Origin: Clostridia bacterium
GTDB taxonomy: Bacteria; Bacillota; Clostridia; UMGS1883
Length of the DNA: 64,000 nt
Direction: 5' to 3'
Assembly: GCA_045546275.1 (NCBI GenBank)
Contig: JAZQCM010000001.1
Location: 256,142 to 320,141, forward strand
A program made the translations under genes and the position numbers. Position 1 is the first letter of the stretch. Each line of letters opens with the position of its first letter. A model generated the notes under the pieces. That model had not been told where the DNA came from, made no database searches, and worked only from the letters and a program-made list of their open reading frames with translations. This document shows, in pieces, positions 1-64,000 of this stretch.

Positions 1-489
1 AATTTTGATTTATGGCCCGATTTATCAAAGGCTGTGCTTGTAATTTTAATGTTTGTCGGCGCTTGTGCCGGAAGCACCGGTGGCGGTATTAAGGTGTCGA
101 GATTTGTAATTTATGCCAAAACAGTGAGAAAGCAATTGTCATCACTTACTCATCCGAGAAGCATAAAAATACTTACTCTTGACAAAAAACCTATCAGCCA
201 TGAAACAATAAGAATTGTAAACGTGTATTTTGCAACATATATTTTTGTTTTTACAATTTCACTTTTGCTTATTCTCATGGAAGGCTTTGACCTTACAACC
301 TCTTTCACTGCAATTTCCGCAACACTTAATAACGTTGGTCCCGGTCTTGCAGGTGTTGGTCCTGCAAGTAACTTTTCAGCGTTCTCACCTTTCGGAAAAA
401 TTGTGCTTTCACTTGATATGTTAGCAGGACGACTTGAAATATTCCCGCTTTTAATTTTCTTCTCCCCTGCAACCTGGCACAGAAAATAA
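1..489 (+). CDS. trkH: Trk/Ktr potassium uptake membrane protein, C-terminal part (runs off the window start)
   Basis: Frame open from base 1 (NFDLWPDLSKAVL...). Motifs GACAGSTGGGIK, TLNNVGPG and MLAGRLEIFP are typical of TrkH. Confidence 0.93.
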   Translation, partial: NFDLWPDLSKAVLVILMFVGACAGSTGGGIKVSRFVIYAKTVRKQLSSLTHPRSIKILTLDKKPISHETIRIVNVYFATYIFVFTISLLLILMEGFDLTTSFTAISATLNNVGPGLAGVGPASNFSAFSPFGKIVLSLDMLAGRLEIFPLLIFFSPATWHRK

Positions 490-505
490 ACAAAAAAATC
501 CTTAC

Positions 506-952
506 TCATAACTGAGTAAGGATTTTTTCTATTAACTGTCTGAAAGTACTTTCAAAGTTTTTGTCATCTTCTTTTGTTCTTTTTGGCACGGAGTTTATTC
601 TTCCGCCGCTTCGCCTTATTTTTTTACCAATATGACGGCTCAAAAGAAGTGAATCAATATTGTCCTTTGTGTATTCTCTGCCGTTCTGGTCAATTGCATA
701 GCACTTTTTTCCCAAAGCCATTGCTGCAACGCCATAATCCTGTGTGACAACAACATCATTTGCCTGAGCTTTATTGATAAGATAAATATCTGCACTGTCA
801 GCGCCCTTATCAACAGTAATTACCGTTGAATAACCATCGTTTATTTCATGGCTGGTATCAACAACCATCAAAACCTCAAGATTAAACGCCTTTGCCACTG
901 ACACTATTATTCCTTTCACAGGACAAGCATCTGCATCAACTAAAATTTTCAT
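506..952 (-). CDS. YaiI/YqxD family (UPF0178/DUF188) protein
   Basis: MKILVDADACPVK, GADSAD and VTQDYGVA motifs; overlaps the amidase stop. Confidence 0.9.
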   Translation of the reverse strand: MKILVDADACPVKGIIVSVAKAFNLEVLMVVDTSHEINDGYSTVITVDKGADSADIYLINKAQANDVVVTQDYGVAAMALGKKCYAIDQNGREYTKDNIDSLLLSRHIGKKIRRSGGRINSVPKRTKEDDKNFESTFRQLIEKILTQL

Positions 953-2394
953 AATAGCTTCAATGCCTCCATAATGCCATCACTAATTGCATTGGCAACT
1001 GCTTGTCTTCCATTTTCGCTGTTTAAGTACGCACGGTCTTTTTCGTTTGTAATAAAACCGCCCTCTGTCAAAATTGCAGGCATCTTTGTGTTTTTAAGCA
1101 CATACAAGGAGGAGCCATCCTGTACGCCTCGCTTTGTCATGTTGGTGTACTTAACAATTTTATCATAAACAATGGATGCAATTGCCTTACCTGACTCTGA
1201 TGCACTGTGATAATAAACCTGAGCACCGTCAATTTCCGGTTTGTTTTCCATTGCGTTGCAGTGTATTGATACGTATAAATCGGCGTTTATACTATTGGCC
1301 AGATCAACCCTTTCGGGAAGCGTGGGATAAGTGTCACCACTACGGGTCATAACAACATTAATTCCGGCATTCTTTAATGTTGCACTTACCTTCAATGCAA
1401 TGTCAAGCGTAATATCCTTTTCTCTTGCTTCAGGATATTTAGAGCCATGAGGGTAAATAGCACCGGGGTCTGTTCCACCGTGACCCGGGTCCAATACAAC
1501 CAAAAACTCATTTTCAGGGAACTGGGGGTAAGTAGGTTCTTGCGGAGCATCTGTCTCGGGCATTGAGGGGTCAGTGGGTTCAACAGGATCAGTTTCAAAC
1601 TCTGTATAATCTCTTGTTAAATAAATCTCTACACCGTTTTTTAACTTCAGAACCTCAAAATTAACATTACATAACAAATCCGCAACTATTCTGAATCTGT
1701 CCTCGTGCTGACTGTATCGGATTTTGTTTATAACATTTCCCGATTTATCAATTGAGCCATCCTTAATTCCGATTGTGTCATAAACATCAATTACAAGTCG
1801 TCTCGGATTGCTCATCTGGAATATATTGGGGTTTACAAATTCCTCCATTGCTATAAAAATGCAATCAGCCATATCCTCTTTGGAAAAACTAATTCCGGTT
1901 ATATTTCCTTTTTCTGTATCAGGTGCGGTAATTTTTACGGTACGTGTTTCGTTAATCCATTCAACAACAAAACCAAACTCTTCGGTAACAAATCTTACAG
2001 GTATCATAGTTTTATCGTTGATAATCTTTGGTGCAGGGTCCTCGGGTGCTATAGTGGTTGAATTGTCCCCTACATACACTGTTCTTGAGTCAATCGTTAA
2101 TACAATACGTTCACCTTCATATTCAATAATCACACGCCTTGCATTGTTATCCCAGTTAACAGATGCACCGAGCTTTTCAAAAAACTCACGGGCAGGAACC
2201 ATAGTTCTTCCATTAAGAATAATCGGGGGCATTTCGGTTGTTTCAACAGTATCTCCGTTGACCACAAGAACAATAGGATCCCAGGGATACTCTTCAACCA
2301 ATCCATCATAAACAATTGTAAATGCACTTACATTCACGGTTGAAATTAAAAGTACCACAACAGCTAAAAAGAAAGCTGTCGCTCGTCGCATCAT
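949..2394 (-). CDS. Secreted N-acetylmuramoyl-L-alanine amidase (copper-amine-oxidase-N/stalk domain, AMIN-like domain, Amidase_3)
   Basis: Signal peptide; NGRTMVPAR and KTMIPVRFV stalk motifs; NPRRLVID; catalytic DPGHGG, E, SIHCN, LTEGGF. Confidence 0.9.
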   Translation of the reverse strand: MMRRATAFFLAVVVLLISTVNVSAFTIVYDGLVEEYPWDPIVLVVNGDTVETTEMPPIILNGRTMVPAREFFEKLGASVNWDNNARRVIIEYEGERIVLTIDSRTVYVGDNSTTIAPEDPAPKIINDKTMIPVRFVTEEFGFVVEWINETRTVKITAPDTEKGNITGISFSKEDMADCIFIAMEEFVNPNIFQMSNPRRLVIDVYDTIGIKDGSIDKSGNVINKIRYSQHEDRFRIVADLLCNVNFEVLKLKNGVEIYLTRDYTEFETDPVEPTDPSMPETDAPQEPTYPQFPENEFLVVLDPGHGGTDPGAIYPHGSKYPEAREKDITLDIALKVSATLKNAGINVVMTRSGDTYPTLPERVDLANSINADLYVSIHCNAMENKPEIDGAQVYYHSASESGKAIASIVYDKIVKYTNMTKRGVQDGSSLYVLKNTKMPAILTEGGFITNEKDRAYLNSENGRQAVANAISDGIMEALKLL

Positions 2395-2411
2395 ATCACC
2401 TCCAATTAACT

Positions 2412-2438
2412 ATTCGACTTTTTATGCAAATTTCCTTT
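2412..2438 (-). promoter_or_regulatory. Putative sigma-H-type promoter of the amidase gene
   Basis: Minus strand AAAGGAAAT-N11-GTCGAAT matches the B. subtilis sigmaH consensus (RNAGGAWWW-N11/12-RNNGAAT), just upstream of a GGAGG RBS. Confidence 0.55.
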
Positions 2439-2464
2439 ATAATAAGCCATTTTGTAACATAACC

Positions 2465-3484
2465 TTAATATAGGCTTGTTTGCCCATCTTTAGGTGCAAT
2501 GTTGTAATGCTCGTATGCCATTCTTGTGGCAACTCTTCCACGAGGCGTTCTGTTCAAAAAGCCAAGCTGTAAAAGATAAGGTTCGTATACATCTTCAATC
2601 GTCCTGCTGTCTTCGCCGATAGTTGCAGCTAATGTGTCAAGACCAACAGGGCCTCCGTCAAAGGAAATCATAATAGATGTCATCATTTTCTTGTCAATTG
2701 CATCAAGTCCCAAGGGGTCGATTTCAAGAAGATTCAATGCTTCATCAGCACAGCCTTTTGAAATAACGCTTTCACGATTAACCTGCGCATAGTCTCTTAC
2801 TCTCTTTAAAAGCCTGTTTGCAATTCTCGGTGTACCTCGTGAACGGGATGCTATTTCTACTGCTCCATCCTCATCAATCTCAATACCAAGAATTTTACTG
2901 CTTCTCTTTACAATTCGTGAAAGGTCATAAGTGTTATAAAGCTCAAGTCGCTCAATAACACCAAATCTGTCTCTTAGCGGTGCGGACAAAAGTCCCGCTT
3001 TTGTGGTTGCGCCTACTAAAGTGAAGGGCTGCAAGCTAAGTCTTACACTTTGTGCACTGGGACCCTTACCAACAATAATATCCAGCGAAAAGTCTTCCAT
3101 TGCCGAGTAAAGAATTTCTTCCACTGTTCTTGAAAGACGATGTATTTCATCAATGAATAATATGTCCTGAGGGCCAAGATTCGTAAGAATTGCCGCCATA
3201 TCCATTGGCTTTTCAATGGCTGGACCACTTGTGATTTTAAGGTTTACCCCCATTTCGTTGGCTATAATGCCTGCCAAAGTGGTTTTTCCAAGACCGGGAG
3301 GACCATACAAAAGAGTGTGATCCAGCGCCTCTCGCCTTTCAAGTGCAGCCTTTATATAAATTTCCAAGGTTTGCTTTACCTTGTCCTGCCCCACATATTC
3401 ATCCATAGTTTTAGGCCTGATGCCAACTTCGGCATCGTCACCCATGAGCATGTTTGGCGAAATCATTCTATCATCAAATTCCAT
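2465..3484 (-). CDS. ruvB: Holliday junction branch migration ATPase RuvB
   Basis: [34 protein letters not shown]. Confidence 0.98.
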
Positions 3485-4070
3485 TGCTTAACCTCCTTAA
3501 TGCTTCCTTGATAATCTCTTCCGTTGTAAGATTTTCACCTGAAATCTGCATAACAGTTTTCTGTGCTTCGCTCGGTGAGCATCCCAATGCAATAAGTGCG
3601 TTAACCGCGCTTGAATCGGTGCTTGGACGATAAACATTAGCCTGGGGCGAGGTTGATACAATTTCTTCATTGTCGACCTTGCCTTTAAGCTCAAGAACGA
3701 TTCTTTGTGCCATTTTAGGGCCAATACCCTTTGCTTTTCCGATAGTTTTTGCATCAGAGGAAATTATTGCAAGTGCAAGGTCATTGGTTGTAAGTGCCGA
3801 AAGCAGTGAAACTGCCGCTTTGGGTCCAACACCCGAAACACTTATTAATCTTTTAAAATATGTTATGGAATCCTCGTTGGAAAAACCAAACAGCTCCATA
3901 ATGTCTTCACGGACATAAAGATAGGTATACACTGTAACATCTGTTCCAACTTCAGGAAGCTTATTAATGTCAAGTGTAGGCATGATAACAGAAAAGCCGA
4001 CACCATTAACATCTATAATTGCACCTGTTTCATCAACTTTTACAAGCTGTCCTCTTAAAAAGGATATCAT
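3474..4070 (-). CDS. ruvA: Holliday junction binding protein RuvA
   Basis: [35 protein letters not shown]. Confidence 0.97.
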
Positions 4071-4576
4071 ATTCTGTTACCTCCTAATAATCTTTCAATA
4101 CTGTTAAATCTCACGCTGTTGCCGTGGCATATTGCAATTGCAAGTGCGTCGGCAGTATCGTCGGGCTTTGGAACTTCGCTTAAACCTAAAAAGGATTTCA
4201 CCATTTGCTGAATTTGCTTTTTATCAGCTCTTCCGTAGCCTGTCAAAGCCTGTTTTACCTGAAGCGGAGTATACTCATAAAACGGCACGTTCTTTTGCTT
4301 TGCCGCCAACAAAATAACACCTCGTGCCTGTCCTACGGAAAAGGCGGTTTTCGCATTATTATTAAAGAATAATTCCTCAACTGCCATTGCATCAGGCTTA
4401 TATGTATCAATAAGCTCTATTGTTTTATTATACACTATTTCCAGCCTGTCTTCAAGTGGTGTGTGTGCTTTTGTAATTATAGAATCATAATACACGGGAA
4501 TGTATTTATTGCCCGATTTTTCCACAATTCCGGTACCCACAATGGCTATGCCGGGGTCAATGCCTAAAATTCTCAT
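4067..4576 (-). CDS. ruvC: Crossover junction endodeoxyribonuclease RuvC
   Basis: MRILGIDPG, EYTPLQVK, DDTADALAIA; start taken at ATG 4576 behind GGAG. Confidence 0.97.
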   Translation of the reverse strand: MRILGIDPGIAIVGTGIVEKSGNKYIPVYYDSIITKAHTPLEDRLEIVYNKTIELIDTYKPDAMAVEELFFNNNAKTAFSVGQARGVILLAAKQKNVPFYEYTPLQVKQALTGYGRADKKQIQQMVKSFLGLSEVPKPDDTADALAIAICHGNSVRFNSIERLLGGNRI

Positions 4577-4605
4577 AAAATACTCCAATTTTTCTAAAAA
4601 AAGTG

Positions 4606-4634
4606 TTGATAAATTTTTTAAAGTGATTTATAAT
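4606..4634 (+). promoter_or_regulatory. Sigma-A promoter of argGH
   Basis: TTGATA-17-TATAAT upstream of an AGGAGG RBS. Confidence 0.7.
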
Positions 4635-4701
4635 ATACAGAAGTAATGTATATTTTAAACATATATACATTCATTTTATCACATTTAGGAGGAATTGCAA
4701 T

Positions 4702-5919
4702 ATGTCAAAAGAAAAAATTGTTCTTGCTTATTCCGGCGGCCTCGACACATCTATCATCATTGCCTGGCTCCGTGAAAACTACGACTGCGAAGTAATCGCT
4801 GTTTGTGGTGATGTTGGTCAGGGTAAGGAAACTGACGGTCTCGAAGAAAGAGCGAAGAGATCCGGCGCTTCCAAGTGCTACATCGAGGACTTAAGAGCGG
4901 AATATGTAAGAGATTATATATATCCCACAGTTAAAGCAGGCGCTGTATATGAAGGCAAGTACCTTCTCGGCACAAGCCATGCTCGTCCCGTAATTGCAAA
5001 GAGACTTGTTGAAATCGCACTTAAAGAAGGTGCTACAGCAATTTGCCATGGCGCTACAGGTAAGGGTAACGACCAGGTTCGTTTTGAGCTTACAATCAAA
5101 GCTCTTGCTCCCCACCTCAACATCATTGCTCCCTGGAGAATTTGGGATATTAAGAGCAGAGAAGATGCAGTTGACTATGCAGAAGCTCATGGTATTGAAA
5201 TCCCTGTAACAAAGAAGGACCTTTATTCCAGAGACAGAAACATCTGGCACATCAGCCACGAAGGTATGGACCTTGAAGATCCTGCAAACGAACCTCAGCT
5301 TGATACACTTCTCAAGCTTTCCGTTTCTCCCGAAAAGGCTCCTGATGAACCTACATATGTAACAATCGGTTTTGACAAGGGTGTTCCCGTTACTGTTGAT
5401 GGCGAAGAGCTCGCTCCCGTTGCACTTGTAGAAAAGCTTAATGCTCTTGGCGGTGCAAACGGTATTGGTATTGCAGATATCTGCGAAGACAGACTTGTTG
5501 GCATGAAGTCCCGTGGTGTATATGAAACACCCGGTGGAACAATTCTTCAGTATGCTCATGATGAGCTTGAATATCTTTGCCTTGACCGCGATACACAGGC
5601 GTTCAAGAGACAGGCTGCAATCAAGTTTGCTGAACTTGTTTACGACGGCAAGTGGTTCACACCCCTTCGCCAGGCTCTTTCCGCATTTGTTGACAGCACA
5701 CAGGAAACTGTTACCGGTGAAGTAAAGCTTAAGCTTTACAAGGGTCACATTTCCTCTGCAGGCGCAAAGAGTAAGTATTCTCTCTACAACGAGCAGATTG
5801 CTTCCTTCGGCGACAGCAAGGAACTTTATAACCACAAGGATGCTGAAGGCTTCATTAACCTCTTTGGTCTTCCCTTAAAGGTTAGAGCCATGATGCTTCA
5901 GGAAAACGGCGAACTTTAA
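4702..5919 (+). CDS. argG: Argininosuccinate synthase
   Basis: [33 protein letters not shown]. Confidence 0.98.
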
Positions 5920-5931
5920 TTTTTAAAACCA

Positions 5932-5956
5932 ATAGGGCGGATTAATTCCGCCCTAT
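5932..5956 (+). terminator. Intercistronic hairpin between argG and argH (weak terminator or mRNA stabiliser)
   Basis: ATAGGGCGGA-ttaat-TCCGCCCTAT with a poor U tract. Confidence 0.5.
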
Positions 5957-5979
5957 ATTATTAACGAGGTGACTACACT

Positions 5980-7356
5980 ATGAAACTTTGGGGCGGAAGA
6001 TTTGAAAAGTCTACCGATAAAAAGGTTGATGATTTTAATTCCTCAATAAGATTTGACCAAAGGCTTTATAAGCAGGATATTACCGGCAGCATTGCTCACG
6101 CAAGAATGCTTGGAAATCAGGGCATAATTTCTAAAGAAGACAGCCTTCTTATTGTTAAAACCTTAGGCGAAATTCTTAAGGATATTGAAGATGGCAAAGT
6201 TAACTTTGAAATTGACGCTGAAGACATCCACATGAATGTTGAAAAAATTCTTATTGAAAGAATTGGCGACACAGGCAAACGTCTTCACACAGGCAGAAGC
6301 CGTAACGACCAGGTTGCTCTTGACATAAGAATGTATGTTAAGGATGAAATTGTTGAAATTAAGGAAATGCTGAAGGCGCTTATCAATGTGCTTATTTCCC
6401 TTGCAAAAGAGCATACAAAAACCATAATGCCCGGTTACACTCATTTACAGAAAGCGCAACCTGTGACATTCGCCCACCATGTTATGGCGTATGTTAATAT
6501 GCTTTTAAGAGATATTGACAGACTTACCGATACATACAGAAGAACAAATGTTATGCCTCTCGGAAGCGGAGCATTGGCAGGCACAACACATCCCTTGGAC
6601 CGTGAAGCCGTAAAAGACGAGCTCGGATTTATGTCCGTTACAACAAACTCTCTTGACGGTGTTTCTGACCGTGATTTTGCAATTGAGCTTGCAAGTGACC
6701 TTTCGCTTATTATGATGCATCTTTCACGTTTTTCTGAAGAGCTTATTATCTGGAGTAGTAACGAATTCCGTTTTGTAACAATGGATGACAGCTACAGTAC
6801 CGGCTCCTCTATTATGCCTCAAAAGAAAAATCCTGACGTTGCAGAGCTCATCCGCGGCAAAACAGGTCGTGTGTACGGCTCATTGGTTGCTCTTTTAACA
6901 GTAATGAAGGGTATTCCTCTCGCCTACAACAAGGACATGCAAGAGGATAAGGAATCTTTGTTTGATGCAATTGATACTGTTAAGCTTTGTGTCCCCGTGT
7001 TTACAGGCATGGTAGAGACAATGCGTGTAAATAAAGAAACAATGCTTCAGGGCGCAAAGGGTGGCTTTTCAAATGCAACAGATGTGGCAGATTACCTTGT
7101 AAAGAAGTCTGTTCCTTTCCGCGAAGCACATGCAATTGTTGGCAGAATGGTTCTTTTTGCAGAAAAGAGCGGCAAGGCTTTGGATGACCTTACAATGGCT
7201 GAAATGAAGGAATGCAGCGAGTTTATTGAAGAAGATATTTACGATGCTATAAGCATGACAGCCTGCGTTGAAGGCAGAAGCCTTATTGGCGGACCTGCAG
7301 AAAGTGCAGTTTTAAATTCAATTAAAATAGCAGAAGAAACTCTTGAAAACTATTAA
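5980..7356 (+). CDS. argH: Argininosuccinate lyase
   Basis: [36 protein letters not shown]. Confidence 0.98.
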
Positions 7357-7358
7357 TG

Positions 7359-7389
7359 AAAAAGGTGTTGCAAATTGCAACACCTTTTT
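7359..7389. terminator. Bidirectional rho-independent terminator
   Basis: AAAAAGGTGTTGCAA-a-TTGCAACACCTTTTT between convergent genes. Confidence 0.85.
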
Positions 7390-8368
7390 AGTATTTTGTT
7401 TTAACAGGCTTCTTTAGTTCTTCTTTGATTTTTACAACAAAAGCTTCCCCGTTTTTCGCATCAAAGCCATCCTCAATAGCTTTATCCAAAGCGCATTTCA
7501 AATGGACCTGCTCTTTTCGCATACCGAAGCAACAGTTAAGTAAATCAGAAAGTGCACATACATAGGAAGCCAAAGTGGGCACCTCGTTGTTAAAACACAT
7601 ATTTGCACAAAATGACCTTACTTCATACACAGGAAACTTATCTGCATAGAAAAAATACGCCATAAAATCCTTTCCCAAAAGGTTTTTATAAACCGAATAA
7701 ATAGAATCCATTGTGCTTAATGATGTGTAAATTGTGTCAATTGTAGTTGGATTTGCAAAAATTTCACTTAGCATTTCCCAAGATTTATACCTGTATAAAT
7801 GAAAATTTGGTAACGGCAGAATATAGCTTTCAAAATATCTGTAGAACAAATCTTTTGAAAATTCGTTTTCACTATCCTCAACAAAGCACATTCTGCGTCT
7901 TCGTTTTTCGCTCATGGTGCAAATTGCTTTTACAACATCCATTGCAGTTTGTGTTGAACAAACACGTGTTTCAAAACATCCGTCAAGACTTTTCTCACCG
8001 TCACGCATTTTAAAACCGCCATCAAAATACGAGGCAATGCACACATCAAGCATTGAAAACTTGCCTGAGCCTTTAATTTTTAAACATTTAATGTTGTTAT
8101 TGAGATTAAAGGCAATTTCTTCGTTCGTATATTCAATGTCCTTTAAAATGTCCGACAGATCACATGTTAACAAAGCATCGCAGCTTTTAATTAATTTCAA
8201 AGCTTCGCCGGTTAGTTCATAACCAAAGCTTTCCCTGTTGCCTAATGGAATTTCTATAACGTCGAGCTTTATTCTGAACCTGGCTCTGATTGCCTTAATA
8301 AGCTTTATAACAAGACCTGTTGCAACATAGCTTTCACCGGTTCCGCGTATAATACCAATTACAGGCAC
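7388..8368 (-). CDS. Highly divergent isocitrate/3-isopropylmalate dehydrogenase-fold protein lacking most catalytic residues
   Basis: Colinear with LeuB by eye (IGIIRGTG ~ IAVLPGDG; KRRRRMCFVED ~ KRRKKVTSVDK; NPTTIDTIYT ~ NPKQFDVIVT). GTG start abuts the ABC-F stop, with a GAGGAGG RBS. Confidence 0.65.
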   Translation of the reverse strand: MPVIGIIRGTGESYVATGLVIKLIKAIRARFRIKLDVIEIPLGNRESFGYELTGEALKLIKSCDALLTCDLSDILKDIEYTNEEIAFNLNNNIKCLKIKGSGKFSMLDVCIASYFDGGFKMRDGEKSLDGCFETRVCSTQTAMDVVKAICTMSEKRRRRMCFVEDSENEFSKDLFYRYFESYILPLPNFHLYRYKSWEMLSEIFANPTTIDTIYTSLSTMDSIYSVYKNLLGKDFMAYFFYADKFPVYEVRSFCANMCFNNEVPTLASYVCALSDLLNCCFGMRKEQVHLKCALDKAIEDGFDAKNGEAFVVKIKEELKKPVKTKY

Positions 8369-10264
8369 TTATTCTTCCTCCTCAGAAAGCTGTTCCCATT
8401 CTTCCATGTATTCAAGAAGCTTTTCGTTAAGATTATCAAGTTCACCGTTTAATTCAATAATCTTTTCATAGTCGCTTCCGCATTCGTTTATACTTTCGGA
8501 AACAGATGAAATTTTTTCTTCGGTTTCATTTATAATCTCTTCAAGCTTAAGAATTCTGTTTGCCCTGATGCGCTTGTTCCTCTCGCGTTCCTTCTGCGCT
8601 TTATAATCGTTGATTTTTTCGGCTTTAGGCTGCGAAATTTCTCGGATTGGAGCTTCGGCGTTGCCTTTTTTCTCAAGGTATTCATCATAGGAGCAAACAT
8701 ATTCATTAATTGTACCGTTTTCAAAAACATAAAGCTTATCTGCAAGCTTATTAATAAGATAACGGTCATGGCTTATTACAAAAACAGTTCCGCCAAATTC
8801 TTCAATTGCGTCCTCAAGTGCTTCACGGGATGCAAGGTCGAGATGGTTTGTAGGTTCATCCAGCAAAATAAAATTTGACCCCTTAAGCATTAAGCACAAT
8901 AAGTCAATCCTTGCTTTTTCTCCACCTGAAAGCATATCCGTTTCTTTAAAAACCTCATCCCCGGTAAACAAAAACGCCGCAAGAGCATTTCTAACCTGGG
9001 TCTGAGTCATTTTTGGATATCTGTCCCAAACCTCGTCAATAATGGTTTTTCCGCCTTTTATATCACTTCGGGTCTGATCGTAATAGCCGCATTCAATATT
9101 AGAACCGAATTTTACACTACCAAAATCTGCAACTTCGTCACCCTTGATTACCTTGTAAAAGGTTGATTTTCCGCAGCCATTAGGACCCAGTACAAAAACG
9201 CACTCCTTCTTCTTCAATAAAAGATTTACGTTTTCAAAAAGCTTTTTGTCACCATAGCGTTTTGCAAGGTCCTTTATTATCATAACATCGTTTCCGCCTT
9301 CAAGAGTGGTGGTAAACTTAAACTTTACTCTTTCATCATTTGTTACAGGCTTCTCAAGGGTCTTTTCAAGCTTATCAAGAACCTTTTGCTTGCTTTCGGC
9401 GGTTTTAATATTCTTTTCACGATTCCATCGTTTTTGCTGTTCAATCATGCCTTCAAGACGATGAATTTCTTTCATAGTATTATCGTATTTTTTCAAAGCC
9501 GCATCGTAGGAGGCTTTTTTCTTTTGAGCAAAAACGCTGTAATTTCCGTCATATTGGGTCAATTTTTCATTTTCAAGCTCAAAAGTACGATTTGTAACCT
9601 TGTCCAGAAAATATCTGTCATGGCTTATTACAATAAAAGCCTTATTGCAATCTTTGAGGAAGTTTTCCAAAAAGACTATGGCTTCAATATCAAGATGGTT
9701 AGTAGGTTCATCCAATAGAAGAAGGTTTGCTTCCGACAACAAAACCTTTGCCAGTGCCAAACGTGTTCTTTGTCCGCCGGATAATTCAGAAAGCTTGTTA
9801 TACATTTCCTTTTCAGAAAAACCAAGCCCCAAAATCATAGAACGACATTTTGACTTGTACACAAGACCGCCTTTGTCAATATACTCATTGTTAAGCCTTT
9901 CCTGAGCATTTATAAGACTTTCAGCATTTTCGGGATGGTTTTCAATTTGTATACGGATGTCCTCTATCTTTTTTTCAAGCTCTTCAAGATGTGAAAACAC
10001 AGTCATAACGTAGCCGTAAGCATCGGTTGAAGCATCCTCGGGTGGGGTCTGCTCCATGTAACCGATTTTAAGCTGGTTATTACGATTTATTTCACCACTA
10101 TAGCCTTCTTCATCACAAATAACGCGAAAAAGAGTGGTTTTTCCCACTCCGTTCGCGCCAATTAAACCAATTTTTGATTTTTCATCAATATTAAAACTAA
10201 TTTTTGTAAACAAATCCCTTTCGCCAAAGGATTTTGAAAGATTTGTAACTGTAAGTAAATTCAT
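8369..10264 (-). CDS. ABC-F family ribosome-associated ATPase
   Basis: Two ABC domains (GANGVGKT/LSGGQ/LDEPTNHLD and GPNGCGKS/LSGGE/LDEPTNHLD), no TM segments, C-terminal coiled coil. Confidence 0.95.
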   Translation of the reverse strand: MNLLTVTNLSKSFGERDLFTKISFNIDEKSKIGLIGANGVGKTTLFRVICDEEGYSGEINRNNQLKIGYMEQTPPEDASTDAYGYVMTVFSHLEELEKKIEDIRIQIENHPENAESLINAQERLNNEYIDKGGLVYKSKCRSMILGLGFSEKEMYNKLSELSGGQRTRLALAKVLLSEANLLLLDEPTNHLDIEAIVFLENFLKDCNKAFIVISHDRYFLDKVTNRTFELENEKLTQYDGNYSVFAQKKKASYDAALKKYDNTMKEIHRLEGMIEQQKRWNREKNIKTAESKQKVLDKLEKTLEKPVTNDERVKFKFTTTLEGGNDVMIIKDLAKRYGDKKLFENVNLLLKKKECVFVLGPNGCGKSTFYKVIKGDEVADFGSVKFGSNIECGYYDQTRSDIKGGKTIIDEVWDRYPKMTQTQVRNALAAFLFTGDEVFKETDMLSGGEKARIDLLCLMLKGSNFILLDEPTNHLDLASREALEDAIEEFGGTVFVISHDRYLINKLADKLYVFENGTINEYVCSYDEYLEKKGNAEAPIREISQPKAEKINDYKAQKERERNKRIRANRILKLEEIINETEEKISSVSESINECGSDYEKIIELNGELDNLNEKLLEYMEEWEQLSEEEE

Positions 10265-10274
10265 AGTACCAACC

Positions 10275-10928
10275 TTAAATCGTCTTGAAAAACTCTATCA
10301 TTTCTTTTTCACCATCGGCAATGTATTCAGGATTTTCCGAAAGTGCTGCTTCTTTTGTACCAAAGCCGTAACTAACCCACAGTGCATCAACATTATTTTT
10401 ATGTGCACCGATTATGTCAAACTCGGTATCGCCAACCATAAGAACCTTTTTCCCTTTTATGAGTTCACTATTTAAAACATGTGCTATTATATCTGCTTTT
10501 TTAATCAACGTACCATCAAAGGTCGCTCCCTGGATAACGTCAAAATATCCAAAAAGCCCTGCTTCTTTTAAAATATGAATTGCCATTGGCTCAGGCTTAC
10601 TTGTGGCTATTGCGACAAGTATTCCCTTTTCTTTTAAAAGCTTTAAGGAATTTTCAACCTCAGGATAAATCACGAATTTATTGATTCCTTCTGAATGGTA
10701 CTGTTTTCGGAAATCAAGAACCATTTTGTCAGCCATTTCTTTGGATACGTTACAATATTTTTCAAAGCTGTCATTTAACGGAGGACCAATAAACCTATCC
10801 ATTTCCTTATCTGTCATTAAAGGAAGATTATTTACGCCGAATGCATAAACAAGTCCTTCTTTAATACCTGGAGAAGTATCTGCAATAGTTCCGTCAAAAT
10901 CAAAAAGTACAGCATCATATTTTGCCAT
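10275..10928 (-). CDS. HAD-superfamily hydrolase (phosphoglycolate phosphatase/5'-nucleotidase-like)
   Basis: FDFDGT, ATSK, MVGDTEFD motifs. Confidence 0.9.
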   Translation of the reverse strand: MAKYDAVLFDFDGTIADTSPGIKEGLVYAFGVNNLPLMTDKEMDRFIGPPLNDSFEKYCNVSKEMADKMVLDFRKQYHSEGINKFVIYPEVENSLKLLKEKGILVAIATSKPEPMAIHILKEAGLFGYFDVIQGATFDGTLIKKADIIAHVLNSELIKGKKVLMVGDTEFDIIGAHKNNVDALWVSYGFGTKEAALSENPEYIADGEKEMIEFFKTI

Positions 10929-10938
10929 TTAATCACCA

Positions 10939-11865
10939 TCAATTCTTCTGTACAATACTCATTTTCTTTTCAATGGGCTCATCAAAAATAAAATCTCCGA
11001 AGGTTGCGCCCTTTTCGCCCTCGATAAGTATCTGCACACTTTCAATATTTTCAAGACTGCACAAAGAGTTTACAATTGAGTAAACAATGAGCATTCCTGT
11101 GTTTGTGCCACCTGCAAATCTTGAAACAAAGTCCTCAGAGAAATTAACATAGCAAACCCCGTCTCGTGTTTCCACATTCTGAAGCTTTGTTCCCGAAGGT
11201 ATCATGCCTGTCAATTCGTGGGATGCCGGTCCCTTCATAAGTTCATTTACTATTGTTCTTTCAATAGAAACAGTATCTGCAGTAGTTACCTTCCTTGGTT
11301 CAGCTTTTAAGGCTGTTAAGTCGGAGTTCGCAAAATAAAGCTGGATAACCGTAGTTTCACTGTCAGACTGTGAGCCAACGGGCACGTCCAAAACAATGTC
11401 TTTCTTGCTTAACATCCCCACTTCATTGCCTGTTGAATTTGAAATTAAAGGCATTGAGTTTACAGTTATAAGAACATTTGATATACCGGGTATGTCACAA
11501 AGAGTTCTCACAACGGAAAACCTTGCCAAAAGTTCATCCACTCCCGTAAGAGAGGTGAATTCGTCAGAAAAATCTACTGTTGCGATTTCGTTTTTAACTG
11601 CCACCTTACCAAAGGTAACGTTTTCGGGCAGTGTTTTTCTTAAGTCTTCGTCTTCTGGTCCTGCATTGAGCTTTTCTATGGCGAAATTCGCCATATCAAC
11701 TATGTTTTGTGAGCCTGTATACTTTGCCGGCTCAACAATAAGCTCGTTTGTGGAACTACCCTTAAAATACAGATTAATTTCATTTTGTATTTTGTCCGAG
11801 TTAAAACATGCTGTCATGCACAAAAGAAGAGCAAAACACAATATAGCGGAAATTATACGTTTCAT
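10939..11865 (-). CDS. Lipoprotein with two GerMN domains
   Basis: Lipobox MTAC; repeated LYF...L.xGP...VDFS...SVVRTL/SIVNSL...V.I.V pattern. Confidence 0.85.
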   Translation of the reverse strand: MKRIISAILCFALLLCMTACFNSDKIQNEINLYFKGSSTNELIVEPAKYTGSQNIVDMANFAIEKLNAGPEDEDLRKTLPENVTFGKVAVKNEIATVDFSDEFTSLTGVDELLARFSVVRTLCDIPGISNVLITVNSMPLISNSTGNEVGMLSKKDIVLDVPVGSQSDSETTVIQLYFANSDLTALKAEPRKVTTADTVSIERTIVNELMKGPASHELTGMIPSGTKLQNVETRDGVCYVNFSEDFVSRFAGGTNTGMLIVYSIVNSLCSLENIESVQILIEGEKGATFGDFIFDEPIEKKMSIVQKN

Positions 11866-11876
11866 AAACAATCTCC

Positions 11877-13304
11877 TTATTTAAGAGTTATGGGAATAGT
11901 AATCTTGAATCGGCTACCAATGCCTTCTTCGCTGTTAACGTGTATGTTGCCGCCGTGAAGCTCAACTGCAGTAAGTGCAATTGACAAACCAAGACCTGTA
12001 CCGCCTGTTTCTCTTGCACGGGCTTTGTCAACACGATAAAATCTGTCGAATATACGGTAAACCTGGTCGGATGCAATGCCAATACCTGTGTCGGCAATTG
12101 TAATAACCGCACAGTTATCCTCGCGCTCAACTATCATTTTGACAACACCGCCTTCTTTAGTATATTTAATGCTGTTGTCAAGTATGTTATACAAAGCTTC
12201 CCATAATCTGTCTTTTTCAATTCTTGAAAAAATGCCTATATCAGAATCGTATTCCATTCTGATTTTTTTAGATTCAGCCAAAGGCTTTAGAGCACGGAAA
12301 ACGTTCTTAGTAAGCTCAGTAATGTCCATAACCGTAAATTCCATACGACTTACCGCCGCTTCATCATCCATTCGGGTCAAGGTTAAAAGCTTATCAATAA
12401 TTCTGGTAAGTCTGTCCACCTGAACGTTCATATCCTCCAAGAATTCCGACACCATTTCATAAGGTGCATTAGGTGTCTGAATCAGGGAATCCGCAATAAG
12501 CTTAATGGAACTAAGAGGTGTTTTCAATTCGTGCGAAGCATCAGAAACAAACTCTTGTCTTTTCTGCTCCTGAAGCTGTAATTTATCAATCTGTTTATTG
12601 AACGATTCCACAAGGTCACCTATTTCACCGTTGTTGGTTAAATCAAGCTTTTCTTCACTTCCGTTTTCGGTCATGGCAACCACGCTCTTTGTAAGCTTAC
12701 GAATAGGCTTTGTAATTACGCCTGAAAGGAAAAAACCGAACAGTGAAATTAAAATTGAAATTACCACCGCAAGGAAAAATACACTCTTTGTGGTATGCGC
12801 TGTGTATTCACTAATGCTTTCGGCACTGCACTGAAGTAAAATTGCACCTGTTATATTTTTATCGGCAATAATTGGCACCGCAGCACTTACCAAAAGCTCG
12901 TTTTCACCTGAATATTCACTGACTGACACATTTGTACCTGAAAGTGCATTTAAAACAGATTGCTTTAACATTGTTTTGCCAACCAAAGAGCCTTCTGTTA
13001 TAGAGTCATAGGTAATAATAGCATCACTGTTAAGCATGATAACTCTTGAACCTGCAGACAACTGTTGCTGTTTTAAAAGGTAAGATATTGTATCGGAGCT
13101 TAAGCTCTGATATTGTGATACATATCCTGACAAAACGTTAGCCTGGGTTAAAACCTCATTCTTCTTCTGGTTTAAAAGATAATTTGTTGTTGAATTGGAT
13201 GTGTACAACAAAAACAGGCTGGTTGTTAACAAAATAATAACAAGATATGTAACAATCAGCTGAAATCTGATTGTTGAAAAGAAATACTTAACTCTCTTTA
13301 AAAT
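11877..13304 (-). CDS. Membrane sensor histidine kinase (HAMP, HisKA, HATPase); start uncertain
   Basis: SDASHELKTPL, NILDNSIKY, DTGIG, FYRVDKAR, GGTGLGL. The frame stays open 5' of the track start (TTG 13232) to an ATT at 13304 that completes TM1. Confidence 0.9.
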   Translation of the reverse strand: MLKRVKYFFSTIRFQLIVTYLVIILLTTSLFLLYTSNSTTNYLLNQKKNEVLTQANVLSGYVSQYQSLSSDTISYLLKQQQLSAGSRVIMLNSDAIITYDSITEGSLVGKTMLKQSVLNALSGTNVSVSEYSGENELLVSAAVPIIADKNITGAILLQCSAESISEYTAHTTKSVFFLAVVISILISLFGFFLSGVITKPIRKLTKSVVAMTENGSEEKLDLTNNGEIGDLVESFNKQIDKLQLQEQKRQEFVSDASHELKTPLSSIKLIADSLIQTPNAPYEMVSEFLEDMNVQVDRLTRIIDKLLTLTRMDDEAAVSRMEFTVMDITELTKNVFRALKPLAESKKIRMEYDSDIGIFSRIEKDRLWEALYNILDNSIKYTKEGGVVKMIVEREDNCAVITIADTGIGIASDQVYRIFDRFYRVDKARARETGGTGLGLSIALTAVELHGGNIHVNSEEGIGSRFKITIPITLK

Positions 13305-13968
13305 AGTAGCCTACCCCCCATTTTGTAAGGATGTAAGTGGGATTAGCCGCATCGGGCTCAATCTTTTCACGAAGTCTTCTTACATGAACGTCAACTGTAC
13401 GTGCATCACCGGGATAATCATACCCCCAAATAATATCTAAAAGGTTTTCTCTTGAATAAACTTTGCCGGGATTTGTCGCAAAAAGCTCACAAAGGTCAAA
13501 CTCTTTAGCAGTAAGTTCAATTGTTTTGCCGTCAACCTTAACACGCCTGAGATTATAATTAAGCTCAACACTTCCTGAAGAGTACTTGTTTTTGTCCTGT
13601 GTTTCATTGTTTGAGCTTCTTCTTAAAATGGCCTTTATTCTTGCTTTGAGCTCTAAAATGTTAAATGGCTTTGTCATATAATCATCAGCGCCGTAATCAA
13701 GACCTAAAATTTTGTCCATGTCCTCAGTTTTTGCGGTGAGCATCACAATCGGAACCTGGGAAAACTCTCTTACTTTCTGGCACACAGTAAGTCCGTCAAT
13801 TTTAGGAAGCATAAGATCAAGAATAATAAGTGAAATACTCTTATCACGCGCCATCTTCAACGCTTCTTCACCGTCATAAGCTGTCTCAACCTCATATCCG
13901 TCTTGTTCAAGGTTAAATTTAATACCTTTCACAAGCAATTTTTCGTCATCAACAATCAGAATTTTCAC
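13288..13968 (-). CDS. OmpR/WalR-family response regulator
   Basis: ILIVDDE, LDLMLP, GADDYMTKPF, RTVDVHVRRLREKIE, TKWGVGY. Confidence 0.95.
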   Translation of the reverse strand: MKILIVDDEKLLVKGIKFNLEQDGYEVETAYDGEEALKMARDKSISLIILDLMLPKIDGLTVCQKVREFSQVPIVMLTAKTEDMDKILGLDYGADDYMTKPFNILELKARIKAILRRSSNNETQDKNKYSSGSVELNYNLRRVKVDGKTIELTAKEFDLCELFATNPGKVYSRENLLDIIWGYDYPGDARTVDVHVRRLREKIEPDAANPTYILTKWGVGYYFKES

Positions 13969-14000
13969 ACAGACACTTCCTTTAAAATAATTACTTATTC

Positions 14001-14029
14001 ATTATATCAGCAGTTTAAACTTTTTTCAA
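14001..14029 (-). promoter_or_regulatory. Sigma-A promoter of the response regulator operon
   Basis: TTGAAA (14029-14024)-17-TATAAT (14006-14001). Confidence 0.7.
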
Positions 14030-14054
14030 TATAAATTCAATATAAATTCAATAT
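14025..14054. repeat. Three TTCAATAT direct repeats at 11-bp period
   Basis: TTCAATATAAA TTCAATATAAA TTCAATAT, starting at 14025, 14036 and 14047. Confidence 0.85.
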
Positions 14055-14069
14055 CAAGTGGAAAATATC

Positions 14070-14099
14070 TTGCAAATAATATACATATTGTGGTATGAT
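14070..14099 (+). promoter_or_regulatory. Sigma-A promoter of the fhs operon (extended -10)
   Basis: TTGCAA-18-TATGAT, with TGn before the -10. Confidence 0.55.
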
Positions 14100-14123
14100 A
14101 TATAAAAATGCACATGAGGAGAG

Positions 14124-15797
14124 ATGAAAATGCTCAGCGATATCCAAATTGCTCAGAATGCCAATATGATACATATTGAAAAGGTTGCAGAAAAAGCAGG
14201 TATTTTACCTGAAGAACTGGAATTGTACGGAAAATACAAAGCTAAGCTCAGTGACGATTTAGCAAAGAGAGTTAAAAACAATCCCAATGGTAAGCTAATC
14301 CTTACAACAGCAATAAACCCCACTCCTGCAGGCGAAGGTAAAACAACAACATCGGTAGGTCTGGGACAAGCACTCTGCCGTATGGGCAAAAACGCTATAA
14401 TTGCTCTCCGTGAACCCTCATTAGGCCCTGTAATGGGCATTAAGGGTGGTGCTGCAGGCGGTGGCTACGCACAGGTTGTTCCCATGGAAGACATTAATCT
14501 TCATTTCACAGGCGACATGCACGCTATTACTGCTGCACACAATCTTTTGTCTGCTCTTATTGATAATCACATTCACCACGGCAACAGCCTTGGTATTGAT
14601 GCAAGACGAATTACCTTCAAGCGTGTTCTTGACATGAACGACCGTGCACTCAGAAGCATTGTTGTTTCTTTGGGCGGTAAACTTAATGGTTTCCCCCGCG
14701 AGGACGGCTTTATGATTACTGTTGCATCTGAAATTATGGCTATTTTATGTCTTTCTTCTGATTTGGCTGACCTTAAGAAGAGACTTGGTAATATTATAAT
14801 CGGTTATAATTATGAAGGTTTGCCGGTTAAGGCATCGGACCTTAATGCACAAGGTGCAATGACTGTGCTTTTGAAGGATGCGTTAAAACCCAACCTTATT
14901 CAGACACTTGAAAACACTCCCTGCATTATGCATGGCGGTCCTTTTGCAAACATTGCACATGGCTGTAACAGCCTTATCGCAACACGCCTTGCACTTAAGC
15001 TTTCCGATTATGTTGTAACAGAAGCCGGCTTTGGTGCTGACCTTGGTGCTGAAAAGTTCCTTGATATTAAGTGTAGAGTGGGCGGTCTTAAACCCGATGC
15101 AGTTGTTCTGGTTGCTACCTGCCGTGCACTTAAATATAATGGCGGTGTTCCTAAAACCGAAGTTTCCAACGAAAATGTGGATGCTCTTATAAAAGGTCTT
15201 CCCAACCTTGAAAAGCACATTGAAAACATCAAGAAATATAATCTTCCTGTTGTTGTTGCTATTAACCGTTTCCCAATGGACACAGATGCTGAACTTGAAG
15301 CAGTTAAGAATGCATGTGAAAAACTGGGTGCTAAGTTTGCTCTTTCCGAGGTTTTTGCAAAGGGCGGCGAAGGCGGTTTAGAGCTTGCTGAAAAGGTTCT
15401 TGAAGCTTTGGAAGAGCCCTCTGATTTTAAACCTATTTACGAACTTGAAGGCTCTTATTACGAAAAGTTTGAAACTATTGCAAAGGAAATTTACGGCGCT
15501 GACGGTGTTGATTATCTTCCTCAGGCACGTAAGGCAATTGACGAAATCACACAGCATGGCTATGTAAATCTTCCTATTTGCACAGCAAAGACACAGTATT
15601 CTCTTTCTGACAATCCTGCACTTTTAGCTCGTCCTGAAGGCTTCAGGATAACAGTTAAAGAGGTTCGTCTTTCTGCAGGTGCAGGCTTTGTGGTATTCTT
15701 AACCGGCGACATTATGACAATGCCCGGTCTTCCAAAGGTTCCTGCTGCAAACAATATTGACATTGACGAAAACGGCATTATCCAAGGCCTTTTCTAA
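14124..15797 (+). CDS. fhs: Formate--tetrahydrofolate ligase
   Basis: [48 protein letters not shown]. Confidence 0.98.
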
Positions 15798-15808
15798 AGG
15801 ATTTTAAA

Positions 15809-16225
15809 ATGAAATTTATCTCAAAAAACGTTAACGAAACTGAAAATTTTGCGTATGAGCTTGCAAAGAAAATCACTCCCCCTCAGGTGGTTTGTCTCAT
15901 TGGCAATTTAGGGGCAGGTAAAACCGCTTTTACAAGAGGCTTTGCAAGATATTTCGGCATTGAAAAGGGCGTTGCATCCCCCACCTTCACAATTTTAATG
16001 AAGTACGAGGGCAATTGTGAAATCAATCACTACGACCTATACCGTGCCGAGGATTATGACGAGCTTTGCGACATAGGCTTTGAAGACCAGATAGAAGAAG
16101 GAATATCCTTAATCGAATGGCCAGATAAGTTTATGGAATATCTTCCGGAGGATAAAATTGTCGTAACCATTGAATATACGCAAAATGAAAATGAACGTGA
16201 AATAACAGTTGAAGGACTTGACTAA
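15809..16225 (+). CDS. tsaE: tRNA t6A biosynthesis ATPase TsaE
   Basis: GNLGAGKT, SPTF, HYDLYR, IEW. Confidence 0.95.
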   Translation: MKFISKNVNETENFAYELAKKITPPQVVCLIGNLGAGKTAFTRGFARYFGIEKGVASPTFTILMKYEGNCEINHYDLYRAEDYDELCDIGFEDQIEEGISLIEWPDKFMEYLPEDKIVVTIEYTQNENEREITVEGLD

Positions 16226-16226
16226 A

Positions 16227-16925
16227 ATGAACATACTGGCAGTTGATACTTCTGCACTTACGGCAACAGTTTCCGTGTTTAAGGATGGTGTTTCCGTATT
16301 TGAAAACAACATAACAAACGCACTCACCCATTCGGAAACCTTAATGCCCATGATTGATTATGCATTAAAAAGCGTAAAGATGGACATTTCTGATATTGAT
16401 TTATATGCGGTGTCACAAGGACCCGGTTCCTTTACCGGAATAAGAATAGGTGTAAGTGCAATAAAAGCTTTGGCTTACGCTACAAACAAAAAGGTTTACG
16501 GCATAAACACACTAAAAGCTCTGGCATACAACCTTTCCTGCATGGAAAGCATTAAAATTGTGCCCATAATGGATGCAAGACGAAGCCAGGTGTATTATGG
16601 TATTTATGAGTTTGTTAACGGCAAACTTATAGAGGTTGAAGCACCCGATGCAACAAGCGTTGAAGAATTGTGTGAAAAAATCGATTTCCCCTGCTGTTTT
16701 GTAGGTGACGGTGTTAAGGTGTACCGTGATATAATACAAAAAATGTTGGGTGAAAATGCAACCTTCGCTCCTGCACATATGCAACTGCAGAAAGCTGCGA
16801 GCATTGCCTACGCTGCAACAATGGCTGATGAAGAGGATTTTTTGTCTCCCGAAGCTTTAGAGGTCATATATTTACGAAAATCACAGGCTGAAAGAGAACG
16901 TGAAGAGAAAGAAAGGATGGATTAA
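16227..16925 (+). CDS. tsaB: tRNA t6A biosynthesis protein TsaB
   Basis: MNILAVDTS, HSETL, GPGSFTGIRIG, DARR, YLRKSQAE. Confidence 0.95.
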   Translation: MNILAVDTSALTATVSVFKDGVSVFENNITNALTHSETLMPMIDYALKSVKMDISDIDLYAVSQGPGSFTGIRIGVSAIKALAYATNKKVYGINTLKALAYNLSCMESIKIVPIMDARRSQVYYGIYEFVNGKLIEVEAPDATSVEELCEKIDFPCCFVGDGVKVYRDIIQKMLGENATFAPAHMQLQKAASIAYAATMADEEDFLSPEALEVIYLRKSQAEREREEKERMD

Positions 16926-16927
16926 TT

Positions 16928-17368
16928 ATGAAAATTGCAATTGCTGCCGATCACGGCGGATTTGAACTTAAGGGTGTTCTTATTGAATATCTTAAGGAAA
17001 AGGGCTACGAAATGGTAAATTTAGGCACCGACAGTGCCGACAGCGTTGACTATTCTGACTATGCAGAAAAATGCGCTGATGCTGTTTTGAACACAGATGT
17101 TGACTTTGGTATTGTTGTTTGCGGCACAGGTATTGGTATTTCTATTGCGGCAAATAAAATTGACGGCATAAGATGTGCACTGGTGCACTCCCCCGAAACC
17201 GCCGCATTAGCAAAGCAGCATAACAATGCAAACATTATTTCTCTCGGCGGCAGAACAACAAGCGACGAGCTTGCAAAGAAAATCGTTGACTCTTTCATTT
17301 CTGCTAAATTTGAAGGCGGTCGTCATCAGAGAAGAGTTGACAAAATCATGGCTCTTCAGTCAAAGTAA
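16928..17368 (+). CDS. rpiB: Ribose-5-phosphate isomerase B
   Basis: [25 protein letters not shown]. Confidence 0.96.
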
Positions 17369-17385
17369 TCGGAGGTTTACCAACT

Positions 17386-17844
17386 ATGAAATGTCCCTTT
17401 TGTGATTTTACCGACAGTAAGGTAATCGATTCACGTCCCACTGAAGAAGGCTCTTCCATCAGAAGAAGACGTGAATGTATTGAATGCGGAAGACGATTTA
17501 CAACCTACGAAAAGGTTGAAAGCATTCCGATTATGGTTATTAAAAAAGACCAGACCCGCGAACCCTTTGACCGCAACAAGGTTTTGTCAGGCATTATAAA
17601 GGCTTGTGAAAAACGACCTGTTGAAACAGAAAAAATGGTTGAAATGGTTGACAATATCGAAGCTGAAATCCAGAATCTTATGGACCGTGAGGTTACCAGC
17701 GACCAGATTGGTGAAATGGTAATGAGCGAGCTTAAACGAACAGATGAGGTTGCATATGTTCGTTTTGCATCTGTTTATCGTCAGTTTAAGGACATAAACA
17801 CATTCCTTGCCGAAGTTAATAAGCTTTTGACCGACAAAAAATAA
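17386..17844 (+). CDS. nrdR: Transcriptional repressor NrdR
   Basis: MKCPFC...[17 protein letters not shown] zinc ribbon, ATP cone, AYVRFASVY. Confidence 0.97.
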
Positions 17845-17849
17845 TGTTT

Positions 17850-17876
17850 AAAAGAGCGATATTTTCGCTCTTTTTT
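17850..17876 (+). terminator. Rho-independent terminator
   Basis: AAAAGAGCGA-tattt-TCGCTCTTTTTT. Confidence 0.85.
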
Positions 17877-17913
17877 CTTTGTGTTTTCATCGACAAAAAT
17901 TTCAAAAAAACTA

Positions 17914-17942
17914 TTGTATTTACAAATAAACTATTGTATAAT
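17914..17942 (+). promoter_or_regulatory. Sigma-A promoter of the pot operon
   Basis: TTGTAT-17-TATAAT, overlaid by two AAACTATTGTAT copies 20 bp apart. Confidence 0.55.
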
Positions 17943-18014
17943 TCACTTGTATGCTTTTGTTGGTTTTTGGAGCATACTTCTTATACTTGAAATTTCATAT
18001 GAAGGAGCAAACGG

Positions 18015-19055
18015 TTGGAAAATATTATTAGTTTGAGAAATGCAGTTGTCGAGTATGACGGGGATATTGTTTTGAAAGGCATTAACCTTGATATTGCCGA
18101 CAAGCAGTTTGTTACTTTACTTGGACCTTCGGGTTGTGGAAAAACAACTACATTAAGGATTATCGGAGGCTTTCTGCAAATGAAGTGTGGAGAGCTTTAT
18201 TTTGATGGGAAAAAGATTGATGCTCTTCCTGCATATAAGAGAAACATCAACACTGTTTTCCAGAAGTATGCACTCTTCCCCCACCTTAATGTGTATGAAA
18301 ACATAGCCTTTGGTTTAAGATTAAAGAAAATGAAGGAAGCTGAAATTAAGGAAAACGTTACGGAAATGCTACGTCTTGTTAACCTTTCGGGCTATGAAAA
18401 ACGTTCAGTAAACTCTCTTTCCGGCGGTCAGCAACAGAGAGTTGGTATTGCACGCGCTCTTGTAAACAGACCCAGGGTTCTTCTTCTGGACGAGCCTTTA
18501 GGTGCACTTGACTTAAAGCTTCGTAAGGAAATGCAGATTGAACTTAAGAAAATTCAGAAGAGTTTAGGCATTACTTTCATTTACGTTACACACGACCAGG
18601 AAGAAGCCCTCACAATGAGCGACACAGTGGTTGTTATGAATCATGGCCAGATTCAGCAAATAGGTACTCCCGAAGACATTTACAACGAACCTGTAAATGC
18701 CTTTGTTGCGGACTTTATCGGTGAAAGCAACATTATTGACGGCGTAATGGAAAAGGATTATTTTGTTACCATTGACGGCGTTGGTTTTGAATGCGAAGAT
18801 AAAGGCTTTGGCAAGGAAAACCTTGTTGACGTTGTAATTCGTCCTGAAGATATTAAGGTTGTTTCACCTGACAGCAACGCAATTGTTGGCGTTGTTAAGG
18901 ATGTTATATTTAAGGGAGTTCACTTTGAAATTTTGGTTGAAACTGATAATTTCCTTTGGAAAATTCATTCCACAAAAAGCCAGGAAATCGGTGAACGTAT
19001 CGGCATGACGCTTCAGCCTAACGATATTCATATTATGCGTAAGCTTAAGGAATAA
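18015..19055 (+). CDS. potA: Spermidine/putrescine ABC transporter ATPase
   Basis: [35 protein letters not shown]; TTG start after GAAGGAG. Confidence 0.93.
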
Positions 19056-19102
19056 TTTTTCCGTATTGGTTTTAAATTTTTTTACGGAAAAGAGGTATAG
19101 AT

Positions 19103-19909
19103 ATGAAATCAAAAGCTGTTGCTGTCCCCTATTATGTGTGGATGGTTGTTTTTACAATTGTTCCATTATTTCTTGTAGGCATTTTTGCATTCACTGACGG
19201 AGATACAGGAAAGTTTACACTTTCAAACTTTTTTGAAATTGCCAAATATTTACCCACATTGTGGCGTTCAATTTACTACGCTGTTATAACAACTATTGTG
19301 TGCCTTCTTTTAGGTTTTCCTGCAGCGTATATCATTTCAAGACTGCCCGAAGAAAAGCAGTCTACTGTTCTTATGCTTTTAATGCTTCCCATGTGGATAA
19401 ACTTCATTTTGAGAACATATGCATGGATGAACATTTTAGATGCAAACGGTTTTATTAACCAGATACTTATGTTTTTCGGCTTAAAGCCCTTAAAAATGCT
19501 TAACACCTCTGCGGCGGTAATTTTAGGTATGATTTATAACAATCTGCCCTTTATGATTTTACCATTATATTCAATCATGACTAAAATTGACAAAAGCGTG
19601 ATTGAAGCTGCTCAGGACTTAGGTTGTTCCGATTCGAGCGTTATTAAAAAAGTAATTGTTCCCCTTTCAATTCCCGGCATTTCAACAGGCATCACCATGG
19701 TTTTTGTGCCTTCTGTATCAACATTCATTATTTCAAGAATGTTATCTGGATCAACAATCGGTCTTATTGGTGACCTTATTGAACAGGAGTTTTTAGGACT
19801 TAACTATGACCCCTATGTTGGTTCTGCCTTAAGCCTGATACTTATGGTAATTGTACTGATTATTATCGGCATATTTAACCAGTTCGGAGGGGAGGATGCT
19901 GTGGTATGA
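19103..19909 (+). CDS. potB: Spermidine/putrescine ABC transporter permease
   Basis: PMWINFILRTYAW, LPFMILP, EAAQDLG. Confidence 0.92.
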   Translation: MKSKAVAVPYYVWMVVFTIVPLFLVGIFAFTDGDTGKFTLSNFFEIAKYLPTLWRSIYYAVITTIVCLLLGFPAAYIISRLPEEKQSTVLMLLMLPMWINFILRTYAWMNILDANGFINQILMFFGLKPLKMLNTSAAVILGMIYNNLPFMILPLYSIMTKIDKSVIEAAQDLGCSDSSVIKKVIVPLSIPGISTGITMVFVPSVSTFIISRMLSGSTIGLIGDLIEQEFLGLNYDPYVGSALSLILMVIVLIIIGIFNQFGGEDAVV

Positions 19910-21870
19910 AAAAAACTTCACTCTCCAAGCTTTATATGGTACTCTTGGTGCTCTTTTTGTACCTGCCCATCTTAACTCTTGTTATTTTCTCCTTCAACGC
20001 TAATGACTCACGTGTTGCATGGGGTGGCTTCTCTTTAAGATGGTATGTGGCACTTTTCTCCGACCGCACGGTTATGCTGTCACTTTTTAACACATTGCTT
20101 CTTGCGGTTGTGGCATCTATCGTTTCAACAGCATTGGGCACAACCGCGGCAATAGGCATTAATAACCTTTCTAAAAAAACACGAAGCCTTGTAATGAACA
20201 TTACCTACATTCCCATTGTTAACCCCGAAATTATCATGGGTGTTTCATTAATGCTTTTGTTCAAGGTGTTCATGCGCTTTACTCCCCTTCAGTTTGGTTA
20301 TTTAACATTGGTACTTGCACACATTGCGTTCTGTGTACCTTACGTTATATTCCAGGTATTACCCAAGTTAAGGCAAATGAATCCCAATCTTCTTGAAGCT
20401 GCATATGACTTGGGCTGTAACTCCAGACAAGCATTTTTCAAGGTTGTAATTCCTGAAATATTGCCTGGCGTTTTTTCGGGTTTTATAATGGCTCTCACCT
20501 ATTCACTTGACGACTTTGTTGTCAGCTACTTTAATGCAGGTGACAGCGTTAATACTCTTCCAATTATCATCAATTCAATGACAAAGCGCAACATGGACCC
20601 CAGCATCAACGCACTTTCAACTCTTATTTTCCTTACTATTGTAATTATCCTTGTTGTTAAGAATTTTCTTGACAATAGAAGGCTGAGAGTTGAGCGCACT
20701 GAAAAGGAAGGCCTTCATTCCAGGAAAAAGACCATTGCACTTATTGTTGCAGGTGTGCTTTTACTTTCCTCAATAGGCGTTACAGTTGGTATTGTTCTTA
20801 ACATTGGTCCTACTCTTGAATTGGATATGCGACTGCTGTCAGGCTATGACTATACAAGATTTGCAAAGGATAAAATAACAATTAGTGTTGCAAACTGGGG
20901 CGAGTATCTTTGTATTGATGAACAGGACATGATAAATGTTAACGAGCAGTTTGAAGCTTTAACAGGCATTAAAGTTAATTACACTACCTACACCAACAAC
21001 GAAGAGCTTTATGCAAAGCTCAAGAGCGGCGGTGCTAATTACGACATTATTATTCCCTCTGATTACATGATTTCAAGGTTCATCAGAGAAGGCATGCTTC
21101 AGAAGCTCAACTACGAAAACATTCCTAATTTTGACACCAAAATTATGGATACCTTCAAAAATCTTTCTTATGACCCCGAAAACGAGTATACTGTTCCCTA
21201 CACCTGGGGCATGGTTTGTATTGTTTATAATAAAACTATGTACGATACTCCTCCCGACAGCTGGAGTGCACTTTGGGACGAAGCTCAAAAGGGCAACATT
21301 TTAATGTTCAATAACCCCCGTGATGCATTTGCTGTGGCACAGTGTTATCTTGGTTATTCGTTAAATACCACAGATAAAGACGAAATTGACAAAACCTTCG
21401 ACAAGCTTTATGAGCAGTACAGCTCAAATCTTGTACAAGCCTATGTAATGGATGAGGTTTTCGACAAAATGGAAGGCGGTAATGCTGCTGTCGCTCCCTA
21501 CTATGTAGGTGATGCGGTTTCTATGATGGAATCAAACCCTGATTTAGATTATTTCATCCCTAAGGAAGGCACAAACCGTTTTGTTGATGCAGCATGTATT
21601 CCTGTTGGCAGTAAAAATAAGGAAGCTGCAGAAATGTACATCAACTTCCTTTGCGAAACAGAAATCGCCCTTGCAAACTGCGAGTACATCGGTTATTCAA
21701 CTCCTCATAAGGAAGTTTTCGAGCTTCTTGATGACGAGGTTAAGAGCGATGAACGTCGTTATCCTTCAGACGAGTTTTTGAATGAAAAAACAGAGCTTTT
21801 CATAGCTCTTCCCGACGAAACAAACAACTACATCCAGTCGCTTTGGAATCAGATAAAGTTTGCAAATTAA
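19906..21870 (+). CDS. potC: Fused permease and substrate-binding protein (PotC-PotD)
   Basis: N-half FLYLPI...FSFN, EAAYDLG, SLDDF; C-half NWGEY, YDIIIPSDYMI, VPYTWG, PKEG. Confidence 0.9.
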   Translation: MKKTSLSKLYMVLLVLFLYLPILTLVIFSFNANDSRVAWGGFSLRWYVALFSDRTVMLSLFNTLLLAVVASIVSTALGTTAAIGINNLSKKTRSLVMNITYIPIVNPEIIMGVSLMLLFKVFMRFTPLQFGYLTLVLAHIAFCVPYVIFQVLPKLRQMNPNLLEAAYDLGCNSRQAFFKVVIPEILPGVFSGFIMALTYSLDDFVVSYFNAGDSVNTLPIIINSMTKRNMDPSINALSTLIFLTIVIILVVKNFLDNRRLRVERTEKEGLHSRKKTIALIVAGVLLLSSIGVTVGIVLNIGPTLELDMRLLSGYDYTRFAKDKITISVANWGEYLCIDEQDMINVNEQFEALTGIKVNYTTYTNNEELYAKLKSGGANYDIIIPSDYMISRFIREGMLQKLNYENIPNFDTKIMDTFKNLSYDPENEYTVPYTWGMVCIVYNKTMYDTPPDSWSALWDEAQKGNILMFNNPRDAFAVAQCYLGYSLNTTDKDEIDKTFDKLYEQYSSNLVQAYVMDEVFDKMEGGNAAVAPYYVGDAVSMMESNPDLDYFIPKEGTNRFVDAACIPVGSKNKEAAEMYINFLCETEIALANCEYIGYSTPHKEVFELLDDEVKSDERRYPSDEFLNEKTELFIALPDETNNYIQSLWNQIKFAN

Positions 21871-21873
21871 TTC

Positions 21874-21906
21874 AAAAGGTTGCAGGAAACTATCCTGCAA
21901 CCTTTT
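21874..21906. terminator. Bidirectional rho-independent terminator
   Basis: AAAAGGTTGCAGGA-aacta-TCCTGCAACCTTTT. Confidence 0.85.
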
Positions 21907-21910
21907 TATG

Positions 21911-23209
21911 TTAATCTCCGAAATTCACATTATTCCAGTATTCCGGTGCTTCAAAACCACTCCATCCATAGGGTGAATTATCCACATAATCATATACAAT
22001 ACTTAAAATCTTGTTATCATAATTTAATATTTCAACTTTGATAAGTGCCATATTCTCGGCATAGTCAATATCTATAATTTTATAATCCGCATTAATATAA
22101 CCTGTTCTTGAAAGTATTCTTGGTATATCAGTTGCGATTTTGGCAATCAGTTCATTATATTTATTTGTTTCAAAATATAATTCGGGGTTTACATCCTCTC
22201 CGTTAACTTTAACCTCCATATGTAAATGGGCTCCTACCGAAGTTCCTGTATTTCCAACATTGCCTAATATGTCGCCTTTTGAAATTCGCATTATTCTCTT
22301 TGGTTCCGCTAATATACTTATATCAAGATTACAATATGTTATCTCTACGCCATTTTCACCGGATATGGTTACATAAGCTCCTTTTTCGTCATCATAATCA
22401 ACTTCAAATTCGCCATCAATACCTGCATAAACAGGTGTGCCTTCTTCTGCTTTAAAGTCCAAACCGTTATGGAATCTTTCTTCACCGGTTATAGGGTGAA
22501 CTCTTTTTCCGAATTTTTGAGTTATTTCATAATATCCCTTAATAGGATATGTAATACTGAGAGTCGCCCCTGAATATTTGAATTCCAAATTATACAAATC
22601 AGGCGGCGATAAATAACCATAATCCGCTCTTTCCGCCATTCTTTCAGCATAAGAAAATGGCACATATACAATATTTCCATTAAGAATAGGCGCATTGTCC
22701 ATGGGTTCAACAACACTTGTTACCTCATCGGGAGTATTTTTAACCATTAAAACCTCTGGATTTACAACAAGTTCGCTCTTCCCGATTTCAACTTTATACA
22801 AATAACTTGTATATTCCGCTATAACATCTTCGTTTAAGTTTTTTTGACAAAGTGAAATTAACACTATATTGTTTTTCAGCTCAATTTTCGCGTTTTCACT
22901 CTCCATTAAACCAAGCTTTGTAAAAAGCTCATGAAGCGGAACATAAACCTCTCCATTTTCAATAAAAGGTTTATTTTCAAGTTCAATTATTTCCCCGTTA
23001 TTGGTAATATCAAGAGTATATTTAGAATTATCGTTTTCAATTTGTGCCATAACTATTGTCCCTAATGCAAAAACCGTTAGAATTGTAACCATGCACAACA
23101 TTGAAAGTAACCATCTTAGTCTAACAGGCTTAGCTGTGATTTTCTCAAATCGTTTTCTTAATGCTTTGCTATTTCCACTCATCTGTGTTGTGTAAACATT
23201 TTTAAACAT
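21911..23209 (-). CDS. Membrane-anchored protein: BlaR1-tail-like N-terminus, TM helix, copper-amine-oxidase-N/stalk domain, M23 peptidase domain
   Basis: YTTQMSGNSKALRKRFEKI then a hydrophobic helix; PFIENGEVYVP and PILNGNIVYVP; HPITG..FHNGLDF and GAHLHMEV. Confidence 0.8.
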   Translation of the reverse strand: MFKNVYTTQMSGNSKALRKRFEKITAKPVRLRWLLSMLCMVTILTVFALGTIVMAQIENDNSKYTLDITNNGEIIELENKPFIENGEVYVPLHELFTKLGLMESENAKIELKNNIVLISLCQKNLNEDVIAEYTSYLYKVEIGKSELVVNPEVLMVKNTPDEVTSVVEPMDNAPILNGNIVYVPFSYAERMAERADYGYLSPPDLYNLEFKYSGATLSITYPIKGYYEITQKFGKRVHPITGEERFHNGLDFKAEEGTPVYAGIDGEFEVDYDDEKGAYVTISGENGVEITYCNLDISILAEPKRIMRISKGDILGNVGNTGTSVGAHLHMEVKVNGEDVNPELYFETNKYNELIAKIATDIPRILSRTGYINADYKIIDIDYAENMALIKVEILNYDNKILSIVYDYVDNSPYGWSGFEAPEYWNNVNFGD

Positions 23210-23213
23210 CAAA

Positions 23214-24023
23214 TCACTTCCTTGCTAACAAATTTAATATTGTATTCATATATGTTTTTTTACATTCTTCATTCATGTTTTGTGTTACAATTTCGTCGCA
23301 GTAAATTTCACACGCTTCATTAAGATTTTTCATGACAATATACATTAAAGGATTAAACCAATTAATCGCATTAACTATACACGCAAACCATTTAACGGGC
23401 AAATCCTTATGTTTATAGTGAGTCAGTTCATGACTATAAACATATAGCAGTTCACTATCAATCAATTCTTTTTCCGGCATATACACAACAGGGAAAAATA
23501 CACCTGTAAGCATTGGTGAATCAATGTTTTTGCATTGTCTGAGCTTGATTTTTTGTTTTATACCCATTGATTGCAAAATGTTTATAAATATCTCATCTGC
23601 AACAGATGTGCTTACCTTACGTTTTCTTATAAGAAATGTTATATATCCGACAACATTCAATGTTAAAAACGTTATTATACCAGCACACCATATGACCATA
23701 TAAATATTAACTACACTTTTTGATGAAGCAATATCTACATCAGGAATAACGATGGCTTCTTTGGTATTCTCCGGCATTACAACCTCACTATCATCCACAT
23801 CTATTTCTTCAGAATAATAAGGTAGTATTATTGGAGGCGCTGCATTCTCAGGCACAACCTTCCAAACAGGAATTAGAAACATTACAGCGGCAAAAATCCA
23901 CAGATTTCTCTGCCATTTGCCGGAAAATATTTTACAAATAACATATTTTAGTAAAATGAGTAGTACAACAAGCGCACTTCCTTGTATGTTTAAAAATATT
24001 AATGTTTTCATAAGCTCCGGCAT
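23214..24023 (-). CDS. BlaR1/MecR1-type M56 metallopeptidase lacking the C-terminal TM helix and sensor
   Basis: SPMLTG..P, HELTHYKHKD, INWFNPL, EACEIYCDE; ends at YMNTILNLLARK. Confidence 0.9.
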   Translation of the reverse strand: MPELMKTLIFLNIQGSALVVLLILLKYVICKIFSGKWQRNLWIFAAVMFLIPVWKVVPENAAPPIILPYYSEEIDVDDSEVVMPENTKEAIVIPDVDIASSKSVVNIYMVIWCAGIITFLTLNVVGYITFLIRKRKVSTSVADEIFINILQSMGIKQKIKLRQCKNIDSPMLTGVFFPVVYMPEKELIDSELLYVYSHELTHYKHKDLPVKWFACIVNAINWFNPLMYIVMKNLNEACEIYCDEIVTQNMNEECKKTYMNTILNLLARK

Positions 24024-24025
24024 AA

Positions 24026-24385
24026 TCAATCACCATTAATAATTTTTCTTAAATCTTCAATTTCTTCCTTTGAAAGCTCTTTATTTTCATATAGACAAGC
24101 CACCAGATTTCCAATAGAACCTTGATAAAGCTTCGACAAAAAGCTTTTTGTTTCACTCATACTATATTCCTGCTCTTTAGTAATCGCATAATACAAATTA
24201 CTTTTCCCCTGCTTTTCGTAGGCAACAACACCTTTATCACAAAGACGTGATAAAAGTGTGCCAACTGTATTTCGCGCCCAATCCACATATAATTTTGACA
24301 TGATTTCGCCTAATGAAAGTGCTTTATCGCTACTCCACAACACCTTCATTACCTCATATTCGGACTCAGTAATATTTTTAGACAT
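24026..24385 (-). CDS. BlaI/MecI/CopY family repressor
   Basis: ITESEYEVMKVLW, WARNTVGTLLSRLCDKG, LSKEEIEDL. Confidence 0.95.
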   Translation of the reverse strand: MSKNITESEYEVMKVLWSSDKALSLGEIMSKLYVDWARNTVGTLLSRLCDKGVVAYEKQGKSNLYYAITKEQEYSMSETKSFLSKLYQGSIGNLVACLYENKELSKEEIEDLRKIINGD

Positions 24386-24404
24386 TTTAAAACCTCCTTT
24401 TAAG

Positions 24405-24454
24405 ACTACAATTGTAGTTAAATATATTATAGCCTACACTTGTAGTCTTGTCAA
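24405..24454 (-). promoter_or_regulatory. blaI-like promoter with two BlaI/MecI-type operators
   Basis: TTGACA (24454-24449)-17-TATAAT (24431-24426); operators ACTACAatTGTAGT (24405-24418) and CTACActTGTAG (24434-24445) match TACA-N2-TGTA. Confidence 0.88.
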
Positions 24455-24460
24455 GAGGAA

Positions 24461-24499
24461 AATTTTAAAGAGGATAGAAAATCTATCCTCTTTAAAATT
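24461..24499. repeat. Perfect 18-bp inverted repeat
   Basis: AATTTTAAAGAGGATAGA-aaa-TCTATCCTCTTTAAAATT. Confidence 0.8.
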
Positions 24500-24513
24500 C
24501 CAATTGACTTACG

Positions 24514-24543
24514 AAAACACACCACTCAAGTTGAGTGGTGTGT
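24514..24543 (-). terminator. Terminator of the GGGtGRT operon
   Basis: ACACACCACTCAA-g-TTGAGTGGTGTGT followed by a T run on the minus strand. Confidence 0.75.
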
Positions 24544-24561
24544 GTCTTTAAATCATACAAA

Positions 24562-25560
24562 TTACTTGCAGCTTTCTTCAACTGCAACTGCACATGCAAC
24601 AGTCATACCAACCATGGGGTTGTTACCTGCGCCCATCAAGCCCATCATTTCTACGTGAGCGGGTACAGAGGAAGAACCTGCAAACTGAGCATCAGAGTGC
24701 ATTCTACCCATTGTATCTGTCATACCGTAGGAAGCAGGACCTGCAGCCATGTTATCGGGGTGAAGTGTACGACCTGTACCGCCACCGGAAGCAACGGAGA
24801 AGTACTTCTTACCCTTTTCGATACATTCCTTCTTGTATGTGCCTGCAACAGGATGCTGGAAACGTGTGGGGTTAGTGGAGTTACCTGTGATGGAAACGTC
24901 AACGTCTTCAAGATGCATGATAGCAACGCCTTCACGAACGTCGTCAGCGCCGTAGCAACGAACCTTGCTCTTTTCGCCGTCAGAATATGCCTTTTCGTAT
25001 ACAACGTTAACCTTACCTGTCATATAGTCGAATTTTGTTTCAACATATGTGAAACCGTTGATTCTGGAAATAATCTGAGCAGCGTCCTTACCAAGACCGT
25101 TAAGGATAACCTGGAGAGGCTGCTGACGTACTTTGTTAGCACTCTTAGCAATACCGATAGCACCTTCAGCAGCTGCGAAGGATTCGTGACCTGCAAGGAA
25201 TGCAAAGCACTTTGTTTCTTCACGAAGGAGCATTGCAGCAAGGTTACCGTGACCGATACCTACTTTTCTGTCGTCAGCAACAGAACCGGGGATACAGAAG
25301 GACTGAAGGCCTTCACCGATAGCTTCTGCTGCGTCAGCTGCCTTTGTACAACCCTTCTTAATAGCGATAGCTGTACCTGTGATATATGCCCAACATGTGT
25401 TTTCAAAACAGATAGGCTGAATGCCCTTAACAAGGTTATATACATCGATACCCTTGTCTTTACAGATCTGTTCTGCTTCCTCAAGGGAGGAAATACCGTA
25501 CTTATTAAGAACGGGTGTAATCTGATTTATTCTTCTTTCATAACTTTCAAATAATGCCAT
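24562..25560 (-). CDS. GGGtGRT family protein (uncharacterised)
   Basis: Signature SVASGGGTGRTLHPDN; MALFESYERRI N-terminus; 332 aa. Confidence 0.93.
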   Translation of the reverse strand: MALFESYERRINQITPVLNKYGISSLEEAEQICKDKGIDVYNLVKGIQPICFENTCWAYITGTAIAIKKGCTKAADAAEAIGEGLQSFCIPGSVADDRKVGIGHGNLAAMLLREETKCFAFLAGHESFAAAEGAIGIAKSANKVRQQPLQVILNGLGKDAAQIISRINGFTYVETKFDYMTGKVNVVYEKAYSDGEKSKVRCYGADDVREGVAIMHLEDVDVSITGNSTNPTRFQHPVAGTYKKECIEKGKKYFSVASGGGTGRTLHPDNMAAGPASYGMTDTMGRMHSDAQFAGSSSVPAHVEMMGLMGAGNNPMVGMTVACAVAVEESCK

Positions 25561-25577
25561 TTTAATTTCCTCCTTTC

Positions 25578-26270
25578 TTATTCTACACGGGGATCTATAT
25601 ACTTACTAGCTTCGTTGAATCTGCCGTAGTTACCCTTAGCCTTTTCAAGAGCTTCGTTAGCATCCATACCCTTACGGATGTTTTCCATCATCTTGCCAAG
25701 GTGAACGAATTCATAACCGCAAGTATGGCCTTCTTCATCAAGACCGATTCTTGTGATGTAACCTTCTGCAAGTTCAAGGTATCTGGGGCCCTTAGCCTTT
25801 GTGGAGTAAAGTGTACCAACCTGGCTACGAAGACCCTTACCAAGGTCTTCAAGACCTGCACCGATGGGAAGACCGTCTTCGGAGAAAGCTGTCTGTGTTC
25901 TACCGTAAACAATCTGAAGGAAAAGTTCGCGCATAGCTGTGTTGATAGCATCGCAAACAAGGTCAGTGTTAAGTGCTTCCAAAAGTGTTTTGCCGGGAAG
26001 AATTTCTGCTGCCATAGCTGCAGAGTGAGTCATACCGGAACAACCAAGTGTTTCAACGAGAGCCTCCTCGATGATACCGCCCTTAACGTTTAATGTAAGC
26101 TTACAAGCGCCCTGCTGAGGTGCACACCAGCCCACACCATGTGTAAGGCCGTAAATGTCTGTAATCTGCTTGGACTCTGTCCATTTGCCTTCCTGAGGAA
26201 TAGGTGCGGGACCGTGGCCAACGCCCTTATTTACCACGCACATACTCTCAACTTCATGTGAATAATTCAT
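25578..26270 (-). CDS. IscU/NifU-N-like Fe-S scaffold-fold protein, partner of GGGtGRT
   Basis: Three spaced Cys (GWCAPQQGAC, TLGCSG, LVCDAI) in an IscU-like arrangement; start ATG 26270 after AAAGGAG. Confidence 0.8.
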   Translation of the reverse strand: MNYSHEVESMCVVNKGVGHGPAPIPQEGKWTESKQITDIYGLTHGVGWCAPQQGACKLTLNVKGGIIEEALVETLGCSGMTHSAAMAAEILPGKTLLEALNTDLVCDAINTAMRELFLQIVYGRTQTAFSEDGLPIGAGLEDLGKGLRSQVGTLYSTKAKGPRYLELAEGYITRIGLDEEGHTCGYEFVHLGKMMENIRKGMDANEALEKAKGNYGRFNEASKYIDPRVE

Positions 26271-26357
26271 AGTCTCTTCTCCTTTCAATAATTCATGCAT
26301 ATATTTTATCACAACTTGTCCTTATAAATCAAGTAGTATTTGGAAAAAAGCTTAGTT

Positions 26358-27032
26358 TTATATGTTTGGTATTTTCCAATCTATCGGAGTTTTAACCAGC
26401 TTTTCCAAAAGGCGGTTAGCTTCTTTAAAGTGTCCGCAACCCATAAAGCCACGGGATGCTGACAACGGGCTCGGATGAGCAGCTTCTAACACAAAATGCT
26501 TACGTTTGTCAATCAATTCAACCTTTTTACGTGCATAGTTACCCCAAAGAAGGAAAATTACAGGGTCCTCTCGCCTGTTTAAAGCCTCAATAACGCTGTC
26601 GGTGAAAATTTCCCAGCCTTTGTTTGCATGGCTGCCAGCCTGCCCTTCACGGACCGTTAAAACGGCATTTAACAAAAGCACACCTTGCTGTGCCCATGGC
26701 ATAAGATAGCCGTTGTTGGGAATTTCAAAACCGTACTCGTCACGGATTTCTTTGTACATGTTAAGTAATGACGGCGGAGTTTGCACCCCGGGCTTAACAG
26801 AAAAGCACATACCGTGTGCCTGGTTTGGCTCATGGTAAGGGTCCTGACCTAAAATAACCACCTTAGTGTCTTTGTAGGAGGTAACCTTGAGTGCCGAAAA
26901 AAGCTCGTACATATCGGGGTATACTGTGTGATTTGTATATTCTGTTTTCAAAAAAGCACGAAGCTTAAGGTAATATTCCTTTTCAAACTCTTTTCCTATT
27001 ATATTATCCCAATCATTTCCGAGTTTAACCAT
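26358..27032 (-). CDS. ung: Uracil-DNA glycosylase
   Basis: [25 protein letters not shown]. Confidence 0.97.
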
Positions 27033-27507
27033 TTTTAAGCTCCTTTCGCATTTTTGCACTTACAAATCTTAAATTGTTTTTAATGCTAACAATTTCCCCG
27101 CATTTTTCAAAGCCACGAGCCTTGTAGAAGGCTTCTGCACTTTTGCTGGATTCCAGTATCAATTCTTTGATATTTTTGCGTTTTGCCCATTCCTCGGTGG
27201 TTTTTAAAAGCATTGATGCAACACCCATGTTTACATAGGAGGGATGAGTGTAAAGCCTGTTCACATAGCCGTCCTTTTCGGTGCTCATAAACCCTACAAT
27301 CTGTTTTTGAGAATTTACTGCAACGATTGCGTAGCACCTTGCTATTGACCGCCTGAAGGCAGGCATGTACATGTTTTTCGGCACCCAGGCATCAAGCTGT
27401 TCATTGGTATAATCTTTTGTGCATAAAGTGTGCACACTGTCATATACTAACTTTGAAACTATATTAAATTCACCCAGCCTCATGGCACGAACTTTAAACT
27501 GTTCCAT
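27025..27507 (-). CDS. GNAT family N-acetyltransferase
   Basis: [14 protein letters not shown] and [10 protein letters not shown] motifs. Confidence 0.85.
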
Positions 27508-27539
27508 GGAAAACCTCGCAGTAATTCTGATATAAATTG

Positions 27540-27567
27540 AGCCATACCCCAATGGAGTATGGCTCGT
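27540..27567 (-). terminator. Hairpin/terminator downstream of rpsU
   Basis: GAGCCATAC...GTATGGCTC stem. Confidence 0.6.
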
Positions 27568-27591
27568 TTTTTGCAGGGAAAATAAATCTAA

Positions 27592-27768
27592 TTACTTAAA
27601 CTTTCTTTTTCTTGCTGCTTCGGACTTCTTCTTGCGCTTTACGCTGGGCTTTTCATAGTGTTCTCTCTTTCTAACCTCGGACAAAACACCGGCTTTCGCA
27701 CAGGAGCGCTTAAATCTCCTAAGAGCGCTATCTAAAGATTCATTATCCTTAACTCTTATTTCAGACAT
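27592..27768 (-). CDS. rpsU: 30S ribosomal protein S21
   Basis: [21 protein letters not shown]...[13 protein letters not shown]; GGAGG RBS. Confidence 0.98.
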
Positions 27769-27839
27769 TCTCGTACCTCCCCTCGCGACTCTACCTTTAA
27801 TGTACATCAGAGGGTCGAACCGCATATAGTGACAAATAA

Positions 27840-27868
27840 ATTATACTTTTAATATGTCAATATGTCAA
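27840..27868 (-). promoter_or_regulatory. Sigma-A promoter of rpsU
   Basis: Perfect TTGACA-17-TATAAT. Confidence 0.85.
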
Positions 27869-27915
27869 GAGTAAATTTGCATCATATTGAAACTTTTTTG
27901 AATATTTTTTACAAA

Positions 27916-28260
27916 TCAGCCGGGAGGCCATGAAAGTGAACGTCCACCAAGAAGATGGAAATGCAAATGCTTAACGCTCTGACCACCGTTTTCACCACAA
28001 TTGTTGACAATTCGGTAGCCACCTTCAGCCACACCTAAATCTTCGGCAATCTTTTTAGCCACAAGAAAAATGTCTTTTAAAACAGAAGCGTTTTCCTCGG
28101 TTAAGCAGTTTGCGGAAGCAATATGCTCCTTGGGAACAATAAGCACATGAACCGGTGCTTCGGGAGAAATGTCGTTAAAAGCGTAAACCTTGTCGTCTTC
28201 GTAAACCTTGCTTGAGGGGATTTCCCCGGAAATAATTTTGCAGAAAAGACAATCTGACAT
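27916..28260 (-). CDS. Histidine triad (HIT) nucleotide-binding protein
   Basis: CLFCKI, APVHVL, HLHFHL. Confidence 0.95.
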   Translation of the reverse strand: MSDCLFCKIISGEIPSSKVYEDDKVYAFNDISPEAPVHVLIVPKEHIASANCLTEENASVLKDIFLVAKKIAEDLGVAEGGYRIVNNCGENGGQSVKHLHFHLLGGRSLSWPPG

Positions 28261-30908
28261 CACTTATTTCCTCCAGTCTGGCTAATTACAAGGTCATCTA
28301 CCATAGCAAGTGCATCGTCAACCTTACTAACAAGCTTACCGCCACCCTGTGCCATGTCGGGTTTACCGCCACCACGACCGTCAGTTACCTTTGTGATTTC
28401 ACGGATAATGTTACCTGCATGAACGCCCATTGCTACAGCTTTCTTTGTTGCAGCGGCAACAAAAGTAATCTTATCTGCGTCAACGCTTGCCAATACAGCA
28501 ACACCACATTCGCACTTTTCCTTCATCTTATCTGTAAGCATCTTAAGCTCGTCAGCACTTACTCCGTTAAGCTGTGCTGTAAGAACATCAACCTCACCAA
28601 CGTGCTTAATGCTTGTAAGAAGGTCGTTTGCAGCAGCCGCTGCCATCTTAGCCTTAACTTCTTCAATAGACTTCTGGAGTGCTTTGTATTCGTTCATAAG
28701 ACTTTCAGCCTTGTTTACAAGCTCTGTCTTATTTGTTTTAATGATTTCAGCAGTCTTTTCAATAACAGCATCGCTTTCTTCAATGTATTCAAGAACGCCT
28801 TTACCTGTTGTCGCTTCAATTCTTCTTACGCCTGCCGCTACACCGCCTTCAGACAAAATCTTGAAGAGACCTGCCTGTGCAGTATTCTTAAGGTGTGTAC
28901 CACCACAGAATTCAATAGAGTAACCGCCCATGTTTACAACACGTACAGTTTCACCATACTTTTCGCCAAAGAGCGCCATTGCACCCATTTTCTTTGCTTC
29001 TTCAATGGGCATTACCTTAACATCAATATCGTATGCTGCCATAATAGCTTCGTTTACCTTAGCTTCAACCTTCTTAAGGTCGCTCTGAGAAATACCCTCA
29101 AAGTGTGTAAAGTCGAAACGAAGTCTCTTATCGTCAACAAAGCTACCTGCCTGTTCAATATGGCTGCCTACAACTTCCTGCAATGCCTTCTGTAAAAGGT
29201 GTGTTGCAGAGTGGTTTCTTGCAGTATCCATTCTTCTTTCCTTGTCGTATGCACTTACAACGCTATCTCCAACAGAAGCACTGCCTTCTTCAACGCAAAC
29301 AAAGTTAAGGATTTTGCCGTCACCAAGCTTTTTAGCATCGGTTACAACCATTTTAACACCGTCAGCAGTGATAACACCTGTATCACCCTTCTGACCGCCG
29401 CTTTCGCCGTAAATTGCAGTTTTGTCAAGAATTACAACACCATTTTCACCATCGGAAAGGGACTGTGCAATAGCATTGTCCTTAACAATTGCAAGGATTT
29501 TACCTTCAGCAGATTCATTGTCGTAACCAACAAATTCGCTTGTTACATTCTTTCCAATCTGCATGTAAACGTCTTCGCTCCAGGCAGCCTCTTCACCAAC
29601 GTTTCTGCCTTCACGAGAACGATTTTTCTGTTCATTCATGCACTCTGTAAATGCATCCATGTCAACGTCAAGACCACGTTCTGTAAGAATTTCAGCAGTT
29701 AAGTCGATGGGGAAACCGTATGTATCGTAAAGACGGAACGCATCGCTGCCTGCAAGAAGCTTTTCATTCTTCTTCTCAAGCTCTGCAATATATTCTTCCA
29801 GAATTGTGAGACCTGCGTCAATTGTTTCGGAGAATCTTGCTTCTTCGATCTGGATAACCTTTTTAATATAGTCACGCTTAGCTTCAAGCTGAGGATAAGC
29901 GTTCTTGGATTCGTTAATTACTGTGTCTGCAATATTATAAAGGAAGTTGCCTTCAATACCAAGAAGTCTGCCATGTCTTGCAGCTCTTCTTAAAAGTCTT
30001 CTCAAAACGTAGCCACGGCCTTCGTTAGAGGGACCAACGCCGTCACAAACAAGGAAGGTTGTGCTTCTGATGTGGTCTGTTATAACACGAAGAGAAACGT
30101 CACTCTTTTCGTTTTCACCGTAGTTAACCTTTGCAATCTTGCTGATTTCAAGCATGATATTTCTTACGGTGTCAACTTCAAAGAGGTTCTGTACTCCCTG
30201 CATGATTGCCGCAATTCGCTCTAAACCCATACCCGTATCAATGTTGGGCTTTGCAAGGCGGTTGTAGTTACCTTCTTCGTCCTTGTCGAACTGTGTGAAT
30301 ACAAGATTCCAGAATTCAACAAATCTGTCACAGTCGCAACCAACCGCACAGTCGGGCTTACCGCAACCTGCTTCTACACCACGGTCAAAGTAAATTTCAC
30401 TACAAGGACCGCAGGGACCAGTACCGATTTCCCAGAAGTTATCTTCCTTGCCCATTTTCTTAATTCTGTCACGTTCAACGCCAACTTCATTTACCCAGAT
30501 ATCAATAGCTTCGTCGTCGTCTTCATAAACAGTAACCCAAAGCTTATCCTTGGGAAGCTTTAAATCTTCTGTGATAAATTCCCATGCCCAACGAGTTGCT
30601 TCATGCTTGAAGTAATCACCAAAAGAGAAGTTACCGAGCATTTCAAAGAATGTACCATGTCTTGCAGTTTTACCAACACGTTCAATGTCGGGTGTTCTGA
30701 TACACTTCTGACATGTTGTAACACGATTTCTGGGAGGGATTTCCTTTCCTACAAAGTAAGGCTTTAAGGGAGCCATACCTGCATTTATAAGTAATAAGCT
30801 GTCATCGTTCTGAGGAACAAGAGGGAACGAAGGCAGTCTGAGATGACCCTTAGACTCAAAAAAGCTAAGATATCTTTCTCTGATTTCATTTAAACCAAGT
30901 CTTTCCAC
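28260..30908 (-). CDS. alaS: Alanine--tRNA ligase
   Basis: HGTFFEMLGNFSFGDYFK, IDTGMGLER, NHSATH, CGGTH, GGGKPDMAQGG. Confidence 0.99.
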   Translation of the reverse strand: MERLGLNEIRERYLSFFESKGHLRLPSFPLVPQNDDSLLLINAGMAPLKPYFVGKEIPPRNRVTTCQKCIRTPDIERVGKTARHGTFFEMLGNFSFGDYFKHEATRWAWEFITEDLKLPKDKLWVTVYEDDDEAIDIWVNEVGVERDRIKKMGKEDNFWEIGTGPCGPCSEIYFDRGVEAGCGKPDCAVGCDCDRFVEFWNLVFTQFDKDEEGNYNRLAKPNIDTGMGLERIAAIMQGVQNLFEVDTVRNIMLEISKIAKVNYGENEKSDVSLRVITDHIRSTTFLVCDGVGPSNEGRGYVLRRLLRRAARHGRLLGIEGNFLYNIADTVINESKNAYPQLEAKRDYIKKVIQIEEARFSETIDAGLTILEEYIAELEKKNEKLLAGSDAFRLYDTYGFPIDLTAEILTERGLDVDMDAFTECMNEQKNRSREGRNVGEEAAWSEDVYMQIGKNVTSEFVGYDNESAEGKILAIVKDNAIAQSLSDGENGVVILDKTAIYGESGGQKGDTGVITADGVKMVVTDAKKLGDGKILNFVCVEEGSASVGDSVVSAYDKERRMDTARNHSATHLLQKALQEVVGSHIEQAGSFVDDKRLRFDFTHFEGISQSDLKKVEAKVNEAIMAAYDIDVKVMPIEEAKKMGAMALFGEKYGETVRVVNMGGYSIEFCGGTHLKNTAQAGLFKILSEGGVAAGVRRIEATTGKGVLEYIEESDAVIEKTAEIIKTNKTELVNKAESLMNEYKALQKSIEEVKAKMAAAAANDLLTSIKHVGEVDVLTAQLNGVSADELKMLTDKMKEKCECGVAVLASVDADKITFVAAATKKAVAMGVHAGNIIREITKVTDGRGGGKPDMAQGGGKLVSKVDDALAMVDDLVISQTGGNK

Positions 30909-30962
30909 TGTGTTTCACTCCTTTGTAATCTTTACCATTATACTTGCCTTGTTGTGTTTTTG

Positions 30963-31220
30963 TCAAGCGTTATATTCATTGTATGCAGCTCTCACTGCCT
31001 TTGCAAGCTGGTCAGAGCAACTTGTAGACTTCATGCCACAGGTGAGATTTGAAAAATAGCCCTCAATCTGAGAAACTGTCATGCCGTCAACCACACGTGC
31101 AATAGCCTTTAAATTACCGTTACAACCGCCTAAAAAATTGACATTTGTTACAACATCTCCATCAATGTCAAAGTTTATCTGAACGGCACATGTGCCTTTT
31201 GTTCTGTATGTATAATTCAT
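30963..31220 (-). CDS. TIGR03905-type TSCPD-domain small protein
   Basis: TKGTC, FLGGCNGNL, CG...TSCSDQLA (four Cys). Confidence 0.85.
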   Translation of the reverse strand: MNYTYRTKGTCAVQINFDIDGDVVTNVNFLGGCNGNLKAIARVVDGMTVSQIEGYFSNLTCGMKSTSCSDQLAKAVRAAYNEYNA

Positions 31221-31300
31221 CAATTCATCCCCTTCCTTATAAAATAAGGACATAACAGATAAATTATACACTAAAATTTCTCTACAATCAAGGTTTTTTA

Positions 31301-32248
31301 TTAAATTATTGACTGAAATAATCTCTCAAAGAGCTTCTTTATTACAGATGCAATGGGAACTGACAAAAGTATTCCCCAAAATCCGCCAAAGGAGCCAACA
31401 TATAACACCATAACAACAATTGCAGGATGAAGATTCATTGTGTCAAAGGACACTTTTGGGGTTATAATATGGTTTTCGATTTGTTGGATTAGCAAAAGGC
31501 CTATTACAACAAAAATTGTCATTTCGGGCACAGTGAAAACTGTAATGCAAATAATCACAAGCATTGCAATAAATGCTCCTGCATAAGGAATAATGTCTAA
31601 AATTCCCGAAATTACACCAAGTCCAAGCGCATAAGGAATTCTTAAGGTGTATAAGAAAATTGCAACCAGCACACACAAAATTACAGCAACCACAATCTGC
31701 CCTTTAAAGAACGAGTCTGTTATTGCTTTTATATCGTCAAGAATAATTCTGAAGGATGGTTTAAGCTTTTCGGGGATAATTTCATTTAAAGTTTTCTTTA
31801 TTCCGTCTGTATCTTTCAAAATGTAAAAAGCCATTGCTGCTCCAACAATGCCGCCCAACGACGATTGGACTATGCTTCTTGCCGTTGTGTACATTGCGCT
31901 GAAAGATTTTGACACAAAGCTTTCTGATATCGTAAATCCATTTGCTGACAAAAAGTCTGATACAAGAATGTAAATATTTTCAAGAGCATCTTTTGCGCTT
32001 GGATAAATAATAACTATAACCAGGCAGAAAAAAAGTAACACCATCACTCCCACTAAAAAAGTTGACAAGCTGCCCGAAAAACCTTTTTTCTTCATGAAGC
32101 TTACGAAGGGATACAGTATATAAATAATAACAATTGCTGTAAAAAGTGGAGAAAAAACAGCTCTTAACGGTGAAAATATTCCAATCAATAGAAAAAGTGT
32201 TAAAACGAAAAAAAATATTACAGATGCAAATAAGCTTTTGTCCTTCAT
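31301..32248 (-). CDS. AI-2E family transporter (YrrI-like)
   Basis: Polytopic; GQIVVA, IIPYAG, QQIEN...P, LHP, GILLSVP. Confidence 0.9.
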   Translation of the reverse strand: MKDKSLFASVIFFFVLTLFLLIGIFSPLRAVFSPLFTAIVIIYILYPFVSFMKKKGFSGSLSTFLVGVMVLLFFCLVIVIIYPSAKDALENIYILVSDFLSANGFTISESFVSKSFSAMYTTARSIVQSSLGGIVGAAMAFYILKDTDGIKKTLNEIIPEKLKPSFRIILDDIKAITDSFFKGQIVVAVILCVLVAIFLYTLRIPYALGLGVISGILDIIPYAGAFIAMLVIICITVFTVPEMTIFVVIGLLLIQQIENHIITPKVSFDTMNLHPAIVVMVLYVGSFGGFWGILLSVPIASVIKKLFERLFQSII

Positions 32249-32283
32249 TTTTCCTCCCATATGTAAGGGGCTATGCCCCTTTT

Positions 32284-32463
32284 TTAATGTCTCATTTCTG
32301 CAACAGAGTCAACGATGTTTCCAACAGAATGGATAATTGTTCCTGCACCACGTTTAATTTTCTTCATATCTTTGTCCTTCATCGGATCCATCAGAATACC
32401 CATTGCTCCGCCAATAACAGCACCTGTCAATAGTCCTGTTGTAAAACCTTTAGTGCAAAACAT
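32284..32463 (-). CDS. Small YtxH-like membrane protein
   Basis: FTTGLLTGAVIGGAMG hydrophobic N-terminus with a basic/amphipathic tail. Confidence 0.6.
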   Translation of the reverse strand: MFCTKGFTTGLLTGAVIGGAMGILMDPMKDKDMKKIKRGAGTIIHSVGNIVDSVAEMRH

Positions 32464-32476
32464 CACTACACCCCAA

Positions 32477-32989
32477 CTAAAAGAGATTTTTCCTGCGAGC
32501 AACGCACTCCACAAGCTTTTCCTCCAAAATTAGTTTTCCTTTGGAAAAGCTGATTGTATTTCGGGTTCGGCATATCTTACGTCCTTTTAAAAGGTCCTCA
32601 GCTAAAGAAAAACCAATTTCAAAACCACTTAAGGTGCCCGTTTTTAAATCAAGATTTATATTCTGAATTATTCCTGCATCTGTCCCGTCGGTTAAAATTG
32701 TTTTTCTTTTATAAATATCATTTTCACAGCTTTGAAAGTCCTCTCGGGGAATAATTTTCACAAATCGTTCCCCGAAACCATTCACAAATATACAGGTTGC
32801 ATTTGTATTTGCAATGTCAACCAAATTAAACAATCTGTATTTATAAACAAGTGAATCGTTTTTTGAAATGATACCCAAAATTTCGTTTGTTCCTTTTTTA
32901 ACGAGTATGTCCGAAAGCCTTCCGAAGTATTTGTGAGTTTTTTCTTCGCAAATCTTCTTCCCTTTCAGCCTTAAAAAGCTTTCGTCCAT
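32477..32989 (-). CDS. PRC-barrel domain protein (YrrD-like)
   Basis: Two G.L.DI / G.IQNI.LD..TG repeats; SLAEDLLKGR; upstream of AI-2E and alaS as in Bacillus. Confidence 0.7.
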   Translation of the reverse strand: MDESFLRLKGKKICEEKTHKYFGRLSDILVKKGTNEILGIISKNDSLVYKYRLFNLVDIANTNATCIFVNGFGERFVKIIPREDFQSCENDIYKRKTILTDGTDAGIIQNINLDLKTGTLSGFEIGFSLAEDLLKGRKICRTRNTISFSKGKLILEEKLVECVARRKNLF

Positions 32990-33093
32990 TTCCTTGCCCC
33001 CAATACAGTATTAATATCTGCAAAACAATGGCTATAAATACATGCAAAAAAATACGGTAGCACCCAATTTCAGGCACTACCGAATTTTTTTTA

Positions 33094-34563
33094 CTATTTA
33101 AAATACTCAATTGCTTTTTCAAGCTGAACGTCTGTTTCAACACTGAAGTCGTACACAATATCGTTGATTGCAACCAAAGTATAAACATCTGGCTGACCTG
33201 TTATTTCAAGATTGCGTACAGACTGAATATAGCGAAGAGCCTCGGCTGTTTCTTCGTCAAAAACTTCATCGGGCTCTGTTTCCATGCAGCCTAAAGCATG
33301 AAGTCTTTGCTCCATGGCAAGAATATGCTTGCCGGCGGATGTGTCCATTGCTTTTTCAAGTCCTACAGGCTCAAATTCATTTTCGTTAACAGTTGTATAC
33401 ACGTTCTCAACCAAAACATCGGGTGTAACGCCAACTTCGTGAATTCTACTATCGTTAGGAGAATGGAATTCTGCAACGGTAAACTTAATTCCTGCACCTG
33501 TGTGAAGCCTTTGAACAGACTGCATGCTACCCTTGCCATAGGTTTTTGTTCCCATAACAACACCTGCTTTTCTGTCCTTAACAGCCCCTGAAAAGAGCTC
33601 GGATGCAGAAGCACTGTTTTCGTTTACAAGAAGCACTAAATTGTAGGGGTTTTCTTTCAAACCATTTGTTATTGTTACATCCTCATTCATTTCAGGGTTC
33701 TTATACTTAAATTTGGCAATAACACCTTCGGGAATAAAATGCTCCGCAAGGCTGATTGCCGCATTAAGTTCGCCACCGCCGTTGTTTCTGATGTCAAGAA
33801 TAACATTCTTTATTCCTTTTTCGTCAAATTCTTTTAAAATGGGAGAAACAAAAGTGTCAAGGTTAGCTGTAAAATCAGAAATATAAATATAACCAATTTT
33901 ACCATCTTCAAGGATTTTATAGGATGTGGGATTCTGGTTAACTTCGTCACAATAACAGCTGATATTCATTTCCTGTCCGTTACGTTTAACACCAATTACA
34001 ACTTCCTTGCCCTTTTCACGCTTAATAAGTGTTGCAACATCTGCAACGCTCATGCCGGCAATGCTTTTTCCGTCAACAGATATAATGGTATCATAAAGCT
34101 TAATGCCTGCCTTTTCTGCGGGAGACGCGGGAAATACTCCCATAACTATAATGTGGTCTCCGGAAAGGGTTATTTGTACACCTATTCCGTAAAATTCACC
34201 TGTAATGTTGTTGTACACGGTTTCATATCTTTCGGGAGGATAATATTCGCTATATTCGTCCTTCAAAAGTCCCATCATGTGTTCAACAGCATTGTTGAAA
34301 TCAAAATAACCGTTATCAATGGTGTTGCAGAGAGCTCTGTAGAGTAGATCCTCATCAGTTACTCCGTAATAATAGAAATCTGCCAATCTTAAGCACACAG
34401 CAGCAAGATTATTTTTTAAAATTTGCGACTCTATAGCTGACGGCTTTTCTATTGTCTGTACATTTTCTTCAAGCTGAACTTCCTCTGCTATTACGCAAAC
34501 TGTGCATGACAGTAAGGTAAGAACAGCCAGAAATACAGACAAAATTCTTTTATACATTTTCAT
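33094..34563 (-). CDS. ctpA: Carboxyl-terminal processing protease (S41, PDZ, peptidoglycan-binding-like tail)
   Basis: Signal peptide; FYGIGV, SPAEKAG, LDIRNNGGG, SASASE, TYGKG. Confidence 0.9.
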   Translation of the reverse strand: MKMYKRILSVFLAVLTLLSCTVCVIAEEVQLEENVQTIEKPSAIESQILKNNLAAVCLRLADFYYYGVTDEDLLYRALCNTIDNGYFDFNNAVEHMMGLLKDEYSEYYPPERYETVYNNITGEFYGIGVQITLSGDHIIVMGVFPASPAEKAGIKLYDTIISVDGKSIAGMSVADVATLIKREKGKEVVIGVKRNGQEMNISCYCDEVNQNPTSYKILEDGKIGYIYISDFTANLDTFVSPILKEFDEKGIKNVILDIRNNGGGELNAAISLAEHFIPEGVIAKFKYKNPEMNEDVTITNGLKENPYNLVLLVNENSASASELFSGAVKDRKAGVVMGTKTYGKGSMQSVQRLHTGAGIKFTVAEFHSPNDSRIHEVGVTPDVLVENVYTTVNENEFEPVGLEKAMDTSAGKHILAMEQRLHALGCMETEPDEVFDEETAEALRYIQSVRNLEITGQPDVYTLVAINDIVYDFSVETDVQLEKAIEYFK

Positions 34564-34584
34564 AGCAATTCCTCTTTAAATTAA

Positions 34585-36261
34585 TTACATCTGTTCAGGT
34601 GCGGAAACGCCCAAAATTCCAAGAACTATTCTTATAACAATTCTTGTAGCATCGCAAAGCTTAAGACGCGCTTCTCTTACCTTTAAATCATCATCCTTAA
34701 CTCTGCAAGCAGAATAGAAAGAATGGAAACAAGCCGACAGGTCCATGAGATATCTTGTCAAATGGCTGGGTTCAAAGTTTACGGCTGCGTTTGTAATTTC
34801 CTCAGGAAGCTCGCTGAGCTTTCTCATAAGCTCATACTCTTCCTCCGCCTTAAGAACATTACAGTCAATGTCCTTAACGGAAGGCACTTTAGCCCCTTCA
34901 CTTTCAAGAAGACGGATAATGGAACAAATTCTTGCATGTGCATACTGAACGTAAAATACAGGGTTTTCACTGCTCTGTTCAACCGCAAGATCAAGATCAA
35001 AGTCCATATGACTGCCTGCCGCACGCATGTTGAAGAAAAATCTTGCAGGGTCAATACCAATATCGTCAATAAGGTCAGAAAGAGTTATCATCTTACCTGT
35101 TCTCTTGCTCATTCTTACAACCTCATTGTTACTCATGAGTCTGACAAGCTGAATTGTAAGCACCATAAGCTTATCAGAGTCAATGCCACAAGCTTCCAAT
35201 GCACCTTTCATTCTTGCAATGTGACCGTGGTGGTCAGCACCCCATATGTTAATGCAAAGGTCAAATCCTCTCTCTTCAATTTTGTTCTTGTGATACGCAA
35301 TATCTGCTGCAAAATATGTGGGGATACCATTTTGTCTTACAAGAACATCATCCTTATCGGAGCCAAAATCAGTGCTCTTAAGCCAGATTGCACCGTCAAG
35401 TTCATATGCTTTGCCGTTTTCAAGAAGCTTCTTAACAGTATCCATAACCTGGTTTGTTTCGTGAAGCACGCTTTCACGGAACCACACATCATAATTGATT
35501 CTGTATCTTGAAAGAGTTTCCTTAAGGGAGTCAATGTTAAGCTCAAGAGCATATTCGATAAGCTTTCTGCGTCTTTCACCGCTTTCTAAATTCAAAAGAG
35601 AATCGCCGTAAAGGTCAATATAATTTTGTGCATGAACTCTGATATCATCGCCCTGATACCAGTCTTCGGAAAATTCGATTGCATCCTCACCTTTAAGTAT
35701 CTGGATGTATCGTCCCTCTAAGCTGTTACCGAACTTTTCAATCTGAGCACCTGCATCGTTAATATAGAATTCTCTTGTTACATCCCAGCCTGCCTTGTGA
35801 AGAACATTTGCCAATGTGTCGCCCAATGCACCGCCACGTGCATTACCCATATGCATAGGACCTGTGGGGTTTGCGCTGACAAATTCAATCATTACCTTTT
35901 TGTTTTCGCCAACGTTCACATTGCCGTAGTCCTCACCCATTTCTTCGATTTCGGTAAGAACATTATATATATAGGACTTATCTAAGGTAAAATTGATAAA
36001 TCCGGGACCTGCAAGTTCAACCTTTTCTGCCTTTAAAGCATCCTTGTCAATATTATCAACGATAGCCTGCGCAATTTCTCTGGGGTTTTTCTTAAGCGCC
36101 TTTGCCAAAAGCATTGCCGCATTTACCGCAAAGTCACCGTGAGATTTTTCACGAGGCTCTTCGACTGAAAAAACAGGGATTTCACATTCGCCAAATGCTT
36201 TTACAATAGCTTCCTTTACTTTATCGCTGATTTCATTTTTCTTCTTAAGTAATGTGTACAT
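34585..36261 (-). CDS. argS: Arginine--tRNA ligase
   Basis: SANPTGPMHMG, GADHHG, MSKRTG, YVQYAHAR, SAPEQM. Confidence 0.98.
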   Translation of the reverse strand: MYTLLKKKNEISDKVKEAIVKAFGECEIPVFSVEEPREKSHGDFAVNAAMLLAKALKKNPREIAQAIVDNIDKDALKAEKVELAGPGFINFTLDKSYIYNVLTEIEEMGEDYGNVNVGENKKVMIEFVSANPTGPMHMGNARGGALGDTLANVLHKAGWDVTREFYINDAGAQIEKFGNSLEGRYIQILKGEDAIEFSEDWYQGDDIRVHAQNYIDLYGDSLLNLESGERRRKLIEYALELNIDSLKETLSRYRINYDVWFRESVLHETNQVMDTVKKLLENGKAYELDGAIWLKSTDFGSDKDDVLVRQNGIPTYFAADIAYHKNKIEERGFDLCINIWGADHHGHIARMKGALEACGIDSDKLMVLTIQLVRLMSNNEVVRMSKRTGKMITLSDLIDDIGIDPARFFFNMRAAGSHMDFDLDLAVEQSSENPVFYVQYAHARICSIIRLLESEGAKVPSVKDIDCNVLKAEEEYELMRKLSELPEEITNAAVNFEPSHLTRYLMDLSACFHSFYSACRVKDDDLKVREARLKLCDATRIVIRIVLGILGVSAPEQM

Positions 36262-36276
36262 ATGGTATTTTCCTTT

Positions 36277-36705
36277 CTATTGTGCGATCTCTTTATGTAT
36301 GTTAATTTCCAAATGATTTTCAACCACCGATGCATTGTTAATGTCAAGAACATATTCAATGGCAATAACCCCGCCATTTTCAGCGACCTCACTCTTTAAG
36401 CGGTTTGTTATTATGCCTATGGTAAAACTGCCCACCGGAGTTTCGTAATGACTTGTGTGCTTTTTTCCGCACTCAAAAATCATTTGTGTGTTAACCCCGC
36501 CCGTGCGGGTCATAGTTATTAAATCCTTATCGATTTTTATAAGGGATGACGCCTCACAGCCGTCATCAGAAAGAGCTTCTTTATATTTTAACAAATACTT
36601 TCCGTTGCGATAGCTCATTTCACCTTCGGTAACAAGCTCTGTAGTATCCTTTTGCCCTTCAATAAAGGTTGTTCCCTTAACAGAAACGTATACCTTTTCA
36701 CTCAT
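36277..36705 (-). CDS. DUF1934 (YwiB-like) protein
   Basis: YETPVG motif, beta-rich, upstream of argS as in Bacillus. Confidence 0.85.
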   Translation of the reverse strand: MSEKVYVSVKGTTFIEGQKDTTELVTEGEMSYRNGKYLLKYKEALSDDGCEASSLIKIDKDLITMTRTGGVNTQMIFECGKKHTSHYETPVGSFTIGIITNRLKSEVAENGGVIAIEYVLDINNASVVENHLEINIHKEIAQ

Positions 36706-36740
36706 ATATTCACCCTCTGACTGTTATATACACAAAATGC

Positions 36741-36769
36741 ATTATAACAGCACAAAAACAAATTTTCAA
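36741..36769 (-). promoter_or_regulatory. Sigma-A promoter of DUF1934-argS
   Basis: TTGAAA-17-TATAAT with TG before the -10. Confidence 0.7.
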
Positions 36770-36793
36770 CAGTAAATAATTTCTTTTATAAAA

Positions 36794-37201
36794 TTACTGG
36801 TTTTTGGGATTAATAAAGTTTCTCCAGTCCAAATCACCTCGTTCCAATCCCTGGATAAGAACTTCCGCAGTAGCAGAGTTTGTTGCGATAGGAACATTAT
36901 GCACATCACAAAGTGACATAAGATTACTTACATCGGGTTCGTAACGTCTTGCAGTAACAGGGTCACGGAAACAAAGCACAAGGTCAATTTCCTCGTAAGC
37001 AATTCTTGCTGTAATCTGCTGAACGCCACCCTGAGCACCTGCAAGAAGCTTTTCAACCTGCAGTCCTGTTACTTCGGCAATAAGACTACCTGTTGTTCTT
37101 GTTGCGCAAAGGTGATGTTTTGCAAAAATACTCTTATACGCAAGACAAAACTGAACCATTAATTCTTTCTTTTTATCATGGGCAATTAGTGCGATATGCA
37201 T
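36794..37201 (-). CDS. mgsA: Methylglyoxal synthase-like protein with substituted catalytic residues
   Basis: [28 protein letters not shown]. Confidence 0.85.
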
Positions 37202-37268
37202 TTTTCTCTCTCCTTTTCTTTATCTGCCTTAAAAGACTATTTAAGGTCAAGTATATATTTAAAGATTT

Positions 37269-38060
37269 TTATCCCTTTATTGCTTCAAAAATCCTTACAA
37301 AAACGTTCTTCTTTTCACTAAGATTAATTAAGGGAACCTCTTCGCCTGTAACTCTTTTTGCAATGTTTCTGTATGCCTTACCTGCCACTGACTTAGGGTC
37401 TGTAACACAAGGCGTGCCTGTGTTTGCCGCAACAATAATACTCTCGTCGTCAGGCACAGCACCAATAAGATCAACCGCAAGAATATCCAGCATATCTTCC
37501 AATGAAAGCATGTCCCCTCTTTCAATCATTCTTTGACGAATCCTGTTCACAACAAGGTTTATGTTTTCAATGCCATGCTTTTCCAAAAGTCCTATTATTC
37601 TGTCCGCATCTCTTATTGAAGCAACCTCAGGCACCGCAACAACAATTGCCCTGTCTGCACCTGCAACAGCATTTTCAAAGCCTTGCTCAATACCTGCCGG
37701 GCAGTCTATTAATATGTAGTCATATTCTTCTTTTAATTTACGGAGAAGGTTCTTCATTTGCAAGGGTGTTATTGCACTTTTGTCCTTTGCTTGTGCCGCA
37801 GGAATAACAAAAAGACCCTCAAAGCGTTTGTCACGGATTGTAGCTTTTTTAAAATCGCACACACCTTCACAAACGTCCACAATGTCGTAAACTATTCTGT
37901 TCTCAAGACCTAATACAACATCAAGATTTCTCAAGCCAATATCAGTGTCAACTAAAAGGACCTTTTTTTGCATAAGTGCCAACGCTGCACCTAAATTGGC
38001 AGAAAGCGTTGTTTTACCAACACCGCCTTTGCCGCTTGTTATTACTATTGCTTCACCCAT
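37269..38060 (-). CDS. minD: Septum site-determining ATPase MinD
   Basis: SGKGGVGKTT, DIGLRNLD, DCPAGIE, RDADR, C-terminal amphipathic helix. Confidence 0.97.
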   Translation of the reverse strand: MGEAIVITSGKGGVGKTTLSANLGAALALMQKKVLLVDTDIGLRNLDVVLGLENRIVYDIVDVCEGVCDFKKATIRDKRFEGLFVIPAAQAKDKSAITPLQMKNLLRKLKEEYDYILIDCPAGIEQGFENAVAGADRAIVVAVPEVASIRDADRIIGLLEKHGIENINLVVNRIRQRMIERGDMLSLEDMLDILAVDLIGAVPDDESIIVAANTGTPCVTDPKSVAGKAYRNIAKRVTGEEVPLINLSEKKNVFVRIFEAIKG

Positions 38061-38128
38061 AAACATGTCTCCTTTTTTAGCGGTTTTACACATTTTACCA
38101 CTTTTTCGCATAAAGGTCTATAAAATCT

Positions 38129-38731
38129 TTACATCATTTTTACTGTAATTACACCATTTTCAACTTTTGCCATACAGTTTTCTACAGCGTTCTTCATTCC
38201 GTCTGCATATCCTGCAACTGAGGCAATCCTCAACATTTCAGGCTTCATGTTTTTTGCATAAATAACGGCTTCAGCATTTCCGTCACAGCCTGCGTGTGCA
38301 GAGCCTTTTAAAGTACCCATTACAAAAATGTCACCTTTTGCAACAAGCATTGCTGTGGGATTTACATCACCTAAAACCATAATATCACCATTTGATTTTA
38401 TACACTCGCCTGCACGGACAATTCCGTACACCTTTTTTAAAAAGACCTCACCGTTGGCAGTTATATGCCTTAATACTGATTGAGGTGCTTTTGTTTTATA
38501 GCAAAAATCCACATTTTTTCCGAAAGCCCGGTCAACTATTTCACAAAGCTTTAGCTCCTCCTCATAAGACAAGCTGTTCAAATCATAGCCAACCTTTATT
38601 TCTCCGTTTTTCAAAAAGCCTTTCATACCCATAAGGTAATCTTTCAACTCATCCGACTGCTCATAAAAGCCTCGAGTTTTATCAAGCTTAATTAAGAGCA
38701 TGTCTTTTTCAAGTTTTAAGGAAACCTTCAT
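38129..38731 (-). CDS. minC: Septum site-determining protein MinC
   Basis: VRAGE...GDVNP...A.GDI.V.G.L.G.AHAG beta-helix. Confidence 0.88.
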   Translation of the reverse strand: MKVSLKLEKDMLLIKLDKTRGFYEQSDELKDYLMGMKGFLKNGEIKVGYDLNSLSYEEELKLCEIVDRAFGKNVDFCYKTKAPQSVLRHITANGEVFLKKVYGIVRAGECIKSNGDIMVLGDVNPTAMLVAKGDIFVMGTLKGSAHAGCDGNAEAVIYAKNMKPEMLRIASVAGYADGMKNAVENCMAKVENGVITVKMM

Positions 38732-38737
38732 TTGTTA

Positions 38738-40780
38738 TCATCCTATTATTATATTTCTGTCGGTAAAACCGTCGTATTCAATCTGATTTGAAAAATACTT
38801 TTCAATAACACGCCTTGCAACAGGTGCTGCGTCACTACCGCCGCCTGACTTTTCAAGCACAACGGCAACTGCAATCTGGGGATTTTCATAGGGCGCATAT
38901 GCAATATAAATACCATTTGTATATCTACCCATCTGAGCTGAACCTGATTTTGCCGCAATGGAAACATTACTGCCTGCAAAAGCGTTTTCACCTGTACCTT
39001 CGGTTACAACAAGACGCATGCCCTTTGTAAGTGCGGTATAAAACTCATCTGTCATTTTAATTTCATTTACAAGTTCGGCTTTATTTTCAATAATTGTTTT
39101 GCCGTTTTTGTCTTCAATGCTTTTTACAAGATGCATTTTATAACGTTTGCCACCGTTAGCGATTGTTGATACATAGGATGCAAGCTGAACGGGAGTTACC
39201 AAAGTGTCTGACTGACCTATTGCCGCTTGCATAGTGTCGCCGGGATACCATGTTCCGCCACGCTTTTCTCGGTTTTCAATGGATGCAACTGTGCCGGACT
39301 GCTCTTCGCCCGGGAGCTCCACTCCTGTTTTTTCACCAAAACCATACTTTTGGGCATATTCAGCCATTTTCACAATTCCCAATCGTCTGCCAACATCGTA
39401 AAAGAAATAGTTACAAGAATCTCTTATTGCACCTGTAACGGTCACTGCACCATGTGTTGTGCCATGCTGACGGTATGCCCAGCAACGTGGCTGATAGTCG
39501 GGATAATATGTGTAAATACCACGGTCAACAATTACATCATAAGGAGAGATAACTCCCTCCTCCAAAGCCGCTGAGGCAACAAGCATTTTATATGTTGAAC
39601 CGGGTGAATATGCGCCTGCAACCGCTCTGTTAAAAAGAGGCTTTGATGCATCATTGAGTAAATTAGCATAATTTCGGTTGAAATTTGAAATGTCGTAAGT
39701 AGGGTAAGAAGCCATTGCAAGTATTTCACCGCTGTTTACGTCAACAGCTACCACTGCACCAGAATCCGCCCCTCTGCCCTCTGCAACAGTTTTCGCAGTA
39801 CTTCGCACATCAACAATTGTTTCATACAAAGCAAGCTCTGCTTCAAGCTGCATGTCAAGGTCAAGTGTTAAGGTTACATTCTTTCCGGGAAGTGCTTCAA
39901 TTATTGTATTTTGCGAAACATTTCTGCCTTCTTTGGTTTGCTCAACAGTTGCAAGACCATCTGTACCCTTTAAAAACTGCTCAGCATACTTTTCAATACC
40001 TTGTTTTCCTATGAGTGAATTCATGGTGTAGCCTATAGAGCGCATTGTTTCAAGCTCGTCTGCACTTATTTTACCAACTCTTCCTAAAACATGAGTGGCG
40101 GTGAAAGGATACTTATATTCTCTTAAAGAATCGTTTTTAATGTCAACACCGGGAAAAAGCTTGTACTGCTCTTTGATGGCAGTAATCATATCCATGGGAA
40201 CTCCTGTTGCAAAATTGAAATCAACCGTATAGGAAAAATCTCGTAAAGTCATTTCATATCGGGTTGATGTAATTTTAAGTTTAGTTTCAATATCTGTTTC
40301 TGAAACCTTATATTTTTGTGCAAAAAAGTCCAACACATTGTTTGGTGTAAGATGCTTTCCCATTCCGTATTTTGTTTTCCAGGCATATTCCTTTGCTCTG
40401 GGGTTTTGCGCACTTTCTTCAAACACAAAGTAAAGTCCGCCATTATAGTAGTTTACAGGAAAAGTGTTTGATATATAAAAGTTGCTTTTGTCAGCAAGAG
40501 TATAAAGCTTTTTGATTGTGTCGTTTAAAAGTTCATCATCCTGATTGCGTGTTTTTCTTATAACAATCGTATTGGAAATTTTATTTGTTACCAATGTTCT
40601 GCCGTATCTGTCGGTTATATTTCCTCTTGGAGCTTCGAGAGTTATTGTTTTGGTTGTTCTCAATTCGCTCTTTTCACGATACTCGCTGCCTTCTACAAGC
40701 TGTAAAGAAACAAGCTTTACCACAAACAAAGCTAAAATAAGAGCAAGAATAAGATACAGCACACGATATCTACTGTTCAT
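38738..40780 (-). CDS. mrdA: Penicillin-binding protein 2 (class B)
   Basis: APRGNITDR, GKQGIEK, PGSTYK (SxxK), SCN, KSG. Confidence 0.93.
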   Translation of the reverse strand: MNSRYRVLYLILALILALFVVKLVSLQLVEGSEYREKSELRTTKTITLEAPRGNITDRYGRTLVTNKISNTIVIRKTRNQDDELLNDTIKKLYTLADKSNFYISNTFPVNYYNGGLYFVFEESAQNPRAKEYAWKTKYGMGKHLTPNNVLDFFAQKYKVSETDIETKLKITSTRYEMTLRDFSYTVDFNFATGVPMDMITAIKEQYKLFPGVDIKNDSLREYKYPFTATHVLGRVGKISADELETMRSIGYTMNSLIGKQGIEKYAEQFLKGTDGLATVEQTKEGRNVSQNTIIEALPGKNVTLTLDLDMQLEAELALYETIVDVRSTAKTVAEGRGADSGAVVAVDVNSGEILAMASYPTYDISNFNRNYANLLNDASKPLFNRAVAGAYSPGSTYKMLVASAALEEGVISPYDVIVDRGIYTYYPDYQPRCWAYRQHGTTHGAVTVTGAIRDSCNYFFYDVGRRLGIVKMAEYAQKYGFGEKTGVELPGEEQSGTVASIENREKRGGTWYPGDTMQAAIGQSDTLVTPVQLASYVSTIANGGKRYKMHLVKSIEDKNGKTIIENKAELVNEIKMTDEFYTALTKGMRLVVTEGTGENAFAGSNVSIAAKSGSAQMGRYTNGIYIAYAPYENPQIAVAVVLEKSGGGSDAAPVARRVIEKYFSNQIEYDGFTDRNIIIG

Positions 40781-41276
40781 ATCTTATCCCCTTTCTTTTC
40801 TTTTCAAATTTAATTCTGCTTAATACTAAGTATAAAAAGATAAAAATCAAAGTGTTTAACAAAGCTACGGGCAGCACAGTTTTATAAACAGCCTCAAATG
40901 CAAAGGAAACACCTCGCACAAGGTAGCTGAACACCCCAAATATCAATTCATATATAAATGAAATTACAAAGGTTAAAGGTGCAAAAACAAACACTCTTTT
41001 ACCAAATATGGTTTCGGTTACAACATTGCACAAAATAACAGCATACATGAAAAGAAGTGTTGCTATGCCTAAAATTGCACCCGAAATAAAGTCGGTCAAA
41101 AGACCTGTGCCGACTGCCAATGCAATGTTTTCATCCGAAGGATAAATAATACAAATAGTCAAAAGTGAAACCAAAGTAAAATTAGGCAATACTGAAAAAG
41201 GTGTAAAATGAGCCAGGACAGTAGCTTGTAAAATAACAACTGCAAGCATAAATAAAATTTTAAATCTGCGGCTCAT
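40770..41276 (-). CDS. mreD: Rod shape-determining protein MreD
   Basis: Hydrophobic, LPN and GLLTD motifs; lies between mreC and PBP2. Confidence 0.88.
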   Translation of the reverse strand: MSRRFKILFMLAVVILQATVLAHFTPFSVLPNFTLVSLLTICIIYPSDENIALAVGTGLLTDFISGAILGIATLLFMYAVILCNVVTETIFGKRVFVFAPLTFVISFIYELIFGVFSYLVRGVSFAFEAVYKTVLPVALLNTLIFIFLYLVLSRIKFEKKRKGIRYEQ

Positions 41277-41288
41277 TACATTACCTCC

Positions 41289-42107
41289 TTATCTTCCTAC
41301 TAAAACCTCGCTTAACGAAGAGAACTTAACTTCGCTTTCCACAACAGCAGAAAGTGTAAGTCCGTCTTCATCGTCAGCTATTTCAACAATTTTTCCTATG
41401 TATACACCTTTGGGGTATATACTGCCTGTGCTTGCTATTTCAATTCTATCGCCAATTACAATGTTTGCATCCTTTGAAAGATATTTAAGACGGCATCTTC
41501 CGTAAGGAGCAAGACTGTAATCTCCTTCAAGAACGCCTCTGTCGCCTGTTCTTGCGCAAACTGCACCGATTGACGAGTCAACGTCGGTTATCTCCCTTAC
41601 CTTTGCCCAGGAGGTACCAACCTCTATCACAGTGCCCACAAGTCCCATGTCGGTTAAAACAACGTCATTCACATTTACAGACGAGCTTGTCCCCTTGTCA
41701 ATGGAAATAACATTGTACCAATTGTCAGATTCAATGCCGATAACCTTTGCTCCCTGCAAAGTCATTTCAGGCAAGGATTCCCTCATGCCTAACAGCTTTG
41801 TTAATCTTTCGTTTTCGGATTTGTATGCTTCAATTTCCGAATAGTCGCTTTCAAGTCGTGCTATACGCGCCTTAAGCATTTGATTTTCCTCCGCATAGCT
41901 CCCTGCATGAACAAACGAATCAACCACGCGTGACACCTTGTTATACACAGTACTGCATGTTTTCATTACAGGCTGTACAACCATGTTTGCAGCATTGGTA
42001 AAAATATCTGCACGACCGCCCAAAAGAGTGGAAAGTGCCATTAAAAGAAGGATTGCTACACTGATTATGCCTATTTTTATGAAAAACTTTTTAGAATATT
42101 TTCCCAT
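41289..42107 (-). CDS. mreC: Rod shape-determining protein MreC
   Basis: TM, coiled coil ENERL, IDKG, GLVG, YPKG. Confidence 0.93.
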   Translation of the reverse strand: MGKYSKKFFIKIGIISVAILLLMALSTLLGGRADIFTNAANMVVQPVMKTCSTVYNKVSRVVDSFVHAGSYAEENQMLKARIARLESDYSEIEAYKSENERLTKLLGMRESLPEMTLQGAKVIGIESDNWYNVISIDKGTSSSVNVNDVVLTDMGLVGTVIEVGTSWAKVREITDVDSSIGAVCARTGDRGVLEGDYSLAPYGRCRLKYLSKDANIVIGDRIEIASTGSIYPKGVYIGKIVEIADDEDGLTLSAVVESEVKFSSLSEVLVGR

Positions 42108-42136
42108 TACATTTCATTCCTTTTGCCATAAAGCAA

Positions 42137-43126
42137 TTACTTGCCAAGTGCTTTTAACTTTTTATCGCTGAGAATTTTAACTTCGCCTCGAAGAGCACAT
42201 CCTAAAGGATTTTCGCCAACCTTTGTTTTAAAACCGGTTTTTTTAGTTAAAAGCTCATCAATTTTATACAAACCTGCCAAACCGCCCGTTATTGTTATGC
42301 CTGTCTCCATAACATCACTTAATAACTCAGATGGAGTTTTTTCCAAAGCCAGAATAACAGATTCAACAATATGATTTAAAGAATCGCTTATTGCCTCTCT
42401 TACTTCTTCGCTTGTTACGGAAAATTCCTTTGGAAGACCTGTAACAATATCTCTTCCCTTATACTTTTTAAGCTCATTTTTTTCCTTTGGCAAAGCACAG
42501 CCGAGTTCAATTTTAATTCTTTCAGCAGTGTTTTCACCGATTAAAACGTTAAACTTACGCTTTACCAATGCCATAACAGCACTGTCCATGTCGTCTCCAC
42601 CTGTTTTTATGGACACACCCGTTGCAATATGACCAAGAGCTATTACTGCAGAATCCGTGGTGCCACCGCCAATATCAACAATCATACTGCCGGTTGGGGT
42701 AAGCACATTAATGCCTGCACCAACAGCGGATGCCATTGCACCTTCTATAACCTTAACAGAAGACACACCAAGATTTTTCACAACCTCACTTGCTGCACGC
42801 CTCTCCATCTGAGTTGCACTTGACGGAACGGTTATGATTGCATTAACGCCTGTAAATACTGCTCTGTTGAAAGCTTCCTTTACAAGTGTTTTAACCATGC
42901 CCTCTGCCGCAGAATAATCGGCAATTACACCACCTGAAAGAGGCTTCTTGGCAATAATATTTTCAGGAGTTTTTCCAAAAGCTTCCTTCGAATTATTCCC
43001 TGCATCAATTATCATGCTTTCTTCCATATCAATGGTTACAAAGCTCGAAAAGGAAAAAGTGTCGCTTTTTCCTACCTGAGCCATAAGTGTATTTGATGTA
43101 CCTAAATCAATACAAATACCGCGCAT
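42137..43126 (-). CDS. mreB: Divergent rod shape-determining actin homolog
   Basis: IDLGTSNT, GVIAD, VDIGGGTT, AERIK, GRD..TGLP; heads mreCD. Confidence 0.88.
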   Translation of the reverse strand: MRGICIDLGTSNTLMAQVGKSDTFSFSSFVTIDMEESMIIDAGNNSKEAFGKTPENIIAKKPLSGGVIADYSAAEGMVKTLVKEAFNRAVFTGVNAIITVPSSATQMERRAASEVVKNLGVSSVKVIEGAMASAVGAGINVLTPTGSMIVDIGGGTTDSAVIALGHIATGVSIKTGGDDMDSAVMALVKRKFNVLIGENTAERIKIELGCALPKEKNELKKYKGRDIVTGLPKEFSVTSEEVREAISDSLNHIVESVILALEKTPSELLSDVMETGITITGGLAGLYKIDELLTKKTGFKTKVGENPLGCALRGEVKILSDKKLKALGK

Positions 43127-43142
43127 AAACTACCATTCCTAA

Positions 43143-43724
43143 CTATATTAAATCAACACCAAACTCTTCTTTAAGCATTTTTGCCAGGGCACAAACGGGA
43201 AGACCTACAACATTAAAGTAGTCCCCTTCAATTTTTTCCACAAACAGTCTTCCTTTTCCCTGGATTCCGTACCCACCCGCTTTATCCATGGGCTCTTTCG
43301 ATTCTATGTACCGAAGTGCCTCCGCCTTTTCAATTGCACGGAAACGCACATTCGTTGTTTCGTACTTCACACTGGCTTCACCGCTTTTGCCGTCGATAAC
43401 ACAATATCCTGTAAGCACACTGTGCCAGGAATCTGACAGACGCATAAGCATTCTCAGGGCATCCTCACTATCTTTGGGTTTACCCATTATTTCTCCGTCT
43501 TTAACAACAATTGTGTCAGCAGAAATGACAATGTCCTTTTTTGTGGCACATCTTGCAACATCGGCACCCTTTAAAAGCGCAAGCTCCATCACGTACTTTT
43601 CAGGCGTTGTCACCTTTACGCCCGCTTCATCACAAACCGATGGTATAACTGTTGGGTTTATTCCGATTTCCGCCAATATTTCTTTTCGTCTTGGTGATGC
43701 CGAAGCAAGAATAAAATTTCGCAT
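43143..43724 (-). CDS. maf: Maf nucleoside-triphosphate pyrophosphatase
   Basis: ILASASPRR, ADTIV, GKP, DKAGGYGIQ, NVVGLP. Confidence 0.96.
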   Translation of the reverse strand: MRNFILASASPRRKEILAEIGINPTVIPSVCDEAGVKVTTPEKYVMELALLKGADVARCATKKDIVISADTIVVKDGEIMGKPKDSEDALRMLMRLSDSWHSVLTGYCVIDGKSGEASVKYETTNVRFRAIEKAEALRYIESKEPMDKAGGYGIQGKGRLFVEKIEGDYFNVVGLPVCALAKMLKEEFGVDLI

Positions 43725-43771
43725 AATGCTATATACCTTTCCGTTCCTGAAAAATATAACTGTACTGATAT

Positions 43772-43800
43772 ATCATATCACAGTTCAACTATTTTTTCAA
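43772..43800 (-). promoter_or_regulatory. Sigma-A promoter of the maf-mre-min operon
   Basis: TTGAAA-17-TATGAT with TG before the -10. Confidence 0.65.
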
Positions 43801-43827
43801 CTAAATATTATCTGTTTTTTTGTAAAC

Positions 43828-44916
43828 TTATTGGTTTGCACCGAAGTAATTGGAGCTCATTTCTCCACATTGTATCACTATATCCTTTTCTTTGCTCCCT
43901 CTTATGATGTTGAGGGTTATATTCTCTCCTACTTCATGCATAAAAAGCTCTGTTCTGAGCCCAAGCATTGACTCCACCTTTTTGCCGTTTATACCCACTA
44001 TAATATCTCCGTACCTGATGCCGTTTTTGTAGGAGGGACCGTTATTGTCAAGACTGACAACAAATAAACCTTCATTCTTTCCGTATTTATCTTTTTTTAA
44101 ATACTTAGCCGTTTGAGATGTGTAGGCAAAAAGTCCAAGATAAGGCGTTTTGAACTCGCCTGTTTGTTCAAGACTTTTTATTATTCCGGCAAAAATATTT
44201 ACAGGGACAGCAAAACCCATGCCTTCAGCGGACTGCACGCGGATTGTATTTATGCCTACAACCTCGCCTTCTACATTCATTAATGGTCCTCCCGAGTTTC
44301 CGGGGTTTATAGATGCATCGGTCTGGATTAAGTCTTCCATGTATAAAACATTATCTTCGCTGTTTATTGTAATTGTCCTGTTAAGAGCACTTACAATACC
44401 CTTTGTAACACTTCGCTCAAATTGCAGACTCAAAGGGTTCCCGATTGCAAAAACATCCTCTCCAACTCTTAAATTTTCGCTGTTTCCCATTTTCGCAATC
44501 CCAACTCTACCCTCATCAATTTTAACAACTGCAATATCCAAGGCCTTGTCTGACCAAATTAATTCTCCTTTTCTTACACTGCCATCAAACAAAGTAACAT
44601 TAATATCCACGGGGTTATCGCCCACAACATGCTGATTTGTTGCAATATAACCCATTTGCGACAAAACAACACCGCTTCCGAGGCTCTGAGAATAACCTCC
44701 TCTTATTTTCATTGACGCACTTATACCCACAACTGTGGGCAGGGCTTTGTCAATAACATCGGGTAATGTGTTTTCGTGATTCTTATTTTCCTCGGTGGAA
44801 ATCACATTGATTTTTTCCGTTACAACCTGGTTTTTCTCGGATGTAATTTCACCTGCCGAAAATGAAAAAATCCCTACAATAAGCAAAATCATTGAATAAA
44901 TAAATACTTTTAGCAC
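43828..44916 (-). CDS. htrA: HtrA/DegP family serine protease with PDZ domain
   Basis: TNQHV, DIAV, QTDASINPGNSGGPL; likely GTG start at 44916 after AAGGAG. Confidence 0.93.
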   Translation of the reverse strand: MLKVFIYSMILLIVGIFSFSAGEITSEKNQVVTEKINVISTEENKNHENTLPDVIDKALPTVVGISASMKIRGGYSQSLGSGVVLSQMGYIATNQHVVGDNPVDINVTLFDGSVRKGELIWSDKALDIAVVKIDEGRVGIAKMGNSENLRVGEDVFAIGNPLSLQFERSVTKGIVSALNRTITINSEDNVLYMEDLIQTDASINPGNSGGPLMNVEGEVVGINTIRVQSAEGMGFAVPVNIFAGIIKSLEQTGEFKTPYLGLFAYTSQTAKYLKKDKYGKNEGLFVVSLDNNGPSYKNGIRYGDIIVGINGKKVESMLGLRTELFMHEVGENITLNIIRGSKEKDIVIQCGEMSSNYFGANQ

Positions 44917-44986
44917 AAAACCACTCCTTTTTGTTATTTTCATCCCGGCAATTCTTTTTTATTCAAAAACAAGAATAATCTGTTGC

Positions 44987-45015
44987 TTGCATTTTTCATT
45001 GATGTATAGTATAAT
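44987..45015 (+). promoter_or_regulatory. Sigma-A promoter of lon
   Basis: TTGCAT-17-TATAAT. Confidence 0.65.
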
Positions 45016-45051
45016 CAATGAAACTATGAAAATAACAAGGACTGAAATATA

Positions 45052-47445
45052 ATGAGCAAAAATACAACAAAAAATATGCCCGCCATTGCACTTCGAGGGC
45101 TTGTGGTATATCCACATATGACTTTTCACTTCGATGTTTTACGAAAAAAATCAATCCGTGCGTTAGAGGTTGCATACAAGGATAACGGTCTTGTGTTTTT
45201 GGTAACACAAAAAGACATTGGCGTTGAAGACCCTCACGAAAACGACGTTTTCAAAATTGGTTCCGTTGTTAAAATTAAGCAATACCTCCGGCTTCCCGGC
45301 GAAGGCATCCGTGTTCTTGCCGAAGGTGTTTGCCGTGCATCCTACACCGATTTTGACACAAATGGTGAATATATTACCTGTAATGTTACAGAAGTGAATT
45401 CTTCCTTCCGCACACTTTCCGACGAGGAATACAGTGCTATTTCAAGGCAGATTCATTCACTTATTGATTTGTATTTCCGTGCAAATATCAAAGCTTCTCC
45501 CGACACAATGATTTCCTCTATCAACGAGGACAACCCCTCCACCCTTGCCGACTCTATTGCCGAAAACTTTTTGGCAGATATTAACGACAAGCAAAAGCTT
45601 CTTGAAACAAAAAACGTTAAAAACAGGCTTTTGCTTTTAATTGATTACCTTATCCGTGAGGTAAAGGTTTTGCAGGTTGAGTCTGACCTTATGGCTCGTG
45701 TTAAAGAACAGATGGACGAAAACAATCGTGATTATTTCCTTCGTGAGGAAGCGAAGGCTATTGCCATAGAGCTTGGCGAAAAAGAAGGTAACTTAAAGGA
45801 TATTGAGGAGTTTGAAAAGCGTAAAGAAAAGCTTGATGCACCTTCGGAAATTCACGAAAAAATCCAAAAAGAGCTTGACAGGTATGCAAGGTTAAATCCT
45901 CAGGCACCTGAATCAAACATTACAAGAACATACATTGAAACACTTTTAGACCTTCCGTGGAATAAAGTAACAGAGGAATTGCACGATATCAGTCGTTCAC
46001 GTGAAATATTGGAAAGAGACCATTACGGAATGCGTGACATTAAAGAAAGAATACTGGAACATCTGGCTGTACATAATCTTACAGGCGGAAATATTCCTGC
46101 TATTCTTTGCCTTTACGGTCCTCCCGGTGTGGGTAAAACTTCGATTGTTAAGGCACTTAGTGAAGCAATGGGACGAAACTACACACGCATTTCTCTTGGT
46201 GGCGTACGTGACGAGGCTGAAATTATGGGTCACAGAAGAACATATGTAGGTGCACTTCCCGGCAGACTTATAAATGCACTTGTTAAGGCAAAATCATCAA
46301 ACCCAGTAATTCTTCTTGACGAAATTGACAAATTATCACGCGATTACAAAGGTGACCCTGCTTCTGCCCTTTTAGAAGCACTTGACCCCAACGAAAACAA
46401 AGCCTTTACAGACCATTACATGGAAATTCCCGTTGATTTGTCAAGGGTTTTATTCATAACAACAGCCAACGACTTATCTACTGTTCCCCGTCCTCTTATG
46501 GATAGAATGGAGCTTATTGAGGTTTCGGGCTACACGGACGAAGACAAGCTACAGATAGCAAAAAAACATATAATTCCAAAGCAGTTAGGTCTTCACGGCT
46601 TAAAAAAGAGCAACTTTAAAATTTCTGACAGTGTTATATTAGAGCTTATCCATGGCTACACCAAGGAGTCGGGCGTTCGTTCATTGGGAAGAAAGATTGC
46701 CTCACTTTGCCGTAAGGTTGCTATGGAAATTACAGAAAGTGATAAAAAAACAATTAACATTACATCTACGCAGCTTGAAAAATATCTCGACTCACCTATT
46801 TACACCTTTGACAAGGCTGATGATAAAGGTGAAATCGGTGTTGTTACAGGTCTTGCATGGACACAGGTTGGCGGCGACACACTGAATGTTGAAGTAAATG
46901 TTATGGAGGGCACAGGAAAAATTGAATTGACAGGCTCTTTAGGCGATGTTATGAAGGAATCTGCGAAGGCTGCAATTTCATATATCCGTTCAAAGGCAGT
47001 TAGTCTTAACATTGATTCAACCTTCTACAAAAACTGTGATATTCACATTCATGTTCCCGAAGGTGCAACACCCAAGGACGGTCCTTCTGCAGGTATAACA
47101 ATTGCAACAGCACTTGTAAGTGCTCTTTCAAACCGTGTTGTAAAGCCAAGAATTGCCATGACAGGGGAAATCACCATACGTGGCAGAGTGCTTGCAATAG
47201 GCGGTTTAAAGGAAAAGGTATTGGCTGCATATCGTGCAGGTATTAATACAATCATTATCCCCAAGGAAAATGTTAAGGATTTAAAGGATATTCCCGAAAA
47301 TATACGTGAAAAAATCAATTTCAAACCGGTTTCTTGTTGTGATGAGGTTTTAAACATTGCTCTTCATAGTGCAAAGAATACTCATGAAGAAGCCCTGTAC
47401 ACACCAAGTCCAAGAAAAGGTTCACACAAAGGAGTAACAGCATGA
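45052..47445 (+). CDS. lon: ATP-dependent protease Lon
   Basis: [30 protein letters not shown]. Confidence 0.98.
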
Positions 47446-48032
47446 ATATACACAATGCATCACTTACAATTTCAGCGGTAACCCCCAAGCAATATCCCGA
47501 AACAGATTTCCCCGATATTGCATTTGCAGGTCGCTCAAATGTTGGTAAATCAAGCTTTATAAATAAACTCTTAAACCGCAAGAGCCTTGCAAGAACAAGC
47601 TCAAAGCCCGGGAAAACCGCAACCATAAACTTTTACAACATTGACAACACAATTAACTTTGTTGACCTTCCGGGTTACGGTTACGCTCAGGTAAGCAAAG
47701 AGGAAAAGGCTAAATGGGGCAAAATGATTGAAACCTACCTCAATTCCCGTGAAAACTTGAAAATTACAGCACTTTTGGTGGATGCAAGACACAAACCCAC
47801 TCAGGAGGATGCCGTTATGGCAGACTGGATAAGAGAACGACACGGGTATCTTTTAATCTTTGTTACCAAGTGCGATAAAATTGCAAAAACAAAATTAAAC
47901 GACCATCTGGATGAAATTTATTACACCCTTAACTTAACAGACGACGATATTATGATTCCCTTTAGTGCCGAAACAGGACTTGGCGTTGAAGATGCCTGGG
48001 AAGCCATAAAAGAAATCTGTGAAGTGGAATAA
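47442..48032 (+). CDS. engB: Ribosome biogenesis GTPase YihA/YsxC
   Basis: [19 protein letters not shown]; coupled to lon. Confidence 0.97.
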
Positions 48033-48040
48033 CTTTACAC

Positions 48041-48070
48041 AAAAAAGCTCAGCAATGCTGAGCTTTTTTT
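48041..48070. terminator. Bidirectional rho-independent terminator
   Basis: AAAAAAGCTCAGCA-a-TGCTGAGCTTTTTT. Confidence 0.88.
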
Positions 48071-48884
48071 ATTTATCACAGCCACAGTCGGGTTTTTCAT
48101 CAAAGCATCCTTGTCTGGGAGGGAAAAACTCATCCACCGGGAATGATATGTTTTCGAATATGTTGCAGGGGTCATCAACGGTAGATGCCACACATTCCTT
48201 TTCGGGTATGCAGAAATCATATGCAGGGATAAGTAATTGAACGTTTCGCTCAAGCTTTACAATGGTGAAAAGACCAAGGGAAACATACACAACTCTGCCA
48301 ACTTCGTTCTGACCTATGAATCTGTCGTCAAAAACACGTCTTACACAGTCGGGAATGTTGCAAATATCTATTTCGTCGTTGTAGTTACAGCAATCGCCTC
48401 TTTCGGCTATTTTTGCACCAAGGCAAATGGGGTCAACAACTTCAACAACTGCTTTGGGCATATTTGTTTTTTGCCACAACTGAGGGTCAAAGCTATCTTC
48501 CTTGTAACGTGATTCAAAAATTTTGGCATTGCCTTCACTGCCAAAAAGCACAACCTTCTTGTTAAAGCTTGCAAGACCTTCCACCGTTACAGGACGGGAC
48601 ACGCCTGTGTAGACGTCCAGCGTAATACGGAAGAAATAGGTTAAATCAACAGTGTAGTAGCCTTTGTTGAAGGGCATTTGCTCTGTGTTTGTAAAAACCC
48701 AAATTACTTCACTCTTTTTGCACTTAACGTCAAGTGCACGATTGACTATCTCCTGCCCTGTTTCAGTAAGATAAACTCTTAAGCATTCAATACATTCTTT
48801 GCTTCGACAGGAATCGTAGATCTGCTCTGTTTGTATGCAAACCTTTTCACGGCAACCGAATGAGCTTGTTATATTTTCATCCAT
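48069..48884 (-). CDS. Cys-rich hypothetical protein, probably spore-coat related
   Basis: VCIQTEQIYDSCRSKEC, QLLIPAYDFCIP.KEC, FPVDEFFPP; GGAGG RBS before ATG 48884. The spore-coat role is inference. Confidence 0.6.
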   Translation of the reverse strand: MDENITSSFGCREKVCIQTEQIYDSCRSKECIECLRVYLTETGQEIVNRALDVKCKKSEVIWVFTNTEQMPFNKGYYTVDLTYFFRITLDVYTGVSRPVTVEGLASFNKKVVLFGSEGNAKIFESRYKEDSFDPQLWQKTNMPKAVVEVVDPICLGAKIAERGDCCNYNDEIDICNIPDCVRRVFDDRFIGQNEVGRVVYVSLGLFTIVKLERNVQLLIPAYDFCIPEKECVASTVDDPCNIFENISFPVDEFFPPRQGCFDEKPDCGCDK

Positions 48885-48956
48885 AGAAAAACCTCCATAA
48901 AAAATACTATGTAGCATGCTACACTACATAGTATTCAGAAGGCTTTATTTTGTTAC

Positions 48957-49688
48957 TTAAATAAACCCACCGTCACAGGTTAAAACCTGCCCTGTAACAA
49001 AGGATGCTTTTTCACTTGCTAAAAAGTAAATAGCTTCTGCCGCTTCTTCAGGGGTGCCTATTCGGCCAAGGGAAGTTTCTTCTTTTAAATCGTTCATTGC
49101 ATCTATGTCAAGGTGCGCATTCATTTTTGTATCAATCACGCCCGGGGCAACACAGTTAACACGAATGTTTGACGGGCCGTATTCTTTAGAAAGTGATTTT
49201 GTAAGAGAAATAACCGCCGCCTTTGTGGCACTGTAGTGAGCTTCGCAAGAAGCACCTGTTATTCCCCACATGGAAGACACATTCACAATACTTCCTCGTT
49301 TACGGTCAATCATTTGGTTTAATGCGCACTGGCACATGTTGAAAACGCCTGTTACGTTAATGTCAAAAATCCTGTTCCATTCCCAAAGAGTAATGTCCAA
49401 AAAGAGTTTTTGCTGACTAACGCCTGCGTTATTTACAAGCACATCAACGTCACCTAATTTTTCGGAAAATTCCACAAAAAGGCTTTCCACCTCTTCACGG
49501 GAGGAAATATCACATCTGAAAACTTCGCAATCAACCTCTTGAGCAAGAATTTCATTTTTCAAGTTTTCCGCAGACTGAAGGTTTTTATGGTATACAATAC
49601 CAACATTGTATCCGTTCTTTGCAAAAAGACGGGCTGTTGCACTTCCTATTCCACCGCTTGCACCTGTAATCAGTACGTTTTTACGCAT
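48957..49688 (-). CDS. SDR oxidoreductase, FabG/YmfI-like
   Basis: TGASGGIG, NNAG, YSATK; SSMWG.TGASCE resembles the YmfI subfamily. Confidence 0.88.
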   Translation of the reverse strand: MRKNVLITGASGGIGSATARLFAKNGYNVGIVYHKNLQSAENLKNEILAQEVDCEVFRCDISSREEVESLFVEFSEKLGDVDVLVNNAGVSQQKLFLDITLWEWNRIFDINVTGVFNMCQCALNQMIDRKRGSIVNVSSMWGITGASCEAHYSATKAAVISLTKSLSKEYGPSNIRVNCVAPGVIDTKMNAHLDIDAMNDLKEETSLGRIGTPEEAAEAIYFLASEKASFVTGQVLTCDGGFI

Positions 49689-51042
49689 TTTCATCACCCT
49701 TTATATAGCTTACTACATCTCTCAAATTCTTCACGCTTATAATTTGTATACCTTCGGTTTTTTCAATTGAACCCAACGCATCAAAGGGCATCATACACTT
49801 TTTAAAGCCAAGCTTTTTGCTTTCGTTCAGCCTTCTTTGAGCCATGGAAACGGTTCTTAATTCCCCTGTTAAGCCAATTTCACCAAAGAAGGTCATATCC
49901 TCAGGCAAAGGCTTATTCAGATAGCAGGAGATTATTGCACACACAATGCCTAAATCGCAGGCATTTTCGGGAATTTTAATGCCTCCTGTTACGTTTATGT
50001 AAACATCGTTTTCACTCATTTTAAAAACAAGAGCCTTTTCCAGCACAGCACACATTAAGGTTAAGCGATTGTAGTCAACACCGTCGCTTGTTCGCCTTGG
50101 TGCGGCAAAGCTTGTTTTAACGCAAAGCGCCTGTATTTCGGCAAGGATTGGTCTTGTGCCTTCAATTGCACAAACAACTGCACTTCCGGGAACATCAACA
50201 GGTCGCCCCGACAAAAGCATTAATGATGGGTCGGGAACATCGCAAAGACCTCTGTCGCGCATTTCAAACACACCAATTTCATCTGTTGAACCAAAACGGT
50301 TTTTAACAGCACGGACAATTCGATAGCTCTGATGTCTTTCACCTTCAAAGTACAAAACACAGTCTACCATATGTTCCAAAACTCTTGGACCTGCAATACT
50401 GCCTTCCTTGGTTACATGACCAACAATGAAAAACGCAATGCCGTTTTCTTTGGCAGTTTTCATAAACTGAAGTGTGCACTCTCTTACCTGCCCAACACTT
50501 CCGGGCGCCGACGACAGCTCGGAAGAATAAATAGTTTGTATTGAGTCAATAATGCAAACCTTTGCACCGCTTGATTTAACAGCGTCAATAATACTTGAAA
50601 GGTCAGTTTCGTTGGCAATAAGCATATCGGAATTTTTAATTCCCAAGCGCTCCGCACGGATTTTAATCTGCTTTTCGCTTTCTTCGCCCGATATGTACAA
50701 AACATTTTCTTTTTTTGCACAAAAGGCTGCAACCTGTAAAAGAAGTGTTGATTTACCAATACCCGGCTCACCACCGCAAAGCACTAAGCTGCCACGAACA
50801 ATACCGCCACCTAAAACACGGTCAAGCTCAACACTTCCCGAGCTTGTTCGCTCTTCGTTTTCCATGGTGATTTCATCTATTTTTTTAAGCTCGGTCTTTT
50901 TAATACTTTCACTTATTGCACTTGTTTTTTCTGCCTTTTCTTCAATAAAACTCATAAAGGTTTCGCAGGAAGGACATTTGCCAAGCCATTTTATGGCTTC
51001 ATAGCCACATTCCTTGCATATAAAAACAGTTTTCGCTTTCAT
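49681..51042 (-). CDS. radA: DNA repair protein RadA/Sms
   Basis: CKECG...CPSC, GEPGIGKST, KNRFG, GEIGLTGE. Confidence 0.97.
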   Translation of the reverse strand: MKAKTVFICKECGYEAIKWLGKCPSCETFMSFIEEKAEKTSAISESIKKTELKKIDEITMENEERTSSGSVELDRVLGGGIVRGSLVLCGGEPGIGKSTLLLQVAAFCAKKENVLYISGEESEKQIKIRAERLGIKNSDMLIANETDLSSIIDAVKSSGAKVCIIDSIQTIYSSELSSAPGSVGQVRECTLQFMKTAKENGIAFFIVGHVTKEGSIAGPRVLEHMVDCVLYFEGERHQSYRIVRAVKNRFGSTDEIGVFEMRDRGLCDVPDPSLMLLSGRPVDVPGSAVVCAIEGTRPILAEIQALCVKTSFAAPRRTSDGVDYNRLTLMCAVLEKALVFKMSENDVYINVTGGIKIPENACDLGIVCAIISCYLNKPLPEDMTFFGEIGLTGELRTVSMAQRRLNESKKLGFKKCMMPFDALGSIEKTEGIQIISVKNLRDVVSYIKGDENA

Positions 51043-51071
51043 TTTATCATCCCTTTGTGTCAACTAAATTC

Positions 51072-51100
51072 ATTATAACAAAATGATGTATATTTTTCAA
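51072..51100 (-). promoter_or_regulatory. Sigma-A promoter of radA
   Basis: TTGAAA-17-TATAAT with TG before the -10. Confidence 0.65.
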
Positions 51101-51176
51101 TATTTTTTAAATTAAATATAGCATATTTAGTTAATCTGTGTTATAATATTTATATTGTACAAGCGAGGTGACATTA

Positions 51177-51716
51177 ATGGATTATCATTTTGACAGCAAA
51201 GAAGACATTAAGCTGATTATTCTTACGGTAATCAAGGCTTTTAATATTCCTGTTTCAAACTCAATGATTGTTGACACGGTGCTTACTCATGCGTTTGCTG
51301 AGTATTTTGATATACAGCAGTACCTTTACGAATTAACCGATGCACAGATGGTTACTTATTATTCAGAGGACGAGGTTAGGTATTATTCATTGACCAGAAA
51401 GGGCAAGGACGCTGTGGAGTTCTTTTCACAAAAAATCCCCCGCACTGTTCGTGAAAGGCTTTTTAACACAGCAAAAATCAAGGCTAAAGAGCTTATGGAC
51501 AGCCTTAGCGTGAAGGCGGAATATTATCCCGAAAATGATTTTGAATATACTGTTTCAATGCGTATTGTTGAGCAAGGCTATGACATGTTCAATCTTAAAA
51601 TGAGCGTTGGCAGCGAATCAATAGCAAAAGCAATGTGCGCACAATTTGAAAAGGATTCGGAAAACATTTATTTGAAGGTGTTCTCACTTTTCGTTGATGA
51701 AAATAGCGAAATTTGA
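51177..51716 (+). CDS. DUF4364 family winged-helix protein
   Basis: IKLIIL, YFDIQQ.L.EL, Y.LT.KG...F...IP pattern. Confidence 0.8.
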   Translation: MDYHFDSKEDIKLIILTVIKAFNIPVSNSMIVDTVLTHAFAEYFDIQQYLYELTDAQMVTYYSEDEVRYYSLTRKGKDAVEFFSQKIPRTVRERLFNTAKIKAKELMDSLSVKAEYYPENDFEYTVSMRIVEQGYDMFNLKMSVGSESIAKAMCAQFEKDSENIYLKVFSLFVDENSEI

Positions 51717-51736
51717 CATATTTGAAAATATAGCAC

Positions 51737-51765
51737 TTGACTTGTTTTTCACAAAATTATATAAT
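51737..51765 (+). promoter_or_regulatory. Sigma-A promoter of galK
   Basis: TTGACT-17-TATAAT. Confidence 0.75.
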
Positions 51766-51815
51766 TATCTTATAGCGTACTATTTTAAAATTTTTAATAA
51801 AAGGAGTATGGACAA

Positions 51816-53003
51816 ATGACAATTGCAGAACTTAAAAAGGAGTTTATCAAATACTACGGAGGTAGCGAAGAAGATATCCGTATCTTTATGTCTCCCGGTA
51901 GAGTAAACCTTATCGGTGAACATACCGACTATTGCGGTGGCTTCGTATTCCCCGCAGCTATCACAATGGGTACATATATTGCTGCAAGAAAGACTGATGA
52001 CAAAATCATCAAGATGCGTGCAACAGACCTTCCCGATTATGTTGAAGCTGATGCTACAAGAATTAACGACTACAAGCACCTTTCCTGGGGTAACTATCAG
52101 TTAGGTGTTGCTGCTGAACTTGAAAAGCGCGGCTATGAAATCGTTGGTTGTGAACTTTTGTTTGACGACACAATTCCTCACGGTGGCGGTCTTTCCTCCT
52201 CTGCAGCTATCGAAGTTGCTACAGCTATCACATTTGCAACATTCTCTAATGAATTAAAGGGTATTACAGAACCCCTCGATATGATTGAAATGGCTCTTTG
52301 CGGTCAGGGTGCTGAAAACAACTACTGTGGCGTTAACTGCGGTATTATGGACCAGTTTGCTTCCGCTATGGGCAAAAAGGATCACGTTATTTTCCTCGAC
52401 TGCAGAAAGCTTGAAGATTACAAGCTTGTTCCTCTTAAGATGGATGGTTATAAGATTGTTATTTCCAACACAAACAAGAAGAGAAGCCTTGCTGACAGTA
52501 AGTACAACGAAAGAAGAGCTGAAACAGAAGAAGGTTTGGCTGAACTTCAGCAGGCTCTCCCCAACGCTACTTGCCTTGGCGACATTTCCCTTGAGGAATT
52601 TGAAGCTAACAAGCACCTTATCAAGCGTGACATAGTTCGTCAGAGAGTAACTCATGTTATTGAAGAAGACGACAGAGTATTAAAGTCCATTGAAGCTTTA
52701 CAGAAGGGCGATATTTTGGAATTTGGCAGACTCATCAATGCCAGCGGCGATTCTCTCCGTGACCTTTACGAAGTAACAGGAAAAGAGCTTGACACATTAG
52801 TTTCCGAAGCAAGAAAGATTGATGGTACAATTGGTTCCAGAATGACAGGCGCAGGCTTTGGCGGTTGCACAATGAGCATTGTTCGTGAAGATGCTGTTGA
52901 TAAGTTCATTGAAGAAGTTGGTAAGGCTTATAACGAAATTATCGGCTACCCCGCTTCCTTCTATGTTGATGACATCGGTGACGGCGGCCACGAAGTAAAG
53001 TAA
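51816..53003 (+). CDS. galK: Galactokinase
   Basis: PGRVNLIGEHTDY, GGGLSSSAA, CGIMDQF, GAGFGG. Confidence 0.96.
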   Translation: MTIAELKKEFIKYYGGSEEDIRIFMSPGRVNLIGEHTDYCGGFVFPAAITMGTYIAARKTDDKIIKMRATDLPDYVEADATRINDYKHLSWGNYQLGVAAELEKRGYEIVGCELLFDDTIPHGGGLSSSAAIEVATAITFATFSNELKGITEPLDMIEMALCGQGAENNYCGVNCGIMDQFASAMGKKDHVIFLDCRKLEDYKLVPLKMDGYKIVISNTNKKRSLADSKYNERRAETEEGLAELQQALPNATCLGDISLEEFEANKHLIKRDIVRQRVTHVIEEDDRVLKSIEALQKGDILEFGRLINASGDSLRDLYEVTGKELDTLVSEARKIDGTIGSRMTGAGFGGCTMSIVREDAVDKFIEEVGKAYNEIIGYPASFYVDDIGDGGHEVK

Positions 53004-53018
53004 TTAAAATACATATTT

Positions 53019-53046
53019 AAGAGGATATCTATGATATCCTCTTTTT
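53019..53046 (+). terminator. Rho-independent terminator
   Basis: AAGAGGATATC-tat-GATATCCTCTTTTT. Confidence 0.85.
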
Positions 53047-53118
53047 CTTTTTAAAGCATTGCCTTTTACCCTTACTTATGGTAGAATTATTGTATTATAA
53101 ACTATAAGGTGATTTATT

Positions 53119-56100
53119 ATGAAAAAAGTTTTATCAATTATACTCTCGTTAGTTATTTTTCTGTCCACACTCAGCATTCCGATAGTTGCAAAGGAATATG
53201 AGAACGCCCTTGTTTTGTACTATTCTTTCGACAATGGCGGTGCTGCTGACATAGGCGACGATGCCCAGTGCTTTAATGTTAGCTTTTCAGAAACAGAATC
53301 TGTTATTGGGAAAGCAATGTTTCTTGACGGGAATTCCTCATATTTACAGCTTTCCTCAAATCTTAATGAGCATTTAAGCGGTGATTTCACCATTTCTACC
53401 TGGGCAAGATTTGACTCACTTAACTGGTGGATGCGCTTGTTTGACTTTGGTTCAGGCAACACAAACTATGCTTTTTTGGGCCTTTCTGCTCCTAACGATA
53501 TCCGTTATGCTCTTTTGACCGACAAAACAAAAACCGAGCTTAATATGACAGCTATTGGTAAAATACAAGAAGATACATGGTCGCACTTTACCCTTGTGCG
53601 TGAAAAAAAAGTTATGAAGCTTTACATAAACGGTGTTTTAATGTGCGAAAGTAAAATTTTTGGCGAAAACTCCCCTTGCGACATATCCTCTTCACAAAAC
53701 TACATAGGAAAATCCCAGTTTTCCGCAGACCCTTATTTTCATGGATATATTGACGAATTCAAGGTTTTCAGCAAGGCACTTAACAAAAGAGAAATTGTTG
53801 TAAACATGGCGGATAATATAAAGGCAGATTTTGCCCACACTATCCCCTTGCATTCAAACCTTTATGACGGATACACTGCAAAGGAAAGCCTTAACCTTAT
53901 ATCATTTGAAACCGAAAACACAAGCATTTTATGGTCTTCTAACAATGAAGATGTTATTGCACCTGATGGCACAGTTATACGCGGTGAATTTGATGAAGAT
54001 GTGTTAGTTACTGCAAAAGTTTCAACTAATGGAGTTGAAAGCGAATACACATACAAGGTTTTTGTCCCATCAAAGAATGAAGTTGATGCAAAAATAACTA
54101 TTGATGCAAACAAAAAGGGCGTTGACATAAACCCTGATATGATAGGCTTATTCTTCGAGGATATCAACTACGCCGCTGATGGCGGTTTGTATGCCGAGCT
54201 CATACAAAACCGTTCCTTTGAAAACGTGAATGCACAGTGGGATGCAGTTTTAAAGCCGATACCCGGCCATGCATGGACAATTAATGCAGCTGACTATCAG
54301 TTCATGACCGAAGGTGGTTTGAACGAAAACAACCCTACATATTTACGTATTAACAATCCTTCCTCATTAGCTTCATTTTCAAACATATGCTACGAAGGAT
54401 TCAGCGTAAAAAAAGGTGAAAAGCTTGATTTTTCTGCCTTTCTGCGAATCGAAGGTGAAAAACCAGGCAAGCTGATGGTAACAGTTCTTGACAACGACCG
54501 CCTTATTGGCAGATGCTTTATTGAAGATATTACAAACGAGTGGACTAAACACGAGGAAGTTATCACAGCAGTTGCCGACAGTAACAATGCAACGGTGAAA
54601 ATCACCATTTTATCTGATTTCGAAGGAACGATTGACTTTGATATGGTTTCACTCTTCCCTCAGAACACCTGGATGAACAGGAAAAACGGATTAAGAAAAG
54701 ATTTGGTGCAGATGTTAAAAGACTTACATCCGGGATTTCTCAGATTCCCCGGTGGCTGTATTATTGAAGGGTACAACCTTTCAAATCGATACAGCTGGAA
54801 AGATACAGTTGGTCCTGTTGAAGAGAGAAAAGAAAACTGGAACCGCTGGCAGATGCACACAGGCGGAGACGGAAGATATGCTTACTGCCAGAGCTACGGC
54901 TTAGGCTTTTATGAATATTTCCTTCTTTGTGAAGATATTGGTGCATTCCCTCTTCCGGTTGTGAATGTGGGTATTGGTTGCCAGTATCAGACGGGCGATG
55001 TTTCCTCGATGGATGATTTGTATTCAATATACATTCAGGATGCCCTTGATTTAATTGAATTTGCAAACGGTGACACTGACACCAAATGGGGCTCTGTTCG
55101 TGCTGAAATGGGTCATAGCGAGCCTTTTAATCTTGAATATATCGGCATTGGCAACGAGCAATGGGAAACAGACAGAGTTAATTTCTTTGAGCGTTACGAA
55201 GCCTTTGAAGAAGAAATTCATAAGGTTTATCCCGACATTAAGCTTATCGCCACCTCGGGGCCTGATGCGAGTGGCGCAAGATATGACGATGCATGGAGCT
55301 TTTTAAAGGCTCATGCTATTAATGGAGAAGACAACTTTGCATTTGCAGTTGATGAGCACTATTATCGCACACCCGAATGGTTTTATACAAACCTTGACCG
55401 TTACGACGGTTTTGACAGAAATGGCTATAAGGTATTCCCGGGTGAATACGCATCAAGAAATAGCCAGAGTCTCAGCGAAAACAACATGAACTCCGCCCTT
55501 TCCATTGCAGCATTTATGACAAGCCTTGAAAAGAATGCCGACGTAGTAGCGCTTGCATCCTATGCCCCCCTTTTCGCCCGAGAAGGCTTTACTCAGTGGG
55601 CACCCGACCTGATTGGCTTTAATAATTCATCAGTTTACGGTTCACCTGATTACTACGTGCAAAGCATGTACTCAAACAATTTAGGCTCTTACACCATTGA
55701 AAACAAAACCGAAAACTATAAAAACAGCTTCACTCCTCACGGAAGAGTTGGCATAAGCACATGGACAACCTCTGCTGAATTTTATGATATAAAAATCACC
55801 AACAATTTAACAGGAGAAGAAATTGAATTAGGTGAGCCTGTAATCACAGGTAACGGCAGCTGGTACAAATCTGAAAAAGGTTACACCCAGGAAGATGTAA
55901 ATGCTCAGGCTCCTGCCCTTCTTTTCGGCACAGAAGACATGGAAAACTACACCTTTACATTAAAGGCTAAAAAGCACTCAGGCACAGAAGGGTTCCTTAT
56001 TCCCGTAATGTGGGAAAACGAGCAAAACTATTTCACATGTAACATTGGAGGCTGGGGCAATACCTACAGTGCTATCCAGCGAACAGTTAATGGTACTACA

Positions 56101-57036
56101 AACGAATATTCAGTGCAAAATACTACTACATTTATTGAACAGGGGCGTGAATATGAAATCAAAATAACCGTTGAGCCACACAAGCTCACCTGTTATCTTG
56201 ATGGTGAAGTTGTAAACTTTGCATCTTTCAGACAAAATGTTTATTCCACATCCTCCTTGGATGAAGAAACAGGCGATATTATTGTAAAGGCTGTTAACAC
56301 AACGGGCGACGTTATGGAAACTGAGTTTAATATTTCTGCCGACTTTATTAACCCAATTGCACATGTAACCGAGCTTTCAACAGACGACATATGGAAATTC
56401 AACTCAACTGCAATACCCGAAAATGTTTCACCGATAAGCTTTAAAGCGTCGGTTTCTGATAGCTTCAACTACTTCCTCCCTGCAAATTCCTTTACTGTTT
56501 TCCGTATTCATACCAAGGATAAAAGTCAGGTAGTTGAAAGCGTAGAAAATGTGAATATAACAGCTAATAAGCACGACATAATCACATTGCCCGACACGGT
56601 AGATTGCACCTTTATGGATAACAGCAAGGCTTCTCTTCCTGTTGTATGGGATTTTGTTCCCGAAGAATTTACCGAACACGCAAACACAAAACGCATTGAA
56701 GGAAAAGTTTTAGGTACAAACCTTTATACTTATGCCACTGTTAAAATACAGGAAACCGACAAGGCAATCCTATACGAAAGCGATATTACCTATGATGAAA
56801 AAAACGCTTATTTTACTGTTGCGTTTTCGGAAGGAATAACCGAGGGGTTTGCGTTGAAGGCAATTGTGGCAGGATATAACGAGGAAAATATTTTAAGTCA
56901 TGTTAAAACAAAACCATTAACTTTGGAAAATCCCGATGCGACAATTGCAATTGATAGTGTTTTCCCCAAAAACAGAGTAAAGCTTTTTATTATGAATAAA
57001 TTTAACTACATTACAGACTATGTGTCGGTTAAATAA
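53119..57036 (+). CDS. Secreted multidomain GH51 alpha-L-arabinofuranosidase (LamG, Ig-like, GH51, C-terminal Ig-like domains)
   Basis: Signal peptide; LamG (WMRLFDFG, G.IDEF); FFEDIN..DGGLYAEL, RFPGGC, IGNE acid/base, GEY nucleophile. Confidence 0.92.
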   Translation: MKKVLSIILSLVIFLSTLSIPIVAKEYENALVLYYSFDNGGAADIGDDAQCFNVSFSETESVIGKAMFLDGNSSYLQLSSNLNEHLSGDFTISTWARFDSLNWWMRLFDFGSGNTNYAFLGLSAPNDIRYALLTDKTKTELNMTAIGKIQEDTWSHFTLVREKKVMKLYINGVLMCESKIFGENSPCDISSSQNYIGKSQFSADPYFHGYIDEFKVFSKALNKREIVVNMADNIKADFAHTIPLHSNLYDGYTAKESLNLISFETENTSILWSSNNEDVIAPDGTVIRGEFDEDVLVTAKVSTNGVESEYTYKVFVPSKNEVDAKITIDANKKGVDINPDMIGLFFEDINYAADGGLYAELIQNRSFENVNAQWDAVLKPIPGHAWTINAADYQFMTEGGLNENNPTYLRINNPSSLASFSNICYEGFSVKKGEKLDFSAFLRIEGEKPGKLMVTVLDNDRLIGRCFIEDITNEWTKHEEVITAVADSNNATVKITILSDFEGTIDFDMVSLFPQNTWMNRKNGLRKDLVQMLKDLHPGFLRFPGGCIIEGYNLSNRYSWKDTVGPVEERKENWNRWQMHTGGDGRYAYCQSYGLGFYEYFLLCEDIGAFPLPVVNVGIGCQYQTGDVSSMDDLYSIYIQDALDLIEFANGDTDTKWGSVRAEMGHSEPFNLEYIGIGNEQWETDRVNFFERYEAFEEEIHKVYPDIKLIATSGPDASGARYDDAWSFLKAHAINGEDNFAFAVDEHYYRTPEWFYTNLDRYDGFDRNGYKVFPGEYASRNSQSLSENNMNSALSIAAFMTSLEKNADVVALASYAPLFAREGFTQWAPDLIGFNNSSVYGSPDYYVQSMYSNNLGSYTIENKTENYKNSFTPHGRVGISTWTTSAEFYDIKITNNLTGEEIELGEPVITGNGSWYKSEKGYTQEDVNAQAPALLFGTEDMENYTFTLKAKKHSGTEGFLIPVMWENEQNYFTCNIGGWGNTYSAIQRTVNGTTNEYSVQNTTTFIEQGREYEIKITVEPHKLTCYLDGEVVNFASFRQNVYSTSSLDEETGDIIVKAVNTTGDVMETEFNISADFINPIAHVTELSTDDIWKFNSTAIPENVSPISFKASVSDSFNYFLPANSFTVFRIHTKDKSQVVESVENVNITANKHDIITLPDTVDCTFMDNSKASLPVVWDFVPEEFTEHANTKRIEGKVLGTNLYTYATVKIQETDKAILYESDITYDEKNAYFTVAFSEGITEGFALKAIVAGYNEENILSHVKTKPLTLENPDATIAIDSVFPKNRVKLFIMNKFNYITDYVSVK

Positions 57037-57074
57037 GAAAGAAGGACTTCAACAGAAGTCCTTCTTTCTTATTT
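57031..57074. terminator. Bidirectional terminator (20-bp perfect inverted repeat covering both stop codons)
   Basis: AAATAAGAAAGAAGGACTTC-aaca-GAAGTCCTTCTTTCTTATTT. Confidence 0.85.
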
Positions 57075-58034
57075 GAAAAGCTCGTATAAATACAATGAGT
57101 TTCCGCTTACAAGATCAAACATTTCAATTTGTTTACCATAGTAAGTGTTTCGATAAAAAAGCTTATCATCTAAAATATTAATATCATAAATATCGTTTTC
57201 AAGTTCTTTTAAAATAGTAATTTCCTTAGTCTCTATATCCACCTTTTTCAGATACTGTTTTTTATCTTCAATTGCGCTGTAATAGTAGCAAATATTGTCA
57301 TACACCGTAAACTCTTCGCTGAATTCATCCGTTACGATAATTTCATGCTCCTTCGTATTCATATCAAATTTACAAAAATCGTAATAGTTCATATCCTTAC
57401 GCTTTGTGTAATAAATATTTGCACCGTCACAAAGTATATTTGACGCCAGATGAGCATCTGAAATTTCAAACAGCTCAGTAATCTTCTTTGTTTCAAAATC
57501 GAGCATTTTTACAGCTTTAGTTTCAGGCACTGACACATAGTAAAGGTGTTTTTCGTCAGAATACACACCATAGCCCATATCGGGAATATCATACTTAAAA
57601 AGCCTTACACCATCTTCTCTAAGTTTAACAACCTCTTTATCGTCACAAACTATAAAACCATCTTCCAATGGCGCAAAATAGCTTATACTGAACCCTGCAT
57701 ATATCCACTTACTGTTCCCCGTTAAAAGGTCAACACATTTGATTTTTCCGTCAAAAGTATTTTCGCTGTCTTCGTCGTTTCCAAAAAAATAAACATTATT
57801 CCCTACAACATAGGGATTATAGCAATATTCATGAACAATCTGCTCTGACAAAGAAAAGTCCTTTGTTGCAACATATAAGCCGTTGGTAAGGTTAAGTACA
57901 TAAAAGTCCTCGTACTTTCCAACAAGCACCTGGCTGTTTCTGTTAGGGTCGTAATTTTCATTAATTACAAACTTTTCTGCGCCACAGCCTGCTAAAAGCA
58001 GAACACACAGAAAAACTAAAAAAGTTCTTTTCAA
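57069..58034 (-). CDS. Beta-propeller lipoprotein (DUF5050-like)
   Basis: Lipobox LAGC; repeated Tyr-rich IYY/LFY strands; TTG start after GAGGTG. Confidence 0.7.
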   Translation of the reverse strand: MKRTFLVFLCVLLLAGCGAEKFVINENYDPNRNSQVLVGKYEDFYVLNLTNGLYVATKDFSLSEQIVHEYCYNPYVVGNNVYFFGNDEDSENTFDGKIKCVDLLTGNSKWIYAGFSISYFAPLEDGFIVCDDKEVVKLREDGVRLFKYDIPDMGYGVYSDEKHLYYVSVPETKAVKMLDFETKKITELFEISDAHLASNILCDGANIYYTKRKDMNYYDFCKFDMNTKEHEIIVTDEFSEEFTVYDNICYYYSAIEDKKQYLKKVDIETKEITILKELENDIYDINILDDKLFYRNTYYGKQIEMFDLVSGNSLYLYELFK

Positions 58035-58048
58035 AATAAACACCTCAC

Positions 58049-58076
58049 AAAAAGGCAGAATTTCTTCTGCCTTTTT
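58049..58076 (-). terminator. Terminator after pepP
   Basis: AAAAAGGCAGAA-tttc-TTCTGCCTTTTT. Confidence 0.8.
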
Positions 58077-58078
58077 TG

Positions 58079-59320
58079 TTAATTCATTATACTTTCAATT
58101 TCTTCAATGCTCCTGGGAACATCCTTCGAAAGGTTTTCACAGCCTGTTTCAGTAATAAGGCAGTTATCTTCCAATCTGAATCCAATACCCCATTCTTCGC
58201 AGTAAATACCAACATCAACACAGAATACCATTCCGGGAGCAATTTCCGGTTCTTTAAGCGAAACAACGTCATGAGTATCAAAACCAACATGGTGCGCACC
58301 ACCGTGCCAGATTAATTTTCCGGGGTCTTCATCACGACCCAAAACTCCAACCTCACGAAGACGCTTTGCATTGTATTCCTTTGCAGTTTTATCAACGTCC
58401 GCCATTTTAAAACCGGGCTTTAAAATTGAGAACATGTAGTTGCTTGTTTCGTATGCACATTCATAAAGTGCTTTCTGCTTATCGGAAAACTTGCCGTTAC
58501 AGGGCCATCCACGTGACACGTCTGTTCCACAAAAATCCCAAACCGCACCAACGTCATTAAGAATCATGTCACCATCCTGAGCCTGACCCAAATAGTCATA
58601 ATAATGGATGCAGAAATTGTTCTTGCCTGCAGAAATAATCGGAGGGAACATGGGACTAAGCACACCATGCTGCATAAGAGCGTAATCCCATTCAGCTTTG
58701 TACTGATACTCGTACATGCCGGGTTTTGAAGCTTTCATCATACGGATAATACCTTCGCGATTGATTTCCTCGGCTTTACGCATTGCTTCAATTTCACAGG
58801 GTTTTTTAATTGTTCTTATAGTTGCAATTGTTTTATGAATATTCTTAAGATTTATGTAAGGATATTCCTTCTTTATAATTTCAGCAAGAACAAAAGCTTC
58901 ACGGGGCTGTTCATTGTCAAAAAGCTTGTCAAAATCAAGGCATACTGTGTCAATCTTTCCGCTTGTTGCAAGATTTTTAATGTATGCACCAAACTCATTC
59001 ACATATCTGTAGTTTTTTACTCCGGAAATTTCTTCCGCTTCGTGTGCCTTAATACGTGCACCATTCCACCTTTCAGCGTGAGCATCCGGAGGAGGAATAA
59101 ACATTGTCTCTTCAACACCTGACTCGGTTTTTACTGCTGTAAAAATAATGTTTTCCTTTGTAACACCTGTCATGTACACAAAGCTACGGTCCGCAAAAAA
59201 AGGATATGGTTCATCTGCAGTTTTTCTTGGAGCGTGACCTGAATACAAAACAACTAAATTACCTGTACCAAGTGTGTCATAAAGCGATTGTCTGTTGCCC
59301 ATATAAAACGTTCTGTCCAT
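58079..59320 (-). CDS. pepP: Xaa-Pro aminopeptidase (M24B, aminopeptidase P)
   Basis: AMP_N domain (F.Y.TG), IHY, ND.G, TDVSR, HHVG.DTHD, GFRLED. Confidence 0.9.
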   Translation of the reverse strand: MDRTFYMGNRQSLYDTLGTGNLVVLYSGHAPRKTADEPYPFFADRSFVYMTGVTKENIIFTAVKTESGVEETMFIPPPDAHAERWNGARIKAHEAEEISGVKNYRYVNEFGAYIKNLATSGKIDTVCLDFDKLFDNEQPREAFVLAEIIKKEYPYINLKNIHKTIATIRTIKKPCEIEAMRKAEEINREGIIRMMKASKPGMYEYQYKAEWDYALMQHGVLSPMFPPIISAGKNNFCIHYYDYLGQAQDGDMILNDVGAVWDFCGTDVSRGWPCNGKFSDKQKALYECAYETSNYMFSILKPGFKMADVDKTAKEYNAKRLREVGVLGRDEDPGKLIWHGGAHHVGFDTHDVVSLKEPEIAPGMVFCVDVGIYCEEWGIGFRLEDNCLITETGCENLSKDVPRSIEEIESIMN

Positions 59321-59342
59321 TGTTTTGTCTCTCCTTAGTTGA

Positions 59343-61583
59343 TTACTTTATAATTACTTTTAATTCTTTTACAATACCACCTAAAGTCACCTTAAGAGTC
59401 GCTTCGCCGGAAGCTCTTGCAGTAATAACAGCATTTTCACCTATTTCCACAATATCGCTGTTTGTTTCCACGGTATAACCGAATACTCTTTCTGTGTTTC
59501 CATCTTCCAAAACTGCTAAAACCTCAACAGGCAACTTTTCGCCAACTGTCATCTTTTCAAATCTGCCTTCACGCATAATTATCATGTCTGAGACAGCTTT
59601 TTCGCCCTCTGTTCCTTCTGCTATTTCAAAGGAAACCTTGTATTCATCCTTTTCAGGTGTGATTGTAACCGCATCGGAGTTGAAGGTTTCGCCGTTTACT
59701 GTAATTGATTTAACCACAAAGCCTTCCTTGCATTCAGCAGAAATTGTGAGAGGAATATTCTTATACTGAGTTGTTGTAAAGCTGTTTGCCTTATCACCAT
59801 AGAAGCTTTCACGGATAACACTACCCGAAACGTCCACGCTTGCCTTAGTTGCATCAATTTCAAAATCGAATGTAGCCATGCCGCCTATTTCACTCTTGTA
59901 GTTCTTTTTGTAGAAATCAGAAACCATCTTTTCAAAATAGGGATTTCTGTTCTGTGCGAAACCTACAAACTTACTTCTCACCCTATCTCTCCACGCATCA
60001 ATTCGCTGAGTGCTTGTTCCGCTCATGTTGTTCCAGCGCATAAGGTCATAGCCCTTAACAGCTTCACGGTCTTTAATCAAATCTTCAGAAATTGCAGTAA
60101 TATTTTCAACTGACACCGCTGTGTCAAGATATGCCGCACTTCTCTGTGCGAATTCATTTCTGAATTCTTCATTTTTAAACAAGCCATTAAAAACCTTTGC
60201 AACAAATTCAGGATGTCTTGCTTCAGTCTCAGGCAGGGTGCTCTTTAAAACATAGTCAAGAGTGTTGTTGTTCACACCATCAAAGGCAAGGTCAAAGTCA
60301 TGAACCATAAATCTCCACTTGCCATCAGCGGCATAAACGTCACCGTTACTTCTTTCCATGCTTGTACGCCAGAATTTGAAGTTGTTACCGGGCCAGTCAA
60401 TATTATCACAGTACATGTATACGAAAAGGTAATCTATAAGATTATCAATATCAACATAGCCTTGAAGCTCGTTATAATTCTTTTGATCCTCTGCATTGAG
60501 CATTAAATACTGCACATAGTTAAACTGGTCGCGATAGTATTCTTCATCCTCCTCAGGACCTTCCTCGTAAAGCATACGCTCTATACCCTGAAAACCATTG
60601 TCTGAAACTGTATATGTATAATTCTCAGTTGTCCAGTCACGGTCAAGGAAAATAACATCGTCCTTACCTATATCTTCGTAGTGATAATCAAGATAACGAT
60701 TATCATACTGTTCACGTGCTTCGTAAATACCCCAGAATTCACCATTGATAAAAAGCGCTGCAGGTGTTGATGCCGCAGTGTCAGGGCGCATAAAGTCAGT
60801 AATTCTCTGCGCCATAGGGTCACGCAGGTCAGTTTCTGCCCAGTCAGAAATACGGAAGGTTATCTTACCATGCTTTTCGACCTTGCTTGTGTCGTAAAAG
60901 TTCTTGTCAGCAATCTCTACCATGTCATATTCAAGGTTCTTTCTACCCTCAGTGTCACCCTTTGTGAAATAAAGTCTTATACTCTTTTTAGGGTTACTTC
61001 TTGAGCCATGACCCGAAACCTTCAACTCAAGGCTTCTTTCAAAGCCTTCACCATTATTGTCAAAATACTCAACATAACCTAAAATGTTATGCTCGTATTC
61101 ATAATTTGTGTAAATACCTTCGTTTTGGTCCCAAAAATCATAGGGATTACCGCTGATTGCAACAATCGGAACGTTGCTTCCAAGCTCCTTAACCTTGTCA
61201 GATACAAAGTAGGTGTTTGTAACAATCGGTGATTTGTTGCCTAAAACATCTATTGCAACAGCACGGATAACTACACCTTTTTCCCATCTTTCCTGGCTCA
61301 CTTTGTTCTGTACTGTTCTTGGTGAATTAAGCTTTGCCTCAATCAGCACAGGCTCCTTATAAACATTTGATTTTTCATCAGGCTCGCTACCATCGGTTGT
61401 GTAGTAAACAGTGCTGTCACCCGCCTTGATTGTAAGATAAAACTCTTCAGTGTAAATTCCGCCTTCATGAGAAAAAACAGGCGCAGCAACATCTTCTGCT
61501 AAAACTACACTTGCAAAGCTTGTCAAGACAAGACAAATTGAAAGTATGAATGCTACAAATTTTTCAGAAATTCTCTTTTTCAT
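59343..61583 (-). CDS. Secreted CotH-family kinase with Fn3/chitobiase-C-like N-terminal and Ig-like C-terminal domains
   Basis: Signal peptide; YYTTDGSEP; G.GSR..PKKS; NGEFWGIY; DWPGNN...W...DFD. Confidence 0.85.
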   Translation of the reverse strand: MKKRISEKFVAFILSICLVLTSFASVVLAEDVAAPVFSHEGGIYTEEFYLTIKAGDSTVYYTTDGSEPDEKSNVYKEPVLIEAKLNSPRTVQNKVSQERWEKGVVIRAVAIDVLGNKSPIVTNTYFVSDKVKELGSNVPIVAISGNPYDFWDQNEGIYTNYEYEHNILGYVEYFDNNGEGFERSLELKVSGHGSRSNPKKSIRLYFTKGDTEGRKNLEYDMVEIADKNFYDTSKVEKHGKITFRISDWAETDLRDPMAQRITDFMRPDTAASTPAALFINGEFWGIYEAREQYDNRYLDYHYEDIGKDDVIFLDRDWTTENYTYTVSDNGFQGIERMLYEEGPEEDEEYYRDQFNYVQYLMLNAEDQKNYNELQGYVDIDNLIDYLFVYMYCDNIDWPGNNFKFWRTSMERSNGDVYAADGKWRFMVHDFDLAFDGVNNNTLDYVLKSTLPETEARHPEFVAKVFNGLFKNEEFRNEFAQRSAAYLDTAVSVENITAISEDLIKDREAVKGYDLMRWNNMSGTSTQRIDAWRDRVRSKFVGFAQNRNPYFEKMVSDFYKKNYKSEIGGMATFDFEIDATKASVDVSGSVIRESFYGDKANSFTTTQYKNIPLTISAECKEGFVVKSITVNGETFNSDAVTITPEKDEYKVSFEIAEGTEGEKAVSDMIIMREGRFEKMTVGEKLPVEVLAVLEDGNTERVFGYTVETNSDIVEIGENAVITARASGEATLKVTLGGIVKELKVIIK

Positions 61584-61663
61584 TATAATCCCTCATTTTA
61601 TATTGATATTTTAATTATATTATAATCTTCCCTTAATTTCAATAGTTTTTGAAATAATATATG

Positions 61664-62161
61664 CTATTTCTTTAAATCAAATCTGAAAATAGCAACACCT
61701 ATCGAAACCATCATCAAAATGTTTCCGACCGCTGAACCATACGCGCAATTTGCAAAATTATAAACAAACCAAAATGGAGCAGAAGCAAGCGATAAAAGCC
61801 TAATGCTTTTCTCTTTTGTCAACCATAAAGCCGTTATTTCCAATATTATTCCCAGTATTGCAAACAGGCTGAAAACATTTTCATACAGCGTAAAACCTAT
61901 TCCTAACAAAAACAGGTTTACAACTATCACCACTACTTTAAAGTGTTTTGTTATAAATTCTTTTTCTTTATACTTTGCAAAGAAGGACAGAACAAATCCC
62001 GAAAAGTCCAAAGCAGCGCCTTCAAAAGCACCGAGAACAAGGTATTGAAGTATGTAAAGTAGTCTGGATGTTAAATTAACAGCAATAATCTTTTTTCTGG
62101 TTTTCATTTGAAAACTCAAAAGAAATGTCACAACCGCCAATGCCCCTAAAACATGTGCCAT
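61664..62161 (-). CDS. YgjV family inner membrane protein
   Basis: SFQMK.RK, LQY..LGA..GA, IRL....PFW.VYN....YG. Confidence 0.8.
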   Translation of the reverse strand: MAHVLGALAVVTFLLSFQMKTRKKIIAVNLTSRLLYILQYLVLGAFEGAALDFSGFVLSFFAKYKEKEFITKHFKVVVIVVNLFLLGIGFTLYENVFSLFAILGIILEITALWLTKEKSIRLLSLASAPFWFVYNFANCAYGSAVGNILMMVSIGVAIFRFDLKK

Positions 62162-62244
62162 TACTAAGCCTCCATTCTCCATTTAATGCTCAACTATTAT
62201 ATCATTTTTGTTTCAAAAAAACAAATATTTTAGTTTTGTTACAT

Positions 62245-62275
62245 AAAAAATGAACTCCTGCTTGTGGAGTTCATT
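62245..62275 (-). terminator. Terminator downstream of tRNA-Leu
   Basis: AATGAACTCC...GGAGTTCATT followed by a T run on the minus strand. Confidence 0.75.
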
Positions 62276-62279
62276 CTTT

Positions 62280-62366
62280 TGGTGCAGGTAACAGGACTTG
62301 AACCTGCATGAAATTGCTCTCATACGGACCTGAACCGTACGCGTCTGCCAATTCCGCCATACCTGC
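62280..62366 (-). tRNA. tRNA-Leu (anticodon CAG)
   Basis: GCAGGTA acceptor, D arm GGCGGAATTGGCAGACGC, anticodon arm TACGG-TTCAGGT-CCGTA, long variable arm, GTTCAAGTCC T-loop, encoded CCA; 87 nt. Confidence 0.97.
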
Positions 62367-62425
62367 ATATATTCAATTTTAAACACTTTACGCTTTTTTA
62401 AATACACAATACCCTTGGCAGCCGC

Positions 62426-62574
62426 TACGCGTCGTCCCGTTTGTGGTTCCCGATTTTATCGTTTCGCATTCGCTCACATAAAATCGACCACGGCACACCC
62501 CTGTGCCCTCCCTCAATCTTCCACCGGAAGCGGTCGGGCTCGGTTCCAATTCCGCCATACCTGCATACATTCAA
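62426..62574 (-). mobile_element. Partial tRNA-Leu duplicate interrupted in the D-loop by a 112-nt structured insert
   Basis: 62546-62574 repeats 62348-62376 (28/29 identical); tRNA sequence GACGCGTA resumes at 62433-62426; the insert at 62434-62545 is GC-rich and hairpin-rich. Confidence 0.7.
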
Positions 62575-62602
62575 CCAGCCGTGTTATTTTAATGACTTGA
62601 TT

Positions 62603-62631
62603 ATTATAACACAGCCGGTTGATATTTGCAA
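62603..62631 (-). promoter_or_regulatory. Sigma-A promoter for the tRNA locus
   Basis: TTGCAA-17-TATAAT with TG before the -10. Confidence 0.75.
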
Positions 62632-62639
62632 CAGTTTTT

Positions 62640-63983
62640 TTACTTCACTTTCATGTGCTTTCGCACCATAAGATAAGCTGAAAAAATTCCGATGAAGGTT
62701 ATTATCCAGCTTATGGGGTAAACGCTCATCAAAACTTCAAATGTGGGCATTTTTTCAAAAACCGTATATATGTACAAAAATCTCACGCCACATACACCCA
62801 AAATAGTGATTAGCGCAGGCACTAAGGAGTGTCCCATACCTCTCATACTACCACTTAAAATGTCCGAAACATTATTAACCAGAATAAACGGAAGAATGAA
62901 CAACATTCTTGTTGCAGCAATTTGTGCAACCAAAGCTTCCTCGGTAAACACATAAACCATACTGTTTCGGAACAACAACATCGCTCCTATTAACACACCG
63001 CCTGAGATAAGTGCCAAAAGTACGCTCCATTTTGTTGCATCACGGCATCTGCGATTATTACCGGCGCCGTAGTTCTGACCTACAAAGGTAACTGTAGCCT
63101 GTGAAAAACCACTTGCAAGATGGTAAACGTAGAATTCAAAATTCAAAGCTGCAGAACTTCCTGCAACAAAGTCCGAACCTAAAGAATTCAATGATGACTG
63201 TACAGAAACGTTAGAAATAGAGAAAACCGCCCCTTGAAGGCCTGCAGGCATGCCTATACGAACAAAGTCAAGCAAAATCCTTTTGTCAATACAAAGCTTG
63301 TTCAAGCTGATTTTGAGTGGTCCTTTTTCGTGCATAAGGAAATAAACCATCATTGCAGAGCTTACCATATTCGCTATAACTGTTGCAATTGCAACACCTG
63401 CAACACTTAAATCAAATACAATTACAAGAACAAGGTTTAAAATAAGGTTTATAACACCCGAAACAGACAGGCATATCAACGGTCTTTTAGTGTCACCACG
63501 GCTTCTGAGAATTGCTGAAGAAAAGTTATAAAGCATCATAAAAGGCATTCCGAGAAAATATATTCTCAGATATAATGTTGCCAAATCAATAACATCCTCA
63601 GGCGAACTCATCATAACAAGCATGGGGCGAGCAAGTATTAATCCTAAAATCATTACAATAACGCCGCTTATTACAGAAACAACTATTGCTGTGTGCGCCG
63701 CCCTTCCAACTCTTTCGTCATCGCCCTCACCAATAAAACGGGCAATAACAACATTTGCACCAACTGACAAGCCCACAAACAAATTCAACAAAAGATTAAT
63801 AATTGAACCGTTGCTACCAACTGCCGCCAATGCCTCTTTACCTGCAAATCTGCCAACAACCGCCACATCCGCAGTGTTAAAAAGCTGTTGTAACATGTTA
63901 CTTAACGCAATCGGAATAGCAAAAACCAGTATAGCTTTCCACAAGGAACCCGATAAAATACCTCGGTCTTTCTTTTCTGTCAT
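62640..63983 (-). CDS. MATE family efflux transporter
   Basis: LQQLFNTAD..VVG, LRSRGDTKRPL, GQNYGAG, about 12 TM segments. Confidence 0.95.
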   Translation of the reverse strand: MTEKKDRGILSGSLWKAILVFAIPIALSNMLQQLFNTADVAVVGRFAGKEALAAVGSNGSIINLLLNLFVGLSVGANVVIARFIGEGDDERVGRAAHTAIVVSVISGVIVMILGLILARPMLVMMSSPEDVIDLATLYLRIYFLGMPFMMLYNFSSAILRSRGDTKRPLICLSVSGVINLILNLVLVIVFDLSVAGVAIATVIANMVSSAMMVYFLMHEKGPLKISLNKLCIDKRILLDFVRIGMPAGLQGAVFSISNVSVQSSLNSLGSDFVAGSSAALNFEFYVYHLASGFSQATVTFVGQNYGAGNNRRCRDATKWSVLLALISGGVLIGAMLLFRNSMVYVFTEEALVAQIAATRMLFILPFILVNNVSDILSGSMRGMGHSLVPALITILGVCGVRFLYIYTVFEKMPTFEVLMSVYPISWIITFIGIFSAYLMVRKHMKVK

Positions 63984-64000
63984 TTTAATCCTTCTCTCTT

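Follow-up and report, generated by a model that had tools for sequence, protein, structure and literature searches.

Receptors of the BlaR1 type, whose autocleavage loop has a role that is still under debate, serve as the textbook example of signalling through direct cleavage of a repressor. An operon of a gut Clostridia bacterium, located in the 64,000-nucleotide stretch of DNA analysed here (the window), raises the question of whether such a receptor can be made as two separate chains. A first-pass annotation had noticed a blaI-type gene, a truncated M56 protease gene and a separate sensor-like ORF, and all three were found on the minus strand where it had placed them. The locus likely encodes a BlaI/BlaR-type switch, in which a membrane protease cuts a repressor, with its receptor made as two polypeptides.

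Organization of the operon

The operon is self-contained and encodes, on the minus strand, a BlaI-type repressor, an M56 protease core and a membrane protein, hereafter the module. Its promoter, TTGACA-17-TATAAT (24426..24454, minus strand), matches the sigma-70 consensus at 12/12 positions, and the operon ends after the module gene at an intrinsic terminator formed by a 14-bp stem followed by a T-run (21874..21906, minus strand). No beta-lactamase or PBP2a gene is linked to it, and the module is the operon's only non-regulatory product in this genome. Two operator-like palindromes of the CTACAnnTGTAG type overlap the promoter: CTACAnnTGTAG itself (24434..24445) lies between the -35 and -10 hexamers, and the second, CTACAATTGTAG (24406..24417), between the -10 hexamer and the ribosome-binding site. 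They are the sole closely spaced pair of this type in the 2.34-Mb genome. A wider BlaI regulon was considered and rejected, as the three other strict single CTACAnnTGTAG sites of the genome all fall inside coding regions and were judged to be chance occurrences.

The repressor gene (24026..24385, minus strand) is an ORF of 119 codons whose product matches PF03965 at 1.1e-31 and, among solved structures, MecI and BlaI at E 5e-19 to 1e-14. Where S. aureus BlaI is cut (LVLN|F), the homologous site of this repressor reads LVAC|LY. In related loci, BlaI with paired operators is found upstream wherever upstream sequence exists.

The M56 core ends where the autocleavage loop begins

The core gene (23214..24029, minus strand) encodes 271 residues from TTG 24029, ATG 24023 being a possible start instead. 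Its product matches PF05569 at 3.5e-43 (148.3 bits, cut-off 31) over profile positions 3-268 of 296, so that the last ~28 profile positions are absent; against NCBIfam blaR1_generic it scores 110.5 bits, under the cut-off of 400. It is formed by three membrane helices and a cytoplasmic gluzincin domain that extends through the helix equivalent to BlaR1 alpha8. Residues H200, E201, H204, E241, D245, Y260 and I264 correspond to BlaR1 H201, E202, H205, E242, D246, Y261 and I265, and these equivalents of the catalytic set are invariant in 12/12 cores aligned. The sequence finishes ...YMNTILNLLARK, and this end coincides with the start of the S. aureus BlaR1 autocleavage loop. As described in the available text of PMC9834060, that loop (residues 271-289, cut at S283|F284) occupies the active site whether cut or intact, and R294, from a swapped helix, pairs with D246.

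The module carries the missing segment

The module ORF (21911..23212/23209, minus strand; 433 residues from TTG 23212, 432 from ATG 23209) opens MFKNVYTTQMSGNSKALRKRFEKI... The proposal that the missing post-protease segment starts this ORF holds when the alignment to BlaR1 is made through a fused relative, P0039 (611 residues), which is colinear with both genes: the M56 ORF corresponds to its residues 1-275, and the module, from residue 7, to residue 286 onward. P0039 in turn matches S. aureus BlaR1 (8EXP) at E 6.5e-15, its ...LTTQMASSKKILKRRF aligning on ...LSHSFNGKKSLLKRRL. In this register the adaptor strand Y6 T7 T8 Q9|M10 equals BlaR1 L280-F284 (YTTQ|M for LSHS|F), and R20 equals R294. 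The loop strand with its hydrophobic P1' residue and the helix arginine are therefore present, but on a second chain, as aligned via P0039, the direct match being weak. A profile of 15 N-peptides (A1), compared with solved structures, places its positions 4-56 on BlaR1 278-332 at E 0.065, a value not significant alone and ranking below that of a surfactant-protein membrane helix (E 0.026); this direct match was used for the alignment register only.

The adaptor peptide (module residues 1-26; 23132..23209, minus strand) comprises the substrate-like strand and the R20 helix. Its residues M1, Y6, T7, T8, M10, L17, R20, F21 and I24 are invariant in 26/26 module orthologues, which are 34-68% identical overall. 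It is followed by a single membrane helix (residues 37-55; 23045..23101, minus strand), with its N-terminus inside, equivalent to the fourth membrane helix of BlaR1, and the predicted topology of module and core agrees with that of BlaR1. Beyond the membrane come an extracellular Cu_amine_oxidN1 domain (PF07833; 22646..22999, minus strand) and an M23 peptidase domain (PF01551; 22184..22477, minus strand; 66.4 bits, cut-off 28.7). The C-terminal ~83 residues, followed by the stop codon (21911..22162, minus strand), are modelled as one helix and a beta-sheet without family match. Pfam gives only PF07833 and PF01551 in the module, and no transpeptidase-like sensor domain; a fold search with the module model returned M23 peptidases only, with no match for the C-terminal ~83 residues.

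The M23 motifs, HNGLD at 247 and HLH at 328-330, are intact. H247, D251, H328 and H330 are invariant in the 26 module orthologues, and the M23 catalytic residues are intact in 46/53 modules. Judged from these residues, the peptidase is apparently active. Since all of them are kept, an effector role is at least as plausible for the outer domain as a sensing one: the separate gene described by the first-pass annotation stands, while its label of sensor subunit may be too narrow. The outer domains of related modules are mostly cell-envelope enzymes or binders. In databases, the modules go by the names 'peptidoglycan DD-metalloendopeptidase family protein' or 'hypothetical protein'.

These observations bear on a different view of the locus, in which the modules would be substrates or clients and the M56 core a processing or anchoring hub, trimming the N-terminal nonapeptide or holding hydrolases (M23, LytR-type, LprI-type) to time wall-enzyme activity, BlaI cleavage being secondary or constitutive. 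The intact M23 residues, the cell-envelope character of the outer domains, the complete P4-P1' substrate register retained by the strand and the place of the module as sole non-regulatory product are all in its favour. The BlaI and paired operators upstream of related loci point instead to signalling, and fused relatives with the same outer domains show the ordinary layout of a BlaR receptor. We regard this view as unlikely, though worth keeping in mind; it is compatible with the receptor reading.

Junction and probable separate translation

The split junction (23209..23216, minus strand) reads gcaAGGAAGTGAtttgATGtttaaa: a TGA, 4 nt and an ATG in another frame, with the ribosome-binding site AAGGAAG just 5', ending 7 nt before ATG 23209. 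The sequence here is as the first-pass annotation had described it. In related loci, intergenic gaps range from -31 to +19 nt in variable frames, with a GGAGG-like ribosome-binding site at each start. A search for RNA evidence found a single run, which contained only 0.04 of the sampled words.

Programmed frameshifting at the junction, or read-through of its stop codon, might still yield a fused protein, and in two relatives (G027:C5 and G046:C39) both ORFs are indeed in the same frame, a single TAA apart. Against this, the junction with the first module ranges across loci between overlaps of up to 8 nt and gaps of up to 17 nt, with a frame change in most; no slippery element common to the junctions compared was seen, and each module gene starts at an ATG with a ribosome-binding site of its own. 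Moreover, among the best 150 clusters retrieved with the N-peptide (see below), 142 preserve both the N-terminal Met and the five residues that precede YTT, and the second to fourth modules of tandem arrays could not be fused to the core anyway. Such recoding is very improbable.

The split might also stem from decay or an assembly error, a fused M56-M23 gene having become a pseudogene through a frameshift. Fused M56-M23 and M56-Cu_amine_oxidN1 proteins exist, and one module orthologue (G009:C70) is itself interrupted. The split is nevertheless kept in different genera and families, both ORFs being intact and the functional residues invariant; the split cores form a well-supported clade (100/98), and a 166-nt metagenome contig, obtained from a different sample, spans the junction and shows no indel. 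Conservation, clade support and bridging contig refute this explanation in practice, and we give it next to no probability. The first-pass annotation had already argued against simple decay from the intact promoter, operators and ORFs. Fused ORFs in close relatives, which would have spoken against a genuine split, were not seen: the split recurs in 7/10 same-genus genomes and also in other families.

Linkage and module arrays

The genomes compared, all metagenome-assembled or representatives, show tight linkage of the two genes. In 61 related genomes, 29/29 strong N-peptide matches, distributed over 18 loci with one to three modules per core, lie directly 3' of a truncated M56 gene. In a class-wide sample of Clostridia, 40/42 N-peptide matches directly follow a truncated M56; at one locus (L079) a module comes immediately after blaI, the M56 core being absent, and at another (L078) an apparent orphan module stands at a contig end. 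About one in ten sampled Clostridia species has such a locus. These counts come from whole-genome searches; a pattern-based locus search of genome contigs gave 2 loci. Conservation excludes chance as the cause of the split arrangement.

The same data address the idea that the two genes have nothing to do with each other, an M56 regulator lacking a sensor simply lying beside an ordinary membrane M23 peptidase. Short M56 proteins with a last membrane helix of their own and no such module do occur (L038, L073, L074 and L077). However, the first ~60 residues of the module are homologous to the post-protease segment of fused relatives and BlaR1, exactly that segment is missing from the core, and linkage stands at 29/29 and 40/42, which makes a fortuitous vicinity extremely unlikely.

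A search of 1.84 billion representatives with the N-peptide gave 235 protein clusters. In all of the best 150 of these 235, the motif lies within the first 24 residues, and in 142 it starts at residue 1, so that it is, as anticipated, a feature of protein N-termini; 0 of these 150 carry an M56 domain, and their outer domains are varied. The suggestion of interchangeable modules is supported directly by loci in which 2-4 tandem genes, sharing the N-peptide and differing in their outer domains, lie behind a single truncated M56 gene. Adaptors of a second class, LSTSF, occur downstream of short M56 cores belonging to a different clade, where arrays reach four modules; a word-based census of this class gave 4 matches, the method being insensitive for 60 residues. 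The loop P1' residue is Met in class 1 and Phe in class 2, and BlaI has Leu at its cut site in both. Since the BlaI residue stays constant while the loop P1' varies, the idea that the loop mimics BlaI finds no support from covariation.

The adaptor peptide being a separate cassette, relatives attach several different outer modules to one core. This leads to a broader proposal, to which we give somewhat less than an even chance: the M56 core would be a shared hub into which a ~30-residue cytoplasmic adaptor (pseudo-substrate strand and Arg helix) plugs any membrane-anchored outer domain. One protease/BlaI pair would then integrate several envelope inputs, new sensors would arise by cassette exchange, and this loop would have been the site of the gene fission on two or more occasions. 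As BlaR1 is a domain-swapped dimer, a core dimer could also bind two unlike modules and so form mixed complexes.

Predicted assembly and proposed mechanism

A complex of core and module was predicted from alignments built in this analysis. The score was 0.49 against 0.00 for the best control, a weak result that gave no interface, with at least 91% contact agreement between runs and a partner pLDDT of at least 72. The mark used was reached by 116/157 solved complexes and 2/215 mismatches; at scores of 0.60 or under it was reached by only 18/157 solved complexes, plus both mismatches. As the BlaR1 structure (8EXP) is already solved, the pass may reflect likeness only. From homology to the BlaR1 structure, together with this weak prediction, we infer that the N-peptide docks on the protease.

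In the two-chain receptor that we favour, the product of gene 2 would contribute the first three membrane helices together with the cytoplasmic zinc protease and would stop at the start of the autocleavage loop. The product of gene 3 would contribute the YTTQ|M strand, the Arg helix completing the active site as in BlaR1, the fourth membrane helix and the extracellular Cu_amine_oxidN1 and M23 domains. Both chains would assemble within the membrane, where the N-peptide would sit in the protease cleft as a substrate or pseudosubstrate and autoinhibit the enzyme, like the BlaR1 loop. A cell-wall-related event at the outer domain might then shift the helix and free the cleft. BlaI would be cut and the operon, its sole evident target, derepressed, yielding more protease and more M23 hydrolase.

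Comparison with known systems

Kurtz et al. (2026, J Bacteriol; PMC13492132) have described fused M56 proteins, M56-M23 among them, whose outer domains are not penicillin-binding, with BlaI linked in ~96% of cases. In the available text of that paper, a cell-envelope role is proposed for M56 systems, and CenIR of C. difficile controls a peptidoglycan hydrolase. The present proteins belong to the same family and share the same kinds of outer domains (M23, DUF4825), but those of the published set are treated as single polypeptides throughout, against two chains here; the words split, truncated and separate gene are absent from the available text (PMC13492132). Split cores may be concealed in the commonest class of that set, 'M56 with no identifiable C-terminal domain'. 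Literature searches on split or truncated M56/BlaR1 and on M56 with M23, some papers being judged on title or abstract opening, found no description of the split. Sensor-less BlaR homologues exist in mycobacteria (cited in PMC13492132) and resemble the 311-316-residue M56 proteins of L038, L073, L074 and L077 in that a short M56 stands beside a BlaI-type repressor. These four differ from the split cores in keeping a C-terminal membrane helix of their own, with no loop-peptide gene downstream.

The closest parallel is S. aureus BlaR1/BlaI (8EXP-8EXT; available text of PMC9834060), along with MecR1/MecI: an upstream winged-helix repressor with TACA/TGTA-type palindromes, an M56 gluzincin with the same catalytic residues, a loop strand whose P1' is bulky and hydrophobic, an Arg on the following helix ten residues further on, and a fourth membrane helix leading to an outer domain. 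Even the two-chain complex has its equivalent, formed in BlaR1 after the S283|F284 cut. Here the chain break is genetic and falls ~11 residues before the cut equivalent, so the whole loop is on the second chain. The outer part is Cu_amine_oxidN1 and M23 rather than a penicillin-binding domain, the beta-lactamase or PBP2a gene of the BlaR1/MecR1 systems is missing, and relatives of the split system have several modules per core. Proteins annotated as peptidases or as hypothetical would thus be receptor halves, and the tandem arrays suggest a modular multi-input switch, of interest for the engineering of transmembrane sensors. With the loop, the active-site Arg helix and the sensor naturally on a separate chain, the system lets the BlaR1 model be examined with parts that evolution has already separated: by recombining them, both loop-mediated autoinhibition and signal transmission via the last membrane helix become testable.

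Organisation of the split-receptor operon

Three closely packed genes lie on the minus strand of the window, between a promoter (24454-24426, 12/12 consensus) on one side and a terminator with a 14-bp stem, also on the minus strand and 3' of the third gene, on the other. The first, blaI (24385-24026), encodes a 119-aa Penicillinase_R protein (Pfam, 1.1e-31). The second (24029-23214) encodes the core, a 271-aa protein ending in ...YMNTILNLLARK that matches Peptidase_M56 (Pfam, 3.5e-43) over only positions 3-268 of the 296 of the profile. The third ORF, from ATG 23209 to 21911, encodes the module, a 432-aa membrane protein starting with MFKNVYTTQMSGNSKALRKRFEKI and harboring Cu_amine_oxidN1 and Peptidase_M23 domains (Pfam). 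The genome holds a single M56 gene and a single protein resembling the third-gene product. The first-pass annotation had read this arrangement as a BlaR1 split into two genes, and the junction it described was recovered in full: in AGG AAG TGA tttg ATG, 4 nt separate the stop codon from the module ATG, which is in another frame, and an AAGGAAG ends 7 nt 5' of that ATG. A 166-nt contig from another metagenome bridges positions 23115-23280, junction included, with 9 differences and no gaps.

Promoter, operators and both ORFs are intact, as had been proposed. Two CTACAnnTGTAG palindromes overlap the promoter. Nowhere else in the 2.34-Mb genome do two such sites lie close together; the three other sites are single and all within coding regions. 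Just upstream of the promoter, a perfect 18-nt inverted repeat with a 3-nt loop (24461-24499) is probably the terminator of the upstream gene (24562-25560), and a second, imperfect 25-nt hairpin occupies 24505-24555. A 654-aa ORF (19906-21870, plus strand), convergent on the operon, resembles a polyamine-transporter permease with a substrate-binding domain attached to it in one chain. The same neighbour flanks the operon in genus relatives (L001 and L005-L009), and the locus is thus syntenic.

Colinearity with BlaR1

The M56 ORF aligns with residues 1-275 of P0039, a fused relative of 611 aa (30% identity, E 3e-38), and the third ORF, from its residue 7, with P0039 from residue 286 onwards (32%, E 1e-29). 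P0039 matches S. aureus BlaR1 (structure 8EXP; E 6.5e-15), with ...LTTQMASSKKILKRRF placed on ...LSHSFNGKKSLLKRRL; a profile of 15 N-peptides, the first residues of modules, places its positions 4-56 on BlaR1 278-332 in the same register, a weak match when taken alone (E 0.065). The pair is colinear with P0039, and hence with BlaR1, which upholds the reading of a BlaR1-type receptor divided into a protease and a separate chain.

In the description of 8EXP (PMC9834060), the BlaR1 autocleavage loop (residues 271-289) connects helix alpha8 to the domain-swapped helix alpha9 and is cleaved at S283|F284, P4-P1' being L280-F284; R294 in alpha9 of one protomer pairs with D246 of the other. The loop occupies the active site whether cut or uncut, and must exit before BlaI cleavage. 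By alignment, the M56 ORF extends to about BlaR1 residue 272, where the loop starts, and the core retains equivalents of H201, E202, H205, E242, D246, Y261 and I265. Module residues Y6 T7 T8 Q9|M10 map onto P4-P1' and R20 onto R294; a membrane helix (residues 37-55) and the outer domains follow. Judged by hydropathy and charge, the protease domain and the N-peptide are cytoplasmic and the M23 part is extracellular. In an AlphaFold model (mean pLDDT 82), the module forms one helix at 14-26 and another, in the membrane, at 32-59, and its N-terminus is modelled with low confidence; M23 endopeptidases, ShyA among them, match the fold of the model.

Conservation of the split

The first 32 of the best 120 module homologues are all stand-alone proteins, 339-478 aa long, that combine M23 and Cu_amine_oxidN1 domains and lack M56, and all 32 possess YTTxM (at residue 6 in 30, at residue 14 in 2). 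Residues M1, Y6, T7, T8, M10, L17, R20, F21 and I24 are invariant in 26 module orthologues, 34-68% identical overall, as are the M23 residues H247, D251, H328 and H330; the core catalytic residues are invariant in 12/12 cores. In 61 related genomes, the N-peptide profile yielded 36 matches. Twenty-nine are strong, with E 3.4e-18 or better; they begin at position 1 or 2 of the profile and belong to frames of 83-518 aa. All 29 lie directly 3' of an M56 match whose frame ends there, at 18 loci where each core has between one and three modules. The M56 match ends at profile position 271-281 at these loci, or at 295 where it continues past the stop into the module. The remaining seven matches are weak and fall inside longer, fused frames (632-954 aa). 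The split core is preceded by blaI at every locus whose upstream sequence is available. Gaps between genes range from -31 to +19 nt and frames vary (30 of 33 listed starts, with neighbours recognised by pattern), and GGAGG-like ribosome-binding sites precede each module start, which favours separate but coupled translation over recoding. The split is therefore conserved and not simple decay: it recurs in related genomes, at 18 loci of 61 genomes and with invariant residues, rather than being unique to this assembly, and its junction is bridged by the contig from the other metagenome.

In L080 (G341:C37, 1617-2057), a spacer of ~440 nt separates core stop and module start, as compared to -31 to +19 nt elsewhere. 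In L025 (G009:C70, 3418-4704), an M23-module orthologue is interrupted by one TAG within the match, giving a 75-aa ORF with the N-peptide and then a 339-aa ORF; either the copy is broken or that genome is misassembled at this point.

Interchangeable modules

The suggestion that one core serves interchangeable modules is supported by tandem genes. L001, from the same species as genome G003, encodes a 283-aa core followed by a 474-aa Cu_amine_oxidN1 and LprI module and a 420-aa M23 module, both starting M[FL]KNIYTT; genomes G006 and G044 have three modules each. Tandem modules of one locus share 53-93% identity over their first 30 residues and 21-51% in their outer parts. A 62-residue N-peptide profile searched against 1.84 billion cluster representatives gave 235 matches with E 1e-3 or better, of which 123 reach at least 1e-10. 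The best 150 of these 235 all match within their first 24 residues (142 from residue 1), as anticipated for a motif found at protein N-termini ahead of varied C-terminal domains. They are 60-708 aa long and carry Cu_amine_oxidN1 (43), M23 (25), Big_14 (5), LprI (3), DUF4829 (3), LytR_cpsA_psr (2), DUF5050 (1) and DUF4825 (1), with no family in 86 and an M56 domain in none of the 150.

Second adaptor class and phylogeny

The 61 genomes contain 13 further short M56 genes without the class-1 (YTTxM) adaptor. Behind eight of them come one to four genes starting MKKYIxPPxLSTSFSESGKxAKxRF (class 2), whose LSTS|F, with an Arg ten residues on, is closer to the BlaR1 LSHS|F...R294 than class 1 is. One ends at a contig end, and four belong to another type, 311-316 aa long and with a last membrane helix of their own. 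Altogether, 26 verified split loci, plus one ending at a contig end, were found among 68 M56 match rows. The four genes of the other type mark a third layout (L038, L073, L074 and L077), in which BlaI and the M56 protein with its own C-terminal membrane helix are followed by a 318-328-aa membrane protein without known family, starting MKKYY... or, in L077, MSKFQKYW....

A maximum-likelihood tree was built from 69 cores. It unites the 18 split cores of class 1 in a single clade (100/98), whose sister group consists of 18 fused "PLTTxM" proteins, and the 9 class-2 cores in another (100/99), which includes one fused protein whose genome also has a split copy. Two separate split clades imply that fission occurred at least twice, or that a split form re-fused. 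In genome G059 (L036, C104, 1469-2326, and L045, C243), a 285-aa split core ends in a loop-like remnant, ...AILSTYLSGG..., and the next gene nonetheless encodes an LSTNF loop; the same genome has a closely related fused paralogue in a frame of 569 aa. This core may be a snapshot of fission or re-fusion arising.

Among 301 genomes evenly drawn from the class, class-1 adaptors occur in 25 (16 of 177 genera, at least 9 families) and class-2 adaptors in 7, one of them inside a 700-aa frame. The 21 newly examined genomes of this sample hold 42 class-1 matches, 40 of which lie in same-strand arrays starting at a short M56 gene and one at a contig end. The last, L079 (G142:C65, 1851-3502, minus strand), follows blaI with no M56 core between. 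Its 382-aa module with a class-1 N-peptide starts 131 nt from blaI; other short M56 cores exist elsewhere in that genome, and this module may be a true orphan served in trans.

Proposed mechanism and relation to known systems

By analogy with BlaR1, core and module most likely assemble as the equivalent of the self-cleaved receptor. The module N-peptide would lie in the core cleft as an autoinhibitory (pseudo)substrate and R20 would complete the core active site; the state of the outer domains, which point to the cell envelope, would gate BlaI cleavage and thereby derepression of the operon. Complex prediction of the core with module residues 1-62 scored 0.49 (three runs), against 0.00 for the best control, and returned no interface; the mark used is reached by 116/157 solved complexes and 2/215 mismatches, only 18 of the 157 and both mismatches doing so at 0.60 or under. 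Contacts agreed to at least 91% between runs and partner pLDDT was at least 72. The prediction lends weak support to the pairing, and since a BlaR1 structure already exists, the pass may stem from likeness alone. In the main rival reading, the protease has the modules as clients or effectors and they are not sensors; the ground for it is that 46/53 modules have intact M23 motifs.

According to Kurtz et al. 2026 (PMC13492132), M56 proteins display 254 domain architectures, fused M56-M23 being among the common ones and a penicillin-binding domain occurring in only about 6%; a term search of the text returned no mention of split or truncated forms. No description of a split M56/BlaR1 was found in the literature searched. 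When tested against canonical BlaR1, the window system differs in two features: it is not a single polypeptide and it has no penicillin-binding domain. For these reasons it is not a canonical BlaR1 member, and is a system of the BlaI/BlaR kind.
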